In this document: positions 1 to 55,715 of the stretch, in pieces
Position numbering within the stretch: the stretch's first letter is position 1
Layout: the number at the start of each line of letters is the position of its first letter
Source of the DNA: an uncultured bacterium
Lineage (GTDB): Bacteria > Actinomycetota > Actinomycetes > S36-B12
Length of the DNA: 55,715 nt
Direction of reading: 5' to 3'
Assembly (NCBI GenBank): GCA_903850745.1
Contig: CAINMH010000047.1
Coordinates: forward strand, 1-55,715
Made by a program: the position numbers and the translations under genes
The notes under the pieces: generated by a model
The model's database searches: none
What the model was told of the DNA's origin: nothing
Seen by the model: the letters and a program-made list of their open reading frames with translations, nothing else

Positions 1-655
1 ACTCCCCGATGTCTCCGATGTTGTTGTCGGTGTTCTTGGTGGCACAGGTGAACAAGGAAGGGGATTGGCTCTGCGGCTTGCGATTTCGGGTATTCGCGTA
101 TCAATCGGATCGCGTGATGCCGGTCGCGCGAGTGAGTCCGCTGATGAGCTGGGTCACGGAGTAACGGGGCTCTCCAATGAGGATTGCGCGAGCCAATCTG
201 ACGTCGTCATCATCGCGGTGCCCTGGGATGGACACGAGAAAATTCTGACCGGTCTTCGCACACAATTGGTGGGCAAGATCGTCGTGGATTGTGTCAACCC
301 GCTGGGATTCGACGCTGGTGGAGCATTCGCCCTGTCAGTCGCCGACGGATCTGCGGCCCAGCAGGCAGCCGCACTTCTACCGGAAAGTTCGGTTGTCGGA
401 GCGTTCCACCACGTCTCAGCAGTCACACTTCTCGACCTCACCCAGGAGACGATCGACACCGACATCATGGTCGTGGGTGATGACCGATCGGCCACTGACA
501 CGGTCCAAGCACTCGCCTCGCGAATCCCTGGGATGCGGGGGATTTATGCCGGCAAGTTGCGCAACGCGGGGCAAGTAGAAGCCCTCACGGCAAATTTGAT
601 TTCCGTGAATCGTCGCTACAAGGCGCACGCAGGACTCCGCGTCACCGACGTGTAA
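1..655 (+). CDS. npdG: NADPH-dependent F420 reductase (5'-partial, start off-window)
   Basis: The frame of ORF 65..655 stays open back to nt 2. It encodes the Rossmann motif VVGVLGGTGEQGRGLALRLA upstream of the listed TTG, and nt 2-64 contain no in-frame ATG/GTG/TTG. The motif pattern plus IIAVPW is typical of NpdG-type reductases. Confidence 0.75.
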   Translation, partial: LPDVSDVVVGVLGGTGEQGRGLALRLAISGIRVSIGSRDAGRASESADELGHGVTGLSNEDCASQSDVVIIAVPWDGHEKILTGLRTQLVGKIVVDCVNPLGFDAGGAFALSVADGSAAQQAAALLPESSVVGAFHHVSAVTLLDLTQETIDTDIMVVGDDRSATDTVQALASRIPGMRGIYAGKLRNAGQVEALTANLISVNRRYKAHAGLRVTDV

Positions 656-658
656 CCC

Positions 659-1498
659 TCAAGCGTAGGCGTGTGCCTCGTCGGGGTAAGCCCCTGAGGT
701 TACGTCTGCGGCCCACCCGGTGACCGCTGCGGTAAGAACACCGCGAAGGTCGGCGTATGGCTTGACGAATTTCGGGAGCGGTCCAGCGGACAGTCCCACG
801 AGGTCCTGCCAGACCAATACCTGAGCATCGGTGCTTGCCCCGGCCCCGATCCCGATGGTCGGGATAGACAAGGAAGCTGTAACTCGAGCGGCCAAATCTG
901 CGGGAACAACTTCGAGAACTACCGCACTCGCGCCCGCTGCCTCCAGCGCCTTGGCGTCGTACATCACTTGTTCGCCTGACTCACCGCGGCCTTGGACCCG
1001 GTAGCCGCCCAACACATTGACTGACTGCGGGGTGAGACCAAGGTGGCCGATAACGGGAATTCCGGACTCGACGAGCAGCTCAACCTGAGCTAGGACGCGG
1101 CGTCCACCTTCTAACTTGATGGCGTGAGCACCCGCCTCTTTCATGAATCGAGCCGCCGTGTCGAGTGCCTGAGCTGGAGAGGATTGGTATGAACCAAAAG
1201 GCAGATCGGCGACGACGAGAGCGCGGGACGATCCGCGGACAACTGCACGGACTAGCGGCATGAGTTCGTCGACAGTGATGGGGACGGTGGAGTCGTAGCC
1301 GTAGACCACCATGGCGGCGGAGTCGCCCACCAACAGGACGGGGAACCCAGCATCATCAAAAATCCGAGCAGTCATGGCGTCGTAGGCGGTGAGCATGGGC
1401 CACTTTTCGCCGCGGACTTTCGCTGCGATGAGGTCGCGGACTGTGACGCGCTTCGATGAGGTGCCTCCGTAGAGGGCCTCTTGTGCAGAGTTCGACAT
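659..1498 (-). CDS. panB: 3-methyl-2-oxobutanoate hydroxymethyltransferase
   Basis: Contains [40 protein letters not shown] and [11 protein letters not shown]. The longest start (TTG at 1540) has no SD. The in-frame ATG at 1498 has GGGAG 8-9 nt upstream, so it was chosen. Confidence 0.9.
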
Positions 1499-1590
1499 GG
1501 CACTGCTCCCATCTCGAGGCTCGGACGAGTCCCCGGACAAGAGAAGTCTGCCACGTGATTGCCCCTAGAGCCAGCAGGGCAGCCCAATAG

Positions 1591-3201
1591 CTATTGGCGT
1601 GGATCTCGCCAGCGGTTGGTGATGGGTAGCCGACGGTCCCTGCCGAAGGCTCGCCTAGAAATTTTGGTTCCCGGGGGATACTGACGCCGCTTGTACTCTG
1701 CCGCATCAGTGAGTCCCACGACTCGCACCACAGTCTCTGGATCAAACCCCATGGCGATGAGCTCTCCAACGCTCGCGTCCTGTTCCACGTAGCCGTCGAG
1801 GATCGCGTCCAGAATCGCGTAGTCAGGCAATGAGTCGGAATCGAGCTGGTCAGGCCGCAACTCTGCGCTGGGTGGTTTGGTAATACTGCTCTCCGGGATC
1901 GGTGGGGGACCAGGTTGTGCGTTGCGCCAACGAGCGAGCTCCCATACGAGCGTCTTGGCAACGTCCTTGATGGGAGCGAAACCGCCGACGGCATCGCCGT
2001 AGATCGTGGAGTAGCCGACGGAGACCTCGCTCTTGTTCCCTGTTGCTAGGACGAGATGACCCTCAGAGTTCGAGATTGCCATCAATGTGGCACCGCGCAC
2101 ACGTGCTTGCAGATTCTCTTCGGCCAGACCAGTGAGGTCGAGATTGGTGGAGTACGCCGCCATCATGTCCGCGATAGCGACAGTTCGATAATGCAGGCCG
2201 GTTCGGGCAGCTAGCTCCGCTGCATCGTCACGAGAATGCCGGGAAGAGTAGACGCTTGGCATCGAGACGCCATACACATTCTCGCTGCCAATAGCGTCGC
2301 AGGCGATAGCCGCGACAAGCGCAGAGTCAATGCCGCCGGAAAGCCCCAGCACAACTGACCGGAATCCGTTCTTGCGTACGTAGTCGCCCAGTCCAGTAAC
2401 GAGCGCGGAGTACACCTCCGCGGTCTCGGAAAGCCGGGGGGCCACTTGGCCAAGTCCCGATCCTAGATCTACGTGCAGTACGAACTCGTCAAATTGGGGC
2501 GCACGGCCGAGGACCTCGCCGTTCGAATCAACCACGATCGAATCACCGTCAAACACGAGTTCGTCCTGACCGCCGACCATGTTGACGTAGGCAAGAGCGC
2601 ACTGGGCCTCTTTCGCTCGTCGTTGACACAGTTCTAGGCGTTCGTCATCCTTATCGCGTTCGTAAGGAGACCCATTAATAACAACAAGCAAGTTGGCCTG
2701 GGATTCACGAGCCCATCGCACTGGCCCACCGTCCTGCCATAGGTCCTCGCATATGGCGATGGCCACACGTGAGTCTCCCATGTCGATAAATGTCGGGGTG
2801 TCTCCCGGAATGAAATAGCGGAATTCGTCGAAGACGCCGTAGTTGGGCAAGTGATGCTTGAAGTATGTGGCGATGACGTGACCCCGATGGATGACGGCGG
2901 CAGCATTGACTGGGCCGCCACGTGGCCGACCGGGTGAGGAGGTCTCCGTGCTGTCGAGATAACCAATGACCAAATGTGCGCTGACATCGTGGAGGTGTGC
3001 CGCGAGTTCGTGTAGAGCCGACTTCGAGGCGGCTTGAAACGAGGGCCGCAGGGCTAGATCCTCTATGGGGTAACCAGTTAAGACCATTTCAGGGAAGATG
3101 ATCAGATCTGCGTCAGTAGACCTCGCGATCCGTGCGACGAGGTCCGCATTGCCGGCGAGATCCCCAACGGTCGGATTGACCTGGGCCAGAGCGATACGCA
3201 T
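1591..3201 (-). CDS. nadE: Glutamine-dependent NAD+ synthetase (nitrilase domain + NAD synthetase domain)
   Basis: An N-terminal CN-hydrolase domain (MRIALAQVNPTVGDL, CEDLW) is fused to a synthetase domain with the LSGGIDS PP-loop. Confidence 0.9.
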   Translation of the reverse strand: MRIALAQVNPTVGDLAGNADLVARIARSTDADLIIFPEMVLTGYPIEDLALRPSFQAASKSALHELAAHLHDVSAHLVIGYLDSTETSSPGRPRGGPVNAAAVIHRGHVIATYFKHHLPNYGVFDEFRYFIPGDTPTFIDMGDSRVAIAICEDLWQDGGPVRWARESQANLLVVINGSPYERDKDDERLELCQRRAKEAQCALAYVNMVGGQDELVFDGDSIVVDSNGEVLGRAPQFDEFVLHVDLGSGLGQVAPRLSETAEVYSALVTGLGDYVRKNGFRSVVLGLSGGIDSALVAAIACDAIGSENVYGVSMPSVYSSRHSRDDAAELAARTGLHYRTVAIADMMAAYSTNLDLTGLAEENLQARVRGATLMAISNSEGHLVLATGNKSEVSVGYSTIYGDAVGGFAPIKDVAKTLVWELARWRNAQPGPPPIPESSITKPPSAELRPDQLDSDSLPDYAILDAILDGYVEQDASVGELIAMGFDPETVVRVVGLTDAAEYKRRQYPPGTKISRRAFGRDRRLPITNRWRDPRQ

Positions 3202-3246
3202 GTACGAAGGCTAAGGCCGCCCCTTAAATCATGGAAATTGGCCCAT

Positions 3247-3262
3247 GTAATGCGCCGGAAAC
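3247..3262 (+). promoter_or_regulatory. Candidate GlnR half-operator (GTAAT-n6-GAAAC) upstream of glnA2
   Basis: GTAAT (3247-3251), a 6-nt spacer, then GAAAC (3258-3262), 24 nt upstream of the glnA2 ATG. This fits the actinobacterial GlnR a-site/b-site pattern gTnAc-n6-GaAAc. Only one a/b pair is present. Confidence 0.3.
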
Positions 3263-3285
3263 ACGACAGGGGGCACACTTGTCCT

Positions 3286-4620
3286 ATGGATAAGCAGACA
3301 GACTTCGTCCTCCGCACCATTGAAGAGCGTGACATTCGCTTCGTACGGCTTTGGTTCACCGATGTGTTGGGGACATTGAAGTCAGTCGCAGTGGCGCCAG
3401 CCGAACTGGAGGCGGCCTTCAGCGAGGGTCTTGGGTTTGATGGATCAGCCATCGAGGGATTCGCTCGTGTGCACGAATCCGACATGCTCGCCCGTCCCGA
3501 TGCGTCGACGTTCTCGGTGCTTCCCTGGCGGTCGGAAGGCCCGGGCGTGGCTCGCATGTTCTGCGACATCCTGATGCCGGACGGAACGCCCTCCTACGCA
3601 GATTCTCGCTATGTGCTTAAGCGCACGCTGTCGCGCGCAGCGGATCTAGGGTTCTCGTTTTATACCCATCCTGAGGTCGAGTTCTATCTGTTTTCGAACT
3701 CCCCGGGAGATGGCCCACCTCAGCCGATTGATCACTATGGCTACTTTGACAACTCGCCCCAGCGGGTCGGTGCGGACTTCCGTCGACAGGCGATCACGCT
3801 GTTGGAGGCCATGGGTATCTCGGTGGAGTTCAGTCACCACGAGGGTGGGCCGGGTCAGCAAGAGATCGACCTTCGTTATGCGGATGCGCTGAGCACTGCG
3901 GACAATCTCATGACATTCCGTTTGGTGATCAAGGAGGTAGCCCTTGAGCAGGGGCTCTACGCATCCTTCATGCCTAAGCCGCTCAATGATGCGCCCGGAT
4001 CCGGAATGCACACCCATCTTTCGCTCTTCGAAGGTGATCGCAATGCGTTTTATGAGGCTGGCGCGCCTTACCAGCTCTCATCGATCGCCCGATCCTTCAT
4101 CGCGGGCCTTCTCACGCACGCGCCCGAGTTCACGGCCGTGACCAATCAGTGGGTCAACTCCTATAAGCGCCTCGCTGCGGGCGGTGAGGCACCGGCATGG
4201 GCCTGTTGGGGACATAACAACAGGTCGGCGATGGTTCGCGTCCCGATGTATAAGCCCTCGAAGGGCAATTCCACGCGCGTTGAGGTTCGCTCTCTTGACA
4301 CCGCCTGCAACCCATACTTGGCCTTGTCCGTGATGCTTGCCGCTGGGCTCAAGGGCATCGAGCAGGGCTATGAATTGCCACCCGGTGCCGAGGATGACGT
4401 ATGGGCGCTTACCTCAGCCGAACGGCGCGCTTTGGGCATGCGCCCGCTGCCCACTAGCCTCGATCAGGCCATCACTGAGATGGAGCGCTCTGAATTGGTG
4501 GCGGAGACTCTTGGCGAGCATGTCTTCGATTTCTTCCTCCGTAATAAGCAGGCAGAGTGGGACGACTACCGGCGCCACGTGACTGGGTGGGAGCTAGACC
4601 GGTACCTTCCTATCCTGTGA
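3286..4620 (+). CDS. glnA2: Glutamine synthetase, GlnA2-type (GSI family)
   Basis: Contains FVRLWFTDVLG, GSGMHTHLS and NPYLA motifs. ATG 3286 (MDKQTDFVLR) is preferred over the upstream TTG 3238. The stop TGA at 4618-4620 overlaps the glnE GTG. The gene lies directly upstream of glnE, as in other actinobacteria. Confidence 0.9.
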   Translation: MDKQTDFVLRTIEERDIRFVRLWFTDVLGTLKSVAVAPAELEAAFSEGLGFDGSAIEGFARVHESDMLARPDASTFSVLPWRSEGPGVARMFCDILMPDGTPSYADSRYVLKRTLSRAADLGFSFYTHPEVEFYLFSNSPGDGPPQPIDHYGYFDNSPQRVGADFRRQAITLLEAMGISVEFSHHEGGPGQQEIDLRYADALSTADNLMTFRLVIKEVALEQGLYASFMPKPLNDAPGSGMHTHLSLFEGDRNAFYEAGAPYQLSSIARSFIAGLLTHAPEFTAVTNQWVNSYKRLAAGGEAPAWACWGHNNRSAMVRVPMYKPSKGNSTRVEVRSLDTACNPYLALSVMLAAGLKGIEQGYELPPGAEDDVWALTSAERRALGMRPLPTSLDQAITEMERSELVAETLGEHVFDFFLRNKQAEWDDYRRHVTGWELDRYLPIL

Positions 4621-7607
4621 GCGACCAACAGCGCACAGCCAGCGATGAGGCTCGCGTTGTTCGGTGGGGATGTGCGCACCCCCAAGTTGCAGTGCAGCAT
4701 GTCGCTCATCTCGAATCGATCTGCCCTCTGCCCGACGCGGGTTGGGATGTGTGTGCACAGGCTGCGGACCCCGATCTTGCTGTGTCACGGCTTGCCCAGC
4801 TCTTGGACACAGCTTTCGGCGGAGCAATCGCCGAAGAGTTGCGCTCTGATCCCGAAGTAGGGTCGCGTCTCGTCGCCGTTCTTGGTGTCTCAGAGGCACT
4901 CGCTGACCATCTCCTTCGCCATCCACGTCAGTGGACCGCAATTGCTCACGCTGAGCTCACTCGGCCGGATGCACTGGACCTGCGTGCGGATCTACTCCGA
5001 GCAGTGGGGGCCGATCCCGAGAGCGCTGAGCCGCGGGCGGCCCTGTCGGAAGAGGCGGCTCTTCTTGCATTGCGGATTGCCTATCGCGAGTGTTTGCTAG
5101 GTACGGCCACTCGCGATGTTGCCTTGGGCGCATCGCTGGATGAGGTCGCTGGGGAACTCGCCGATCTTGCCGATGCCGCATTGGCCGCTGGCCTCGCGAT
5201 TGCCCGGAGTACCTTGGCGCCTGATGCAGAGCCCTGCCGCTTCACCGTAATTGGCATGGGTAAGTGCGGTGGACGCGAATTGAACTACGTGAGCGATGTT
5301 GATGTGATCTTTGTGGCCGAACCACTCCCAGGTGGCGATGAATCGGGTGCCATCAAGACCGCAACGCGCCTCGCCACCGGACTCATGCGGGCCTGCAATG
5401 CGGCCACGGTAGAGGGCTCTCTTTGGGAAGTAGATCCGGCGCTTCGTCCCGAGGGGAAGCAAGGGGTTCTCGTGCGCACTCTTGGGTCCCATGTTGACTA
5501 TTACGATCGCTGGGCAAAGACGTGGGAGTTTCAGGCTCTGTTGAAGGCACGGGTCAGTGCGGGTGATGGCGACCTGGGCGATGCGTACCTTGAGGCGATC
5601 TCGCCCATGGTCTGGCTCGCTGCGCAGCGTGAGGGTTTCGTCAATGACGTACAAGCTATGCGCCGCCGGGTTGAGTCGAACATCCCTGCGCAACATGCCG
5701 AACGTCAGTTAAAGCTGGGTCCAGGCGGATTGCGTGATGTGGAATTTTCGGTGCAGCTGCTTCAACTAGTCCATGGACGCAGTGACGTGATGCTCCGTAG
5801 CCCCACGACGCTAGTAGCGCTTGAGGCGTTGGCGACGTGGGGATATGTAGGGCTCGAAGACGCATCGACTCTTGGCGCTGCCTACAGATTCTTGCGAACG
5901 TTGGAACATCGGATTCAGATTTATGGGTTGAAGCGAACTCATGTGGTGCCCGAAACAGAGTCGGACTTGCGCCGGATCGGTCGGTCCATGGGATTTCGTT
6001 CTGACCCGGTTGCTGAATTGACCAAAGAGTGGCGCCGACATTCGCGTGAAGTTCGCCGAATCCACGAGAAACTCTTCTATCGCCCGCTCCTTAACGCGGT
6101 CGCGCGTTTGGGTCCGGGGGAGGCGAGGCTTACTCCCGCGGCGGCTAGGGATCGCCTGCAAGCGCTGGGCTACCTAGATCCTGCTGGGGCAATGCAGCAA
6201 CTAGAGGCTCTCACTAGCGGCGTGAGTAGGCGAGCGGCCATCCAAAGAACATTGCTCCCGGTGTTGCTCGGCTGGTTCGCCGATGCTCCCGATCCGGACG
6301 CAGGTCTGCTGGCATTCCGCAGAGTGAGTGACGCGCTGGGGTCGACACCGTGGTACCTACGTCTACTGCGAGATGAGTCTTCCACCGCAGAACGAATGGC
6401 GAGACTTCTGTCCTCGAGCGCGTTCGCAACGAATCTTCTGCTCAGTGCACCTGAGGCCGTGTCGCTGCTGGCTGATGAGAAGGAGCTGCAGCCGCGATCA
6501 GCTTGGCAGGTACGCACCGAGTGTGAAGCGGCTGCTGGACGAGCAGAGAATTTGCGAGGAGCAGCGGCGGCGGTGCGTGGCGTGCGACGGCGGGAGATGT
6601 TCCGAATTGCAGCCGGGTCGGTTCTCGGGCTCACAGATGTGGAGGCGATTGGGCGCGGACTCAGCGATATCGCAGATGCGTCGATTGCAGCCACTCTTGA
6701 TGCCGCAATACGCGCTGCTGAAGAGGAGCTGGGTCGTGCATTGCCTACCCGCATCGCCATCATTGGTATGGGCCGGCTGGGGGGCGCCGAACTCTCCTTC
6801 GGCAGCGATGCTGACGTCATGTTTGTGCATGATCCACTTCCTGGGATCGGTGACAAAGAAGCGACAGATATTGCTATGCAGGTCGTGGGTGAGCTTCGCA
6901 GGGTCCTGACGGAACCATCAACCGAACCAGCTCTGGAATTCGACGCGGATCTGCGACCAGAGGGCAAAAGTGGCCCGTTGGTGAGGACTCTCGCCTCGTA
7001 TGCGGCGTATTACGAGCGCTGGTCTGCACCGTGGGAGTCACAAGCCTTGGTGCGGGCCCGAGTGGTCGGTGGCGACCTAGATCTTGGTGCGAACTTCATC
7101 GCCATGGTGGACACATTGCGTTGGCCTGCCGATGGGCTTACGGATGAGGCCATTCGAGAGATTCGACGACTAAAGGCGCGAATGGAAGCTGAACGGCTGC
7201 CGCGTGGGGCAGATCCCACTTTGCACACCAAACTCGGCCGCGGGGGCCTCTCGGACGTCGAGTGGACCGCGCAGTTGCTTCAAATGCAGCACGCGCACAA
7301 GATCGCTGAGCTTCGAACGACGAACACACTGGAGGCTTTGCACGGGTGTGTGTCTGGAGGAGTATTGGGCGAAACTGACGCGGCCGCATTATCCAGTGCC
7401 TGGATTTTGGCAACGCGTGTTCGCGACGCCGTCACTCTCGCACGCGGAATCTCCAATGACGTCGTACCCACTGCTGGCCGCGACCTTGGCGGCGTCGCGC
7501 ACCTTCTGGGCTATCTGCCCAGCGAACGTGGGGCACTCGTGGAGGACTACCGTCGCGTGACTCGTCGAGCCCGGGTAGTGATGGATCGCGTGTTCTATGG
7601 CGTCTGA
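4617..7607 (+). CDS. glnE: Bifunctional glutamine-synthetase adenylyltransferase / adenylyl-removing enzyme
   Basis: About 1000 aa with two nucleotidyltransferase repeats (GKCGGRELNYVSDVDVIFV and GRLGGAELSFGSDADVMFV). GTG 4617 forms a GTGA overlap with the glnA2 stop. Confidence 0.9.
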   Translation: MSDQQRTASDEARVVRWGCAHPQVAVQHVAHLESICPLPDAGWDVCAQAADPDLAVSRLAQLLDTAFGGAIAEELRSDPEVGSRLVAVLGVSEALADHLLRHPRQWTAIAHAELTRPDALDLRADLLRAVGADPESAEPRAALSEEAALLALRIAYRECLLGTATRDVALGASLDEVAGELADLADAALAAGLAIARSTLAPDAEPCRFTVIGMGKCGGRELNYVSDVDVIFVAEPLPGGDESGAIKTATRLATGLMRACNAATVEGSLWEVDPALRPEGKQGVLVRTLGSHVDYYDRWAKTWEFQALLKARVSAGDGDLGDAYLEAISPMVWLAAQREGFVNDVQAMRRRVESNIPAQHAERQLKLGPGGLRDVEFSVQLLQLVHGRSDVMLRSPTTLVALEALATWGYVGLEDASTLGAAYRFLRTLEHRIQIYGLKRTHVVPETESDLRRIGRSMGFRSDPVAELTKEWRRHSREVRRIHEKLFYRPLLNAVARLGPGEARLTPAAARDRLQALGYLDPAGAMQQLEALTSGVSRRAAIQRTLLPVLLGWFADAPDPDAGLLAFRRVSDALGSTPWYLRLLRDESSTAERMARLLSSSAFATNLLLSAPEAVSLLADEKELQPRSAWQVRTECEAAAGRAENLRGAAAAVRGVRRREMFRIAAGSVLGLTDVEAIGRGLSDIADASIAATLDAAIRAAEEELGRALPTRIAIIGMGRLGGAELSFGSDADVMFVHDPLPGIGDKEATDIAMQVVGELRRVLTEPSTEPALEFDADLRPEGKSGPLVRTLASYAAYYERWSAPWESQALVRARVVGGDLDLGANFIAMVDTLRWPADGLTDEAIREIRRLKARMEAERLPRGADPTLHTKLGRGGLSDVEWTAQLLQMQHAHKIAELRTTNTLEALHGCVSGGVLGETDAAALSSAWILATRVRDAVTLARGISNDVVPTAGRDLGGVAHLLGYLPSERGALVEDYRRVTRRARVVMDRVFYGV

Positions 7608-8022
7608 AGAGTGGGTCGTCTTGGATGTGGCGGCTTTGCTGGTGCGTATTCAACTGGGGTTATCGGATCGCCGAGGACGTTCCATTGCTCATCAGAAGGA
7701 GGCGCAGCAGGGCCGCTCGCTTCAGCTCATCCTGGCCTGTGGAGCTTGCGGGTCGCCGACTGCTGGCGTCCTCGCGGATGCATCGTTAGCGACATACCTA
7801 CCTGATTCCTTCACAGATGACGCGATACGGCTCTGCGAGTCGGGATGGCTAAGTCGTTTCAGTTCCACAATGGGTGCTTCAGGTGACATCACCATGCCGT
7901 CGATGCCGATTCCGTGCTCTGGTTGTGGAGTGAGTGTGTCGATTGACGGCTCAGCGCTGTATGTGGTGTGGAACGCGGTGCCCCCTGGCGAAACGGTCGC
8001 CATTGCCCTGCAGCGGGCGTAG
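7597..8022 (+). CDS. Hypothetical 141-aa protein with two CxxC pairs (CGAC ... CSGC)
   Basis: The ORF fills the glnE-to-sulfotransferase gap exactly, and its ATG overlaps the glnE stop by 11 nt. Hydrophobic segments look protein-like (WVVLDVAALLVRIQLGL, ALYVVWNAV). An antisense ORF (7722..8003) shares its wobble positions, so coding status is uncertain. Confidence 0.4.
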   Translation: MASEEWVVLDVAALLVRIQLGLSDRRGRSIAHQKEAQQGRSLQLILACGACGSPTAGVLADASLATYLPDSFTDDAIRLCESGWLSRFSSTMGASGDITMPSMPIPCSGCGVSVSIDGSALYVVWNAVPPGETVAIALQRA

Positions 8023-9135
8023 CTATCCTTTTACGGATTTCGAGGCTCGATTGCCACGAGGTGCTCGGCCGATATTTCCCTGGAGCAATTTCATGGCGAT
8101 ATGTGCGCCGACGGCAGCAACCTCATCGGGGTCTAGGGGAGTTTCAGTGGCCTCGTCTTCGTGAACAATCAGTTCATCTAGATTGCCGAAAATCGGCGCT
8201 CCGGTCTGAGCCAGATCGGCAATATCTTCGCGCGCCCACCGTTGGACTCGCTCGAGATCGGCGCTGGGCAGAAGAAGTGGCCGCCCGCGATCCACTCGAT
8301 TAAGGATTCCGGTATCCAAGAGCCTCCGGATCATGCGCTTCACGTCGCGCCTGGAGAAATCGAGTTCGCGAGCGAGATTATTGAAAGCGAGCAGGAAGGT
8401 CGCTTCGGCCTCAGTGGAACCAGTGTTCGCAGCGAGCGGCGCAATTGGGGGTGCAACGACCGGCAACTCGTCGCGGAGGTCACACGCCGTTCGGAATCGT
8501 TCCCATAGCGAATCTCCGGTGCCGCCCACCGGTGGCACAGTGATGACCGAGACGCTTCCCACGCCCACGAACTGCTCCCAGCGACGCACGAGGTTGCCGT
8601 AGGAATATGAACGCCAGAAACGAAGCGTCCTGCGCGCGTTCCACTGATCGGGGCCCAATTCACGTTCGACAGCACGTCGCTCCAGGAAAGCGGCGTAGTC
8701 AGGGGCGTGGGTGTTGCGCAAGTGTTGCTGCCACGATGAGGGGAAAATCCGGCCAATGTCTCGTGCTGTGACGATGACCTGGATCTCGCCAGTGATTCCC
8801 TCGAGGAACATTTCGACAGCCTCTGGGCGGAAACCGCCGAGTGCCTCGGAGGACACGATGCTGACGCCTTCGTGGCGATTAACGGCTCGAATCAGAGCCG
8901 GATGCGTGTCCTCGTCGGTGCCGAATTCGTCCCACACGATGTCGGCACCTTGGTCAGCAAGGTTTTCGATGGCGAACGCAGCGTGGGCGTGATTGTGGTG
9001 ATTGTGGTTACGGTAAGCGAGGGGATAGAGCACCCCATTAATTCCGGGTTCGGCGGCAACCTTTTGCAGGACCCTTTGCAGGTAGGTAGTTCCTGTTTTT
9101 CGGGGGCCGACATGGACAATCACACGGGTGGACAT
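8023..9135 (-). CDS. Sulfotransferase-fold protein (uncharacterised), with a His-rich NHNHHNHAH insert
   Basis: The N-terminal HVGPRKTGTTYLQ resembles the 5'-phosphosulfate-binding loop (PKxGTTxL), and VTARDIGRIFPSSW resembles the 3'-phosphate-binding RDxxxRxxS element. The sequence does not fit Walker A (no GK[ST]). The ATG at 9135 lies inside the hairpin at 9128-9162. Confidence 0.7.
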   Translation of the reverse strand: MSTRVIVHVGPRKTGTTYLQRVLQKVAAEPGINGVLYPLAYRNHNHHNHAHAAFAIENLADQGADIVWDEFGTDEDTHPALIRAVNRHEGVSIVSSEALGGFRPEAVEMFLEGITGEIQVIVTARDIGRIFPSSWQQHLRNTHAPDYAAFLERRAVERELGPDQWNARRTLRFWRSYSYGNLVRRWEQFVGVGSVSVITVPPVGGTGDSLWERFRTACDLRDELPVVAPPIAPLAANTGSTEAEATFLLAFNNLARELDFSRRDVKRMIRRLLDTGILNRVDRGRPLLLPSADLERVQRWAREDIADLAQTGAPIFGNLDELIVHEDEATETPLDPDEVAAVGAHIAMKLLQGNIGRAPRGNRASKSVKG

Positions 9136-9162
9136 GGAGGAACACTACTCCTCCATGTCCAC
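9128..9162 (-). terminator. Perfect 13-bp stem / 9-nt loop hairpin, 5 nt after the glnA1 stop. It also sequesters the SD and ATG of the sulfotransferase gene
   Basis: On the plus strand, 9128-9140 GTGGACATGGAGG pairs with 9150-9162 CCTCCATGTCCAC. On the minus-strand RNA, the GGAGG arm pairs with CCTCC-ATG (start codon 9135-9133). There is no clear U-tract. Confidence 0.5.
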
Positions 9163-9167
9163 ACAGA

Positions 9168-10592
<1,425 letters not shown>

Positions 10593-10701
10593 TGATCCTC
10601 CGACATCCGGTGCCTCGTATTTGCCTCATGAACGGATCGGTCCGTGCCACGAGGCGCAGTCAACCACGTACCCATCCAGTACCCAAGGATAGGCTCCCGG
10701 G

Positions 10702-10739
10702 ATTTCCAACTGGTGTGGGCATTGTTTCGCCGGTGTTTC
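10702..10739 (-). promoter_or_regulatory. Candidate GlnR operator: four pentamers in exact 11-nt phase
   Basis: The minus strand reads GAAAC-n6-GAAAC-n6-CACAC-n6-GAAAT (plus-strand pentamers start at 10735, 10724, 10713 and 10702), 110-147 nt upstream of the glnA ATG. This compares with the GlnR consensus gTnAc-n6-GaAAc-n6-GtnAC-n6-GAAAc. Confidence 0.45.
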
Positions 10740-10760
10740 GCTGGGAGATACGGTGACCCT

Positions 10761-11141
10761 GTGGAACTGTTGAAGGCCGGGTTAGGTCGCCGACTTGGTG
10801 CAATTTGCATCGATTGGGGCGCATCGCTATTGGTGGTGCAGGTGTTGTTTGGGCGCACCTATCCCTACGGCACGCCGACATCGGCGCTGATCACGGGCAT
10901 CGTTTTTGTGGTGGAGATCGCTGTGCTGACTAGCTTGATGGGCGGGTCATTTGGACAAGTTGTGCTGGGAGTGCGCGTTGTCCGGACCGATGGCTCTCGA
11001 ATATGGCCCCTGCGGGTCCTAGGACGGACACTGCTGCTGTTTTTGGTGATCCCCGCGGTGATCATGGACTCTGATGGCAGAGGGCTCCACGACAAGGCTG
11101 TCGACTCGCGAACGATTCGAATGCCACGAAGGAAAAGCTAG
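10761..11141 (+). CDS. RDD family membrane protein
   Basis: Contains AGLGRRLGAICIDWGASLLV, two to three TM segments and GLHDKAVDSRTI (RDD-type). GTG 10761 was chosen so that the gene does not cover the glnA promoter/GlnR region. The longest ORF starts at 10644. Confidence 0.65.
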   Translation: MELLKAGLGRRLGAICIDWGASLLVVQVLFGRTYPYGTPTSALITGIVFVVEIAVLTSLMGGSFGQVVLGVRVVRTDGSRIWPLRVLGRTLLLFLVIPAVIMDSDGRGLHDKAVDSRTIRMPRRKS

Positions 11142-11809
11142 CCGCGCGAAGCGCGTGACTGACGAGGCAGCGGACCCTTCGGCAGCGGGATTGCACTCTG
11201 GCGTTGTGAGAGGGCTTCTAGCCGGCGGCGGATGTCATTGGACTCCGCGGGGCGAAGATTCTTCGGTAGCTTGCCCATTTCCTTCTGTAGACGGGAAATG
11301 CGAATCTGACCCTCTTCTGTGCCCACTTGCATTTCGTAGATCGGGATTTCGGGCAGCCAACGTGCAGTCTTCTTGCGCTCAGTGGCCAGAAGCGGAACAA
11401 CTCGACTAGGGGCGCCCTCGCCGACGAGAATGATCCCGCAGCGGCCCACGACTCGGCTGACGAGATCTTGATTACGGGTGACCGCGACCGCAGGTGTGAC
11501 CGTCCAGTTGCCGCGCATGCTCTCGATGACAGCCGCGGCGGCTCCCGGTTGTCCCTCAATGGACTTATAGGCCGAACGCATGGCCACCCGGCTGAACCAA
11601 AACAGCGCGGCGATCGCACCTGCAGGTACACCGATGATGACACCGGTGGGCCAGTTCATGAAGAACGACAGCGGGGCGGCAATGACGACTCCGACGCCGA
11701 GGAAGATGCCGAGCATCTCCCAAGGGAGAGTGGGCCGACCGGCCTTGGCCATGCGGAAGTTCTCCTTGATGGTGGAGAACCGAGACTTGAGACCGGAGAA
11801 GCGCGCCAT
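11138..11809 (-). CDS. DUF4191-type membrane protein (Rv2219-like)
   Basis: Contains MARFSGLKSRFSTIKENFRMAKAGRPTLPWEMLGIFLGVGVVI and two TM segments. It lies downstream of lipA in the conserved position. Confidence 0.8.
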   Translation of the reverse strand: MARFSGLKSRFSTIKENFRMAKAGRPTLPWEMLGIFLGVGVVIAAPLSFFMNWPTGVIIGVPAGAIAALFWFSRVAMRSAYKSIEGQPGAAAAVIESMRGNWTVTPAVAVTRNQDLVSRVVGRCGIILVGEGAPSRVVPLLATERKKTARWLPEIPIYEMQVGTEEGQIRISRLQKEMGKLPKNLRPAESNDIRRRLEALSQRQSAIPLPKGPLPRQSRASRG

Positions 11810-11820
11810 GAAAGGTAAGC

Positions 11821-12759
11821 CTACGCGCCAAGGCCGGTGCGCGCAGCGATGGCCTCCGCGTACAGCCGTCCGGCTCGATACGACGAGCGAACGAGGGGGC
11901 CGCTGAGCACCCCAAGCAAGCCAATTTCACGGGCGGTCTGCTCGAGAGCCACGAACTCGTCGGGGTGTACCCACCGGGCGACGGGGTGATGGCGCGACGA
12001 GGGGCGAAGGTACTGAGTGATCGTCACCAAGTCGCAACCAGCGTCATGCAAGTCCTGGAGAGCTTGGCTCACCTCATCGGGTTCTTCGCCCATGCCCAGG
12101 ATCAGATTTGACTTCGTGACAAGTCCGAAGGCGCGAGCTTGAGTGATGACGTCGAGCGAGCGCTCGTATTCGAAGGCTGGCCGCACAGTGCGGAAGAGCC
12201 GCGGAACGGTCTCAAGATTGTGGGCGAGCACCTGTGGCCCCGCTTCGAATACCTCTGTGAGCAAGGTGGGGTTGCCGCTGAAGTCAGGAATGAGAATCTC
12301 AACGCCGGTGTCTGGATTGAGTTCGTGTATTGCTCTGATCGTCTCGGCATACAGCCAAGCGCCTTCGTCTTCGAGATCATCACGCGCTACACCAGTGACA
12401 GTCGCATAACGCAGTTGCATGGTGCGAACCGATTCGGCAACGCGTCGCGGTTCATCGCGATCGAGGGGGGCTGGTTTCCCGGTGTCGATTTGGCAGAAGT
12501 CGCATCGCCGGGTGCATTGTTCGCCGCCAATGAGGAACGTTGCCTCACGGTCCTCCCAACATTCGTAGATGTTTGGGCAACCCGCTTCTTGACAGACAGT
12601 GTGCAGCCCTTCGCGCTTCACCAAAGCTTGCAGTGACAAGAACTCTGGTCCGGTCCGGGCACGCGTCTTTATCCACTCGGGCTTGCGCTCAATCGGAGTC
12701 TGAGCGTTGCGCGCCTCAATGCGAAGCAATTTACGCTGGCCGCTGCCCTCTGAGGTCAC
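11821..12759 (-). CDS. lipA: Lipoyl synthase
   Basis: Contains the radical-SAM CTRRCDFC motif and the [12 protein letters not shown] cluster. GTG 12759 forms a GTGA overlap with the lipB stop. The longer ORF to 12930 would run through lipB. Confidence 0.9.
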
Positions 12760-13412
12760 GGGCTCAACCTTACGGACTCTGGCAACGGCTGCCAGCGCTG
12801 GAGGTGTTCTTCCACCACATCCGCTGCCGCGTGAATCGAGATCGGGCACCCGAGTTCGGCACTCAGGCTGGTGACCGTGGCGTCTTGGATACCGCACGGC
12901 ACAATGCGACCAAACTCGGCCAAATCGCAATCGCAGTTCAGTGCGAACCCGTGCATCGTGACGCCTTTTGCGACGCGTACGCCGATTGCAGCCACCTTGC
13001 GATCTGGGCCCTTTTCATCAGCGGCTATCCACACCCCGCTCCGCCCACTAATGCGTGTGGTGGGAAGTCCCAGATCGGTGCAGACGCCGATCAAGAGGGC
13101 TTCGAGTTGGCGTACGTAGTCCACGACAGCAAGAGGCTCACGAAGATGCACGATGGGGTAGCCGACGAGTTGTCCGGGTCCGTGCCATGTGATGCGCCCG
13201 CCGCGGTCAACGTCGATGACGGGCGTGCCATCAATCGGTCGATCGCCTACCTCGGTGCGTCGACCAGCGGTATAGACGGCTTGGTGCTCGAGGAGCAGAA
13301 CAGTGTCTTCTACTCGCTTGCAGACAACATCGTTGTGCAGCTCACGCTGTGCTTCCCAGGCCGCGGCGTATTCGATCTGGTTGACCCCTAGGTCCCACCG
13401 GACAACGCGCAC
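12756..13412 (-). CDS. lipB: Lipoyl(octanoyl) transferase
   Basis: Contains [33 protein letters not shown] and the active-site PCG. The GTG start directly abuts the upstream stop. Confidence 0.9.
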
Positions 13413-14126
13413 CTACAAGCGTCCGATCTCAAGACGTGTCTCGAGTGTCTCGCCGCTGACACGTTCAATGCGGTAGGCCGCAGACTGAGACGACGGCGAG
13501 TCGGCAATGACTTCAACGGGTTCAGTGCCTTCGTATAGCAAGCCAATGCCGTCGTCAGTTGCGAAGGTCGTGGGCAGAGTGCCGTCTGCCACGAGTGAGT
13601 GCACCATCGGGCGTCGCTGCACCTCGCTGTCGTAGTGGACGCCGTTGCCGTAAGGAATGAGCCCCAGCGCATTCGTCACAGGCGCAAGCGTGGGTCCGAA
13701 CGAGTCCGTGGGGCCACCGACATGCCAGCAAATGGATCCGGCGCTCACGCCCGCTAGAACGGTGCCGCTATCCCATGCATTACGCATAGCGTCATCAACG
13801 CCATGCAGGCTCCACAGCGCAAGCAGGTTGGCAACACTGCCCCCGCCGACCCAGATCAAGTCACTGCGGCCGAGGATTTCATCAGGCTCTCGGTTCGGCA
13901 TGGTGAATAGAGCGAGATGATCAACTTCGGCAATGCCGGAAAGCGCTGAGTACATGCGCGACAGGTATGAGTCCGAGTCACCACTTGCGGTGAGAACGAG
14001 ACAGACGCGTGGCCGCTCCTTGCCGGTCAGTCGCAGCCCCTCCAGAATTGTTCGTCCAGGGACCATCACGCCCCAGCGATTAGTGGGCAAGAACCCGCCG
14101 CTGGTCGCCAAGATGCGTCGTGTCAC
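13413..14126 (-). CDS. Peptidase E / S51 family (type 1 glutamine-amidotransferase-like)
   Basis: Contains RILATSGGF, VCLVLTASGDS and the nucleophile elbow LAGVSAGSICW. GTG 14126 gives a GTGA overlap with the upstream stop. The 384-aa ORF extension overlaps the neighbouring gene and was rejected. Confidence 0.8.
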   Translation of the reverse strand: MTRRILATSGGFLPTNRWGVMVPGRTILEGLRLTGKERPRVCLVLTASGDSDSYLSRMYSALSGIAEVDHLALFTMPNREPDEILGRSDLIWVGGGSVANLLALWSLHGVDDAMRNAWDSGTVLAGVSAGSICWHVGGPTDSFGPTLAPVTNALGLIPYGNGVHYDSEVQRRPMVHSLVADGTLPTTFATDDGIGLLYEGTEPVEVIADSPSSQSAAYRIERVSGETLETRLEIGRL

Positions 14127-15376
14127 GTGAGCCCTCCTAGGTGTGTCTTGACTGATTCTGCTACACGCCGACCACTGACCATTGCACCTTGGATAGAAGC
14201 GGTGTCCCTGTGGTCTCCAGCGACGAAGACTCCACCGCCAAGATCGACGGGGAGTCGTCGAGAAAACGGTGGGTCCTGGGCTGGAAGGGCGAAGGGAATC
14301 TCGTATGTGCCGACGAGCTCCCAATCTGCAGCGTTGGTGGCGTACAGCTCCGAAAGGTGACCAAGAATGTCGCTCTGTTTCATGTGTCCGTGTAGACCCA
14401 AAGCGGAGGAGGAGACGAGAACTCGGCCGTGGCTCGCGTACGAAGGTGCTGCGTGGCTCAGCACGACGGAGTTGGTCAGCGGTCCGTGCCTCACGCGTCC
14501 GTCGAGGACGAGAATGGGCTTTCCACGGGTGAGGGATTGTGGTGGAACGTGGGCGAGGTGGTACCACGTGGTCACCGCCCTCGACAGTGGCACGGGAAGG
14601 TCGGGGAGCAGCATCGACACTCCCGGAACATCCGCAGCCACGATGATGGCGCGTGCGCGGTGGCTTCCACTGGTGAGGTGCGCTGTCTGTTTCTCAATAG
14701 ACAAGGCTCGTACGCCCAAAGAGATGGACTCCCGTGGGATTCCATCTGCGATCTGTAGGGGGATCGCCTGCATCCCCCGAGCAGGGACCGAGGGCGTACC
14801 CCGTACGAATGAGCGCAGTACGAGGTCCATGAATCGACGAGATGTTTCAAGTGAATCATCAAGGAAGACGCCAGCTAGGAAGGGTCGAATGAACCTATCG
14901 ATGAGTTCGGCGGACACTCCCGCTGAGCGCAAGGCGTCGTAGGCGTTGACATCTGGGCGCTGCGCGAGGCCGCTTGATGAGGCGACAGCGCATCCCAGGG
15001 CATACGCCGCGAATCGAGACTTAGCGAACTTCGAGCCAACATCTGCTCGAAGTGCTCCGAAAAGGGATCCACCACGGCGCGGGTCGGCGATGACGTACGA
15101 GCCTGAGTCGGTCAGGACCTGCGCCCCAGGAGTGAAGCTACGCAGCGCCAATGCTTCGACATCGAGTGCTCGCTGCACCTCGGGGTAAGCCGGGTTGATG
15201 AGTTGGAAGCCTCGATCAAGGAGCAAGCCGTCAACTTCGTCTGTTCTGATCCGACCACCGACGGCATCAGAGGCCTCGACTACAGCGACGTGGTAACCGG
15301 CTCTGACTAGTTCGCGTGCACACGTCAGGCCGGCTAGACCCGCACCAATGACGAGCGCATCGCTGTCGTAGTCCAC
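14123..15376 (-). CDS. NAD(P)/FAD-dependent oxidoreductase (amine-oxidase/desaturase-like)
   Basis: Contains the N-terminal dinucleotide fold ALVIGAGLAGLTCARELVRAGYHVAVVEASDAVGGRIRT and a C-terminal FVAGDH motif. Confidence 0.8.
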   Translation of the reverse strand: MDYDSDALVIGAGLAGLTCARELVRAGYHVAVVEASDAVGGRIRTDEVDGLLLDRGFQLINPAYPEVQRALDVEALALRSFTPGAQVLTDSGSYVIADPRRGGSLFGALRADVGSKFAKSRFAAYALGCAVASSSGLAQRPDVNAYDALRSAGVSAELIDRFIRPFLAGVFLDDSLETSRRFMDLVLRSFVRGTPSVPARGMQAIPLQIADGIPRESISLGVRALSIEKQTAHLTSGSHRARAIIVAADVPGVSMLLPDLPVPLSRAVTTWYHLAHVPPQSLTRGKPILVLDGRVRHGPLTNSVVLSHAAPSYASHGRVLVSSSALGLHGHMKQSDILGHLSELYATNAADWELVGTYEIPFALPAQDPPFSRRLPVDLGGGVFVAGDHRDTASIQGAMVSGRRVAESVKTHLGGLT

Positions 15377-15377
15377 G

Positions 15378-16268
15378 TCAGGAGGCTAATGCACTTCGGA
15401 TCGCGGTATCGATGTCTGCGTCCTGCCACACAAAGCCACGTGACTCCAGAAGCGCAGGTATAACCCGCTGACTGCCCAGCACGTCTTGAGAGAACTCGCC
15501 GAGGACCGCCTTGAGCGCGAATGCAGGTACGGGGAGAACCGTGGGGCGGCCCAACACGCGCCCCATGGCGGCAGTGACTTCCTTATTGGTGACCGGCGTG
15601 GGCGCAGTGAGATTGACCGGTCCTGACATGGGGTTCTCAAGAAGGTGCACTAGTGCGGCGACTTCATCACGAAGGGAGATGAAAGACCAGTACTGGCTTC
15701 CAGAACCGACTCGTCCGCCAAGACCGGCCTTAAAGATGGGGAACAGTTTCGCCCAGGCGCCGCCGTCACCACTGACCACAAGTCCGGTGCGTGCGAAAGC
15801 TGTCGGAACGCCAGCGTCGATCGCCGCCGCAGCAGACTTTTCCCATTCGCCCACTACGCCAGCCAAGAATCCAGCACCTTGGGGTGCTGACTCATCAACT
15901 GCCCTATCGGCGGTGTCTCCATAGAAGCCGATGGCGGAACCACAGATAAAAGCGACAGCGGGTGTAGGCAAAGATGCGATCGCAGCCGAGATCGTCCGAG
16001 TGCCCTCGACACGAGAGTTCAAGATTTCTTGCTTGTAGGCATCGGTCCACCGGTGATCACCGACTCCGGCGCCGGCGAGATGAAAGACCGCTTGGGTGTC
16101 GACAAAACGAGCCATGTCGACAGTCCCGCGCGCGGGATCCCACTGTGCTTCATCGGGTGCAGCCGGCGCTCGTCGAACCAGTCGCAGAACGCCATGGCCT
16201 CGCTGGCGTAATGCGGTAACTAGGGCTGACCCGATCAGGCCAGTACTGCCCGTGACGGCGATTTTCAT
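15378..16268 (-). CDS. TIGR01777-type SDR/epimerase family oxidoreductase (Rv2216-like)
   Basis: Contains [31 protein letters not shown] overlap with the E2 stop. The position matches that in M. tuberculosis. Confidence 0.8.
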
Positions 16269-17947
16269 GCGGTGTTGAGATCTCCTTCGAATGATCCTTC
16301 TTCAAGACGCTGCTTGATTGCCCCAAGGAAGCGAGCAGCATCGGCGCCATCCACGAGACGGTGGTCGTAGCTCAGCGCGAGGTACGCCATGCTGCGGACG
16401 GCGATGAGGTCATTGCCATTGTCGTCGGCCATGACCACCGCACGTTTCACGATCGCGCCGGTGCCCAGAATCGCCACCTGCGGGAGGTTGATGATTGGCG
16501 TGTCGAATAGCGCTCCGCGGCTACCGGTATTGGTGATGGTGAAGGTGCCACCGCCCAACTCGTCCGGTGACACCTTGTTGGTGCGGGTGCGCTCCGCGAC
16601 ATCAGCAATGCGACGGGCGAGTGCGGCGATGGTGAGATCTTCTGCACCGCGGATCACCGGAACCAAGAGCCCTCGCTCTGTGTCGACGGCGATGCCGAGG
16701 TTGGTGGCATCGTGGTAGGTGATCTCCGTGGAGTCGGCATTGAGTGATGCATTGAGTTGTGGGAAATGGCGCAGTGCCTCGACTGTTGCCTTGGCAAAGA
16801 ACGGCAGAAAAGTGAGCTTGGCGTTTTCACGAGCCGCAAAGCCGCTCTTGGACTTATTACGTAGATTCGACACGCGGGTCATGTCAACCTCGACGACGGT
16901 CGTGAGTTGAGCGCTTGTCTGCAGGGAAGTCACCATGCGTTCCGCGATGACACGACGGAGCCGGCTCATGGGAACGGTAGTTCCACGCAGCGCAGACGCC
17001 ACTGTCGTCGATGCTGAGGTGGCTGCTGATGCTGCCGCGGGAGGCGTTGGGGCAGCCTTAGCCGCTGCTGCAGCGAGAACATCTGATTTGCGGATGCGAC
17101 CGCCAACTCCGGTGCCTACGAGCGCGTTGATGTCGACGCCGTTTTCACTCGCGAGCTTGCGCACTAGGGGAGTGAGGTATGGCTCTTCGACGGAATTGAT
17201 TGGCGTGGGCGCATGCGCAGGCGCAGGTGTGGGCGCAGCGACAACAGGCGCAGGTGCTGGTGTGGGCGCAGCGACAACAGGTGCTGGTGCAGGTGCAGGT
17301 GCAGGTACAGGCGCAGCGACAGCAGGCGCAGCTCCGGGCACTCCGATGATCGCGAGCACGGCTCCGACGGGAACCACGGCGTCCTCAGCGGCGCGGATCT
17401 CGAGCAAAGTTCCGGCAGCGGGAGAAGGAATCTCGGTGTCTACCTTGTCCGTGGAGATTTCGACCAATGGTTCATCTGCCGCGACCTGATCGCCCACCTT
17501 CTTCAGCCACCGCGTGATGGTGCCTTCGGTGACGCTCTCGCCAAGTTGGGGGAGTACGACTTCGGTACCCGTGCTTGGGGCGGCGGGCGCAACAACGGCG
17601 GGGGCCGGTGTAGCTACGGGAGCAGCAACAACGGGTTCTACGACAATTGGTTCTGGAACGACGGGTGCTGGCGCAGGTACAGGTTCGGGTTGCGGAGCCG
17701 AACTCTCATCGGCAGATCCGATGACGGCAAGTTCTCCACCGACGAGAACAACGTCATCCTCCATTGCTCGAATTTCGAGCAGGATGCCACTTGTGGGTGC
17801 GGGAATCTCGGTGTCGACTTTGTCGGTGGACACCTCTACCAAAGGCTCGTCTGCGTTGACGAAATCGCCCACCTTCTTCAGCCAGCGCGTCACAGTGCCC
17901 TCGGTGACGCTCTCGCCAAGTTGAGGCATCGTCACAGAAACCGGCAT
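16265..17947 (-). CDS. sucB: Dihydrolipoamide acyl(succinyl)transferase E2 with two lipoyl domains
   Basis: Has two near-identical lipoyl domains ([12 protein letters not shown] and [12 protein letters not shown]), Ala/Pro linkers and a catalytic [16 protein letters not shown] motif. Confidence 0.9.
17211..17335 (-). repeat. In-frame tandem repeat (about 33-nt period) encoding the Ala/Pro-rich E2 linker
   Basis: GGTGTGGGCGCAGCGACAACAGG occurs at 17226-17248 and 17259-17281, flanked by GGTGCAGGTGCAGGTGCAGGT. It encodes [26 protein letters not shown]. Confidence 0.7.
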
Positions 17948-17974
17948 GGTGATTCTCCTTCTTGTGGCTGTGGC

Positions 17975-19345
17975 TTACGAGTGAGCGTGGAGGGGCTTGC
18001 CAGCGAGTGCGAGATGAGCCTCGCCCATCGCTTCGTTTTGGGTGGGATGAGCGTGGACGAGCATTGCGACATCTTCTGGGTAGGCCTCCCAATTGACGAT
18101 GAGTTGCGCTTCGCCAATCTGCTCGCCCATGCGGCTACCGACCATGTGAATACCGACCACGGGGCCGTCATTGCGCTGTACCAACTTCACGAATCCGGCA
18201 GTGCCAAGAATCTGGCTCTTGCCATTGCCGCCGAGGTTGTACTCATATGAGGTCACAGCATCTGCGCCGAACTGCTCCTTGGCCTGCGCTTCGGTGAGCC
18301 CCACCGAAGCCACCTCGGGCTCGGAGTAGGTGACCTTGGGAATATCAGAATCCTTGATGAAGCGAGGTCCGAGTCCGGCCATGTGCTCAGCAACGAAGAT
18401 GCCGTGCTGGAAGCCGCGGTGGGCGAGTTGGAGCCCGGGGGTGATGTCGCCGACCGCGTACACGCCGGGCACGTTGGTCTTGAGCTGGTCGTCCACCAGC
18501 ACCCAGCCGCGTTCCATGGCAATGCCAGCCTCTTCGTAGCCCATGTTGGCGGTCTGTGGACCGCGTCCGACAGCGACGAGGAGAAGGTCAGCAGTGAGGA
18601 CTTGGCCATCTTCAAGTGTCACTGTGACGCCAGCGGAATCCTGGGTCGCGCTTGCGAAGCGGACGCCGGTGGAGAAGTTGATGCCACGCTTGCGATAGGC
18701 ACGTTCGAATGCTTTCGACACTGCTTCGTCTTCAGCGGGCACCAATCGAGGTAGTGCCTCGATGATCGTGACGTCGGAGCCGAAGGACTTCCATACGCTC
18801 GCGAACTCGACTCCAATGACACCACCGCCTAGAACCAAAACTCGCTCGGGGATCCAATCAAGATCAAGGGCCTGATCGGATGTCATGATGCGTCCGCCGA
18901 TCTCAAGACCGGGGAGAGTGCGCGCGTAGGAACCGGTTGCGAGTACGACGTTGCGACCGACATAGCGCTCACCGTTGACTTCGACCGTGTTCGGAGCGAC
19001 GAGGCGACCGGTGCCTTCGACGTAGGTGACATTGCGGCTCTTGACTAGGCCTTGGAGTCCCTTGTAGAGGCGTCCCACTATGCCGTCACGGTAGGCGTTG
19101 ACCTTCGTCATGTCGATGCCGTTCAGCGTGGCGTCGACTCCAAAGGCCGCGCTCTCTCTGGCTGAGTCAGCGACTTCACCGGCGTGGAGGAGAGCCTTGG
19201 TTGGGATGCAACCGTTATGAAGGCAGGTGCCACCCAGTTTGCCCTTCTCGATCAGAACGACCGACAAGCCCAACTGCGATGCTCGCAGGGCGCATGCATA
19301 ACCGCCGCTACCACCACCGAGGATGACGACATCTGACTCTGGCAC
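17975..19345 (-). CDS. lpd: Dihydrolipoyl dehydrogenase (E3)
   Basis: Contains GGGSGGYACALRASQLG, the redox-active CLHNGCIPTK motif and a C-terminal HAHPT motif. Confidence 0.9.
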   Translation of the reverse strand: MPESDVVILGGGSGGYACALRASQLGLSVVLIEKGKLGGTCLHNGCIPTKALLHAGEVADSARESAAFGVDATLNGIDMTKVNAYRDGIVGRLYKGLQGLVKSRNVTYVEGTGRLVAPNTVEVNGERYVGRNVVLATGSYARTLPGLEIGGRIMTSDQALDLDWIPERVLVLGGGVIGVEFASVWKSFGSDVTIIEALPRLVPAEDEAVSKAFERAYRKRGINFSTGVRFASATQDSAGVTVTLEDGQVLTADLLLVAVGRGPQTANMGYEEAGIAMERGWVLVDDQLKTNVPGVYAVGDITPGLQLAHRGFQHGIFVAEHMAGLGPRFIKDSDIPKVTYSEPEVASVGLTEAQAKEQFGADAVTSYEYNLGGNGKSQILGTAGFVKLVQRNDGPVVGIHMVGSRMGEQIGEAQLIVNWEAYPEDVAMLVHAHPTQNEAMGEAHLALAGKPLHAHS

Positions 19346-19398
19346 CGACTACTCCCATCCACAAGGCAAGGACCTTCATCCTCCCACGGTGAGTGTGG

Positions 19399-20889
19399 TC
19401 AGACGAAGCGCCCCTCAGCGAGGTCTTGGGCGACTCGGACGAGGGTGCGGACCGACATTCCGGTGCCACCTTTTGGGGTGTGCCCGTGCGGGGAGCCGGA
19501 ATTGAACGCCGGACCAGCAATGTCTAGATGGGCCCAGGAGATGCTCGCTGGGACGAACTCGCGAAGGAACACCGCGCCCGTCATCATTCCGCCCATACGT
19601 TCCCCAATATTGGCCAGATCGGCCACCTGCGAGTCGAGAGACGGGCGCAGTTCGTCTGGGAGCGGCATTGGCCACATAGACTCGCCGGCTGCGGTGGCCG
19701 AGGCGACGACCGCGTCGCGCGCAGCATCGTCGTTGCCCATCACTCCGGCGGTCCGATTGCCAAGAGCGATTCCTTGCGCGCCCGTGAGTGTGGCGACATC
19801 CACGATGAGATCAGGTTTCTCCTCAGCGGCGGCGACCAGTGCATCGGCCAGGACAAGTCGGCCTTCAGCGTCGGTGTTGAGGACCTCCACGGTACGTCCG
19901 CCGTAAATTGTGATGACGTCACTGGGGCGCTGTGCCTTTCCACCGGGCATGTTCTCGGCACAAGCCAGCCAACCGGTCACATTGACTTTCAACCCCAGTC
20001 GGGCGATGGCAACTACTGCCTCCAGAACGGACGCCGCTCCTGCCATGTCACATTTCATCGTCTCCATTGCCTGCGGTGGTTTAAGTGAGATGCCGCCGGT
20101 GTCGAAAGTGATGCCCTTGCCTACAAGGGCGAGTGATTTCTTGGCACCAGCTGGTCGGTAGTCGAGTCGAACCAAACGCGGGGGATTCACGGACCCTTGT
20201 CCGACTGCGGTGATACCACCGAATCCCTCCGTACGAAGTTGCTTTTCGGTCCAGATGCGCGCCTTCAGCCCATGCTCAGACGCTCGCTGCTTTGCTGCAT
20301 CCGCTAGCGCTGCAGGAGATAGTGCGGATGGAGGAGTGTTGACGAGATCACGAGTGGCTTTCACGGCTTCTGCAAGCACCGCGGCGCGATCTAGCGCCAC
20401 ACGCACTGCCTCAGACTTGGGGTCTGCCGTCAAGATCGAGAGGGCCTTAAGTGCCGTGGTGGGCTGGGTCGTTCCGGTGCCCTTGAAAGCGGTAAATGTG
20501 TAGGCCCCTAGCAGGCCGCCGAGTGCGACAGCTTCGAGGTCATCTGGATCGCTGGACCCAAACGCGAAAGTCGCGCGACGTGTGCCCGTGAGCGAGCGCG
20601 CGACTGAACCCGCGGTCCGACGCAATGTCTCAACATTGGGATCGGATCCCAGTCCGACCGCGACGACCATGGTGGCCTTGGCTATCCCTGAGCCGGGCAC
20701 GCGCGTGATCTCACCCGTGGCAGCAGTTGCCCCGAGGGCGCTCAGTGCCTCCTCCAACTTGCGCCGCCCCACTGCAGTCAGACCGGTATCGGGGCGCACT
20801 GTGGCGCCTTTTCTGCGGCCGGCGGCGGGAATGACGGCGACCACTAGGACGTCGGTGGAAATAGTCGCGGTTGCATTAAGGCTGGTCAT
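19399..20889 (-). CDS. pepA: Leucyl aminopeptidase (M17)
   Basis: Contains VGKGITFDTGGISLKP and NTDAEGRLVLADAL. ATG 20889 (MTSLNATA) was chosen. The Arg/Pro-rich extension to 21138 overlaps gcvT and was rejected. Confidence 0.9.
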   Translation of the reverse strand: MTSLNATATISTDVLVVAVIPAAGRRKGATVRPDTGLTAVGRRKLEEALSALGATAATGEITRVPGSGIAKATMVVAVGLGSDPNVETLRRTAGSVARSLTGTRRATFAFGSSDPDDLEAVALGGLLGAYTFTAFKGTGTTQPTTALKALSILTADPKSEAVRVALDRAAVLAEAVKATRDLVNTPPSALSPAALADAAKQRASEHGLKARIWTEKQLRTEGFGGITAVGQGSVNPPRLVRLDYRPAGAKKSLALVGKGITFDTGGISLKPPQAMETMKCDMAGAASVLEAVVAIARLGLKVNVTGWLACAENMPGGKAQRPSDVITIYGGRTVEVLNTDAEGRLVLADALVAAAEEKPDLIVDVATLTGAQGIALGNRTAGVMGNDDAARDAVVASATAAGESMWPMPLPDELRPSLDSQVADLANIGERMGGMMTGAVFLREFVPASISWAHLDIAGPAFNSGSPHGHTPKGGTGMSVRTLVRVAQDLAEGRFV

Positions 20890-20942
20890 GAGTGCAGAGG
20901 GTAGCCGGAGGTGGAGCTTGGTGTCTGAAGTACCGTGCCCTC

Positions 20943-22037
20943 GTGACGCAGACCCTCCGTACAACACCCTTGCACTCGCGTCATCTTGGGCTTGGAGCCA
21001 AGATGGCCGACTTCGGTGGCTGGGAGATGCCCATCGAATACGCCGGGGTCCTCGCCGAGCACGCTGCCGTACGTGAGCGGGTGGGCCTGTTCGACGTCTC
21101 GCACATGGGCAAGGTCGATGTCCGGGGGGCCGGGGCACTTGCGCACCTCAACGCGCTCTTGACGAATGATCTCGGGCGTATCGTCGATGGGCAGGCGCAG
21201 TACTCGTTGATGTGTGACGTGGACGGTGGGGTTATTGATGACCTGATTGTCTACCGGTGGAGCGATTCGGATTTCATGATCATTCCGAACGCATCTAATG
21301 CCAGCGACGTTGTGCGCCAACTTCGATCAAATATCCCTAGTGCCGTAGAGGTGGTCGACAATCACGACCAACGCGGAATCATCGCCGTACAAGGACCGCG
21401 TAGTTCTGACCTTCTCACGCGACTCAATCTGCCGGTCGATCACGAATACATGACTGTGGTGGCGTCGAGGTACCGCGACTATGACGTTGCGGTGTGTCGA
21501 AGTGGCTACACGGGTGAACGTGGATTCGAAATTGTTGCGCCCGTGGAGGTCATCCCCGAACTCTGGGATGACTTGCTCAAGTATGGGGAAGATCTTGGAG
21601 TCCTCCCAGCGGGACTTGGAGCCCGCGACACCTTGCGCACGGAGATGGGTTATCCGCTACACGGACACGAACTATCTCGAGACATCTCTCCAGTGCAGGC
21701 GCGACTTGGCTGGGCAGTCGGCTGGGATAAGCCGGACTTCGTGGGTCGCGAAGCACTAAGTGTTGAGCGTTCAGTGGGTCCACGACGTGTGCTTCGAGCT
21801 GTGAAAGCGGTCGATCGGGCGATACCGCGAGCGCACATGTCGGTGCAGGCGGTTGATGGCCGCGACATCGGCCAGGTCACGAGTGGCACGTTTTCGCCCA
21901 CCCTCAAAGTCGGAATTGGCCTAGCGCTCCTCGACCCAACAATCTCTGCGGGTGACCGAGTGTTCATTGATGTGAGAGGCCGGCTGGGCGAATTCGAGGT
22001 TGTTGCAACGCCATTCGTGCCAGCTCACACTCGATAA
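20943..22037 (+). CDS. gcvT: Glycine cleavage system aminomethyltransferase T
   Basis: Contains TPLHSRHLGLGAKMADFGGWEMPIEY and GYTGERGFE. GTG 20943 is preceded by TACCGT (TANNNT) with a 6-nt spacer, which suggests a leaderless start. Confidence 0.9.
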   Translation: MTQTLRTTPLHSRHLGLGAKMADFGGWEMPIEYAGVLAEHAAVRERVGLFDVSHMGKVDVRGAGALAHLNALLTNDLGRIVDGQAQYSLMCDVDGGVIDDLIVYRWSDSDFMIIPNASNASDVVRQLRSNIPSAVEVVDNHDQRGIIAVQGPRSSDLLTRLNLPVDHEYMTVVASRYRDYDVAVCRSGYTGERGFEIVAPVEVIPELWDDLLKYGEDLGVLPAGLGARDTLRTEMGYPLHGHELSRDISPVQARLGWAVGWDKPDFVGREALSVERSVGPRRVLRAVKAVDRAIPRAHMSVQAVDGRDIGQVTSGTFSPTLKVGIGLALLDPTISAGDRVFIDVRGRLGEFEVVATPFVPAHTR

Positions 22038-22052
22038 CTCACCGACTCTTGC

Positions 22053-22874
22053 TCAGAGGCGAGCCAACGCCGCTTGGAGTGAGTTGAGCACAAGCATCGG
22101 CGCAATGCCGGATTGGGTGTCGAGATGCAAATCCACGAACGGGTGCAGGTCTAGGCGATCCAATACAAGATGCGCAGCGGGATCGGCAGGGCGTTGTGAA
22201 GCCCACCACCATTCGCGCGAGCGGTACGAAATTCGGTGCGCAGCCAAAGCTGCGGCGAGGGAAGATGTTGAATTCAGAAGCACGGGAGTCCGCCTTGCTG
22301 CGGCAGCCAGCAAAACCCCCGTCATGGCGGCGATGTCGTAGGCACCTACAGCGTCGAGTAGCGCGACCGTGTCACCAAGGTGCTTTCGCGCCAAGCGCAT
22401 AGCGTCGCGTACCGAACCCACCCGAATCATCCATGCCGTGGCATCGAGTTGGCGCTGCGTCGCTGCGGCAGCGTCGGTCGAGGTCAAGAGTGCAACCAAG
22501 GCGAGAGTGCCCGGGGCAAGGAACGCTGGGTCTTGCAGGACAAGGGCGTCGGCGCCTGAATCGACAGCGCGGTCGGCTGCAGCAGCTCCAGCAAAGAGAG
22601 CTGTGAGTGCATCCGCCGAAACATCTAGGACCGTGTAGTGGCTGCTGTCGTCGCGCCAAGAGTCAGCACTCAGGGCAACGACGCTGACAGACTGAGGTTC
22701 TTTCGGTGGCCAGATGCCTTGAACCGAAGCGAACCACTTCACGATGTCACCCACGTGTCCGAGCGACTCTAGGACTGCGACGGTCGAAGTGTCGGCGTAC
22801 TCAGGTGGCGTCACTGTGCTGATCCGCTCGATGAGTGACTCAAGTGGAGTCGAAGCGTCAGACACGGGACACAT
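22053..22874 (-). CDS. Degenerate CobT-like protein (nicotinate-nucleotide:DMB phosphoribosyltransferase fold, catalytic motifs not recognisable)
   Basis: The overall pattern resembles CobT (ALVLQD...LALVALLTS..., DIAAMTGVLLAAA, ...DLHLDTQSGIAPMLVL...). However, QDPAFLAPGT replaces GEMGIGNTT and LHLDTQSG replaces MRLGEGTG. It is only 273 aa and overlaps the S-component stop by 17 nt. It occupies the cobT position of the mycobacterial synteny block. Confidence 0.55.
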   Translation of the reverse strand: MCPVSDASTPLESLIERISTVTPPEYADTSTVAVLESLGHVGDIVKWFASVQGIWPPKEPQSVSVVALSADSWRDDSSHYTVLDVSADALTALFAGAAAADRAVDSGADALVLQDPAFLAPGTLALVALLTSTDAAAATQRQLDATAWMIRVGSVRDAMRLARKHLGDTVALLDAVGAYDIAAMTGVLLAAAARRTPVLLNSTSSLAAALAAHRISYRSREWWWASQRPADPAAHLVLDRLDLHPFVDLHLDTQSGIAPMLVLNSLQAALARL

Positions 22875-23670
22875 CTACCGTTCCGATGGGTTGTGTGTCA
22901 AAGACAGCTCGCCGCCCAGCTCTTCGTAGGACCGCCAACGTGGGCCTCCCCAAAACAGTAATCAGGACGACTGTGAGGATTGCCCGGGGGATATCGAAGG
23001 CGAGCGATGTAGCGATGGAGAACGCCAGCCAGTGCTGCAGATTGATGGCTAGACCCGCTCCAGGAACGAAGGCAATCGCCGTTGCAAGTCCGGTGGTGAA
23101 CGGCCAGATCCACAGATTCATAACAAGACCGTAGGCGTAGCAGGCAAGGCCACCGAAGGCAGCGGTGATGCCGATCTCTCGCCACGAACCGTCGCGGGGT
23201 CCGCGAATGAGGCCAGCGCCTAGGCCCACCCAGGCAGCAGCGATCATCTGAAAGGGCAGCCAAGGGCCGATCCCTCCTGTGATTAAGGCACTAGCACCCA
23301 TTGAAATCGCGCCAAGGCAGAATCCGAATCCCGGGCCTAGCGCTCGTGCCGAGAGAATCAGCACGACCCACATCGGTTCGATTCCGACAGTGCCGGCACC
23401 TAGTGGTCTCAGTACGCAGATCACGGCACTCAGCACACCGAGCATGGCAATGGACTTCGCGTTCATCCCGCCATCAGCCAATTGTGCTAGGACCACTGCA
23501 AGAAGCAGCGGCAGAAATGCAGCGAAGAACCATGGCGCATCTGTGGAATGAGCCATAGCTGCCGAGGATGCAGATGCCAATAATGGCCAGCCAAAGGCCA
23601 TGATTCCGACAACGGAGCACAGCGCTATGGCGACAGTGGATCGCGTTTGCAGTCGAACAGAGCGAGTCAT
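22858..23670 (-). CDS. Polytopic membrane protein, ECF-transporter S-component-like (substrate-capture subunit)
   Basis: 270 aa, about 8-9 predicted TM segments and no soluble domain. ATGA overlap with the ecfA stop. It follows T and A components in one operon. Confidence 0.65.
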   Translation of the reverse strand: MTRSVRLQTRSTVAIALCSVVGIMAFGWPLLASASSAAMAHSTDAPWFFAAFLPLLLAVVLAQLADGGMNAKSIAMLGVLSAVICVLRPLGAGTVGIEPMWVVLILSARALGPGFGFCLGAISMGASALITGGIGPWLPFQMIAAAWVGLGAGLIRGPRDGSWREIGITAAFGGLACYAYGLVMNLWIWPFTTGLATAIAFVPGAGLAINLQHWLAFSIATSLAFDIPRAILTVVLITVLGRPTLAVLRRAGRRAVFDTQPIGTVDVSRV

Positions 23671-25292
23671 CGAACTCCGCCTAAGGCTTGCTCGACCTCA
23701 GCAACGGTGAGCCACTCTTGCGGCGCTAGAACTTTCCAGACCTGCGGCGCAAACAGCGGGGACGCAGCAATGACATCACGTGTTGTCCCGTCCGCAACAA
23801 TCTCGCCGTCGGCAAGAACAATCACCCGGGTGGCCACCTCAGCGACAAGTTCCACGTCGTGGGTGGCGAGCACGACAGCGTGACCGCCCGCAGCAAGTGC
23901 GCGTAGTGCGACGACTAGTCGCGACTTGGTGAGGTAGTCCAGCCCGCGAGTGGGCTCGTCCAGCAACACAAGTGGCGGACGAGCGGCAAGAATGACAGCG
24001 AGCGCGAGTGCGAGTCGCTGACCTTCAGAAAGATCACGAGGGTGCTGCGAGACCGAGACATCAGGGGCAAGCGATCGCAGAATTGTGGCTGTCGTTCCGC
24101 GTGGCGCGCGTGCATCTCGGTCTGAGTCTTGGCACTCCGTGGCGACTGTGTCACGTGACAGCAGATCGCTGGGATCCTGTGGGACTAAGCCAACGCGGGA
24201 GATGAGCTCGGGTCCACGCATATCCGCGGGGTCTCCGCCGGAAACCAGAACTGTGCCTCGCGAACGTTTGTGCAATCCGACGAGAGTGCCCAACAGGGTC
24301 GACTTGCCGGCGCCATTGCGGCCCATGATGGCGAGAATCTCGCCTGGATCGACCGTGACCGTCACGTTATCCAAAGCTGTTTTCGTGCCATACGCGACAC
24401 TGACGGAACGCGCATCAAGAAGTCTTGGTGCCAGTGCGTCGACCGTTGTTCCTGCGGATGGATGACTGTTGTGTGCGGTGCGCAAGCGTTCGCGCAACGG
24501 GTCAGCATTGCGCCGCGCATCACGAACCGACAATGGCAAGGGGTTCCACCCGGCAAGTCTGCCGAGTTGGACCACGGGGGGCGCGACGGAGGCAGTGCGC
24601 ATAATGTCCGCCGCCGTGCCAATTTGAACAGGTGCCCCGTTACCGGGAACATGGATAATTCGATCGGCGTATTGCACCACTCGCTCAAGTCGATGTTCTG
24701 CAAGCACGACAGTTACGCCCAGGTCGTGAACAAGACGCTGAAGTGCGGCTAGAACCTCTTCGGCTGCACCTGGATCTAAGGCGCTGGTGGGTTCGTCTAG
24801 GACGAGGATGCGCGGATGAGTTGTCATCACCGCACCGATTGCGACCCGTTGGCGTTGCCCGCCGGACAGGCTCAAGAGTGAGCGGTCGCGAAGTTCGGCT
24901 AGACCTAAGAGATCGACAATCTCCTCCACTCGCTGTCTCATCACAGATGGAGCCAGACCAAGGCACTCCATGCCGTAGGCGAGCTCGTCTTCGACGTACT
25001 CTGTGACAAATCCGTTCATGGGATCCTGCGGAACAACCCCGACGACATCCGCAAGATCTCGCGGGGGATGCGTTGCCGTGTCGCGCCCATCGACTACGAC
25101 TCGTCCTGAAAGGGTGCCGCCGGAGAAGTGTGGAACTAGACCGTTGATCGCGTGAAGCAGAGTGGTCTTGCCGCTGCCAGTAGGACCTACAACGAGTGCT
25201 AGTTCGCCCTCCTGAATGTGGAGGGTGGTGTGCGCAATGACCGGAATGGCGCTGCCGTCGTATGCGATCGTGACGTCCTCAAACCGGATCAT
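23667..25292 (-). CDS. ecfA: ECF/ABC transporter ATPase, fused EcfA1-EcfA2
   Basis: Has two ABC cassettes: Walker A GPTGSGKTT and GRNGAGKST, signatures LSGGQRQR and LSEGQRLA, and Walker B ILVLDEPT and LVLLDEPT. Confidence 0.9.
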   Translation of the reverse strand: MIRFEDVTIAYDGSAIPVIAHTTLHIQEGELALVVGPTGSGKTTLLHAINGLVPHFSGGTLSGRVVVDGRDTATHPPRDLADVVGVVPQDPMNGFVTEYVEDELAYGMECLGLAPSVMRQRVEEIVDLLGLAELRDRSLLSLSGGQRQRVAIGAVMTTHPRILVLDEPTSALDPGAAEEVLAALQRLVHDLGVTVVLAEHRLERVVQYADRIIHVPGNGAPVQIGTAADIMRTASVAPPVVQLGRLAGWNPLPLSVRDARRNADPLRERLRTAHNSHPSAGTTVDALAPRLLDARSVSVAYGTKTALDNVTVTVDPGEILAIMGRNGAGKSTLLGTLVGLHKRSRGTVLVSGGDPADMRGPELISRVGLVPQDPSDLLSRDTVATECQDSDRDARAPRGTTATILRSLAPDVSVSQHPRDLSEGQRLALALAVILAARPPLVLLDEPTRGLDYLTKSRLVVALRALAAGGHAVVLATHDVELVAEVATRVIVLADGEIVADGTTRDVIAASPLFAPQVWKVLAPQEWLTVAEVEQALGGVR

Positions 25293-26362
25293 TGCCTGCC
25301 TCTATCTGGGGGTAGTGGTGTCAACCATGCGGGAAGCAGGCAAAGCGCCAGGGCGCAGATGGCGATCAGCGGCACCTGTGGCATGGTGAAAATGCTTGGC
25401 CCCTGCATGGTGATTGACGAGGCTGTTGCAATCGCGGCAATTGCACAGACCAAGCCCACGCCCGTTGTCGTCCACTCGGGTGTACGCCACGGGTCGCGGC
25501 GATATACCGTGCGGATGCGAGCGCGACTTGCAATGATGAAAGCCACCACAATCATCGCGATGCTTCCGCTGAGCAACGACACCATCGCCGTCGTGGGGAT
25601 TCTTTCGTCCAGCGCGCTGTACGCCCCGATCGCGGCGCACAGGAGTGCGGCGAGAAATGTGCCACCGATCATTCTGCGTCTCGCGTCGCTGGCGTGGCCC
25701 ATACGTCCATAGCCGCGTGAATCCATGGCGGCTGCCAGATGTAGGGACTTTTCTAGAGCACCCTCCAGGACTGGAACTGCAACTGAACCGAAGCCACGAA
25801 GTCCTCGTGTGTCACGACCGCGCAATCGACGCGCTGTGCGCAGCCGATCAGCATCGCCGACAATCTGGGGCGCGAACGTCAACGCGACAACTACCGCCAC
25901 ACCAGTCTCGTACAGGGCAGCCGGTGTGGCCTTAAGTAGTCGGCTGGGTGACGCGAGTGAATTGGCCGCCCCTACGCAGGCGAGTATCGCGGCCAATCGC
26001 ATGCCGTCGAAGATCAAACTCAGTAGGGCGGGCTCTGTGACTTCCCCTCCGAAACGCACACCCGCGGCCCAGGCCGGCAAAGCTAGTGAGGGGAGGCTGA
26101 ACAAAACCCGGCCACCGTCCGGAGCGCCAAAGGCGATGCCGAGCACTACCCGAATTGCGATAACCCACACACCCAAGATGAGAAACAGCCGGAAGGAACG
26201 ACCCCAAGCCGCGTCGGGTCGGCGGGCTGCGACAACGTATGCCGCCACCGCAACAATGCAACCAAGCACCAAGGGATTGGTTGTCCTACTTGCCATGACA
26301 GCAAGGCCAAGCGCCCACGCCCACCAAGCGAATGGATTCAACCACCGCGGGCGACCCATCAT
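25289..26362 (-). CDS. ecfT: Energy-coupling factor transporter transmembrane (T) component, CbiQ/EcfT family, with an extra C-terminal TM extension
   Basis: Contains coupling-helix motifs ARRLRGRD and AMDSRGYG. The ATG at 26362 gives an ATGA overlap with the upstream stop (longest ORF starts at 26386). About 100 extra residues with TM segments lie at the C-terminus. Confidence 0.8.
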
Positions 26363-27198
26363 CGACGGCCTCGCGAACGTGTCCACGCGAGAACACCCAG
26401 CACGATGATGCCGATGAGCACGACGATGGCAAGGAGTGGTCCTGAACCCGATGAGGGCGAGCTCGAACTTGCTGCTTGGGCGACCTCTTCCGGGGTTACG
26501 GGAATTGACGGGCTCGGTTGGACCGCCTGTGACTGCGGTGCAGCGGGCTCCGGGGACGGTTCGGTTCTTGGCTCCACGGTGGGTTCGATACTTGGCTTAG
26601 TGCTTGGCTCCACGGTGGGTTCGATACTTGGCTCAGTAGTTGGCACAGTGCTTGGCTCAGTATTTGGTTCAACGCTTGGCTCCGTGCTCTGCTCAATTGT
26701 GTCGCGCCCACATCCGGTAGCGGGATACCCGCTGAGACCACATACGAAACCACGCTCGGATCGGATTTCCGTGATGGCCCGCAGTGCATCGAAACCAGTT
26801 GAGCCGTCGGCCACTTCTGCACACGCAACAACCAGATTCGGCGGGGATTCGCCGGCAGGTGCGTCAGCGGTCGTTCCGTAGTCGAGGACCACCGCGATTC
26901 GCAAAATGTCTGCTTGCGGTGCGACGTCGCCACACGCACGGTCATAAACATCCGCAACGTCGACTCGAGGCGGTGTTGTTGCGTCAACGCCAGTCACCGC
27001 GAGGCGCCACCCTTCGATGATCCCCTCATCTGCTGGCCTAAATGCCGGACCAAGCGGAGAAAAACTCCATTCCTGTGTGGTGGAGGTCCAGTAGGTCCAA
27101 TAGCGAAACTCGCTTGCCGTGGCAGGCGCGGCGAGCACTGCGGACGTCAAGACAATCAGACCCCCGCAGTGCAGTGCCAGCGAGCGCGACAAGGTCAT
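26359..27198 (-). CDS. Exported, C-terminally membrane-anchored protein with a globular N-domain and a (T/S)EPS(V/I)EP repeat stalk
   Basis: Has a signal peptide ([28 protein letters not shown]), a domain starting [10 protein letters not shown]...[16 protein letters not shown], a Pro/Glu/Thr stalk, and then [29 protein letters not shown] overlaps at both ends. Confidence 0.75.
26560..26695 (-). repeat. In-frame tandem repeat (36-nt unit, degenerate 18-nt sub-unit) encoding the stalk
   Basis: CTTGGCTCCACGGTGGGTTCGATACTTGGCT is identical at 26567-26597 and 26603-26633, followed by degenerate copies. Confidence 0.8.
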
Positions 27199-28271
27199 AC
27201 GCGTTGGGTCCCCAAAAGTCTTGAGACCAGATTGATTCGCTGTGGCCCGAAGGCTCTCGGTGAGTTGTCCGTGGCACGTGCTACCAGCAACAAGGTTCCG
27301 ATAGCAGCGGGCATGGTGTCGTCCCCGCTGAGTATGTAGTCGTTGACATTGCGAAGGAGCAAGCGGGTTGCTGCCTGCATCGACGCGTTGCCGAAACCTG
27401 CGTTGCGCAGGGCAATGATGGTGAAGGCAGTGGCATTCCAGTCAGGCTGTGTAGCGTCCATCAGCCCAGGGATTGCCCCGTTGTTTCGCGTGAGTGAACT
27501 GACGAGGAACCGCGACATGGCTCCTGCCGCACCCACGTCACGCGAACATTGCGCTGAAGGCGCAGCCTGGGTTTGTGTTTGAGAAAGCGCAGTCAACGGG
27601 CCCGTGAATCCAATGAGTGCTGCGGCAGTACTGAAGCCATCTGGGACTGATTGTTCACTGAAGCCAAGTCCACCGAAGTGGTTCCTGGATACTGAACAGT
27701 CAGCGACGCGATCTCGAATCCATGCTGCGCCGCGCCGAATGGCGGTTCGTAAGGATTTGGAGTCTCCATCGTGTGCGCGAAGCGCTTGCATGACTAGGCC
27801 GGTGGACACTGGGTCTGACGCCAGACCAGCCAGCCATGGCCAACCGCCATCGACTCGCTGAGAGCCCACAAGCCAACGCACTGCTGCGTGGCTGGCCCTG
27901 AACTCACCTACCGCTCCAAGGGCGATCGCTGCTACGGCGGTGGAGTTGGAGTCGGTACCTGTGTACGTCGTCAGGTCGGCGGCTGTGCAGGAACCTGTTC
28001 GGTACGCCATGAACGCACCACTCGCGCATTGTTGCTTTAGGAGCCACGACACTGCCGATTCGGGCGGTTCAACGCCGAATGTCGTCAGACCGATAAGTGC
28101 GTAGGACTGACGGAGAACGCCGTCATACGTGGGGTCCGCTGCCCCGAAAAGCCCGGTGTCCGAATGGCTCGCTGGGGCGGTGGCCGCAATGGCAGGGGCC
28201 GAAGGCACTCCAAAGGCGATGCCACTGGCAACAAGCGCGGCAAGAAAGACATGGCGAAAACGAGTAAACAT
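27195..28271 (-). CDS. Secreted alpha/alpha-toroid protein (prenyltransferase / squalene-cyclase repeat fold)
   Basis: Has a signal peptide ([30 protein letters not shown]) and repeated QxxxGG(W/F) units ([17 protein letters not shown]). AGAGG lies 7 nt upstream of the ATG. It is the first gene after the riboswitch. Confidence 0.75.
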
Positions 28272-28359
28272 GAAGAACCTCTCAATAGCGACCTGAAGAC
28301 GGTACGCCCGGAGGGAGCCAAAGCTCTGTGTCCGAACTCCGCCCCGCAGACCTCGACGG

Positions 28360-28480
28360 GAAGAGCCGCTTGCGTCCGCCAGGTGCTCCGACTTACTGCC
28401 CAGTTAGACACTGAGCGGTTCACGGTTGCGGGTCAGCGCCGGATTTGCACCGGCTTCCCCTGGATATCGAACGCATACGT
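28360..28480 (-). promoter_or_regulatory. Cobalamin (B12) riboswitch aptamer (the leader spans about 28272-28500)
   Basis: The minus strand reads TGCGT-tcgatatcca-GGGGAAGCCGGTGCAAATCCGGCGCTGACCCGCAACCGTGAACC-GCTCAG-tgtctaa-CTGGGC-AGTAAGTCGGAGCACCTGGCGG-ACGCA. This contains the conserved GGGAAGCCGGTGxxAATCCGGCxxxxxCCCGC core, a B12-box-like AGTCGGAGCACCTGGC, and a closing P1 helix (TGCGT/ACGCA, plus-strand 28471-28475 and 28371-28375). Confidence 0.85.
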
Positions 28481-28574
28481 ATGAAGTTGTCCCGACAGCG
28501 AACCACAGCAAGTAGGTGCACGTCAACACGCCTCGCTCGAATGTGACAGGAGATACTGGGCGAAGGAGGTCACT

Positions 28575-28778
28575 ATGGACTGGAATTGGAAATACATCGA
28601 TGCCTCGGGTGCCGAGGTTGTGGGCCCGCTGGGTGATCAGAGGTTCCCGACGCAGGCTGATGCGGAGACCTGGGTCGGCGAGACGTGGCAGGACCTGCTT
28701 GCGGCCGGTGTCGAAGCCGTGACGCTGTATGAGGTCAACCGAGCGGTTTATGGACCCATGGGCTTGCGCCCGGAGTGA
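28575..28778 (+). CDS. Small conserved hypothetical protein (67 aa)
   Basis: A strong SD (AAGGAGG) lies 5 nt upstream of the ATG. The composition is protein-like (MDWNWKYIDASGAEVVG...AVTLYEVNRAVYGPMGL). Confidence 0.65.
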   Translation: MDWNWKYIDASGAEVVGPLGDQRFPTQADAETWVGETWQDLLAAGVEAVTLYEVNRAVYGPMGLRPE

Positions 28779-28781
28779 GAC

Positions 28782-29372
28782 CTATTTGCTAGGTGGCGGT
28801 GCGGGAGTCCCTCTGCGCACCTGCGGTTTGGGTAGTCGCAACCGACGCATCTGTAGAAGTCGCAGAACGGCATAGAGGGAAACGCCCTTGCGATCCTGCT
28901 TGTCGGGGAAATATACGCGCAATGAGCGATGTAAACGAAAAAGCACACTCGCGGTGTCCACGATGACCAGCACGAGGACGGTAAACCACGCGATGCTGAC
29001 GAATGCACTCACCTGCGAGTTTGGGATGAATCCGAGAACAAGGATTCCGACAGCGATAAAGATGAAGTATTCAGCGAGACTGAACTTGCTGTCGACAAAA
29101 TCGCGGACGTACCTCCGCACAGGGCCACGATCGCGCATGGGCAAGTGCTTCTCATCGCCCACCATAATCCCGGCGCGAGCATCGGCACGCGCCTGGCGAT
29201 CGCGTTCACGAGCGGCTGCCTTAGCCGCCTTGGGATCCTTCGGCACTCTCAGCGCCTGTCTCCGAGCATCCTCGGCTTCACGGCGCGAGGGCGTTGCGCG
29301 CCCTTTGCCCGAGACGTCTGTGGGTCCAGATTCAGCGGGCACGTTCTGTGCTTCGGAGCGCTTCTTAAACAT
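28782..29372 (-). CDS. DUF3043-type membrane protein (Rv2206-like)
   Basis: Has a Lys/Arg-rich N-terminus (GKGRATPSRREAEDARRQ), RRYVRDFVDSKFSLAEYF and two TM segments. Confidence 0.8.
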   Translation of the reverse strand: MFKKRSEAQNVPAESGPTDVSGKGRATPSRREAEDARRQALRVPKDPKAAKAAARERDRQARADARAGIMVGDEKHLPMRDRGPVRRYVRDFVDSKFSLAEYFIFIAVGILVLGFIPNSQVSAFVSIAWFTVLVLVIVDTASVLFRLHRSLRVYFPDKQDRKGVSLYAVLRLLQMRRLRLPKPQVRRGTPAPPPSK

Positions 29373-29419
29373 GAGGGCAGCCTAGTTGTTGTGTGTCGGG
29401 TATGGGGCCGGGGGAGAAA

Positions 29420-30610
29420 TTAGTCGCGAGGAGCGAGGCCGGGGAGGGCGAGCATGCGGTCGAGCGCGACACGGGCCCAGCGAGCTTCTTCGGGTTCCAC
29501 CGTGATGCGATTTACGACTATGCCATTGACCAGATTCTCGAGAGTCCACGCTAGGTGCGGGAGATCGATGCGGTTCATCGTGGAGCAGAAGCACACGGCC
29601 TTCTCCAAGTAGACGATCTCCTGATCGGGGTGCTCTATCGCGAGACGCCGCACCAGGTTCAATTCGGTGCCAACGGCCCATTTCGAACCAGCAGGTGCCG
29701 CCGCGATCGCGTTGATGATGTATTCAGTCGAACCCACTTCGTCAGCCAGGGACACGACTTCATGTGTGCATTCCGGGTGCACGATCACGCGCACTCCAGG
29801 AACGCGATCTCGAACATCGCGAACGCTATCAGCCGTAAACCGGCCATGAACTGAGCAGTGTCCGCGCCAGAGGATCATGCGCGCATCACGTAGTTGTTCT
29901 TCTGATAGTCCGCCACCCGGTTTGTGCGGATCGAATACGACGCAGTCGTCACGTGTCATTCCGAGATCGCGAATCGCGGTGTTGCGGCCAAGATGCTGGT
30001 CAGGCAGGAAGAACACCTGCTCGCCCTGAGCGAATGCCCATTCGAGTGCGCGTTTTGCGTTGCTGGACGTACACACCGCGCCGCCATGTCGTCCGGTAAA
30101 CGCTTTGATCGAGGCGGAGGAGTTCATGTACGTGATAGGGATGACGGACTTCGCAATGCCCGCAGCCTCAAAAACGTCCCACGCGTCTTCGACCTGATGG
30201 ATGGCCGCCATATCTGCCATGGAGCAGCCCGCAGCGAGATCCGGTAGGAGCACCTGTTGGCTGTCACTGGTCAGGATATCTGCACTCTCAGCCATGAAAT
30301 GGACGCCACAGAACACGATGAATTCGGCCTCTGGATGCGCGGCGGCCTGCTGTGACAACTTGTAAGAGTCGCCTGTCGTGTCAGCAAACTGGATCACTTC
30401 GTCGCGCTGATAGTGATGCCCGAGGATGTAGAGACGATCGCCAAGAATTGCGCGCGCGGTCCGAACGCGCTCGACCAGATTTGGGTCCGAAGCAGGCGGG
30501 AGGTCGCCGGGGCACTCCACGCCGGTCTCACTGTCGGGATCTGCATTTTTTCCCAGAAGCAGCAAGGCAAGCGGTGAAGGCTTCGGTTCGGCGAAGGTGC
30601 CACTCTCCAT
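29420..30610 (-). CDS. nadA: Quinolinate synthase
   Basis: Contains LALLLLGKNADPDSETGVECPGDLP, GHHYQRDEVIQFAD, CGVHFMAESADIL, HPEC and CSTM. Confidence 0.9.
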   Translation of the reverse strand: MESGTFAEPKPSPLALLLLGKNADPDSETGVECPGDLPPASDPNLVERVRTARAILGDRLYILGHHYQRDEVIQFADTTGDSYKLSQQAAAHPEAEFIVFCGVHFMAESADILTSDSQQVLLPDLAAGCSMADMAAIHQVEDAWDVFEAAGIAKSVIPITYMNSSASIKAFTGRHGGAVCTSSNAKRALEWAFAQGEQVFFLPDQHLGRNTAIRDLGMTRDDCVVFDPHKPGGGLSEEQLRDARMILWRGHCSVHGRFTADSVRDVRDRVPGVRVIVHPECTHEVVSLADEVGSTEYIINAIAAAPAGSKWAVGTELNLVRRLAIEHPDQEIVYLEKAVCFCSTMNRIDLPHLAWTLENLVNGIVVNRITVEPEEARWARVALDRMLALPGLAPRD

Positions 30611-30640
30611 TTGCGAAGTATCTCACGTAGCGTGTGTGGC

Positions 30641-31807
30641 GTGCGCGTACTCGTTGCCCCAGACAGTTTCACTGGCACGTTGAGCGCCGCTCAGGCGGCT
30701 GAGGCCATTGCTGCCGGGTGGGCCACAGAGGCGCCTGACGACGTCCTCGACCTTGCGCCAATGTCCGACGGCGGCCCGGGATTTGTCGACGCGATGGCGG
30801 CCTCGCTCAAGATCATCCCGCGAGATTGTGTGGTCACAGGGCCACTGGGCGTTGCAGTGGCGGCACAGTTTGCGCTGGACGAAGCGGCTGGCGTCGCGTA
30901 TGTGGAGTCGGCGCAAGCTGTAGGCCTTCACCTGATTGCACTTGCTGATCGTGACCCGCGTGTCACGACATCCTGGGGACTGGGGGAGTTGATCGTCGAA
31001 GCAGTGAAAGCCGGAGCGAGTCGAGTGGTCATTGGTGTGGGCGGAACCGGAGTGTGTGACGGGGGAGCCGGACTCTTGGCAGCCTTGAGTGCTACCGCGG
31101 TGAACCAGCACGGTGCAGATGCCACCCCAATGTTGCGCGGAGGCGGCATTGCGTTGAGTGAGATTCATCAGGTCAATCTCTCCACACCCCGCGCAGCCAT
31201 GTCCGGCGTCGAGATTGTCGTTGCATCTGATGTCGATTGCCCCCTGCTGGGCCCACGGGGTGCGGCGCGTGGATTCGCCGCACAAAAGGGCGCCCAGCCT
31301 GAAGCGGTAGATGCACTCGAGGTCGCATTGAGTACATGGAGCACGGCTCTCGGCGCCATAGACGTGCAGGGGAAGATGAAACAGGTCGGCGTCCTCCTGG
31401 GCGCCGGAGCCGGCGGAGGCATCGGAGCGGCTCTTTTCGCGCTAGGCGCCACCCGTCAGCCGGGTATCGACTATGTCCTCGCAGCTAGTGATGTTGCAAG
31501 GCGCGCTCAGGAAGCTGATCTGGTCATCACCGGTGAAGGAAGCTTCGATTGGCAGTCGCTGCGAGGCAAAGCGGTATCCGGGGTCGCGGCCGCGGCGCTC
31601 ACCGCCGGACGTCCGGTAGTGGTGCTGGCCGGGCGCGTTGAGGTGGGCCGTCGGGAATGGGCCGGCATTGGAGTATCGGGTGCCTACTCTCTGACGGATT
31701 TAGCCGGCTCAGCCGAGCTAGCCATGTCGGACGCTCCCCACTGGCTGAGGGAGGTCGCCGCGCGCGCCGCGAGATCGTGGTCGCGCGGGTTGCAGGTGCG
31801 TACTTAG
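30641..31807 (+). CDS. glxK: Glycerate kinase
   Basis: Has the N-terminus VRVLVAPDSFTGTLSAAQAAEAIAAGW and the motif ITGEGSFDWQSLRGK. GTG 30641 was chosen (alternatives are 30632 and 30611). Confidence 0.85.
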   Translation: MRVLVAPDSFTGTLSAAQAAEAIAAGWATEAPDDVLDLAPMSDGGPGFVDAMAASLKIIPRDCVVTGPLGVAVAAQFALDEAAGVAYVESAQAVGLHLIALADRDPRVTTSWGLGELIVEAVKAGASRVVIGVGGTGVCDGGAGLLAALSATAVNQHGADATPMLRGGGIALSEIHQVNLSTPRAAMSGVEIVVASDVDCPLLGPRGAARGFAAQKGAQPEAVDALEVALSTWSTALGAIDVQGKMKQVGVLLGAGAGGGIGAALFALGATRQPGIDYVLAASDVARRAQEADLVITGEGSFDWQSLRGKAVSGVAAAALTAGRPVVVLAGRVEVGRREWAGIGVSGAYSLTDLAGSAELAMSDAPHWLREVAARAARSWSRGLQVRT

Positions 31808-31856
31808 GGCAGCCTGTGTAACACTAGGGACATCCGCTGCTCGTAAGGAGTGCTCA

Positions 31857-32210
31857 ATGACCGCTGATTCCGTAGTCGAGACGACCGATGGCCTCATCCT
31901 CAGCGATGCCGCTGCAGCTAAGGTCCGCATTCTGCTTGAGGCAGAAGGCCGTGATGACCTCACCCTGCGTGTTGCTGTGCAGCCTGGCGGATGCTCCGGC
32001 CTTAAGTACCAACTCTTCTTTGACGACCGCAAAATGGATGGCGACGTGCTCAAGGATTTCGGCGGCGTACAGGTTGTCACCGACCGCATGAGTGCTCCCT
32101 ACCTTGGCGGCGCAACCATCGACTTCGTGGACTCCATTGAGAAGCAGGGGTTCACCATTGACAACCCCAACGCCACGGGTTCGTGCGCCTGCGGCGACTC
32201 GTTTAGCTAA
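31857..32210 (+). CDS. erpA: HesB/IscA-family iron-sulfur cluster insertion protein
   Basis: Contains LRVAVQPGGCSGLKYQLFFDD and a C-terminal GSCACGDSFS. AAGGAG SD is present. Confidence 0.9.
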   Translation: MTADSVVETTDGLILSDAAAAKVRILLEAEGRDDLTLRVAVQPGGCSGLKYQLFFDDRKMDGDVLKDFGGVQVVTDRMSAPYLGGATIDFVDSIEKQGFTIDNPNATGSCACGDSFS

Positions 32211-32248
32211 TTCGTCGTCCTTCGCGCGTGGACCGATAGGGTCGCGCC

Positions 32249-33235
32249 GTGCGCATAGTCATCACCGGGTCCATAGCGACCGATCACCTCATGTCGTTTT
32301 CCGGCAAGTTCACCGATTCGTTGGTCGTGGACAAACTGGACTCGATCAGCCTTTCCTTCCTCGTGGACGATCTTGATGTCCGTAGAGGGGGAGTAGGAGC
32401 CAACGTCGCCTTCGGGCTCGGTTCACTGGGTGTCCCGGTGGCTCTAGTGGGTGCAGTGGGCCGTGACTTCGATGACTACCGCTCCTGGCTGGAACGCCAC
32501 GGTGTCGACACCGACTCGGTGCACGTGTCGGATGTTCATCACACAGCGCGTTTTGTGTGCACCACCGACGTGGCAAGCAACCAAATCGCATCGTTCTACC
32601 CCGGTGCCATGTCCGAGGCCCGCAATATCGAACTCCTCCCCGTGAGCCAGAGATTGGGCGGGACGGACCTCGTGCTGGTGGGGCCCAATGATCCGCAAGC
32701 AATGCTTCGGCACACTCAAGAGTGCCGCGATCGCGGCATTGCCTTCGCGGCCGATCCCTCTCAGCAACTTGCCTTTCTGGACGGTGACGCCATTCGGCCA
32801 CTGATCGAGGGCGCGTCGTATCTCTTCACCAATGAATACGAGGCCGCGCTTACCGAGCAAAAAACCGGATGGTCGGCAGCCGATGTGCTCGAGCGCGTGG
32901 AGTGTCGCGTGACGACGCTGGGCGCGAAAGGAGCTCGCGTCGAACGCAGCGGTCAACCAGCGGTTCACGTAGATGTGCCGAAGGAACGCGGCAAGGCAGA
33001 CCCCACCGGCGTAGGTGACGCGTTTCGCGCCGGTTTCATCTCGGGTTTGCATTGGGGTCTAGGTGACGAAAGGTGTGCGCAGATCGGCTCGATGCTAGCT
33101 ACCTACGTCATCGAAACAATCGGCACACAGGAATACACCTTCACGCCTGAAGACTTCCTCGAACGCTTCACAGAGGCCTATGGGGTGCAAGCCGCAAGCG
33201 AGCTTTCGCCGCACCTGCAATCCACATTGGTGTGA
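32249..33235 (+). CDS. PfkB-family carbohydrate/adenosine kinase (Rv2202c-like)
   Basis: Contains MRIVITGSIATDHLM, RRGGVGANVAFGLG and DPTGVGDAFRAGF. Confidence 0.85.
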   Translation: MRIVITGSIATDHLMSFSGKFTDSLVVDKLDSISLSFLVDDLDVRRGGVGANVAFGLGSLGVPVALVGAVGRDFDDYRSWLERHGVDTDSVHVSDVHHTARFVCTTDVASNQIASFYPGAMSEARNIELLPVSQRLGGTDLVLVGPNDPQAMLRHTQECRDRGIAFAADPSQQLAFLDGDAIRPLIEGASYLFTNEYEAALTEQKTGWSAADVLERVECRVTTLGAKGARVERSGQPAVHVDVPKERGKADPTGVGDAFRAGFISGLHWGLGDERCAQIGSMLATYVIETIGTQEYTFTPEDFLERFTEAYGVQAASELSPHLQSTLV

Positions 33236-33236
33236 T

Positions 33237-33917
33237 GTGACGAGTCGGTCGGTTCCTCCCTGCCAGTGGGAACTCCCCGACCCTCGTACGGCGCAAGCGG
33301 GCGAGGACCTTGTGGGCGTCGGTGCAGACCTTGAGCCTGGAACCCTGCTGCAGGCATATTCGACGGGGCTCTTCCCGATGGATGTCCAGCCCGAGGGAAT
33401 TCTCGGCTGGTGGTCGCCAGACCCACGCGCGGTGCTTCCGCTAGACGCTCTTCGGGTCACCAGATCGCTGCGGAAGTCCATGGGACATTTTTCGGTGACG
33501 CGTGACGTTGCGTTTCGCGAAGTGATGTCCGCGTGTTCACGCCCAACCGCCCCTGACGTGTGGATTACGCAAAAATTCATGAACGCCTACTGTCTCCTGC
33601 ATGACATGGGTTGGGCTCACTCCTTCGAAGTGTGGAGCGGCAAGGATCTAGTGGGTGGGCTCTACGGGGTTGAAGTCGGCGGTTTATTTGCTGGCGAGTC
33701 AATGTTTCATCGCGCACGTGACGCATCCAAGGCGGCTTTAGTCGCTTTGGTGGACGCACTGGGCGGCGCCGAAGGCGCACGCGAAGGTCGGGTGCTTGAT
33801 GTGCAATGGCGTACTGATCATCTGGGCAGTATGGGAGCTGAGGAGATTCCGCGCTTGTCCTATCTCGACCGGATCGCCAAGGCGATTACCCTGCCGTCAG
33901 TGTTGTCAGCCGGGTAG
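33237..33917 (+). CDS. aat: Leucyl/phenylalanyl-tRNA--protein transferase
   Basis: Contains LLQAYSTGLFPM, GWWSPDPRAVLPL and GESMFH. GTG 33237 lies right after the upstream stop. Confidence 0.85.
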   Translation: MTSRSVPPCQWELPDPRTAQAGEDLVGVGADLEPGTLLQAYSTGLFPMDVQPEGILGWWSPDPRAVLPLDALRVTRSLRKSMGHFSVTRDVAFREVMSACSRPTAPDVWITQKFMNAYCLLHDMGWAHSFEVWSGKDLVGGLYGVEVGGLFAGESMFHRARDASKAALVALVDALGGAEGAREGRVLDVQWRTDHLGSMGAEEIPRLSYLDRIAKAITLPSVLSAG

Positions 33918-34154
33918 TTGAACCACGTAATGCACGCCGCCGTTTCCGTCTGATGCGGCAAAGGAATCCATCAGGTGCGCACCCTTAAGTCGACACCATG
34001 CGGGTATGTCCACATCTGCTGCCGGATCGTCAGCGATGATTTCGACGATGCTCGCTGGCGGCAAGCCCCCGAGCGCCTTACTCAGCGCGATGATGGGTAG
34101 GGGGCATCTGGATCCGCGTTCGTCAATCAGTGTGTGTGGTTCAGGTGGCGTCAT
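33906..34154 (-). CDS. TusA/SirA-family sulfurtransferase-like protein
   Basis: 82 aa with DERGSRCPLPII (CPxP motif). ATGA overlap with the upstream desulfurase-like gene. Confidence 0.8.
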   Translation of the reverse strand: MTPPEPHTLIDERGSRCPLPIIALSKALGGLPPASIVEIIADDPAADVDIPAWCRLKGAHLMDSFAASDGNGGVHYVVQLPG

Positions 34155-35251
34155 AGGAGCCTTCCTCGCGCCTCGTCGACTATCTGCGGCAGCACAACCA
34201 TGAATCGTTCAACGTCGGCACGGGTGACGTCCCAGGGCAGCCCAATTCGCAGATTGCCATGAGTCAGCGCTCCCATGGCTGCGAGCACGTGGCTGGGAAG
34301 GAGATCCTCGGCCACGCACGCAGAGCCGCTCGCCACCGAGAAGCCCTCTCGATCAAGTTCTCGGACCAAGGTTTCGCCATCGACATACATACAGGTGAGC
34401 GTCACGACGTGGGGGAGTCGCTGCATGGGGTGGCCCACGGCGTGGCAATCTGGAATTTCCGCCGCCATACGCGTCCGGAGGAGGTCCACCAGTTCGCTCA
34501 CGCGCGAGCCGTGCTGTGCAGCTTGACGGGAGGACTCCTCCAGTGCGATGGCCGCGGCGGTTGCGAGCGGAACAGATGTGCTTTCATCTGCGAACTCACT
34601 TGGGTTCCAGCGCACACCCGTACGAACTGCCAGAATTCCGATGCCGGATGGCCCGCCGAACGACTCAGGTGCCGCCGTGAGGACTGACCACACGGGCGGA
34701 ATGTCTACGTACCCAGCGGCTGCGGACGCATCGCACACGAGGGGAATTCCTCGCATCGCAAGGCCAGTGGATACGGCCTCAACTGGCTGGAGAGTTCCGA
34801 CCTCTTGATTCGCCACCTGCAGACAGGCGGCTGTTGTTTCAGGCCGACAGGCGGCTAGGAAATCATCGGGGTCTACCTGCCCGAATGAGTCGACACCCAC
34901 CTCGACCATCGGCTGCCCGAAAGCTTGGGCCGCTCCGATGATCGTGGAGTGCTCCACCGCCGAAGTGACCACGGGACCCGGATGTCGCGTTGTCGGCACT
35001 AAACCCGCCACTGCGCGTCGTCTGGCGAGGGCCACGGACGGTGTGAAACTGATCTCATCGGCGCGGACGCCGAGAGACACTGCGATGGACTCCTTGGCTG
35101 CGTCGAGCAGCAACTGCGATTGCCGGGCCTCGCCATAAAGCCTTGTGGGATCAGCCCATCCGGCGTCAAGCGCCACTAAAAGGGCCTCCCGAGCAGCGGT
35201 TCCCAGGGGTGCCCGGGAGGTCATATCCCAGAAGCAACGCGTCGGCGACAT
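34151..35251 (-). CDS. Class V aminotransferase / cysteine-desulfurase homologue, apparently lacking the PLP lysine
   Basis: Contains the Cys loop ASGSACVAEDLLPSHVLAAMG. At the SxHK(I/L)xGPxGxG position the sequence reads APESFGGPSGIGILAVR (E-S replaces H-K). ATG 35251 was chosen, because the longer ORF runs into ctaC. Confidence 0.7.
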   Translation of the reverse strand: MSPTRCFWDMTSRAPLGTAAREALLVALDAGWADPTRLYGEARQSQLLLDAAKESIAVSLGVRADEISFTPSVALARRRAVAGLVPTTRHPGPVVTSAVEHSTIIGAAQAFGQPMVEVGVDSFGQVDPDDFLAACRPETTAACLQVANQEVGTLQPVEAVSTGLAMRGIPLVCDASAAAGYVDIPPVWSVLTAAPESFGGPSGIGILAVRTGVRWNPSEFADESTSVPLATAAAIALEESSRQAAQHGSRVSELVDLLRTRMAAEIPDCHAVGHPMQRLPHVVTLTCMYVDGETLVRELDREGFSVASGSACVAEDLLPSHVLAAMGALTHGNLRIGLPWDVTRADVERFMVVLPQIVDEARGRLL

Positions 35252-35342
35252 GAGAGGAAAACTACCCCGCCTCGCCCTGAGGCTTCTCACGCCGTGCGAT
35301 AAGGTCGGAGGAGTTTGAGTAGACTCGTGAGGAAGGCAATCC

Positions 35343-36170
35343 GTGGCACGTCCGACAGCTCCTCGCCGTAGGGCGAAGTTCTTGGTTGCAGCCGTACTGG
35401 CGGGCGCAACCTTGTCCCTCTCGGGTTGTACCTGGAATGAGGCACTCTTCTTCAACCTGCCAGAGCCTGCCACCGAGGAGGGTGCTGGCATAGCCAATCT
35501 GTGGCAGGGCGCCTGGATTGCCGCGTGGGGCGTGGGCATCTTCACGTGGGCTCTCATGCTGTGGGCATCTTTCGCCTATTTGCGCAGATGGCGTCGCAAC
35601 CGGGACATGCCCGCTCAGACTGCCTACAACCTTCCGCTCGAACTCCTCTATACGCTCGTTCCCCTAGTCATGATCATCGGGCTTTTCGCATTCACCATTC
35701 GTGTGCAAACGCCCGTCGTCGCGGTGGAGAACAATCAAAAGCAGACTGTCAACGTCGTGGGTTTTCGCTGGTCATGGGGCTTTAACTATCTAGACCAGCA
35801 GGTCTGGGACAGCGGCACTCCCGATGCCCGTCCGACCTTGTGGCTCCCGGTAGATGAAAAGGTGAAGTTTGAACTGACGTCTCCCGACGTGATCCACTCC
35901 TTCTGGGTGCCGGATTTCCTCTTCAAAATGGACGTTATTCCGGGCAAAATGAACGTCTTCGAACTCACTCCCAATAAGACCGGAACATTCATCGGTAGAT
36001 GTGCGGAGTTGTGTGGCACCTACCACGCGCAGATGCTGTTCGACGTGAAGGTTGTTACCCGGGCTGAGTTTGATCAGCACATGGCCGATCTCAAGGCCAA
36101 GGGGCAGATCGGCATGCTCCCCAGCGGTATTACTACTGGCGAACGAGAATCCGAAGGGAAGAACCTGTGA
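35343..36170 (+). CDS. ctaC: Cytochrome c oxidase subunit II
   Basis: Has a lipoprotein-type signal (LSLSGCTW) and the CuA site HSFWVPDF...[20 protein letters not shown] is present. Confidence 0.9.
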
Positions 36171-37900
36171 CCATCCTGAACGAGCGACCGACCACTTCGG
36201 CACTTGGGCCGGAGGCGCGTAAGCAGGTCCGCCGCAGCCATTTGGGCCGCACCGCCGTGAAGTGGCTCACCTCAACCGATCACAAAACCATCGGCTACAT
36301 GTACATCATTATGTCGACGATCTTCTTCATGGCCGCCGGCTTGATGGCCCTCGTGATTCGCGCAGAGCTTGCCGTTCCCGGAATGCAATTTATCTCTCTC
36401 GAGCAGTACAACCAGATGTTCACGATGCACGGAACTATCATGCTGTTCCTCTTTGCTACTCCACTTTTCGTTGGCTTTGGCAATGTCATTATGCCGTTGC
36501 AAATCGGCGCCCCTGATGTGGCTTTTCCGCGTCTGAACATGCTGGGTTTCTGGCTGTTTTTCTTCGGTGGTTTGACGGTCTGTATTTCGTTCCTCACGCC
36601 CGGCGGTTCAGCGTCCTTTGGCTGGTTCGCTTATTCGCCGTTGAGCAGCATTGTGAACTCACCTCAGGTAGGTGCGGATCTGTGGATTCTGGGTCTAGCA
36701 ACTGGTGGTCTCGGCACAATTCTTGGCGGCGTCAACTTCATCACCACTATCTTCTGCATGCGGGCCCCAGGCATGACGATGTTCCGGATGCCGATCTTCA
36801 CGTGGACGGTCTTGGTCACGAGTGTGCTGGTACTCCTCGCATTCCCCATCCTGGCCGCGAGCCTCGTTGTCTTGTTTGCTGATCGAAAATTTGGGTCCGT
36901 CGTCTTCGCATCTGAAAATGGTGGAGCAATTCTCTGGCAGCATCTCTTCTGGTTCTTCGGTCACCCGGAGGTCTATATCCTCGCCTTACCGTTCTTCGGC
37001 ATCGCGAGTGAGATTATTCCCGTTTTCTCGCGCAAGCCCATCTTCGGCTACAAGGGCCTCATCTTGGCGACGATGGCAATTGGCGCACTGTCCGTCGCAG
37101 TGTGGGCACACCACATGTACGTGACGGGGTCCGTCTACCTGCCGTTCTTCGCCTTCATGACCATGCTTATTGCAGTGCCCACAGGAGTGAAATTCTTCAA
37201 CTGGATTGGCACCATGTGGCGTGGTTCGGTGTCCTTCGATACCCCGATGTTGTGGACGATGGGCTTCCTCGTCACATTCCTTTTCGGTGGGCTCACCGGC
37301 ATTATCCTTTCGGCTCCGCCGCTGGACTTCCATGTCTCTGACAGCTACTTCATCGTGGCCCACTTCCACTACACGGTGTTTGGCACCGTCGTCTTCATGT
37401 TCTTCGCTGGCTTGTACTTCTGGTGGCCAAAGATGACCGGGCGGATGCTCAACGAGAAGCTAGGCAAGATCCATTTCTGGACACTGTTCATCGGCTTCCA
37501 GACGACGTTCCTCGTGCAGCACTGGCTTGGTGTCGAAGGAATGCCGCGTCGATACGGTGACTATCTGGAGAGCGACGGATTCACTGCGCTCAACACGGTG
37601 TCGTCCATCGGTGCCGCAATTCTGGGGCTGTCGATGATCTTCTTCCTGTGGAACGTGTTCTCTACTTGGAAGAACGCACCTAAGGTCACAGTGGATGACC
37701 CTTGGGGCTACGGAGCATCGTTGGAATGGGCCACGTCCTGCCCGCCTCCCCGCCATAACTTCACGTCCTTGCCCCGCATTCGCTCTGAGCGTCCGGTCTG
37801 GGACATGAACCACCCCGAGCACTCGACGGTCTCGCCCACGGTCCGCAAGGCGGCGGTGAGCACTGCTCTCGGCGGCACTAGCGAGGGGAGCGGATCGTGA
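36167..37900 (+). CDS. ctaD: Cytochrome c oxidase subunit I
   Basis: 577 aa with [11 protein letters not shown] and HHMY. GTGA overlap with ctaC. Confidence 0.95.
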
Positions 37901-38292
37901 AGATTGAGGGCTGGATCTTCATTCTGGGTGCGATCTTCTTCTGGCTAGTCTCGGCCGTCTACTGGGTGCTCAGCAACGACGAGATCGGTACCACCGCGAT
38001 GGCCATGACGGGCTTCCTCGCCGGATTGGTGGGCGTCTACCTCCTGGTCACCGCCAAGCGTGTGTATCCCCGCCCTGAGGACCGCAAGGATGCCGAAATT
38101 GATGAAGCCGATCCCGAATATGGGTTCTTTTCCCCGCCTTCGTGGTGGCCATTGGTTGTTGCTCTTGGGGCAGCAGTCATAGTAATGGGACTCGTGTTTG
38201 CGGTGTGGCTCATCGTTCTTGGGATTTTTCTCCTTATGATTGCAATCGTCGGCTGGCTGTACGAGTACTACCGCGGCAGCTTCGCCCGATAG
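37897..38292 (+). CDS. ctaF: Cytochrome c oxidase subunit IV (actinobacterial CtaF)
   Basis: 131 aa with 4 TM segments. GTGA overlap with ctaD. Confidence 0.85.
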
Positions 38293-38343
38293 CATCCCGG
38301 TTCTCCCGAGGTGCTCAAGAGGCTGCATCTGGGAGGCTAGAGG

Positions 38344-39528
38344 GTGTCGCGACGTTCGACCGTGCGCCGGACTCGATTGGCCGTCACCGCTGCGGTCCCC
38401 TCAGTCGTGCTTCTTGGCGTGGTGTTGTTTTCGCATCAGCCCAGCATCGCCTTGTTATCCCCAGCCCGGGGTTCCTCAGACGCCAGCATCGTCGTCGAGT
38501 CTCAAGAGGGCGGTATTCCGGTCACTGAGCCGCTGCGGGTGCGAGCAGCGGGCGGCACTCTCGTGGATGTCGAAGTCTATGGAAATGACGGAACGCCGCT
38601 TCTGGGGACTGTGAGCGACGATGGCAGCTCTTGGCAGTCAGACTCTCGGCAATTGCCCTTTGGAGTGGCCTACGACGTTCAGGTGACTGCCGTAGACGCC
38701 TTCGGGTCTGAGGTGACCCACGAGGAGCAGGTCACTACGACGAACCCCGATGGTGTCCTCAAGGCCCTCATTACCCCTTGGTACAGCCAGCAAATCGGCG
38801 TCGGTATGCCGATCACTATTGATTTCTCCTACCCAGTAGAGAACAAAGTGGCCGTGGAGCAGAGCCTCACGGTGGAGACTTCGGTTGCCGTCGAAGGCGC
38901 TTGGTCGTGGATTAACGATCAGCAGATTTCCTACCGGCCGAGGACTTTCTGGCCGGGTGGAACACGGGTGACGGTTGCTGCCAATCTGCGCGGAGTTGAG
39001 GCTTCTCCAGGGGTATTCGGTGGAGAGGATCAGGAAGTGGTCTTTTCCTTCTTCAGGCGCCAGGAGATCCTGGTAGACGCCAAAGCACTCACTTTGACTG
39101 TGGTGCGAGACGGAACCAAAATCAAGAGCTTCCCGGTCACCACGGGTCGAGATGGTCTGGAGACGATGTCCGGGACAACCGTCGTCTTGACGCGTGAGCG
39201 CCGTCGAGTCATGGACACGGCCAGCGCCGGAGTCCCCAAAGATGACCCCAACGCATACCGAGTCAAGGTTGAATACGCGATGCGGATGACCTGGACGGGG
39301 GAGTTCTTGCACGCTTCTCCGTGGGCCGCGGCAGACTGGGGCAAGAATCGCACCAGCCATGGCTGCGTATCCATGAGCACGGAGAATGCCAAGTGGCTCT
39401 TTGAGAACACCGAAATCGGAGATCCGGTCACAGTCACCGGCACACCCAAGACACAGAAAATGGGCGATGGCGTAACTGTGTGGAACGTGCCTTGGGACGA
39501 GTGGGTTGCCGGTTCAGCTCTGAACTGA
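38344..39528 (+). CDS. L,D-transpeptidase (YkuD domain with N-terminal Ig-like domains)
   Basis: Has an N-terminal TM anchor and the catalytic motif HASPW...SHGCVSMSTENAKWLF. GGGAGG SD is present. Confidence 0.85.
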   Translation: MSRRSTVRRTRLAVTAAVPSVVLLGVVLFSHQPSIALLSPARGSSDASIVVESQEGGIPVTEPLRVRAAGGTLVDVEVYGNDGTPLLGTVSDDGSSWQSDSRQLPFGVAYDVQVTAVDAFGSEVTHEEQVTTTNPDGVLKALITPWYSQQIGVGMPITIDFSYPVENKVAVEQSLTVETSVAVEGAWSWINDQQISYRPRTFWPGGTRVTVAANLRGVEASPGVFGGEDQEVVFSFFRRQEILVDAKALTLTVVRDGTKIKSFPVTTGRDGLETMSGTTVVLTRERRRVMDTASAGVPKDDPNAYRVKVEYAMRMTWTGEFLHASPWAAADWGKNRTSHGCVSMSTENAKWLFENTEIGDPVTVTGTPKTQKMGDGVTVWNVPWDEWVAGSALN

Positions 39529-39532
39529 CCGG

Positions 39533-41275
39533 CTACAGGTGTCCGCCGCGATCATTGAGCTGCTCTTGATTGGTCTTTTCTTCACCTGGCGTGTGGAGAA
39601 CACCACCATGGAAGGGCACGTTCTCCAAGGCATCAGCGTGAGCGTGGAGGGGAGCCTCTGACAGCGCACCATGAGCAGCGTGATGTTGGCCCTCTTCGAT
39701 CTCTGCCATTGTGGGGGCCGGGATCTGATCTGCGTACCACACGCGCGAGAGCTTGGCCTGGAGACGCTTGACGCGGTAATGCTTGTTGGCGACCCCAGCG
39801 GCGTCCACCGAGGCCGGCATCGGCAGCGGTGCGTGGTCAGTCATGAGACGCGACTCGATGATGGCTCGCTCCTTGACATCGAGGGGCTCATGAACCTCAA
39901 CGAACTCCCCGTGCGGAAGGCGCAAAATGCGACCGGACTCGTATCCATGAAGCAACTTGTCGCGATCCTTGCGCTGAAGGCCCAGACAGACACGCTTGGT
40001 GAAAACGAAGGCGAGTGGCGGTAGCACGAACAGGGCGACGCGGAGGAACCACGTTATGGCATTGATCGACAAGTCGAATGTTGTCGCGATGATGTCGTTG
40101 GCGCCACCGATCCACAACAGCATGTAGAACGTCAACGACATGACGCCAATCGCTGTTCGCACGGGTGCATTGCGTGGGCGATCAAGAAGATGGTGCTCTC
40201 TCTTGTCGCCGGTAACCCATGCCTCCAGGAACGGATAAAGCGCCATAGCGGTGAATATGAGACCGGGGAGAACGACGGCGGGGATAAAGACGTTCCAACT
40301 GATGGTGATTCCGCCGACAGCTGTCTCCCAGTTGGGCATGGTGCGCAGCATTCCGTCGAGCCACCCGATGTACCAGTCAGGCTGAGAGCCAGCTGAGACT
40401 TGATCGGGGGTATACGGACCGAATATCCAGATGGGGTTGATGGAGACCAATCCACCGAGTAGCGCGATGATGCCAAAGACGATGAAGAAGAACCCGCCTG
40501 CTTTTGCCATGTAGACCGGCATGAGCGGGTAACCCACGACATTGTTGTTCGTGCGGCCCGGTCCAGGGAACTGGGTGTGCTTCTGCACCCACACCATCAT
40601 GAGGTGGACTGTCACGAGGGCAAGGATTAGTCCGGGTATCAGCAAGATATGGACGGAATAGATCCTCGAGATGAAGTCATCGCCGGGGAATTGGCCACCA
40701 AACAGCAAGAATGCACCCCAAGTGCCGATGATGGGTATCGCTTGGACGATGCCGCGGGCAATTTGCAGACCGGTACCTGAGAGCAGATCGTCGGGGAGTG
40801 AATAGCCCGAGAATCCCGCGCCCAATGCCAAGGTGAGCAGCACAACGCCGATGATCCAGTTAAATTCACGCGGCTTACGGAAAGCGCCGGTGAAGAAAAT
40901 GCGCAACAGATGGACCGAGACTGCCGCAACAAAAATGAGCGCTGCCCAGTGGTGCATCTGGCGAAGTAGCAGACCGCCACGCACGTCAAAGGAGATGTCG
41001 AGGGATGACGCGTACGCCTCAGACATCGCAATGCCCTTAAGCGGAACATACGACCCTTGGTAGATGACCTCCACCATGGATGGCTTGTAGAAAAGTGTGA
41101 GGTACGTGCCCGTAAGCAAAATCACGATAAAGCTGTACAGAGCAATTTCGCCCAGCATGAAAGACCAGTGGTCAGGGAAGACTTTGCTCAAACTGCGCTT
41201 GAGGAACCGATTAGAACCGAGCCGCTGGTCGACGTAGGTGCCGGCACCCGCGCCAACTTTCTCGACAGTACTCAT
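39533..41275 (-). CDS. qcrB: Cytochrome bc1 complex cytochrome b subunit
   Basis: 580 aa, polytopic, with RQMHHWAA. Downstream of qcrA with a 4-nt overlap. Confidence 0.9.
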   Translation of the reverse strand: MSTVEKVGAGAGTYVDQRLGSNRFLKRSLSKVFPDHWSFMLGEIALYSFIVILLTGTYLTLFYKPSMVEVIYQGSYVPLKGIAMSEAYASSLDISFDVRGGLLLRQMHHWAALIFVAAVSVHLLRIFFTGAFRKPREFNWIIGVVLLTLALGAGFSGYSLPDDLLSGTGLQIARGIVQAIPIIGTWGAFLLFGGQFPGDDFISRIYSVHILLIPGLILALVTVHLMMVWVQKHTQFPGPGRTNNNVVGYPLMPVYMAKAGGFFFIVFGIIALLGGLVSINPIWIFGPYTPDQVSAGSQPDWYIGWLDGMLRTMPNWETAVGGITISWNVFIPAVVLPGLIFTAMALYPFLEAWVTGDKREHHLLDRPRNAPVRTAIGVMSLTFYMLLWIGGANDIIATTFDLSINAITWFLRVALFVLPPLAFVFTKRVCLGLQRKDRDKLLHGYESGRILRLPHGEFVEVHEPLDVKERAIIESRLMTDHAPLPMPASVDAAGVANKHYRVKRLQAKLSRVWYADQIPAPTMAEIEEGQHHAAHGALSEAPLHAHADALENVPFHGGVLHTPGEEKTNQEQLNDRGGHL

Positions 41276-42315
41276 CCGCGCTCCCAGAAACTCGGGCCAA
41301 CAGGTTCGGCAAAATCCGCGAGGGCCACGAGGTAACCCTCCTCATCCACTCCGATCGGCAACTGCGGCATCCGTCGTGCCGCCGGCCCAAAGATCACATT
41401 GCCAGAATCAGCAAGGTCGAATGTGGACTGGTGACACGGACACAGCAGGTGGTGCGTTCGTTGCTCGTACAACGATATGGGGCAACCGACATGTGTGCAG
41501 ATCTTGGAGTAGGCGAGGATCCCTTGGTAATCCCAATTCTCGCCCTGCTGTGATCGAATCTCATCAGGTTGCATCCGGACCACAAGAATCGCGGCTTTCC
41601 CTCGGGCGTTCAGGGTGTGCTCTTCCTCTTGGACTTCCATCATGTTTTCCGGAACCGCGGAGATCAGGCCCCCGACGGGAAGATCGCTGGCCTTAACCGG
41701 GGCATAGGAGCCATCCACGACGATGCGCGAGCCTTTTCGCCAGATTGTGGTCTCGAGTTCGGCCTGGGGATTCGGTGTGTCAGTTGGCTGCACCCAAAGA
41801 TCGCGAAGCAACACGATGAGGGGGATGGGGAAGAGGGCCAATGCTCCAAGGAGGCTTCGGCGGATGATCTTGTAGCCAGCGAAACCGGACTCTTCCTTGC
41901 CCCGCTCGTACTGATCGACAGCTTCGGCCGTGTCGGCTGGTTCGGACGCCAACTCATGACGCTCTTGGACGACCTCAACGTCAGGCATGAGCTTTTTTGC
42001 CCACTGGATCGCACCAGCACCGATGAGGAACACCGCCGCGCCCATGGTGACGCCCAGCGCGAGATTCATAGCTCCCACGAGGCCAAGCACTGGGATGTAG
42101 ACGTTGGCATCCTTGGGAATCGCGACGTAGGCGACGACAAAGAGAATGACGAAAAGCACGGAAAGAGTGAACATCCCCGCAACTTGGCGTTCGGCGCGAC
42201 GAGCCGCCTTGGGGTCTACATCTGTGCGACGCGGCTTGTGGGGGACATCTGCTACGGGAAGTCGGCCACTCGTAACTGGATGGTCGGAATGCTCGTGGGT
42301 GTTCACGTCGGTCAT
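41272..42315 (-). CDS. qcrA: Cytochrome bc1 complex Rieske iron-sulfur subunit
   Basis: Contains CTHVGCP ... CPCHQSTF. Confidence 0.9.
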   Translation of the reverse strand: MTDVNTHEHSDHPVTSGRLPVADVPHKPRRTDVDPKAARRAERQVAGMFTLSVLFVILFVVAYVAIPKDANVYIPVLGLVGAMNLALGVTMGAAVFLIGAGAIQWAKKLMPDVEVVQERHELASEPADTAEAVDQYERGKEESGFAGYKIIRRSLLGALALFPIPLIVLLRDLWVQPTDTPNPQAELETTIWRKGSRIVVDGSYAPVKASDLPVGGLISAVPENMMEVQEEEHTLNARGKAAILVVRMQPDEIRSQQGENWDYQGILAYSKICTHVGCPISLYEQRTHHLLCPCHQSTFDLADSGNVIFGPAARRMPQLPIGVDEEGYLVALADFAEPVGPSFWERG

Positions 42316-43097
42316 CGGGCCTTCATTCCAATCCAGATCGCGGCGAAAGCGAGCGCGGCGGCTACGGCGGTAAACAAGAAGACGGTCTCGGTGACAGGTC
42401 CTATGCGGCCAAGATCAAGGCCACCGGGGCTAGCAGATGTCTGGAGCTCCTCGATGTAAGCAATGATGGCGCGCTTGTCATCGGGGGTGATGCTGCTGTC
42501 GCTGAACACCGGCATGCTCTGGGGACCAGTCACCATGGCTTCCCAGATTTCCTTCGGTTCAGAGCCCATCAAACTAGGGGCGTACTTGCCCTGAGTGAGG
42601 GCCCCGCCGCCTCCTGCAGCCTGATGGCACTGCGCGCAATTGGTGCGGAAGAGCAGGCCGCCCAAGGCGACATCGACGTTGTCAGTGTTGAGGTCCTCGG
42701 CGGTGGGAATCTGCGGCCCGGGGGCGAGAGAGGCCACGTAGGCGGCCAACTGAGCAACTTCTTTCTCGTCGTACATTGCCGGCCCAGCTTGAGCTTGGGC
42801 ACCGGGAGCGGCGAGTGGCATACGCCCGCTGCTGACCTGGAAATCCACGGCCGCCGCGCCGACGCCGATCAAAGTCGGACCATTGACGGTGCCTTCGGCA
42901 CCCAAGCCGTGGCATGAGGAACAACCCTCTAGGTAAAGCTTTTTGCCCTCTTCTACCTGCGTCTGGGTGCTGTCGCTTGCAATTGCGGGAGCACTCGCAG
43001 AGGCCACTGCGTAGATTCCGGCCACGGCCGCCAGCGCGAAGAGGAGCAACAGTGCCAAGGCCAACGGGTGGCGCCTGCGGGCAACCAATGACTTCAC
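42312..43097 (-). CDS. qcrC: Cytochrome bc1 complex dihaem cytochrome c subunit
   Basis: Has two CxxCH motifs (CSSCH, CAQCH). GTG 43097 has AAGAGG upstream. The longer ORF to 43160 would overlap ctaE. Confidence 0.85.
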   Translation of the reverse strand: MKSLVARRRHPLALALLLLFALAAVAGIYAVASASAPAIASDSTQTQVEEGKKLYLEGCSSCHGLGAEGTVNGPTLIGVGAAAVDFQVSSGRMPLAAPGAQAQAGPAMYDEKEVAQLAAYVASLAPGPQIPTAEDLNTDNVDVALGGLLFRTNCAQCHQAAGGGGALTQGKYAPSLMGSEPKEIWEAMVTGPQSMPVFSDSSITPDDKRAIIAYIEELQTSASPGGLDLGRIGPVTETVFLFTAVAAALAFAAIWIGMKAR

Positions 43098-43120
43098 CTG
43101 TCTCGACCTCTTTCGACTCT

Positions 43121-43729
43121 CTAGCGGAGGATGTAAATCATGGCGAACAGTGCAATCCACACTACGTCAACGAAGTGCCAGTAATAGGACACGACGATCG
43201 CGCGCGAGGCGTGATCATGGGTGAACTTTTTGGAGATGTACGTGGTGGCGAGCACGAGAAGGAAGGCGATGAGCCCTCCCGTGACGTGAAGTCCATGGAA
43301 ACCCGTGGTGAGGTAGAAAGCGGAGCCGTAGGAGCTTGACGAGAGTGTCAGGCCCTCATGAACTAGCTCCGTGTATTCGGTGACCTGGCCGCCAATGAAG
43401 ACAGCGCCCATGATGAAGGTGATGATGAACCAGCGACGCAGAAGCTTTACGTTGCCGCGCTCAGCGGCGAAGACGCCCAGCTGGCAGGTGACGGATGAAA
43501 GCACCAGAATCGTGGTGTTGACGCTCGCGAAGGGAATATTCAGCAGTTCGGTCTCTTCGGCCCATACGCCTGGATTAACCGAGCGCAGCGTGAAGTACAT
43601 CGCGAAGAGAGCCGCAAAGAACATCAGCTCGCTGGAGAGCCAGATGATGGTGCCTACGGCGACCATATTCGGGCGATTTGCCGGTGCGTGAGCCAGTGCG
43701 CTAGGCGCCGGTGTAGAGGTTGCTGCCAC
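43121..43729 (-). CDS. ctaE: Cytochrome c oxidase subunit III
   Basis: Contains [29 protein letters not shown]. Possible starts are GTG 43729 (matches the usual about 200-aa length and is preceded by TGcCAGAAT with a 7-nt spacer, suggesting a leaderless start), GTG 43762 and ATG 43801. The stop is certain; the start is not. Confidence 0.8.
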
Positions 43730-43799
43730 GTCTCCGATTCTGGCAGAAGCCGGGGGTGCCACGTGACACGCCCCCCCGTAGGTGGTGTAGGTAACATTC

Positions 43800-44225
43800 A
43801 TGTCTGTGAGCACCTCTGCGACCGCCCCGAAGCCCCTGTCCATCCTGCTCTACAGCCACGACCGCAATGTTCGCGAGCGGGTCTTAACCGGGCTTGGCCG
43901 TCGCCCATCGCCGGAGTTGCCTTCGGTCACCTACATCGAATGCGCCACACCTGCAGCCGCCATCTCCGCCATGGACGCCGGCGGCATAGATCTGGCAATT
44001 TTCGACGGCGAAGCGGCACCTATCGGTGGCATGGGGCTGTGCCGCCAGGTCAAGGACGAAATCTTCGAATGCCCTCCAGTCCTGGTTCTTATCGGCCGCC
44101 CACAGGACGCTTGGTTGGCGACCTGGTCGCGGGCCGACGGTGTTGTTCCGCACCCCATCGACGCCGTTGTATTGGCCGATTGTGTCGCGGCGTTGCTCCG
44201 TCGCCGTGTAGTTGCAACTCAATAG
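43800..44225 (+). CDS. Single-domain response-regulator receiver-like protein (atypical)
   Basis: Has a REC-like layout: ILLYSHD (beta1), DLAIFDGE (putative acceptor Asp), PVLVLIG and GVVPHPI. The usual T/S and K positions read G and H. The start could also be GTG 43806. Confidence 0.55.
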
Positions 44226-44229
44226 CGTC

Positions 44230-45297
44230 ATGGAACATCTGCCCGGTGGGTTTCCCGACGTACTTGCCGCGCTCCTTGATCGACGCGATTTGCCTGCCGC
44301 TTGGGCCTCGTGGGCCATGGAACAGATCATGTCGGGCGAGGCAACTCCAGCCCAGATTGCCGGGTTCGCGGTGGCCCTACGCGCTAAAGGCGAAACACCT
44401 GACGAAGTGGCGGCCCTTGCGGAATCCATGCTCCGCCACGCTGTTCCTTTGGAGGTCCCAGGGCCAATTTTGGACGTAGTTGGCACAGGGGGCGATCGGG
44501 CCGGGACCGTCAATATCTCCACGATGGCCGCCCTGGTGTGTGCTGGCGCAGGTGCCAAGATTGTCAAGCATGGCAATCGAGCAGCCTCCTCGAGCACCGG
44601 AACTGCCGATGTCCTCGAAGCTCTCGGCTTGCCCCTCGATCTCACTCCGGCCCAGGTGGCGGAATGCGCAGACCTTGCGGGCATCGCTTTTGCATTCGCG
44701 CCCACCTTTCACCCGGCACTTCGGTTCGCGGGTCCACCGCGGCGTGAAATTGGTGTACCGACTGTCTTCAATATTCTTGGCCCCCTGGCAAACCCGGCCC
44801 GTCCGCAAGGAGCTCTCATTGGCTGCGCGGATGTCCGGCTCGCGCCGGTGATTGCCGGGGCGGCATTGGCTGCCGGCCAGCGTGCCCTGGTCGTTCGTGG
44901 CACGGATGGTCTTGATGAGATCAGCCCTGTGGTGGTGACCGAGGTCTGGGATACCACCCGTGGGGTACTCGAACGAGACACTCTGGAGCCATCTGACTTC
45001 GACCTGTCCGGGATTACTGTCCGGGATTTGCGCGGTGGTCTAGCTGAGGAGAACGCCGACATCCTGCGTCGAGTACTAGCTGGAGAACGTGAGGATCGTT
45101 TGGGCGCCATTGCCGACACGGTGTGTCTCAACGCCGCTGCAGCATTGGTAGCTGACTCGGCAGCACGAGGCGAAGAGCAGGTCGGATCTTTACGCGACAG
45201 AGTCTCGGCGCAGATGCCGCGCGCGCGAGGGGCGTTGACTTCCGGATCCGCGGCGGGTGTCCTCCATCGCTGGATTGAGACCGCTCGATCCCGGTAA
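44230..45297 (+). CDS. trpD: Anthranilate phosphoribosyltransferase
   Basis: Contains IMSGEATPAQIAGFAVALRAKGET, VGTGGDRAGTVNIST and KHGNRAASS. ATG 44230 is preferred over TTG 44212. Confidence 0.9.
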   Translation: MEHLPGGFPDVLAALLDRRDLPAAWASWAMEQIMSGEATPAQIAGFAVALRAKGETPDEVAALAESMLRHAVPLEVPGPILDVVGTGGDRAGTVNISTMAALVCAGAGAKIVKHGNRAASSSTGTADVLEALGLPLDLTPAQVAECADLAGIAFAFAPTFHPALRFAGPPRREIGVPTVFNILGPLANPARPQGALIGCADVRLAPVIAGAALAAGQRALVVRGTDGLDEISPVVVTEVWDTTRGVLERDTLEPSDFDLSGITVRDLRGGLAEENADILRRVLAGEREDRLGAIADTVCLNAAAALVADSAARGEEQVGSLRDRVSAQMPRARGALTSGSAAGVLHRWIETARSR

Positions 45298-46989
45298 CGA
45301 CCGCAAAGATGCATGTAGCGCGCCGCCCCCATGTATGGGCAGGTCGAGGGGCGCACTGACGTCGACGAGTCGAGTTTGACCGTCGAACAGCCAAGCGCGT
45401 ATCACATTCGTCTCCTCAGTGAGCGCTGCGGAGACTCCCGGGATGGGAGAAGAGACGCACTCGGCGATTGCAGCGAGTGATTCAATGTGCGGTCGAGGAT
45501 CGACTCCTGGCGGCACCTGTGTCGCTGCGGCAAGGCGTCCGTGCCGAATGATGTGAATGGCCCAACCGCCCTCGTTGGTAGGCGATGCGGCGACAATCTG
45601 CTCCGTCTGTGCCAAGAGTCGAAGCATCTGGGCACGGGCGGCCCCGTGAGCAAATGCTGCGAGTCTTTCGCGCCATAAGGCCGCGTCTTCGTAACGCTCT
45701 GCTTGCGCGAGAGCTGCCATCCTGACACTGACGGCGTCAGCAGTAGGACGTACATCATTGGTCATCGCAAGACGAGCTTGATCCACGCGATCTGCGTAGT
45801 CAGGTGTCGGAGCAGCACACGGCGCCAGGCATCGGCCAATATCGGCCAACACGCAGGTAGCGCGGGGCTTTCCTGCCTTCGCAAGACGAGTCGTGCACGT
45901 GCGCAGCCCCGTTGCTTCAATCAAAGCTTCTGCTGCGAGGTTGGCTGAGACTCGACCACGGTATGGGCCGATGTAGGCAGCCCCAAGATGAGTGTCGTCG
46001 CTGACTTGGCGGACAAGTGAGATACGCGGATACGGCTCGACGGTGAGCTTGAGCCACGAATCGCGCTCGGGATGCCGAGATCGGCGATTAAAACGAGGCT
46101 GCCTCTCGGCGATGGTACGAATCTCTCGGATATGAGCCTCGAGTGGCGTCGCACACACGATGGGCACAACACGTTCGGCGAGCTTGATCATCTCGGTCAT
46201 TCGAGCCCGTTGCTCAGAGGCGGTGAAATAGGTGCGTACTCGTGAACGCAAGTCTTTCGACGTGCCGACGTATAGCGCTTCACCATCAGCAGCTTCGAAG
46301 ATGTAGATGCCCGGTGAGTTCGGTAGACCATCGGCTAGATATCGCTTACTGTGCCGCGCAAGCGTGACGCGACCGGTGAGCGTCTGCAGGTCTTCAAGAC
46401 TTGAGACTCCCAGTGGGCCCACCCGTTCAATCAAGGCATGAAGCACCGTCACAGTGGCGCGAGCATCGTCAAGGGCGCGGTGGGTAGGTTGGACTGGAGC
46501 GTTGAAGTGTCGTGCGAGTGTTGCGAGTTTGCAGTCTCGCACCTCGTCGCGGGGGAGAATTTGACGCGCGAGGCGAACCGTGTCGATAACCACGGGGTCT
46601 GGCCACTCGATGTCGTTTTTTGCGCAGGCGCCCTTGAGGAAGCCGATGTCATAGGGGGCGTTATGCGCGACGAGTACGGCACCGGATGCAAACTCCCAGA
46701 AGGTCGACAGGACCGCTTCAAGGCGAGGGGCATCGGCTACGGCCGCATTGGTGATTCCGGTGAGCGCGGCAATGAATGGCGGAATCGGAACTCCGGGGTT
46801 CACCAACGTGGCGAATTCGGACTCCACGACGCCGCCCTTGATGCGGACGGCACCAAATTCGGTGATGCCCGCGTCAGTAGGAGCCCCGCCGGTGGTCTCG
46901 AGGTCCACCACGACAAAGGTGACGTCAGAGAGGGGTTGACCCAGGTCCTCTAGCGTCAACTGTGCGGCAGTCGTGATCACGACCAACAC
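45190..46989 (-). CDS. DEDD (DnaQ-like) 3'-5' exonuclease fused to a GIY-YIG/UvrC-like domain (Rv2191-like)
   Basis: Contains Exo motifs VVVDLETTG, AHNAPYDIGFL and HRALDDA, then GIYIFEAADGEALYVGTSKDLRSRVRTYF. The last 36 codons overlap the trpD 3' end. The start may be the 4th codon (GTG 46980) if the gene is leaderless. Confidence 0.85.
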   Translation of the reverse strand: MLVVITTAAQLTLEDLGQPLSDVTFVVVDLETTGGAPTDAGITEFGAVRIKGGVVESEFATLVNPGVPIPPFIAALTGITNAAVADAPRLEAVLSTFWEFASGAVLVAHNAPYDIGFLKGACAKNDIEWPDPVVIDTVRLARQILPRDEVRDCKLATLARHFNAPVQPTHRALDDARATVTVLHALIERVGPLGVSSLEDLQTLTGRVTLARHSKRYLADGLPNSPGIYIFEAADGEALYVGTSKDLRSRVRTYFTASEQRARMTEMIKLAERVVPIVCATPLEAHIREIRTIAERQPRFNRRSRHPERDSWLKLTVEPYPRISLVRQVSDDTHLGAAYIGPYRGRVSANLAAEALIEATGLRTCTTRLAKAGKPRATCVLADIGRCLAPCAAPTPDYADRVDQARLAMTNDVRPTADAVSVRMAALAQAERYEDAALWRERLAAFAHGAARAQMLRLLAQTEQIVAASPTNEGGWAIHIIRHGRLAAATQVPPGVDPRPHIESLAAIAECVSSPIPGVSAALTEETNVIRAWLFDGQTRLVDVSAPLDLPIHGGGALHASLRSLPGSSGLNPAMEDTRRGSGSQRPSRARHLRRDSVA

Positions 46990-47010
46990 GCTATGTCAGG
47001 CATCCGACAA
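46988..47010 (-). promoter_or_regulatory. Candidate RecA-NDp (PafBC-type) DNA-damage promoter
   Basis: The minus strand reads TTGTCGGAT-GCCTGACA-TAGCGT, compared with the motif tTGTCRgtg-N8-TAnnnT (7/9 matches, exact 8-nt spacer, valid -10). The -10 overlaps the first listed start codon. Confidence 0.45.
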
Positions 47011-47112
47011 TGGGCAGGCACCCCGCCGAATCGTGCTGTCGTGAGCAAATGTCAGTCCCCTATGTGACGCTCTTTCTAGAACTAGACCTGTGGCTGTAGC
47101 AGAGGAGTAGAC

Positions 47113-47316
47113 GTGGTTATCGACTGTGGCACTTGTGAGGTGCGGGGCGCGGCATGCACAGACTGCGTGGTCTCAGTCCTGTTAGGTCCACCAGGCGCAT
47201 TTGAATTGCAGGCCCCCGAGCAGACTGCGTTGGCGATTTTGGCTGATTCCGGCCTCGTGCCGCCGTTACGCCTGGTGTGCAGCAACCCACGTGGAGGACA
47301 ACGGCGTTCGGCGTGA
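47113..47316 (+). CDS. Small 4-Cys (CxxC-x6-CxxC) hypothetical protein
   Basis: GAGGAG SD lies 5 nt upstream of GTG 47113. The N-terminus reads VIDCGTCEVRGAACTDCVV, followed by GLVPPLRLV. Confidence 0.5.
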   Translation: MVIDCGTCEVRGAACTDCVVSVLLGPPGAFELQAPEQTALAILADSGLVPPLRLVCSNPRGGQRRSA

Positions 47317-47341
47317 AGCAGAGCACACGCTGTGCCGCGGT

Positions 47342-47977
47342 TTATTCCGTCGATTGACGCAATAGGCCCAATTTGAGTGCGGACATGAGCGCTTGCGCGC
47401 GATTGCCCGCCCCCAATTTGTCGTAGACCTTGGAAATGTGGGTCTTTGTTGTGGACTCACTAATAAAGAGTTGTTTGGAGATACCAGAGACGCTGAAGCC
47501 GTCAGCGAGCAACTGGAGGACTTCCTTTTCGCGGGGTGACAATTGCGGGCCACGTGGTTCCATACGTCGCCGCATGGCATCGGCGAGGTCGGCAGCACTG
47601 AACGATCGAGGCGAGGCGGCCGCGTGACGGGCTGCCAAGATGACGTCCTCCGCGGGAGCATTCTTGGGCACGAAGGCACTGGCGCCTGCTTCCAAAGCCG
47701 CAAATAACTGGTCGTCTCCGGCATACATCGTCAACACCACAAGTCCCATCACCGGATGTTGCGTTCGAATTGCTCGAATAGCGTCAAGGCCGCTTCCATC
47801 GGGAAGGCGTACGTCGATGATGGCGACATCCGGCATCAGAAGCGAAGCTTCTCTGATTGCCTCCGCAACGGTGCCCCCCTCGCCGACGATATGACAGTCG
47901 CCTTCGCGTTCGAACGCGCGTCGGAGTCCCTCGCGGATCAAATGATGGTCATCGATCAGCAAAACCGAAATTGGCAT
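47342..47977 (-). CDS. NarL/LuxR-family response regulator
   Basis: Has a REC domain (VLLIDDHHLIREGL, VAIIDVRLPDGSG) and an HTH_LuxR domain (LSPREKEVLQLLADGFSVSGISKQLFISESTTKTHISKVYDKLG). Confidence 0.9.
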   Translation of the reverse strand: MPISVLLIDDHHLIREGLRRAFEREGDCHIVGEGGTVAEAIREASLLMPDVAIIDVRLPDGSGLDAIRAIRTQHPVMGLVVLTMYAGDDQLFAALEAGASAFVPKNAPAEDVILAARHAAASPRSFSAADLADAMRRRMEPRGPQLSPREKEVLQLLADGFSVSGISKQLFISESTTKTHISKVYDKLGAGNRAQALMSALKLGLLRQSTE

Positions 47978-48013
47978 AGAACCTCCTTACGCGAATGGAG
48001 CATGTTGACAGGT

Positions 48014-49600
48014 CTATGGCAATTGCGCATTGGGTTTTGGTGAGACACCTATGGTGGCTTCGACGATGGTTCCGCCAGACTCGCGGGGGCGTACCGTCAA
48101 TAAGGCGCCGATACGTGCCGAGCGCTCCCTCATCACATCAAGACCGAAGTGATCTGTTCCTTTGCGCCCAGTGAGGCCACGACCGTCGTCGGCAATGCGG
48201 ACGTAGGCATTGGGTGGGTCGACTCGCAAGGTCACCCAGAGGGTACGCGCCTCGGCGTGTTTACGGGTGTTAGTGATGGCCTCTTGCGCTATACGCAGAA
48301 GTTCGACCTCAACACTGCGCGGCAATCTTGCAGGGGTCTCTTCGAGCACCAAGTGAACAGTGAGACCCGAGGCGGAACCGACGGATCGGGCATACTCTGC
48401 CAACGCCTCGCCGAGTCGCATGCCGGTCCCCATCTCACTGCGCAGATCGAAGATGGAGAGTCGAAGTTCGGTGGTGATTCGCGTGAGTTCGTCGCGGATC
48501 CGGTTGAGGTCTGCTGACACCACTGGATCAGCAGTGCTTGCCCGAGCGGCATCTACGAGAAATCCAAGCGCTGCCACTTCTTGGGCAACCCCATCGTGAA
48601 TCTCTCGAGAGAGCCTGCGCCGCTCCTCTGCCGTCGCCAATGCTTGGACCTCGGCGAATAGTCGAGCGGTGTCAATACGCAAAGCTGTGTCGTCGGCGAT
48701 ATCTTGCGCTGCTGAGAGTTGCGCGGGCTCCCATAGTTCCCCACTGCCCTCGCAGGCGATCACGCCAATCCTCCGGCCGCCCAAACTCAAGGGGATGACC
48801 GCCGCAACGCCGTGGCCTGGTCGGCTAAACGAACCGCTCCGCGCGACCGAGACGCCGGTATCCCAGGCTTGTCCCCAGATGCCTAGATCGATTGAGGCGG
48901 GCCAAGCATCAGCGAGGTTCGCTGTCGTTGCGACCGGCAAGAGGGCATCACCCTCTGTTCGTACGTACACCGCAGCTGCGGAGAGGTCGATGGCTTCCGA
49001 GAGTCGCTCGAGCGCAGTTTCTGCCAAGCTCACTGTGTCGAGCCCATTGGGCAATTGCCGAGCCACATCACGAAGTGAGGTGAGGAGACGATTCGCTGTG
49101 GCGTAGTCAGTGTTGCCGGATGCGGTACGGCTGCGGATGTACCGAATGGCAAGGCCAGTAAGAGCAACAGCGACCACGACGGCTAGCCAGATTTCCAAGT
49201 AGACAACCGAGCCTTGGACGGCGCTGTTGAGCTTGAGAAAGACCACGACGATCAAGGTCAGCGTGCTGACGCCTAGTGACGTAAGCAAGCCGAGAACTCG
49301 GAGGTTGAGGGCCCCCGCGAGGGCAGGGGCAAGGAGATAAGGCAGATACACCTCGGGGGGTCCCGCCGCCAATCCGACGACGAGCGCTGCAGCAACCGCC
49401 TCACCCAAGATGACGGAATACCTAAGCCATACCGGCTGCGCGGTGACCGAGGCGATTACCGCTACACCCAAGAGAATCAGCAATCCGTCTCGGGCAACAT
49501 CGAGATGACTTGTGCTTACTGCAATTACGAGACAGACGAGAAGTGCCCCTGATCGGCCAAGTACCTCCCATGTACGACGAGAGAACTTGGCCGGGGTCAC
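48014..49600 (-). CDS. Membrane sensor histidine kinase with a GAF-like domain (HisKA_3 / NarL-partner type)
   Basis: Has about 5 N-terminal TM segments, a central GAF-like region, the H-box REIHDGVAQEVAAL and an HATPase region (NTRKHAEA, DDGRGL). Confidence 0.85.
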   Translation of the reverse strand: MTPAKFSRRTWEVLGRSGALLVCLVIAVSTSHLDVARDGLLILLGVAVIASVTAQPVWLRYSVILGEAVAAALVVGLAAGPPEVYLPYLLAPALAGALNLRVLGLLTSLGVSTLTLIVVVFLKLNSAVQGSVVYLEIWLAVVVAVALTGLAIRYIRSRTASGNTDYATANRLLTSLRDVARQLPNGLDTVSLAETALERLSEAIDLSAAAVYVRTEGDALLPVATTANLADAWPASIDLGIWGQAWDTGVSVARSGSFSRPGHGVAAVIPLSLGGRRIGVIACEGSGELWEPAQLSAAQDIADDTALRIDTARLFAEVQALATAEERRRLSREIHDGVAQEVAALGFLVDAARASTADPVVSADLNRIRDELTRITTELRLSIFDLRSEMGTGMRLGEALAEYARSVGSASGLTVHLVLEETPARLPRSVEVELLRIAQEAITNTRKHAEARTLWVTLRVDPPNAYVRIADDGRGLTGRKGTDHFGLDVMRERSARIGALLTVRPRESGGTIVEATIGVSPKPNAQLP

Positions 49601-49617
49601 GCGCCAATCATGCCTTG

Positions 49618-51414
49618 TCAGGAGTACAGGGCGTCCACATCAGCAGCGAATTCGGCCATAACGACATTGCGCTTCAGTTTCATTGACGGCGTCATTTGGC
49701 CGCCCTCTTCGGTCCAGTCCACCCCGACTATGGCAAATTTCTTTACGGCCTCGGCTTGTGACACAGCCTTGTTCGCCTCGTCAATAGCTCCTTGAATCAC
49801 AGCGCGCAGGTCAGCGTCGTTCTTGAGTGAATCGACCGTCGAGCCGGTAGGTTTCCCGGCGGCCTTGACCCACGCAGGAAAAGCATCGGGGTCAACCGTC
49901 ACGAGCGCTGCAATGTATGGCTTGGCGTCTCCTACCACCATGCACTGGCTGATGAGCCAGTTGCTGCGGATGCGATCCTCCAGCACGGCGGGTGCAACGT
50001 TCTTGCCTGCCGCGGTGACGAGTAGTTCCTTTTTGCGTCCGGTGATGCGGACATAACCGTCGTCATCAATTTCACCAATGTCGCCGGAATGGAACCAGCC
50101 ATCGGGCTCAATCGCCTCTGCAGTGGCAGCGGGGTTGTTCCAGTAACCCGTGAAGAGGTGTGGACCAAGCAGCATGAGTTCGCCGTCGGCGGCTACACGT
50201 ACAGAAGCGCCTGGAATGGGTTTTCCGACACTTCCCACCCGAATGCTTGTGGGGCGGTTAGCCGTGTGAGCCGCGCTGGTTTCGGTGAGACCGTATCCCT
50301 CGAGGATCGTGATCCCGATGCCACGGAAAAAATGTCCCAGACGCTCTCCGAGTGGCGCACCACCTGAGACCGCCCATTCGACTCGGCCACCCATGGCTGC
50401 ACGAAGCTTCGAATAGACCAGCTTGTCGAAGAGCGCATGCTTGACCTTCAGGCCAATTCCGGGACCTGAGCCGTCGAGGGACTTGCTGTAGGCAATAGCG
50501 ATGGCTGCTGCCTTGTCAAAGATTTTGCCTTTGCCATCGGCGGTCGCCTTTTGCTGTGCGGAGTTAAACACCTTCTCGAAGACGCGCGGCACAGCGAGAA
50601 TGAAGGTGGGCTGGAAACCTTGAAGGTCAGCAAGGAGATTCGAGACATCTGGTGAGTGACCGAGACGGACGCCCGCCCGGATGCAGCCGAGTTGAATGAG
50701 GCGCCCGAAGACGTGGGCGATCGGCAAGAAGAGCAATGTGGAAGCGCCGGGGGCAAGGAACACCTCCGGCATGACCTGTACCACGTTGTCGACCTCGAAC
50801 ATGAACGCTCGGTGAGTGAGCATGCAGCCCTTAGGCCGGCCGGTGGTTCCCGATGTGTAGATGATCGTGGCCAATGTCTCGGGATTAACACTCCCGCGAG
50901 CCTGCTCGAGTTGCTCGTCACTGACGTGTGTTCCCAGGGACTTCACCTGCGCAATTCCGTCGGATTCGAAAACCCAACAGCGGGTCACGTCCGGCACACG
51001 ACTCGACACCTGATCGAAGACGGCCTTGTTCTTCTCGCTCTCTGCGAAGAGGGCAACGGCATTGGAGTCAGAGAGAATCCACTCGACCTGCTCGGCCGAA
51101 GACGTCTCGTAAATCGGAACGCTCACACAGCCGGCATACCAAATCGCAAAATCGACAAGAGTCCACTCGTAGCGCGTGCGAGACATGACACCCACCCGCT
51201 GACCGGTTTGGACGCCCGAGCCGATGATGCCTTTGGCTACTGCACGCACCTCATCGAGGAACTGCTGCGCGCTGACACCAACCCAGGCACCGCCGCGATG
51301 GATGGACAAGGAAACGCCATGGGGGTTCTTGGCCGCGGCTTCGATGGCGTGGTCGGCTAGACCACCTGAGGTGCAAGCGGGGACGAGGGCAGGCACACTA
51401 AATTCGGTTTTCAT
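49618..51414 (-). CDS. fadD: Long-chain fatty-acid--CoA ligase (FadD15-like)
   Basis: Contains the AMP-binding motif IIYTSGTTGRPKG, plus GYGLTETS and FHSGDIGEIDDDGYVRITGRKK. ATG 51414 has GGAG upstream. The extension to 51588 was rejected. Confidence 0.9.
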   Translation of the reverse strand: MKTEFSVPALVPACTSGGLADHAIEAAAKNPHGVSLSIHRGGAWVGVSAQQFLDEVRAVAKGIIGSGVQTGQRVGVMSRTRYEWTLVDFAIWYAGCVSVPIYETSSAEQVEWILSDSNAVALFAESEKNKAVFDQVSSRVPDVTRCWVFESDGIAQVKSLGTHVSDEQLEQARGSVNPETLATIIYTSGTTGRPKGCMLTHRAFMFEVDNVVQVMPEVFLAPGASTLLFLPIAHVFGRLIQLGCIRAGVRLGHSPDVSNLLADLQGFQPTFILAVPRVFEKVFNSAQQKATADGKGKIFDKAAAIAIAYSKSLDGSGPGIGLKVKHALFDKLVYSKLRAAMGGRVEWAVSGGAPLGERLGHFFRGIGITILEGYGLTETSAAHTANRPTSIRVGSVGKPIPGASVRVAADGELMLLGPHLFTGYWNNPAATAEAIEPDGWFHSGDIGEIDDDGYVRITGRKKELLVTAAGKNVAPAVLEDRIRSNWLISQCMVVGDAKPYIAALVTVDPDAFPAWVKAAGKPTGSTVDSLKNDADLRAVIQGAIDEANKAVSQAEAVKKFAIVGVDWTEEGGQMTPSMKLKRNVVMAEFAADVDALYS

Positions 51415-51523
51415 CCAGCAACTCCGTCGTAGAGGTTGACTTGTTCTGAGCACCGTACGCGATCGTGGTGGCTCAGGCGAGAAGAAGCAGCCCGAAAATC
51501 GTCCGGACCGATAGCCTTCCCCC

Positions 51524-51964
51524 ATGGCCGAGCAAACTGAGTCCAGCATCGTGATCGACGCCTCACCCCAGACGGTCATGGCGGTCATTGCGGATCTCGG
51601 TGCCTACCCGGACTGGAGCGACGGCATCACGGCCGTCGAGGTGCTGTCCACGGGACCCGATGACCGCCCGACCCAGGCTCGCTTCCATCTGGCCAGCGGT
51701 CCAATCAAGGACACATACGAGCTGGATTACACCTGGCAAGGCGACGTATCGGTGCACTGGATCCTCACCAAGGGAGACATGCTCACCATGATGGACGGGT
51801 CCTACACGCTGATCGACAATGGCGATGAATCGACGAAGGTCCTATATCGCCTGGCAGTTGATGTGAAGATCCCCATGATCGGGATGCTGAAGCGCAAGGC
51901 GGAAAAGGTAATCGTGGATACCGCTCTGAAGGGCCTGCGTAAGCGGGTTGATGCGTTGTCGTAA
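51524..51964 (+). CDS. SRPBCC (polyketide cyclase/dehydrase-like) family protein
   Basis: 146 aa with IVIDASPQTVMAVIADLGAYPDWSDGI. Confidence 0.8.
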   Translation: MAEQTESSIVIDASPQTVMAVIADLGAYPDWSDGITAVEVLSTGPDDRPTQARFHLASGPIKDTYELDYTWQGDVSVHWILTKGDMLTMMDGSYTLIDNGDESTKVLYRLAVDVKIPMIGMLKRKAEKVIVDTALKGLRKRVDALS

Positions 51965-52914
51965 TGGCTCTCTCGCTCGGTGTTGACGTTGGCGGCACCA
52001 AGATTCTGGCCGGGGTGGTTGACGAGCAAGGCCGGGTCCTGCGCACAGAGCGTCGCCCGACGCAACGGTCCGATGTTGCCGCGCTTGTGGACTCCATTGG
52101 CGAATGTGTGCGGTCACTGGACCCAGCAGGTGAGTGTCGCTCGCTGGGAGTCAGTATCGCTGCGCTCCTGGATTCCCCCCGTGATCGCATACTTCTGGCA
52201 CCCAACGGAGGGTGGGCTGAGGAGCCACTCGACTTTCTGCTGGAGCGCGAATCCCGCCTGATGACCGTTTTGGAAAACGACGGCAATGCAGCCGCATGGG
52301 GCGAAATGCGTTTCGGCGCGGGACGAACCGTCAACGACATCGTGATGATTACTGTCGGGACCGGTGTGGGCGGCGGTGTCGTGCTCAATGGGCAGTTGCG
52401 AACGGGCGCGCATGGAGTCGCGGGCGAAGTTGGTCACATCACGATGGTCGCTAACGGGCTGCCTTGCGGATGTGGTCGTACCGGATGTTGGGAGCAATAC
52501 GCCAGCGGCTCGGCCCTCGTCCGTGAGGCACGAGCGTTGGCCACCGAACGTCGAAGCGACGCTTCGCTCCTACTCCAACTTGGCAACGGGACGCCCGAGG
52601 GTGTCCAAGGCGTGCACGTCACCGAAGCTGCACACGCCGGAGACGCGGTCGCCTTGGCTGCATTCGCCCGAGTGGCGGACTGGCTCGGCAGGGGCATGGC
52701 CGATTTGGCCGCCGTGATCGATCCCGAAATGTTCATCATCGGTGGCGGAGTCAGCGACGCTGGCGACGTGCTTCTGGTGCCACTGCGGGCGTCATTTCGC
52801 AGCCAGTTAATGGGGTCTGGTCGCTTGCCTAGTGCCGAAGTGAAACTCGCCGAGTTGGGAAATCATGCGGGGCTGATTGGTGCGGCTGATCTGGCCCGGC
52901 AGCGCCTCGGCTAA
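51964..52914 (+). CDS. glk: ROK-family glucokinase
   Basis: Contains LGVDVGGTKILAGVVDEQG, GGGVVLNG and the ROK Zn motif CGCGRTGCWEQYASG. Confidence 0.85.
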   Translation: MALSLGVDVGGTKILAGVVDEQGRVLRTERRPTQRSDVAALVDSIGECVRSLDPAGECRSLGVSIAALLDSPRDRILLAPNGGWAEEPLDFLLERESRLMTVLENDGNAAAWGEMRFGAGRTVNDIVMITVGTGVGGGVVLNGQLRTGAHGVAGEVGHITMVANGLPCGCGRTGCWEQYASGSALVREARALATERRSDASLLLQLGNGTPEGVQGVHVTEAAHAGDAVALAAFARVADWLGRGMADLAAVIDPEMFIIGGGVSDAGDVLLVPLRASFRSQLMGSGRLPSAEVKLAELGNHAGLIGAADLARQRLG

Positions 52915-52928
52915 GCACGCTAAACCGA

Positions 52929-53348
52929 TCAGACGACTGCCCCATCCGGTGGCCCATCTCGGTCGTCATCGTTCTTTCTCGCGATGAGAGTTGCGAATCC
53001 ACCAGCGAACGCGAGGGCCCCAAGCCCAGCGATCCACGACGGGAGCGTGAAGAAAAACGCAATGAGCACGACGATGGGACCACCTAGGACGCCGGCCCAA
53101 GCAAAGCGATCAACAGCGTGGTGTGGCCGCGGGATCGGCGGCGGCTCGGGCGGCTCAAAGGTAGATGTGTCTTCCGCGAGCGGGTCCCAATCGCTAGACG
53201 CTGGTGTCAGCTTCGCGCCGGGAACGTCGTCGTTGGCTGCGGGCATCCGCGGAGCTTCCCCGAAGCTAGCAATAATTCCTTGCCACTCGGCGTCGACCTT
53301 CTCCTGGGGGAGTCCTTCGTTGTCGTCGGGCATGGGACCACTCGTCAC
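52929..53348 (-). CDS. Hypothetical membrane protein (acidic/Pro-rich N-terminus, two C-terminal TM segments)
   Basis: The ORF overlaps the upstream hydrolase stop by 4 nt. TM segments are GVLGGPIVVLIAFFF and WIAGLGALAFAGGFATLIA. Confidence 0.6.
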   Translation of the reverse strand: MTSGPMPDDNEGLPQEKVDAEWQGIIASFGEAPRMPAANDDVPGAKLTPASSDWDPLAEDTSTFEPPEPPPIPRPHHAVDRFAWAGVLGGPIVVLIAFFFTLPSWIAGLGALAFAGGFATLIARKNDDDRDGPPDGAVV

Positions 53349-54094
53349 TTACTCGAAATACGCTGGATAAAGGACACGCTGGCATCTTCGATTGTCATGG
53401 CATCGTTATCGAGAGTTGCCACGTGATAGGAGTCGGGTAGCACCACCAGTGTCTTATCTGCTGATCGCATGTGAGACATGATCCACTCTGCATTACTGGG
53501 CTCTACAACGTGGTCCACTTCGCTGCGAAACACGAGGGCTGGCTGAGTCACCTTGTCGATGTCCTGGCGCACGGCCGCCCACAATTTCGACAACGAATAC
53601 GCGGCCTTCAACGGGATTTTGCTGTAAGCGCCCTCGTCTTGCCCCGGCTTCTTGATGTCGTTGCTGATGCCCGGAAACGAAGGGACAATCGCTTGCAGGA
53701 GGGGGAGTAGATGGCGGTCCTTGCGCTCGCTGTGCACAGCAGCATTGATGAGCACGATGCCAGTGACCGCGTCGCCTTTTTCCTCCGCGAGACGAAGGGT
53801 GAGAGAACCGCCCATGCTCAGACCAAGTACGAACACACGATCGCAACGCTCGGCGAGTTCTCGAAATGCCCGATCAACCTCGGCGTACCAGTCCTCCCAG
53901 CGCGTGAGATTCATGTCCTGCCATCGGGTCCCATGCCCGGGGAGTCTAGGAAGACGTACCGTCATGCCCTCTTTGGCGAGGCGCTGCGCCAGCGGCAGCA
54001 TCGACTTGGGTGATCCGGTGAAGCCATGGATTACGAGTGCTCCAGTGGAACTCCCGTCCGCGGCAAATGGTTCAGCTCCGGGCATGAGTGTCAT
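53345..54094 (-). CDS. Alpha/beta hydrolase (carboxylesterase / lysophospholipase-like)
   Basis: Contains ALVIHGFTGSP and the nucleophile elbow VLGLSMGG. ATG 54094 has a perfect AAGGAG 5 nt upstream. Confidence 0.85.
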   Translation of the reverse strand: MTLMPGAEPFAADGSSTGALVIHGFTGSPKSMLPLAQRLAKEGMTVRLPRLPGHGTRWQDMNLTRWEDWYAEVDRAFRELAERCDRVFVLGLSMGGSLTLRLAEEKGDAVTGIVLINAAVHSERKDRHLLPLLQAIVPSFPGISNDIKKPGQDEGAYSKIPLKAAYSLSKLWAAVRQDIDKVTQPALVFRSEVDHVVEPSNAEWIMSHMRSADKTLVVLPDSYHVATLDNDAMTIEDASVSFIQRISSK

Positions 54095-54144
54095 TTGGGG
54101 CTCCTTGGTCGGGGAACTGATCACCCCCAGCGTAGGGTTCACTC

Positions 54145-54837
54145 GTGTTCTACTGGGTGCTGAAGCACATTCTCATCGGACCGTGGCTGCGAATACTCTG
54201 GCGCCCGTGGACCGAAGGTGTCGAAAACGTGCCTACCCAAGGGCCCGCAATCATTGTCAGCAACCACCTGTCGTTCAGTGATTCCTTCTTCATGCCGCTC
54301 ATGGTCAGTCGAAAAGTGACTTTCCTCGCCAAGAGCGACTACTTCACGGGCCGAGGCATAAAGGGTCTCTTCACGAAGATGTTTTTTGCGGGTGCGGGTC
54401 AGGTGCCGGTCGATCGATCCGGAGGTCGCGCCTCGGAGGCGGCTCTGCTCACAGCGCTACGGATTCTTAGTGAAGGCAATCTGCTGGGGATTTACCCCGA
54501 GGGAACGAGATCTGGTGATGGTCGCCTCTATCGCGGTCGCACGGGAGTCGCACGAATGGCCCTTGAAGCCGGCGTGCCTGTGATTCCGGTCGCCATGATC
54601 GGCACCTATGAGATTCAGCCCCCCGGGCAAGTGAAGCCGCGTGTGCGCCGCGTAGGCATGCGCTTTGGCGCGCCACTTGACTTCTCGCGGTACGAAGGTC
54701 TCGGCGGTGACCGATTCATCTTGCGCTCCGTGACCGATGAAATTATCTATGCCTTGATGGATCTGTCCCGGCAGGAATATGTCGACATGTACGCCACAAA
54801 GGCAAAGGAAATCGCCAAGAAGGTTCCAACGGACTAG
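54145..54837 (+). CDS. plsC: 1-acyl-sn-glycerol-3-phosphate acyltransferase
   Basis: Contains the HX4D motif SNHLSFSD, plus IYPEGTRS and PVIPVAM. Confidence 0.9.
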   Translation: MFYWVLKHILIGPWLRILWRPWTEGVENVPTQGPAIIVSNHLSFSDSFFMPLMVSRKVTFLAKSDYFTGRGIKGLFTKMFFAGAGQVPVDRSGGRASEAALLTALRILSEGNLLGIYPEGTRSGDGRLYRGRTGVARMALEAGVPVIPVAMIGTYEIQPPGQVKPRVRRVGMRFGAPLDFSRYEGLGGDRFILRSVTDEIIYALMDLSRQEYVDMYATKAKEIAKKVPTD

Positions 54838-55715
54838 ATCTCTGCCCACCCTGCTGTTCGGCTGACCGCGTTGTGCCAACGTTGGAACCCACGGGGTTCG
54901 TAGGTCTCCGGTGGGAAAGTCCGCTCCACGATACGGGCTTCCTTGATGATGTCCGTCGATGACCACATGCCTGAACCCAGTCCTGCCAGGAAGGCCGCAC
55001 CGAGACCGGTCGATTGCAGCTCAAGGGGCCGCTCAACCGGAATCTGTAATTCATTCGCCTGCAACTGGCAAAGCAGCGAATTCGCAGCGGCGCCGCCATC
55101 GACCGCAAGTCGCGGAAGATGGATACCTCCCTCATCACGCATTAGGTGCACGAGGTCATGTACCGAATAGGCGATTGCGTCGAGTGTCGCTCGGGCCAGA
55201 TGACCGCGTGTTGTGCCGCGGGTGATACCCAGAATCGCGCCACGTGCGTACGGATCCCAGTACGGTGCACCTAGCCCCGTGAGCGCGGGCACGAACACCA
55301 CACCGTCCGAATCGGGCACGGAATTGGCCAGGGCTTCTGTCTCCTCGGCACTCGCGATAATCCCTAGCCCATCCCGTAACCACTGAACCGCTGCGCCGGT
55401 GACGAAAACAGAGCCTTCCAAGGCGTATGTCAACGTGCCGTCCGGATTGCCTAAGGCAACTGTGGTCAGCAGTCCGCCTGTAGAGAAGGCCGGGTGTGAT
55501 CCGGTGTTAGCAAGGAGAAAGGAACCAGTTCCGTAGGTGCACTTCGCATCGCCCACATCGAAGCCCGCTTGCCCCACAAGAGCCGCTTGCTGGTCACCGG
55601 CAACACCAGTGATGGGGATGCTGAGTCCAAGAAACACTGATGGATCTGTGTGCCCGAGTTCACCAAAGGAAGGAACGATTTCGGGAAGCGCATCGATTGG
55701 CACACCGAATAGACC
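54834..55715 (-). CDS. glpK: Glycerol kinase (C-terminal part; the 5' end lies beyond the window)
   Basis: Contains GVAGDQQAALVGQ, CTYGTGSF and VDGGAAANSLLCQLQA. The frame stays open to the window edge. Confidence 0.9.
   Translation of the reverse strand, partial: GLFGVPIDALPEIVPSFGELGHTDPSVFLGLSIPITGVAGDQQAALVGQAGFDVGDAKCTYGTGSFLLANTGSHPAFSTGGLLTTVALGNPDGTLTYALEGSVFVTGAAVQWLRDGLGIIASAEETEALANSVPDSDGVVFVPALTGLGAPYWDPYARGAILGITRGTTRGHLARATLDAIAYSVHDLVHLMRDEGGIHLPRLAVDGGAAANSLLCQLQANELQIPVERPLELQSTGLGAAFLAGLGSGMWSSTDIIKEARIVERTFPPETYEPRGFQRWHNAVSRTAGWAEI

Follow-up and report, generated by a model that had tools for sequence, protein, structure and literature searches.

A six-gene operon on the minus strand of the analysed stretch of DNA (the window; 55,715 nucleotides) probably encodes an ECF importer for corrinoids that is under riboswitch control and of the SCO2321-2325 type, and belongs to a widespread actinobacterial cluster already predicted to import B12-type cofactors. 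On our best reading, the importer is of the dedicated (group I) ECF type, and its cargo is cobalamin itself or a corrinoid precursor (cobinamide, for instance). A surface-capture step carried out by the two exported proteins, p1 and p2, is a closer call when taken alone, at even odds or slightly below. The features are as follows.

28361-28517, minus strand: cobalamin riboswitch aptamer (Rfam RF00174)
28272-28360, minus strand: expression platform and leader (direct sequence reading)
27195-28271, minus strand: p1, secreted alpha/alpha-toroid protein, 358 aa (NCBIfam NF053823, AF2, Foldseek)
26359-27198, minus strand: p2, exported SCO2322-family protein, 279 aa (NCBIfam NF040672)
25289-26362, minus strand: p3, EcfT (CbiQ-type transmembrane component), 357 aa (PF02361)
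23667-25292, minus strand: p4, fused EcfA-EcfA' double ATPase, 541 aa (two PF00005 domains)
22858-23670, minus strand: p5, ECF substrate-capture (S) component, 270 aa (PF12822)
22053-22874, minus strand: p6, short catalytically degenerate CobT-like protein, 273 aa (PF02277)

Operon organization and riboswitch control

The six minus-strand open reading frames downstream of the riboswitch, p1-p6, are all present as described in an earlier, sequence-only reading of the window, and the gene identities proposed there proved correct on profile, structure-model and topology evidence. Base-by-base reading confirmed each of the ATGA start/stop overlaps at 27195-27198, 26359-26362, 25289-25292 and 23667-23670, as well as the 17-nt overlap of p5 and p6 (ATGTGTCCCGTGTCTGA, 22858-22874), and these junctions support the claim that p1-p6 form one translationally coupled operon. 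For p3, a GTG start at 26386 was set aside in favor of the ATG at 26362, because the gene call for the orthologue in a close relative, L081, has the same 4-nt overlap. Purifying selection acts on all six genes (dN/dS 0.04-0.22).

The minus-strand leader matched RF00174 over the full model (positions 1-189) with 43.3 bits (gathering score 31.5; E 1.2e-7), a significant result for the Rfam scan by which the cobalamin-riboswitch core noted earlier was to be checked. The leader span of about 28272-28500 given at the time does contain the riboswitch, but the aptamer extends 17 nt past 28500, and 28272-28360 is the expression platform. A family covariance model, R1, whose source alignment includes the window sequence itself, scored 140 bits at 28342-28513. 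Both the aptamer core GGTGCAAATCCGGCGCTGACCCGCAACCGTGA and the B12-box-like AGTCGGAGCACCTGGC are kept across 42 aligned leaders, and the CGTCGAGGT motif immediately 3' of the aptamer is kept in many relatives. A Shine-Dalgarno sequence, GAGAGG (28278-28283), precedes the p1 ATG at 28271 with a 6-nt spacer, and the fold of the entire leader gave z = -0.34. Because we found no intrinsic terminator in the leader, the riboswitch is predicted to act on translation initiation. When B12 is sufficient, it would turn the operon off; at low B12, the leader would permit translation, and the ATGA overlaps would couple all six genes.

The arrangement is not due to chance, as the same layout occurs in dozens of genomes and gene order is almost invariant across 80 related loci. 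Of 81 loci (the 80 related loci plus one close metagenomic relative), 76 carry a riboswitch directly upstream of the toroid gene according to a model built here; two of the five riboswitch-less loci have no upstream sequence. In an Rfam scan of 23 loci, 11 gave matches above the gathering score to RF00174, RF01482 or RF01689. Among loci with enough sequence downstream of p1, the toroid gene is followed by p2 (73/74), EcfT (67/70), the ATPase (60/63) and the S-component (58/63). The survey proposed in the sequence-only reading found homologues of the toroid and anchored proteins to co-occur with ECF genes and the riboswitch.

The ECF core

We next considered the three transporter subunits. The p3 protein scored 28 bits against PF02361 (cutoff 25; residues 20-228) and matched the same-position gene of related loci at E 1e-80 to 1e-107. 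Its C-terminal extension of about 120 aa holds extra TM helices, giving seven TM-like segments in all; SCO2323 is given 8 TMS under TC 3.A.1.32.1 (PMC3924187). Two ABC_tran (PF00005) domains were found in p4 (E 1.2e-55), which scored approximately 291 bits against the ECF_ATPase models TIGR04520/04521. The p5 protein scored 47.8 bits against PF12822 (cutoff 30.7), and its same-position counterparts matched at E 1e-57 to 1e-100 in 58 of 63 assessable loci. By sequence, p5 is the orthologue of SCO2325, the 'CbrT' of TC 3.A.1.32.1. Comparison with all solved S-components, including CbrT of L. delbrueckii, the only characterised B12 S-component, returned no sequence similarity, even with a family profile.

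B12 riboswitches control cobalt transporters as well, and an alternative reading is an importer of Co2+ for B12 synthesis like CbiMNQO, in which p1 and p2 would be metal- or metallophore-binding accessories. The Pfam model matched by p3 is named 'CbiQ, cobalt transport protein', several of the ATPase models matched by p4 bear cobalt-transport names, and the cluster is common in Streptomyces, a B12 producer. We nevertheless regard cobalt import as very unlikely: the Pfam match of p5 is to PF12822 only, not to the CbiM/NikM family, no CbiN-like gene is present, and p6 is the only cob gene in the 55-kb window. In relatives, moreover, the neighbors are the nucleotide-loop and salvage genes cobU-cobT-cobS rather than cobalt-insertion genes, and acI Actinobacteria, which lack the B12 pathway, keep a riboswitch-led ECF module (PMC5301498). 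A corrinoid or B12 precursor, the ligand proposed from the riboswitch in the sequence-only reading, remains plausible, and in the favored corrinoid importer p3 and p4 would power p5.

Relation to described systems

The suggestion that this composition might be undescribed was not borne out, as it is preceded by the SCO2321-2325 orthologues, TCDB 3.A.1.32.1, NCBIfam families, the work of Kang et al. and an operon of L. sakei. The related statement that no experimentally characterised B12 uptake system of this composition was known still holds for the actinobacterial cluster, which carries a prediction only; the L. sakei operon has been studied and was linked to haem.

By sequence, the first five genes of the operon are orthologues of Streptomyces coelicolor SCO2321-SCO2325 (TC 3.A.1.32), a cluster that we take to be the CbrTUV of Rodionov et al. 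2009. NCBIfam already holds an 'SCO2321 family membrane protein' and an 'SCO2322 family protein'. TCDB 3.A.1.32.1, the 'Cobalamin precursor' (B12-P) family, has SCO2323 and SCO2325 as its type entry (PMC3924187). The toroid, the SCO2322-family protein, EcfT, the double ATPase and the S-component occur in the same order, the Streptomyces loci share the upstream riboswitch, and the T, A and S subunits of the window match theirs at E 1e-73 to 1e-209. Unlike the SCO2321 family, however, p1 has no C-terminal anchor (it leaves profile positions 352-405 unmatched), and a coupled CobT-like gene present in the window is absent within 9 kb in the Streptomyces loci. The transport role of SCO2321-SCO2325 is itself a prediction.

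Riboswitch-led ECF modules of freshwater acI Actinobacteria, whose strains lack B12 synthesis, have been described as putative cobalamin transporters (Kang et al. 2017; PMC5301498). Likened by description, they share habitat and phylum with the nearest relatives of the window, the functional inference is the same, and the Nanopelagicales loci examined here contain the full p1-p2-T-A-S cassette. The published account, in contrast, covers the ECF module and riboswitches only and mentions neither the exported pair nor the CobT-like gene (PMC5301498).

The L. sakei operon lsa1836-1840 comprises an exported transcobalamin-alpha-like toroid, a beta-like protein, T, a fused AA' and S, the exported proteins having HHpred matches to the transcobalamin alpha and beta domains; its deletion impaired haem uptake, and its authors proposed capture outside the cell with subsequent transfer to the S-component (Verplaetse et al., bioRxiv 10.1101/864751). 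By description of the architecture, its five parts are those of the window, with the same transcription order suggested by primer design. No other operon with this architecture has been studied by experiment, and it raises the prospect that the window encodes an importer of haem or another tetrapyrrole; ECF haem transport has been reported in S. lugdunensis (PMC7299338). L. sakei is, however, a Firmicute, its paper mentions no riboswitch, and the window's p2 gave no transcobalamin match of the kind obtained by HHpred for the L. sakei beta protein. With cobalamin-riboswitch control kept in 76 of 81 loci, cobU-cobT-cobS adjoining the cluster in relatives and no iron or haem genes observed beside it, we consider a haem cargo highly improbable and retain the corrinoid assignment.

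The experimental anchor for the CbrT prediction is ECF-CbrT of Lactobacillus delbrueckii, likewise of ECF type, which imports cobalamin and cobinamide and whose structure has been solved (Santos et al. 2018; PMC5997447). It differs in being of group II, its ECF module serving other S-components as well, in the make-up of its cluster (nrdJ-cbrS-cbrT-pduO), in having no exported toroid/beta pair described in the paper (PMC5997447), and in its S-component, to which p5 has no detectable sequence similarity.

The CobT-like protein and cobamide salvage

For the final gene, p6, the match to PF02277 (114.5 bits) is confined to the C-terminal part (profile positions 133-316 of 329), and scores against the NCBIfam CobT models fall far under the cutoffs. 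Compared with canonical CobT, p6 is missing the GDMGIGNT loop, approximately 75 active-site residues and the LGEGTG motif. Its dN/dS of 0.16 relative to the L081 orthologue indicates that the gene is maintained. In the window, L081 and L020, translation of a CobT-like gene is coupled to that of the S-component, and the operon of L022 continues into CobU, CobT and CobS plus a short CobT-like gene. At least 11 loci have a canonical, LGEGTG-bearing CobT gene 1-3 kb downstream; no CobT gene was found within 9 kb of the Streptomyces loci, nor any cob gene besides p6 in the 55-kb window.

CblT/CblS provide a precedent for a riboswitch-linked, ECF-type route for alpha-ribazole. In PMC8123684, cblTS are listed under 'DMB uptake'. 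Together with the coupling of the CobT-like gene to the S-component and the canonical cobT and cobS downstream in relatives, this precedent would fit an importer of a lower ligand (DMB or alpha-ribazole) from which CobT-type enzymes complete or remodel cobamides. Such a role has a very low probability in our assessment, since p6 has neither the catalytic nor the phosphate-binding motifs, cobS, cobU and canonical cobT, which would use the precursor, are all absent from the window, and the Streptomyces loci have no nearby CobT gene. A toroid and beta-domain pair also seems better suited to a large than to a small ligand. In a corrinoid importer, p6, as a non-catalytic CobT relative, would probably serve in the cytoplasmic handling of the imported cofactor or of its lower-ligand part.

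The exported proteins p1 and p2

No function assignment for the two exported proteins of the actinobacterial cluster was found in the literature. The p1 protein scored 200.6 bits against NF053823, under the cutoff of 300 (profile positions 3-351 of 405), and is by sequence a divergent SCO2321-family member without the family's C-terminal anchor. Residues 8-26, the signal peptide at its N terminus, are the only hydrophobic segment, and p1 therefore looks soluble, or held by p2. Its AF2 model (pLDDT 88.9) matched drimenyl-PP synthase, squalene-hopene cyclase and C3d in the PDB (E 3e-7 to 1e-4; significance threshold E <= 0.001), with no transcobalamin among the matches listed (50 of 138 Foldseek matches). 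The p2 protein (NF040672, SCO2322_fam; 125.2 bits, cutoff 85) consists of a signal peptide, a beta-rich domain of about 140 aa, a TEPS-rich linker of about 80 aa and a C-terminal TM anchor (255-273, then RSRGRR), and its homologues bear PF28005. For its AF2 model (pLDDT 84) no PDB fold reached significance (best E 1.4), p2 did not match Pfam DUF4430 or Cobalamin_bind, and hhalign against the human transcobalamin beta domain returned a probability of <1%.

In transcobalamin, intrinsic factor and haptocorrin, an alpha6/alpha6 toroid and a small beta domain together clamp cobalamin. The toroid of p1 and the small beta-rich domain of p2, in some relatives on one chain, recall this arrangement, but with no statistically supported p2 match in sequence or fold the likeness is at present an analogy rather than shown homology. 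Bacteroides BtuG and BtuH, with BtuB, are surface high-affinity B12 binders that feed a membrane transporter under riboswitch control; they resemble the pair in concept only, as the folds are unrelated and the setting is an outer membrane with a TonB-dependent transporter.

Export signals on both proteins, with a linker and TM anchor on p2 only, fit surface capture. We infer that p1 and the linker- and helix-tethered beta-rich domain of p2 would form a cell-surface complex that binds scarce corrinoid and passes it to p5 in the membrane. Alternatively, p1 and p2 may stand outside the transport path as co-regulated surface proteins acting in corrinoid storage or sequestration, competition with neighbors, or envelope-related terpene-cyclase-like chemistry. 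Two loci (L019 and L051) have the riboswitch, p1 and p2 but no ECF genes within 9 kb, so the pair is not strictly bound to this transporter, and the homology of the p1 family profile to squalene-hopene cyclase repeats is clear (E 2.8e-28). We judge a separate role unlikely, given that in almost every locus p1 and p2 come ahead of the ECF genes, in the window with 4-nt overlaps, that direct reading found no DxDD cyclase motif in p1, and that p1 is exported to where prenyl diphosphate substrates would be absent.

That p1 and p2 act as partners is supported by natural fusions, in which the toroid comes before the beta-domain (P0063, P0224 and P0232) or after it (P0287). The P0063 fusion gene likewise precedes ECF genes, namely CbiQ, the double ATPase and the ECF S-component. 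Finally, p2/SCO2322 and the C-terminal domain of the toroid fusion proteins are related by circular permutation, a relationship that is new here.

Riboswitch leader and operon architecture

Six minus-strand open reading frames lie downstream of a cobalamin riboswitch and encode, in order, an exported toroid protein (p1), a SCO2322-family protein (p2), EcfT (p3), a fused ATPase (p4), an ECF S-component (p5) and a CobT-like protein (p6). The leader and the first five genes comprise the following features:

28361-28517, minus strand: cobalamin riboswitch aptamer (Rfam RF00174, clan CL00101; 43.3 bits against a gathering score of 31.5, E 1.2e-7)
28272-28360, minus strand: expression platform, between the aptamer and the p1 start
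27195-28271, minus strand: p1, with an N-terminal signal peptide as its only hydrophobic segment
26359-27198, minus strand: p2, with a signal peptide, a beta-rich domain, a linker and a C-terminal membrane helix followed by RSRGRR
25289-26362, minus strand: p3, EcfT/CbiQ (PF02361, 28 bits against a cutoff of 25), with an extra C-terminal membrane region
Minus strand: p4, fused double ABC ATPase with two PF00005 domains
Minus strand: p5, ECF S-component (PF12822, 47.8 bits against a cutoff of 30.7)

The RF00174 scan proposed in the sequence-only reading gave a significant match, above the gathering score and spanning the full covariance model (positions 1-189), so that the cobalamin-riboswitch core claimed for this leader was borne out; the upper limit of 28500 set for it was not, because the match reaches 28517, 17 nt further. 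The aptamer lies in the 5' leader of the operon about 90 nt upstream of the p1 start, and a Shine-Dalgarno sequence, GAGAGG, is found 6 nt ahead of that start. No intrinsic terminator was found in the window leader, which favours a riboswitch acting on translation. The minimum-free-energy fold of the whole leader was no better than those of shuffled sequences (z = -0.34).

Some 55 nt separate the riboswitch 5' end from the start of a small divergent 67-aa open reading frame (MDWNWKYIDASGAEV...; 28575-28778, plus strand; ribosome-binding site GGAGG), and the operon promoter must lie within the short intergenic space between the two. The same gene, without a Pfam match, occupies the matching place (9491-9694) in L081, a close metagenomic relative of the window.

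All gene junctions were checked. ATGA overlaps are present at 27195-27198, 26359-26362, 25289-25292 and 23667-23670, a 17-nt overlap was confirmed at 22858-22874, and the operon is real and located where it had been claimed to be. The genes flanking it are core actinobacterial genes, with glnA, glnE, sucB, lpd, pepA and gcvT on one side and DUF3043, nadA, ctaC/D and qcrCAB on the other. The window as a whole (60% G+C) represents core chromosome from an uncultured actinobacterium of fresh water and also carries nadE and a second glnA; its closest proteins (78-98% identity) come from freshwater metagenomes only, and the best match to p1 in a species-representative genome is about 40% identical.

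Conservation of the cluster and its riboswitch

A scan of species-representative genomes with the p1 family detected no fewer than 587 relatives; the best 80 of these, from Nanopelagicales, other Actinomycetota MAGs, Streptomyces and Kitasatospora, were studied as loci. The six window proteins were searched against these 80 loci, with counts limited to those with enough downstream sequence. The order p1, p2, EcfT, ATPase, S-component proved nearly invariant, with p2 next to p1 in 73 of 74 loci and EcfT, the ATPase and the S-component found in 67/70, 60/63 and 58/63, respectively.

With L081 added as the 81st locus, a core-motif search located a B12-riboswitch core immediately ahead of p1 in 62 of the 81. 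Of 23 loci scanned with Rfam, 11 gave matches at or above the gathering score, as RF00174, RF01482 or RF01689. An alignment of 42 leaders served to build a covariance model, which detected the element ahead of p1 in 76 of the 81 loci (41 of the 76 had fed the model and 35 were independent; two of the five loci without the element have no upstream sequence). Because the element recurs across the related loci in this way, riboswitch control is a stable property of the cluster. The survey for co-occurrence of p1 and p2 homologues, ECF genes and riboswitch thus went in favour of the sequence-only reading, which would have been undermined had homologous operons generally lacked B12 riboswitches.

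L081 matches the window in all six genes and in its flanks, with 78% identity in p1, and all six genes are under purifying selection between the two (dN/dS 0.04-0.22, rough values with synonymous sites near saturation).

Two Streptomyces loci showed further features. In L073, from Streptomyces misionensis, the riboswitch model matches strongly at a second site (15384-15543, plus strand; 83.9 bits), which lies past the ECF genes and some 6.5 kb downstream of the first. L057, from Streptomyces sp. NBC_01340, has an IS605 OrfB/TnpB-type transposase gene (7182-8492, minus strand) about 260 nt from the riboswitch 5' end and encodes an Ntox11 toxin-domain protein (15436-17694, minus strand) about 1 kb downstream of the S-component gene.

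The ECF core and its known relatives

Genes p3 to p5 have the makeup of a dedicated (group I) ECF transporter, in that an EcfT/CbiQ protein, two ATPase domains and an S-component are encoded together with 4-nt gene overlaps. The operon departs from the definition on one point, the absence of an extracytoplasmic solute-binding protein, as two exported proteins are translationally coupled upstream. The CbiQ match of p3 covers residues 20-228, and the extension beyond it (residues about 230-357, some 120 residues) contains three further predicted membrane helices; the Streptomyces orthologue is listed with 8 TMS in TCDB.

Orthology of p3 and p5 to SCO2323 (T) and SCO2325 (S), respectively, is supported by strong matches and by conserved gene order in about 45 Streptomyces and Kitasatospora loci, a set that does not include S. 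coelicolor itself, and the genes next to the T/A/S orthologues fall in the NCBIfam SCO2321 and SCO2322 families. The supplement to Getsin et al. 2013 (PMC3924187) enters SCO2323 and SCO2325 as TCDB 3.A.1.32.1, in the Cobalamin precursor (B12-P) family, with the substrate "cobalamin precursor", and CbrUVT is used as a signature of B12 uptake in reviews and subsystem papers. An operon of Lactobacillus sakei likewise encodes two exported proteins, T, AA' and S (Verplaetse et al., bioRxiv 10.1101/864751) and, like the window, departs from the textbook ECF definition by encoding exported proteins. The sequence-only reading had presented this composition as possibly undescribed. That part does not hold, given the TCDB entry, Kang et al. 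2017 (PMC5301498), who regard riboswitch-led ECF modules of freshwater acI Actinobacteria as putative cobalamin transporters, and the operon of Verplaetse et al.; what stands is a riboswitch-controlled ECF operon with two exported proteins. The window operon is a member of a known, bioinformatically predicted system.

SEED has roles with names like [quoted passage not shown], and the name CbrTUV reportedly goes back to Rodionov et al. 2009. A literature search on SCO2321/SCO2322 returned nothing relevant, and no assigned function was found in the literature for the two exported proteins of the actinobacterial cluster.

ECF-CbrT of L. delbrueckii imports both cobalamin and cobinamide (PMC5997447). 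The window S-component has no detectable similarity to CbrT, and a sequence-level relationship of p5 to any solved S-component was rejected after searches of all PDB chains at E <= 10 with phmmer and a 14-sequence profile found none.

Taken together, we consider it fairly probable that the operon encodes a dedicated ECF importer of cobalamin or cobinamide under riboswitch repression. Haem import is a weaker reading and would draw on the L. sakei operon, deletion of which impaired haem uptake (bioRxiv 10.1101/864751); import of cobalt or of a lower ligand would likewise be weaker explanations of the operon than corrinoid import.

A retained CobT-like protein without catalytic motifs

p6 is a relative of CobT whose alignment to the CobT model (PF02277) is confined to its C-terminal 184 residues, and it scores below the CobT equivalog cutoffs (85.5 against 319.3 bits for TIGR03160 and 106.7 against 306 for NF000996). 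The catalytic-Glu motif LGEG(S/T)G (LGEGTG), the GDMGIGNT phosphate-binding loop and about 75 active-site residues are missing, and LDTQSG and QDPAFLAPGT stand at the places of the motif and the loop. Judged by these sequence features, p6 is probably not an enzyme of the CobT type. A decaying cobT pseudogene was ruled out, because the gene is maintained (dN/dS 0.16), with its frame intact in two lineages.

CobU, CobS and canonical CobT were not found within the 55-kb window. In Mycobacterium tuberculosis, cobT-cobS lie in the slot between DUF3043 and gcvT, and p6 would thus occupy the usual cobT place. Among the related loci, a canonical CobT with LGEGTG is encoded 1-3 kb downstream in at least 11, and short CobT-like paralogues without this motif are present in L009, L016, L020 and L022. 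L022 is a complete actinomycete chromosome of 3.7 Mb, in which CobU, canonical CobT, CobS and the short CobT-like gene come after the S-component gene. The frame directly after the S-component gene there (14364-15764, plus strand) encodes 466 aa, in which CobU (281-457) is preceded by a domain of the metallo-beta-lactamase fold (Lactamase_B_2; residues 45-239), and may represent either a genuine fusion or two genes sharing a reading frame.

The exported proteins p1 and p2

The AF2 model of p1 is an alpha/alpha toroid (pLDDT 88.9), for which Foldseek gave class II terpene cyclases and the complement C3d/TED domain as the best PDB fold matches (E 3e-7 to 1e-4). The p1 family profile matches squalene-hopene cyclase (E 2.8e-28), and no DxDD cyclase motif was seen in the p1 sequence. 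Against the SCO2321 family membrane protein profile (NCBIfam NF053823), p1 scores 200.6 bits, below the cutoff of 300, over profile positions 3-351 of 405, and the C-terminal TM segment that anchors this family is not present. We therefore regard p1, on the strength of this match, as a homologous but divergent, anchor-less SCO2321-family member.

p2 scores above the SCO2322 family cutoff (NCBIfam NF040672; 125.2 bits against 85, profile positions 2-141 of 144), and its homologues carry PF28005. The folded beta-rich domain (AF2 pLDDT 84) is followed by a TEPS-rich linker of about 80 residues. With at least 587 relatives of p1 and more than 3,000 protein clusters in the SCO2322 family, the cluster is very widespread. 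The linker contains imperfect "EPS/EPT" repeats (residues about 168-235) that give spurious matches to trypanosome PARP and Plasmodium circumsporozoite protein, and its length and sequence differ among close relatives.

The two domain types also occur in one chain. The metagenomic protein P0063 (530 aa; 2,467 relatives in a full-library search) consists of a toroid and, after it, a domain with a weak Pfam assignment to SCO2322. Two unknown genes come after its gene, together with genes for CbiQ, a double ATPase and an ECF S-component. Among its relatives, likewise metagenomic, the same toroid-then-beta order is found in P0224 and P0232 and the opposite order in P0287, and the beta domain stands alone with a linker and anchor in P0358 and P0373. 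Because single-chain fusions exist in both orders and the genes are adjacent in nearly all loci, the p1-type and p2-type domains work as one unit.

In its native order, p2 matches P0063 as two segments that are out of sequence, and exchanging its two halves yields one unbroken alignment that spans the junction (E 4e-8). A profile of canonical-order domains and the permuted SCO2322 profile aligned over 107 columns (97.2%, E 4e-11), as opposed to only 39 columns with the native-order profile. These alignments identify p2 as a circular permutant of the C-terminal (beta) domain of P0063. We have seen no description of SCO2322-domain circular permutation in the literature. The SCO2322 domain thus exists in two versions related by circular permutation, and in its fusions with the toroid either order is seen. 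The P0063 toroid also looks permuted relative to p1, as a segment resembling the p1 C-terminus (...DLVARLLGT) precedes the conserved 12-letter motif that begins mature p1.

A putative surface capture complex

The combination of an alpha/alpha toroid with a small beta domain resembles the arrangement of transcobalamin and intrinsic factor, and for the L. sakei exported proteins HHpred matches to the transcobalamin alpha and beta domains were reported by the authors (bioRxiv 10.1101/864751). For p2, a sequence search of the PDB gave no support for transcobalamin, and comparison of its model with PDB folds gave nothing significant (best Foldseek E 1.4, with a method that cannot handle permutations). 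Pfam returned no DUF4430 or Cobalamin_bind match for p2, the fusions or the stand-alone canonical-order homologues, even at relaxed E-values. Local hhalign comparison with the human TC beta domain (reference sequence 100% identical to 5NO0) gave probabilities of 0.3-0.8% in native and permuted order, against a reference profile of two sequences only and hence of poor sensitivity. These comparisons thus gave no support for p2 as the beta domain of a split transcobalamin. p1 had no Cobalamin_bind Pfam match, and transcobalamin was neither among the 50 listed of its 138 significant Foldseek matches nor seen in its sequence matches. The likeness of p1-p2 to transcobalamin is therefore kept as an analogy only.

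p1 and p2 would capture the ligand at the cell surface and then pass it to p5, much as the L. sakei authors argue for extracellular capture followed by hand-over to the S-component (bioRxiv 10.1101/864751). That the pair forms a surface capture complex feeding p5 is reasonable to infer from topology, operon position and coupling, the fusions and the L. sakei precedent, and we place it close to evenly balanced. A bolder and more tentative proposal, which we think somewhat doubtful, is that p1 and p2 make up an extracellular receptor for corrinoids in two pieces, which would be the bacterial equivalent, and possibly a remote homologue, of transcobalamin/intrinsic factor and would deliver B12 to the ECF S-component, with p2 as a circularly permuted beta domain and the dead CobT-like protein as cytoplasmic acceptor for the imported cofactor. 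If true, this would describe a binding-protein-assisted ECF transporter used by Streptomyces and abundant freshwater Actinobacteria.

The cluster is the standing candidate for B12 acquisition by Gram-positive Actinobacteria, including Streptomyces and the lake-dominating acI/Nanopelagicales lineages that are unable to make B12. Should the exported pair serve to capture corrinoids, the textbook view of ECF transporters as systems that operate without extracytoplasmic binding proteins would have to be qualified, and a bacterial analogue of the mammalian B12 carrier proteins would be indicated. The putative capture role of the SCO2321/SCO2322 pair, the SCO2322 permutation and the retained, catalytically dead CobT-like protein are the points that merit attention.

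A separate, non-transport role of p1 and p2 is a less probable alternative, for which two loci speak. In L051 (8475-12364, plus strand) and L019 (8750-14657, plus strand), the riboswitch, toroid and SCO2322 genes are followed by canonical CobT, and ECF genes are absent within 9 kb, so that the exported pair can be separated from this ECF transporter.

Follow-up and report, generated by a model that had tools for sequence, protein, structure and literature searches.

We propose, at a probability of about one half, that an exported alpha/alpha-toroid protein of 358 aa serves a B12-riboswitch-controlled ECF importer as the first of its two extracytoplasmic accessory proteins, and that it belongs to a candidate corrinoid capture module. 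Its gene occupies positions 27195..28271 (minus strand) of the window, by which we mean the whole 55,715-nucleotide stretch of DNA analysed here. The protein probably helps to capture B12-type cofactors; this role is a prediction, in which we infer the binding.

Few microbes make B12 and many require it, and the mode of its capture shapes whole communities. ECF transporters are textbook importers that need no extracellular binding protein, and to our knowledge the bacterial surface B12-capture proteins known so far are Gram-negative only (BtuB with BtuG, BtuH and BtuJ, together with periplasmic BtuF). The toroid and its partner, a protein of the SCO2322 family, are a candidate new class of bacterial corrinoid-binding proteins, and the module they belong to may be an exception to the ECF paradigm. 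The pair also offers a functional annotation for proteins that are now mislabelled as prenyltransferases or terpene cyclases.

The toroid gene directly follows a cobalamin riboswitch

A cobalamin riboswitch aptamer was detected in the operon leader at 28361..28517 on the minus strand (Rfam RF00174, 43.3 bits against a gathering score of 31.5 bits, E=1.2e-7). R1, a covariance model built in this analysis, matched at 28363-28483 with 106 bits. The core reads GGGAAG..GGTG..AATCC..CTGA-CCCGCAACCGT, and the B12 box is AGTCGGAGCACCTGGC. Since the 3' end of the riboswitch is located 90 nt upstream of the toroid ATG, the toroid ORF is the first cistron, in agreement with the initial annotation. Neither a simple search for terminators nor MFE folding of the leader was informative as to the expression platform.

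It had been argued beforehand that homologues usually found outside B12-regulated contexts would speak against a corrinoid-related role. The opposite was observed: a riboswitch of the cobalamin clan was present directly upstream of the toroid gene, on the same strand, in 76 of the 82 fetched loci, and six further loci, found via the partner domain, also carry one. Fifty-seven of the riboswitch loci lay outside the training set of the search model. Beyond these upstream elements, 0.99 Mb held one extra full-length match (L077) and one weak partial match (L049). Rfam's own thresholds confirmed the riboswitch in 14/18 MAG loci and in 5/11 Streptomyces/Kitasatospora loci; corresponding leader positions elsewhere matched RF00174, RF01482 or RF01689 (clan CL00101). 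No riboswitch was detected in the informative loci L003, L062, L067 and L073, the first of which has a TetR gene upstream in its place.

The protein is a single exported toroid, distantly related to terpene cyclases

Judged by eye, the N-terminus of the toroid protein has the features of a Sec signal peptide: it contains positive residues and a hydrophobic core, and AT follows its AxA site; neither a lipobox Cys nor a twin-arginine motif was seen there. Two QW-type motifs are present, QQCASGAF (residues 80-87) and QRVDGGW(PW) (residues 138-146), and 125 such motifs occur in total among the 58 members of the toroid family. ORF, signal and both motifs are therefore as first described. That the motifs stand above chance follows from profile matches to SQHop_cyclase_C, to squalene-hopene cyclase and to the SCO2321 family. 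Pfam SQHop_cyclase_C matched the window protein with E=9.8e-5, under its gathering score, and matched 53/58 family members. A hallmark N-terminal motif reads GLxGxxDPTYDGVxRQ. Four cysteines (C82, C95, C192 and C242) are invariant across the 58 homologues, consistent with an exported, disulfide-bonded protein, and D46, D50, R54, Q55, D107, N109, D153, S156, T157 and D277 are near-invariant polar residues.

An AlphaFold2 model of the protein (mean pLDDT 88.4, pTM 0.87) contains 12-13 helices, in agreement with the alpha6/alpha6 toroid that had been predicted from the repeats. The mature protein, of about 330 residues, is a single toroid and not a two-toroid (beta-gamma) architecture; it is unanchored, its sequence stopping where the toroid ends. 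NCBIfam NF053823 (SCO2321_fam, 'SCO2321 family membrane protein') showed clear homology to it at 200.6 bits and E=3.7e-59, over positions 3-351 of 405. Judged by this score against the 300-bit cutoff, the window protein is a SCO2321-family homologue outside the NF053823 equivalog. Since the alignment ends at position 351 of 405, the C-terminal membrane or cell-wall anchor from which the family takes its name is missing here. NF053823 and the partner family NF040672/PF28005 are catalogued without an assigned function, and the gene order of the two families ahead of ECF genes is the same in the window. Full-text literature searches found no paper on the SCO2321 or SCO2322 families, and searches on DUF4430, on squalene oxidase repeat with cobalamin and on ECF/riboswitch/Actinobacteria returned nothing on these proteins.

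The best sequence and fold matches were class II terpene cyclases (squalene-hopene cyclase, drimenyl diphosphate synthase, MstE) and prenyltransferase beta subunits, which share QW-type repeats and the alpha6/alpha6 toroid with the window protein. Against PDB sequences, the toroid family profile matched squalene-hopene cyclase with E=1.5e-27. The best 50 Foldseek matches in the PDB were class II terpene cyclases, squalene/oxidosqualene cyclases, the complement C3d/C4d TED, RabGGTase-beta and a few other alpha/alpha-toroid proteins. Terpene cyclases were matched with E=3e-7 and TMq up to 0.54; TM-scores of merely 0.4-0.54 indicate that the relationship is distant. The complement TED matched in fold (TMt about 0.6), yet its CGEQ thioester motif, like the DxDD and DDxxD motifs of the cyclases, was found in 0/58 family members.

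These neighbours, and database names such as 'prenyltransferase/squalene oxidase repeat-containing protein' and 'terpene cyclase/mutase family protein', would fit a true class II terpene cyclase or prenyltransferase acting on an isoprenoid, with an incidental riboswitch link. We regard this as very improbable. The protein is a single domain rather than a beta-gamma didomain and lacks DxDD and DDxxD in 58/58 members; its signal peptide directs it out of the cell, away from prenyl diphosphate substrates, which are found in the cytoplasm. Within about 10 kb on either side of the ORF there is no isoprenoid or terpenoid gene, and the B12/ECF context is kept in about 80 independent loci. A cyclase or prenyltransferase identity is thus effectively refuted, and the initial annotation was right to doubt such a role, as it was on the surrounding genes.

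The toroid gene opens an operon for a partner protein and an ECF importer

Six translationally coupled genes, whose start and stop codons overlap or abut, follow one another in the order toroid, SCO2322-family protein, ECF T component, fused ATPase, vitamin-type S component and CobT-like protein. The initial annotation missed the membrane-tethered SCO2322-family gene and the complete importer (T, fused A-A, S) downstream. NadA, DUF3043, glycerate kinase, the M17 peptidase and a lipoamide-dehydrogenase-like protein are encoded in the neighbourhood along with the ECF and CobT-like genes.

The SCO2322-family protein (279 aa; 26359..27198, minus strand) matched NF040672 with 125 bits against a cutoff of 85, and its homologues carry precomputed Pfam PF28005. 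Its start codon, read from the sequence, overlaps the toroid stop codon (ATGA). A signal peptide is followed by a Cys-rich extracytoplasmic domain of 140 aa, a Pro/Thr/Glu-rich linker and a C-terminal transmembrane anchor that ends in a positive tail. The AlphaFold2 model of the domain (pLDDT 85.8) has the element order b-b-a-b-b-a-b-b, and Foldseek found no fold match for it in the PDB (best E=2.1).

The T component (365 aa; 25289..26386, minus strand) is CbiQ-like (PF02361, 28 bits against a cutoff of 25) and is kept at the same position in related loci. The ATPase (541 aa; 23667..25292, minus strand) consists of two fused A domains (two ABC_tran domains, E=1.2e-55) and also matched ECF_ATPase_1 and ECF_ATPase_2 with 291 bits. 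The S component (270 aa; 22858..23670, minus strand) matched PF12822 ECF_trnsprt with E=2.1e-12. Among its orthologues, 21/24 matched PF12822 and 0/24 CbiM; by these Pfam assignments it is of the vitamin type and not of the CbiM/NikM metal type. Neither its single sequence nor a profile matched solved S components, so its substrate is not assignable by homology. The last coupled gene (22053..22874, minus strand) encodes a CobT-like protein (DBI_PRT, nucleotide-loop assembly; PF02277, E=8.2e-33). It is short, matching PF02277 at positions 133-316 of 329 only, and NCBIfam cobT scores far under its cutoff.

T, two A domains and S are encoded together in the window, as in dedicated (group I) ECF transporters. 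The classical ECF definition includes no extracytoplasmic binding protein; the window module instead carries two conserved exported proteins, co-transcribed with it. ECF-CbrT of Lactobacillus delbrueckii, likewise of the ECF type, is reported to import cobalamin and cobinamide (PMC5997447). The window module differs from it in being dedicated (own T, fused A-A) and in its two extracytoplasmic proteins, and its S component has no sequence similarity to solved S components, CbrT included if among PDB structures.

The module is widely conserved and its accessory domains are recombined

Relatives of the toroid are encoded in at least 588 species-representative genomes, which are actinobacterial. 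The order toroid, SCO2322, T, A-A, S is retained in 61 loci that extend far enough to show it; L021 and L053 contain both accessory genes without an adjacent ECF module. CobU, CobT and CobS genes come after the transporter in L001, and CobT-like genes were found in L021, L022 and L053 as well as in the window.

Between lineages, the accessory domains differ by fusion, duplication and circular permutation. Single chains join the toroid to the SCO2322-like domain, in both orders, in P0063, P0262, P0266, P0261 and P0304; in P0063 and P0262 the toroid is N-terminal and the small domain C-terminal, and in P0304 (L087) the toroid is duplicated within the chain. Such fusions and the ATGA overlap indicate coupling of the toroid and the SCO2322 protein. 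Relatives bear LPXTG, TM or CWB2 cell-wall anchoring modules; the Streptomyces toroid P0059 ends in a TM tail, and P0049 carries LPATG together with a TM segment. Toroids of the window clade and of Nanopelagicales are without the TM or LPXTG anchor of Streptomyces and other relatives, so that the tethered partner would be required to retain them at the surface.

The likeness to transcobalamin is one of fold class

The initial annotation had presented the toroid protein as a possible bacterial counterpart of the transcobalamin alpha-domain. The fold class, an alpha/alpha toroid, stood up; specific kinship did not. No transcobalamin (TC), intrinsic factor (IF) or haptocorrin (HC) appeared among the best 50 Foldseek matches in the PDB, Pfam Cobalamin_bind (PF01122) had no match at E<=10 in any of the 58 members, and the toroid family profile retrieved no TC, IF or HC chain from PDB sequences even at E<=10. 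With hhalign, the toroid family aligned to 27 mammalian TCN2 sequences (an alignment of low diversity, Neff 1.9) at a probability of 0.2%. On these four comparisons specific homology to transcobalamin was rejected, the toroid family having no detectable similarity to the known B12-binding proteins TC, IF and HC. The likeness is of fold class only and is common to many unrelated toroid proteins; the QW motifs of the window toroid are typical of the cyclase/prenyltransferase/TED branch. One relative, P0304, gave a sub-threshold Cobalamin_bind match (E=1.8e-4, 21 bits against a cutoff of 25), which hhalign did not reproduce.

The small domain was compared in the same way. With hhalign, the SCO2322 domain was aligned to the TC beta-domain both in its native order and after permutation, and reached E=0.02 and a probability of 2%; the deeper unpermuted small-domain family reached E=0.2 and the C-terminus of P0063 E=0.6. 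With the Foldseek best of E=2.1, this kinship was rejected as evidence and kept as a lead only.

At the level of architecture, TC, IF and HC and the toroid pair alike consist of an extracellular, disulfide-bonded 12-helix alpha/alpha toroid and a small beta-rich domain, the disulfides being predicted here from invariant cysteines, and both are tied to B12 supply. P0063 and P0262 share TC's order of toroid then small domain, and if circular permutation is allowed for, the element order of the small domain, bb-a-bb-bb, is that of the TC beta-domain (PMC11107200). TC, IF and HC are single chains, whereas the window toroid and the small domain are two separate chains, the latter tethered. Separated alpha and beta fragments of the mammalian carriers bind cobalamin individually, and cobalamin is required for them to associate; in these carriers the small beta-domain, not the toroid, contacts cobalamin first and strongest (PMC11107200).

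The toroid and the tethered SCO2322 domain might be imagined as a bacterial analogue of transcobalamin split over two chains, which would hold the ligand in an alpha-ligand-beta sandwich and dock on the S component, but we consider this quite unlikely. In this scheme the corrinoid would first be gripped by the small beta-rich domain and then covered by the toroid, a sequence of events that we rate just as low. Fusion order, unpermuted element order and the P0304 match are consistent with such an analogue; no statistically significant similarity accompanies them. In the strongest version, the SCO2322-like domain would be a circularly permuted relative of the TC beta-domain (DUF4430 type), and eukaryotic B12 carriers would descend from, or share ancestry with, the bacterial pair. 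Should the pair work like transcobalamin, it would bear on the origin of animal B12 carriers.

Proposed capture of corrinoids and alternative roles

In the role that we favour, capture of corrinoids for the importer, B12 shortage would lead to expression of the operon, which B12 would switch off through the riboswitch. The toroid would be secreted by the Sec pathway, with no anchor of its own in the window lineage, while the SCO2322-family protein would expose its domain at the cell exterior, attached through a long Pro/Thr-rich tether that is flexible. At the cell surface the two would cooperate, probably in complex with each other, in trapping scarce corrinoids, whether cobalamin, cobinamide or other cobamides. 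The corrinoid would be passed to the membrane S component, with the T component and the fused ATPase powering import, and the CobT-like product (CobU/CobT/CobS in relatives) might then complete or remodel the cofactor. The binding of each fragment in mammalian carriers is a precedent for a two-part binder (PMC11107200).

A similar logic applies to BtuG, BtuH and BtuJ of Bacteroides, which are described as surface proteins of B12 uptake loci that scavenge cobamides for a membrane transporter (PMC6143338, PMC8941943, bioRxiv 2025.07.01.662609). These are Gram-negative outer-membrane lipoproteins feeding TonB-dependent BtuB, with experimentally established B12 binding; here the transporter is of the ECF type, the envelope is Gram-positive and toroid binding is predicted. 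Profile and fold searches with the toroid module did not return BtuG, BtuH or BtuJ.

A corrinoid substrate, binding by toroid and partner and hand-over to the S component are deductions, and a different cargo has to be weighed. The import could be of cobalt or of some other small molecule related to B12, for example a lower-ligand base, with the toroid and SCO2322 protein as its receptor. Cobalamin riboswitches commonly control cobalt importers as well, CbiMNQO of the ECF type included (PMC2667541), the T component falls in the CbiQ Pfam family, and B12-making Streptomyces carry the module too; the operon-coupled CobT-like gene belongs to a family that handles the lower-ligand base. We nevertheless hold such a cargo to be unlikely. 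The S component belongs to PF12822 and not to CbiM/NikM, and no CbiN is present. The acI/Nanopelagicales lineage is without B12 biosynthesis, and its riboswitch-preceded ECF module has already been proposed as a cobalamin transporter (PMC5301498); these freshwater actinobacteria have no need of cobalt for B12 synthesis, which, together with the CobU/CobT/CobS or CobT-like genes of the module's loci, favours a corrinoid over cobalt. A toroid of 330 residues with a domain of 140 residues would also be very large for a metal-ion receptor, and a metal site rich in His, Cys or Asp was not seen, the four invariant Cys being more likely disulfides.

The toroid could also do something other than capture a cargo. 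It could be an extracytoplasmic enzyme that acts chemically on corrinoids or on their carriers before uptake, perhaps jointly with the SCO2322 domain, for instance by release from complexes, removal of the upper ligand, or trimming of the lower ligand or of glycan-like conjugates. Among the characterised toroids closest in fold, enzymes are the majority (terpene cyclases, prenyltransferase beta subunits, and six-hairpin hydrolases, MmpH and rhamnosidases among them), the near-invariant polar residues could build an active site, and BtuM, which is reported to decyanate B12, is a precedent for uptake-coupled chemistry (PMC6072759). The same residues fit ligand binding equally well, however; all catalytic signatures tested are absent, non-enzymatic toroids (complement TED, TC alpha-domain) show that the fold often merely binds, and the context suggests no candidate substrate besides a corrinoid. 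We therefore doubt both an enzymatic role and the activities listed. A purely structural role, in which the toroid docks on the SCO2322 domain or the cell wall and positions or stabilises the ECF complex without touching the substrate, seems improbable to a like degree, as does the attendant idea that recognition across the thick actinobacterial envelope rests wholly with the S component or the SCO2322 domain. The strongest conservation of the toroid family is in polar residues and not in a hydrophobic docking patch, the in-chain toroid duplication of P0304 (L087) suggests a dosage of binding sites, and riboswitch co-regulation this tight is rare for pure scaffolds. Such a structural role would fit the LPXTG, TM or CWB2 cell-wall anchors of relatives, the primacy of the beta-domain over the toroid in mammalian cobalamin contact (PMC11107200), and locus L086. 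There the gene immediately after the riboswitch encodes P0280, a chain of two SCO2322-like domains and CWB2 with no toroid; L086 is a short contig, and its sole toroid-like ORF lies upstream, at the contig start.

An exported toroid heads a riboswitch-controlled ECF operon

The 358-residue ORF singled out by the initial annotation is real (27195..28271, minus strand). Its first 29 residues, which precede AT, have the features of the proposed Sec signal peptide, as judged by eye, and both QW-type motifs quoted there were found (QQCASGAF, residues 80-87; QRVDGGW, residues 138-144). The B12 riboswitch noted there was also confirmed: a match to the cobalamin model RF00174 (43.3 bits, gathering score 31.5) occupies 28361..28517, likewise on the minus strand, and ends 90 nt ahead of the toroid start codon. 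Within an ATGA at 27195-27198, the toroid stop overlaps the start of a gene for an SCO2322-family protein (26359..27198, minus; NF040672, 125 bits, cutoff 85). In this partner a signal peptide precedes a 140-residue domain that holds four invariant cysteines; a linker rich in Pro, Thr and Glu then leads to a transmembrane anchor at the C terminus. Next on the minus strand, each overlapping or abutting the preceding gene, are genes for a CbiQ-like ECF T component (25289..26386), the fused double ATPase (A-A; 23667..25292), a vitamin-type S component (22858..23670; PF12822) and a short CobT-like protein (22053..22874). This string makes the toroid gene the first of a six-gene, riboswitch-controlled ECF importer operon. 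The S component falls outside the CbiM/NikM metal type, and comparison with solved S components gave no sequence match, even with a 24-sequence profile.

The CobT-like protein has only 273 aa, aligns to no more than DBI_PRT profile positions 133-316 out of 329, scores far under the NCBIfam cobT cutoffs and might be a phosphoribosyltransferase that is truncated or repurposed; its gene overlaps that of the S component by 17 nt. Genes for NadA (quinolinate synthase) and a DUF3043 protein lie upstream of the operon (28782-30610, minus), as they do just upstream of it in a Nanopelagicales locus (L001, 865-6411). We regard this synteny as conserved because the nearest toroid homologue in L001 is only ~42% identical to that of the window. 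A divergent 67-aa ORF upstream of the riboswitch (28575-28778, plus) has a positional equivalent in L001, an unannotated 72-aa gene on the opposite strand (7520-7738).

The toroid is related to QW-motif proteins but lacks cyclase motifs

Searches with the toroid returned 95 proteins, labelled at source as hypothetical, 'prenyltransferase/squalene oxidase repeat-containing', 'terpene cyclase/mutase family' or 'LPXTG-motif cell wall-anchored'. In NCBIfam it proved related to the 'SCO2321 family membrane protein' (E=3.7e-59), although its 200.6 bits fall short of the 300 set for the equivalog and the alignment ends at profile position 351 of 405. Pfam gave SQHop_cyclase_C alone, sub-threshold (E=9.8e-5). 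A 58-sequence family alignment (A1) revealed a conserved N-terminal motif (G-L-x-G-x-x-D-P-T-Y-D-G-V-x-R-Q), conserved polar residues (D107/N109/T111, D153/S156/T157, D277/T281) and four invariant cysteines, as expected of an exported, disulfide-bonded protein. The closest relatives of the window toroid (96% and 78% identity) are of metagenomic origin. Three database homologues (P0005, P0006 and P0008) have some 86 additional residues; in P0005, the only one of them looked at, this N-terminal surplus stems from gene callers' translation through the riboswitch leader, and these extensions look like annotation artefacts rather than domains.

The AlphaFold2 model built from A1 was confident (mean pLDDT 88.4, pTM 0.87, 12-13 helices) and predicts the alpha6/alpha6 toroid that had been claimed. 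Foldseek matches in the PDB included class II terpene cyclases, among them drimenyl diphosphate synthase (E=3e-7), MstE and the squalene-hopene and oxidosqualene cyclases (TMq 0.52-0.54). RabGGTase-beta, some six-hairpin hydrolases and, at TMt about 0.6, the thioester domains of complement C3d/C4d also matched. The A1 profile matched squalene-hopene cyclase sequences through repeated QW-type units (E=1.5e-27), and sequence places the toroid in the QW-motif branch of cyclases, prenyltransferases and thioester domains. The catalytic or reactive signatures of these groups (DxDD, DDxxD and CGEQ) were found in 0/58 family members. That the toroid is a true terpene cyclase can be all but dismissed, in line with the initial doubt about such a role.

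The riboswitch and gene order are conserved

With each species represented by a single genome, a toroid relative was identified in at least 588 genomes. All 80 fetched loci came from Actinomycetota or uncultured MAGs, with Streptomyces, Kitasatospora, Nanopelagicales and further freshwater MAGs represented; one homologue of the partner protein carries the label freshwater metagenome. At Rfam thresholds, a cobalamin-clan riboswitch (Cobalamin, AdoCbl or AdoCbl-II) was detected just upstream of the toroid gene in 14/18 MAG loci and 5/11 Streptomyces/Kitasatospora loci. With a covariance model trained on the window riboswitch and 19 Rfam-detected ones, a coding-strand match (32-122 bits) was obtained upstream of the toroid in 76/82 loci, 57 of them outside the training set, at roughly 100-600 nt as judged from coordinates. 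Homologues are therefore usually found in B12-regulated contexts. Elsewhere in 0.99 Mb the model gave one extra full-length match (L077) and one weak partial second (L049). Two of the six negative loci had no upstream sequence; the other four (L003, L062, L067 and L073) had upstream sequence in which the model detected no cobalamin riboswitch. In L003 (Peterkaempfera bronchialis), a divergent-looking TetR-family regulator gene stands just upstream in the riboswitch's stead, suggesting a changed mode of regulation in some Streptomycetaceae. The second L077 riboswitch (Streptomyces misionensis, 12410-12518, 64 bits), just downstream of the ECF cassette, presumably controls another B12-related gene.

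The order toroid, SCO2322, T, A-A, S was kept wherever the contig was long enough, except in L021, L053 and L073, and all five genes were present in 61 loci. In L021 and L053 a CobT-like gene comes after the toroid and SCO2322 genes, and the fetched 6 kb contain no ECF T, A or S genes, so the accessory pair can be separated from the transporter genes. CobU, CobT and CobS genes continue the operon in a Nanopelagicales genome. Strains of acI lack B12 biosynthesis, and their riboswitch-preceded ECF module has been proposed as a cobalamin transporter, with no mention of the two accessory proteins (Kang et al., PMC5301498).

Toroid and small domain are repeatedly combined

The AlphaFold model of the SCO2322 domain is confident (pLDDT 85.8), has the order b-b-a-b-b-a-b-b and found no structural match in the PDB (best E 2.1). 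A toroid homologue, P0063, carries an extra C-terminal domain that hhalign aligned with the SCO2322 domain over 105 columns in permuted order (E=1e-8), against only 45 in native order; by this comparison the two domains are related by circular permutation. Used as a query against 1.84 billion representatives, the P0063 domain recovered 1,716 proteins at E<=1e-3. A 44-sequence alignment drawn from these (A5) matched the SCO2322 domain over 98 columns in permuted order (E=3e-16) and 37 in native order, which confirms that the window domain (26689-27126, minus) is a circular permutant of the much larger A5 family. That family comprises stand-alone tethered proteins, tandem domain copies, two-toroid proteins, CWB2 cell-wall modules and toroid fusions in both orders.

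Six loci reached via A5-type domains (L084-L089; five independent, L085 duplicating L084) all had an upstream cobalamin riboswitch (49-77 bits; 42.8 bits by Rfam for L084). Five of them extend far enough to reveal neighbouring genes, and each of these contained toroid sequence and ECF genes; in L087 and L088 the toroid itself is circularly permuted. Repeated fusion and co-occurrence provide strong evidence that toroid and small domain act together.

A two-protein surface module with a proposed role in corrinoid uptake

It is almost certain that the toroid works outside the cytoplasm as an accessory to a B12-regulated ECF uptake system. The substrate is likely a corrinoid rather than cobalt, since the S component is of vitamin type, B12 auxotrophs carry the module and nucleotide-loop genes are linked to it. 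Plausibly, the toroid and its tethered partner would bind the corrinoid and pass it to the S component. Toroids of the window's clade have no anchor of their own, which fits retention via the partner. We consider a cobalt or lower-ligand receptor improbable. We give similarly low odds to an enzyme processing its substrate outside the cell, and a toroid serving purely as scaffold seems just as unlikely.

Both families, SCO2321 and SCO2322, are already catalogued and named in NCBIfam and Pfam, with no function given, and full-text literature searches found no paper on them. To our knowledge, the accepted picture of ECF importers includes no conserved extracytoplasmic partner proteins. The operon would thus specify a riboswitch-controlled ECF vitamin importer whose two-protein surface module is, as far as these searches reach, undescribed; the module is widespread, mis-annotated and directly testable.

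Resemblance to transcobalamin

The toroid had been proposed as a bacterial counterpart of the transcobalamin (TC) alpha-domain. The fold class held up; a specific relationship found no support. The A1 profile retrieved no TC, intrinsic factor or haptocorrin chain from PDB sequences even at E<=10, none of the three was among the best 50 Foldseek matches in the PDB, Pfam Cobalamin_bind matched 0/58 family members, and hhalign of A1 against a TC alignment gave a probability of 0.2%. This alignment, gathered with human TCN2 (identical to PDB 7QBF), is shallow, mammalian TCN2 alone having been returned. These negatives together confine the resemblance to the level of fold class.

P0304 (918 aa; L084, 8001-10757) unites two toroids with an SCO2322-like domain and a TM anchor. 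Its second toroid (residues 621-826) gave a sub-threshold Cobalamin_bind match (E=1.8e-4, 21 bits, cutoff 25), which hhalign against the mammalian TC alignment did not reproduce. All sequence comparisons of the small domain with the TC beta-domain were non-significant (E 0.02 to 0.6). The unpermuted small-domain family has the element order bb-a-bb-bb, equal to that of the TC beta-domain (hairpin, helix, hairpin, hairpin; PMC11107200), and a possible kinship between the two is taken as a lead rather than a result. According to the same paper, the alpha and beta fragments of the mammalian carriers, once isolated, each bind cobalamin and join only when it is present (PMC11107200).
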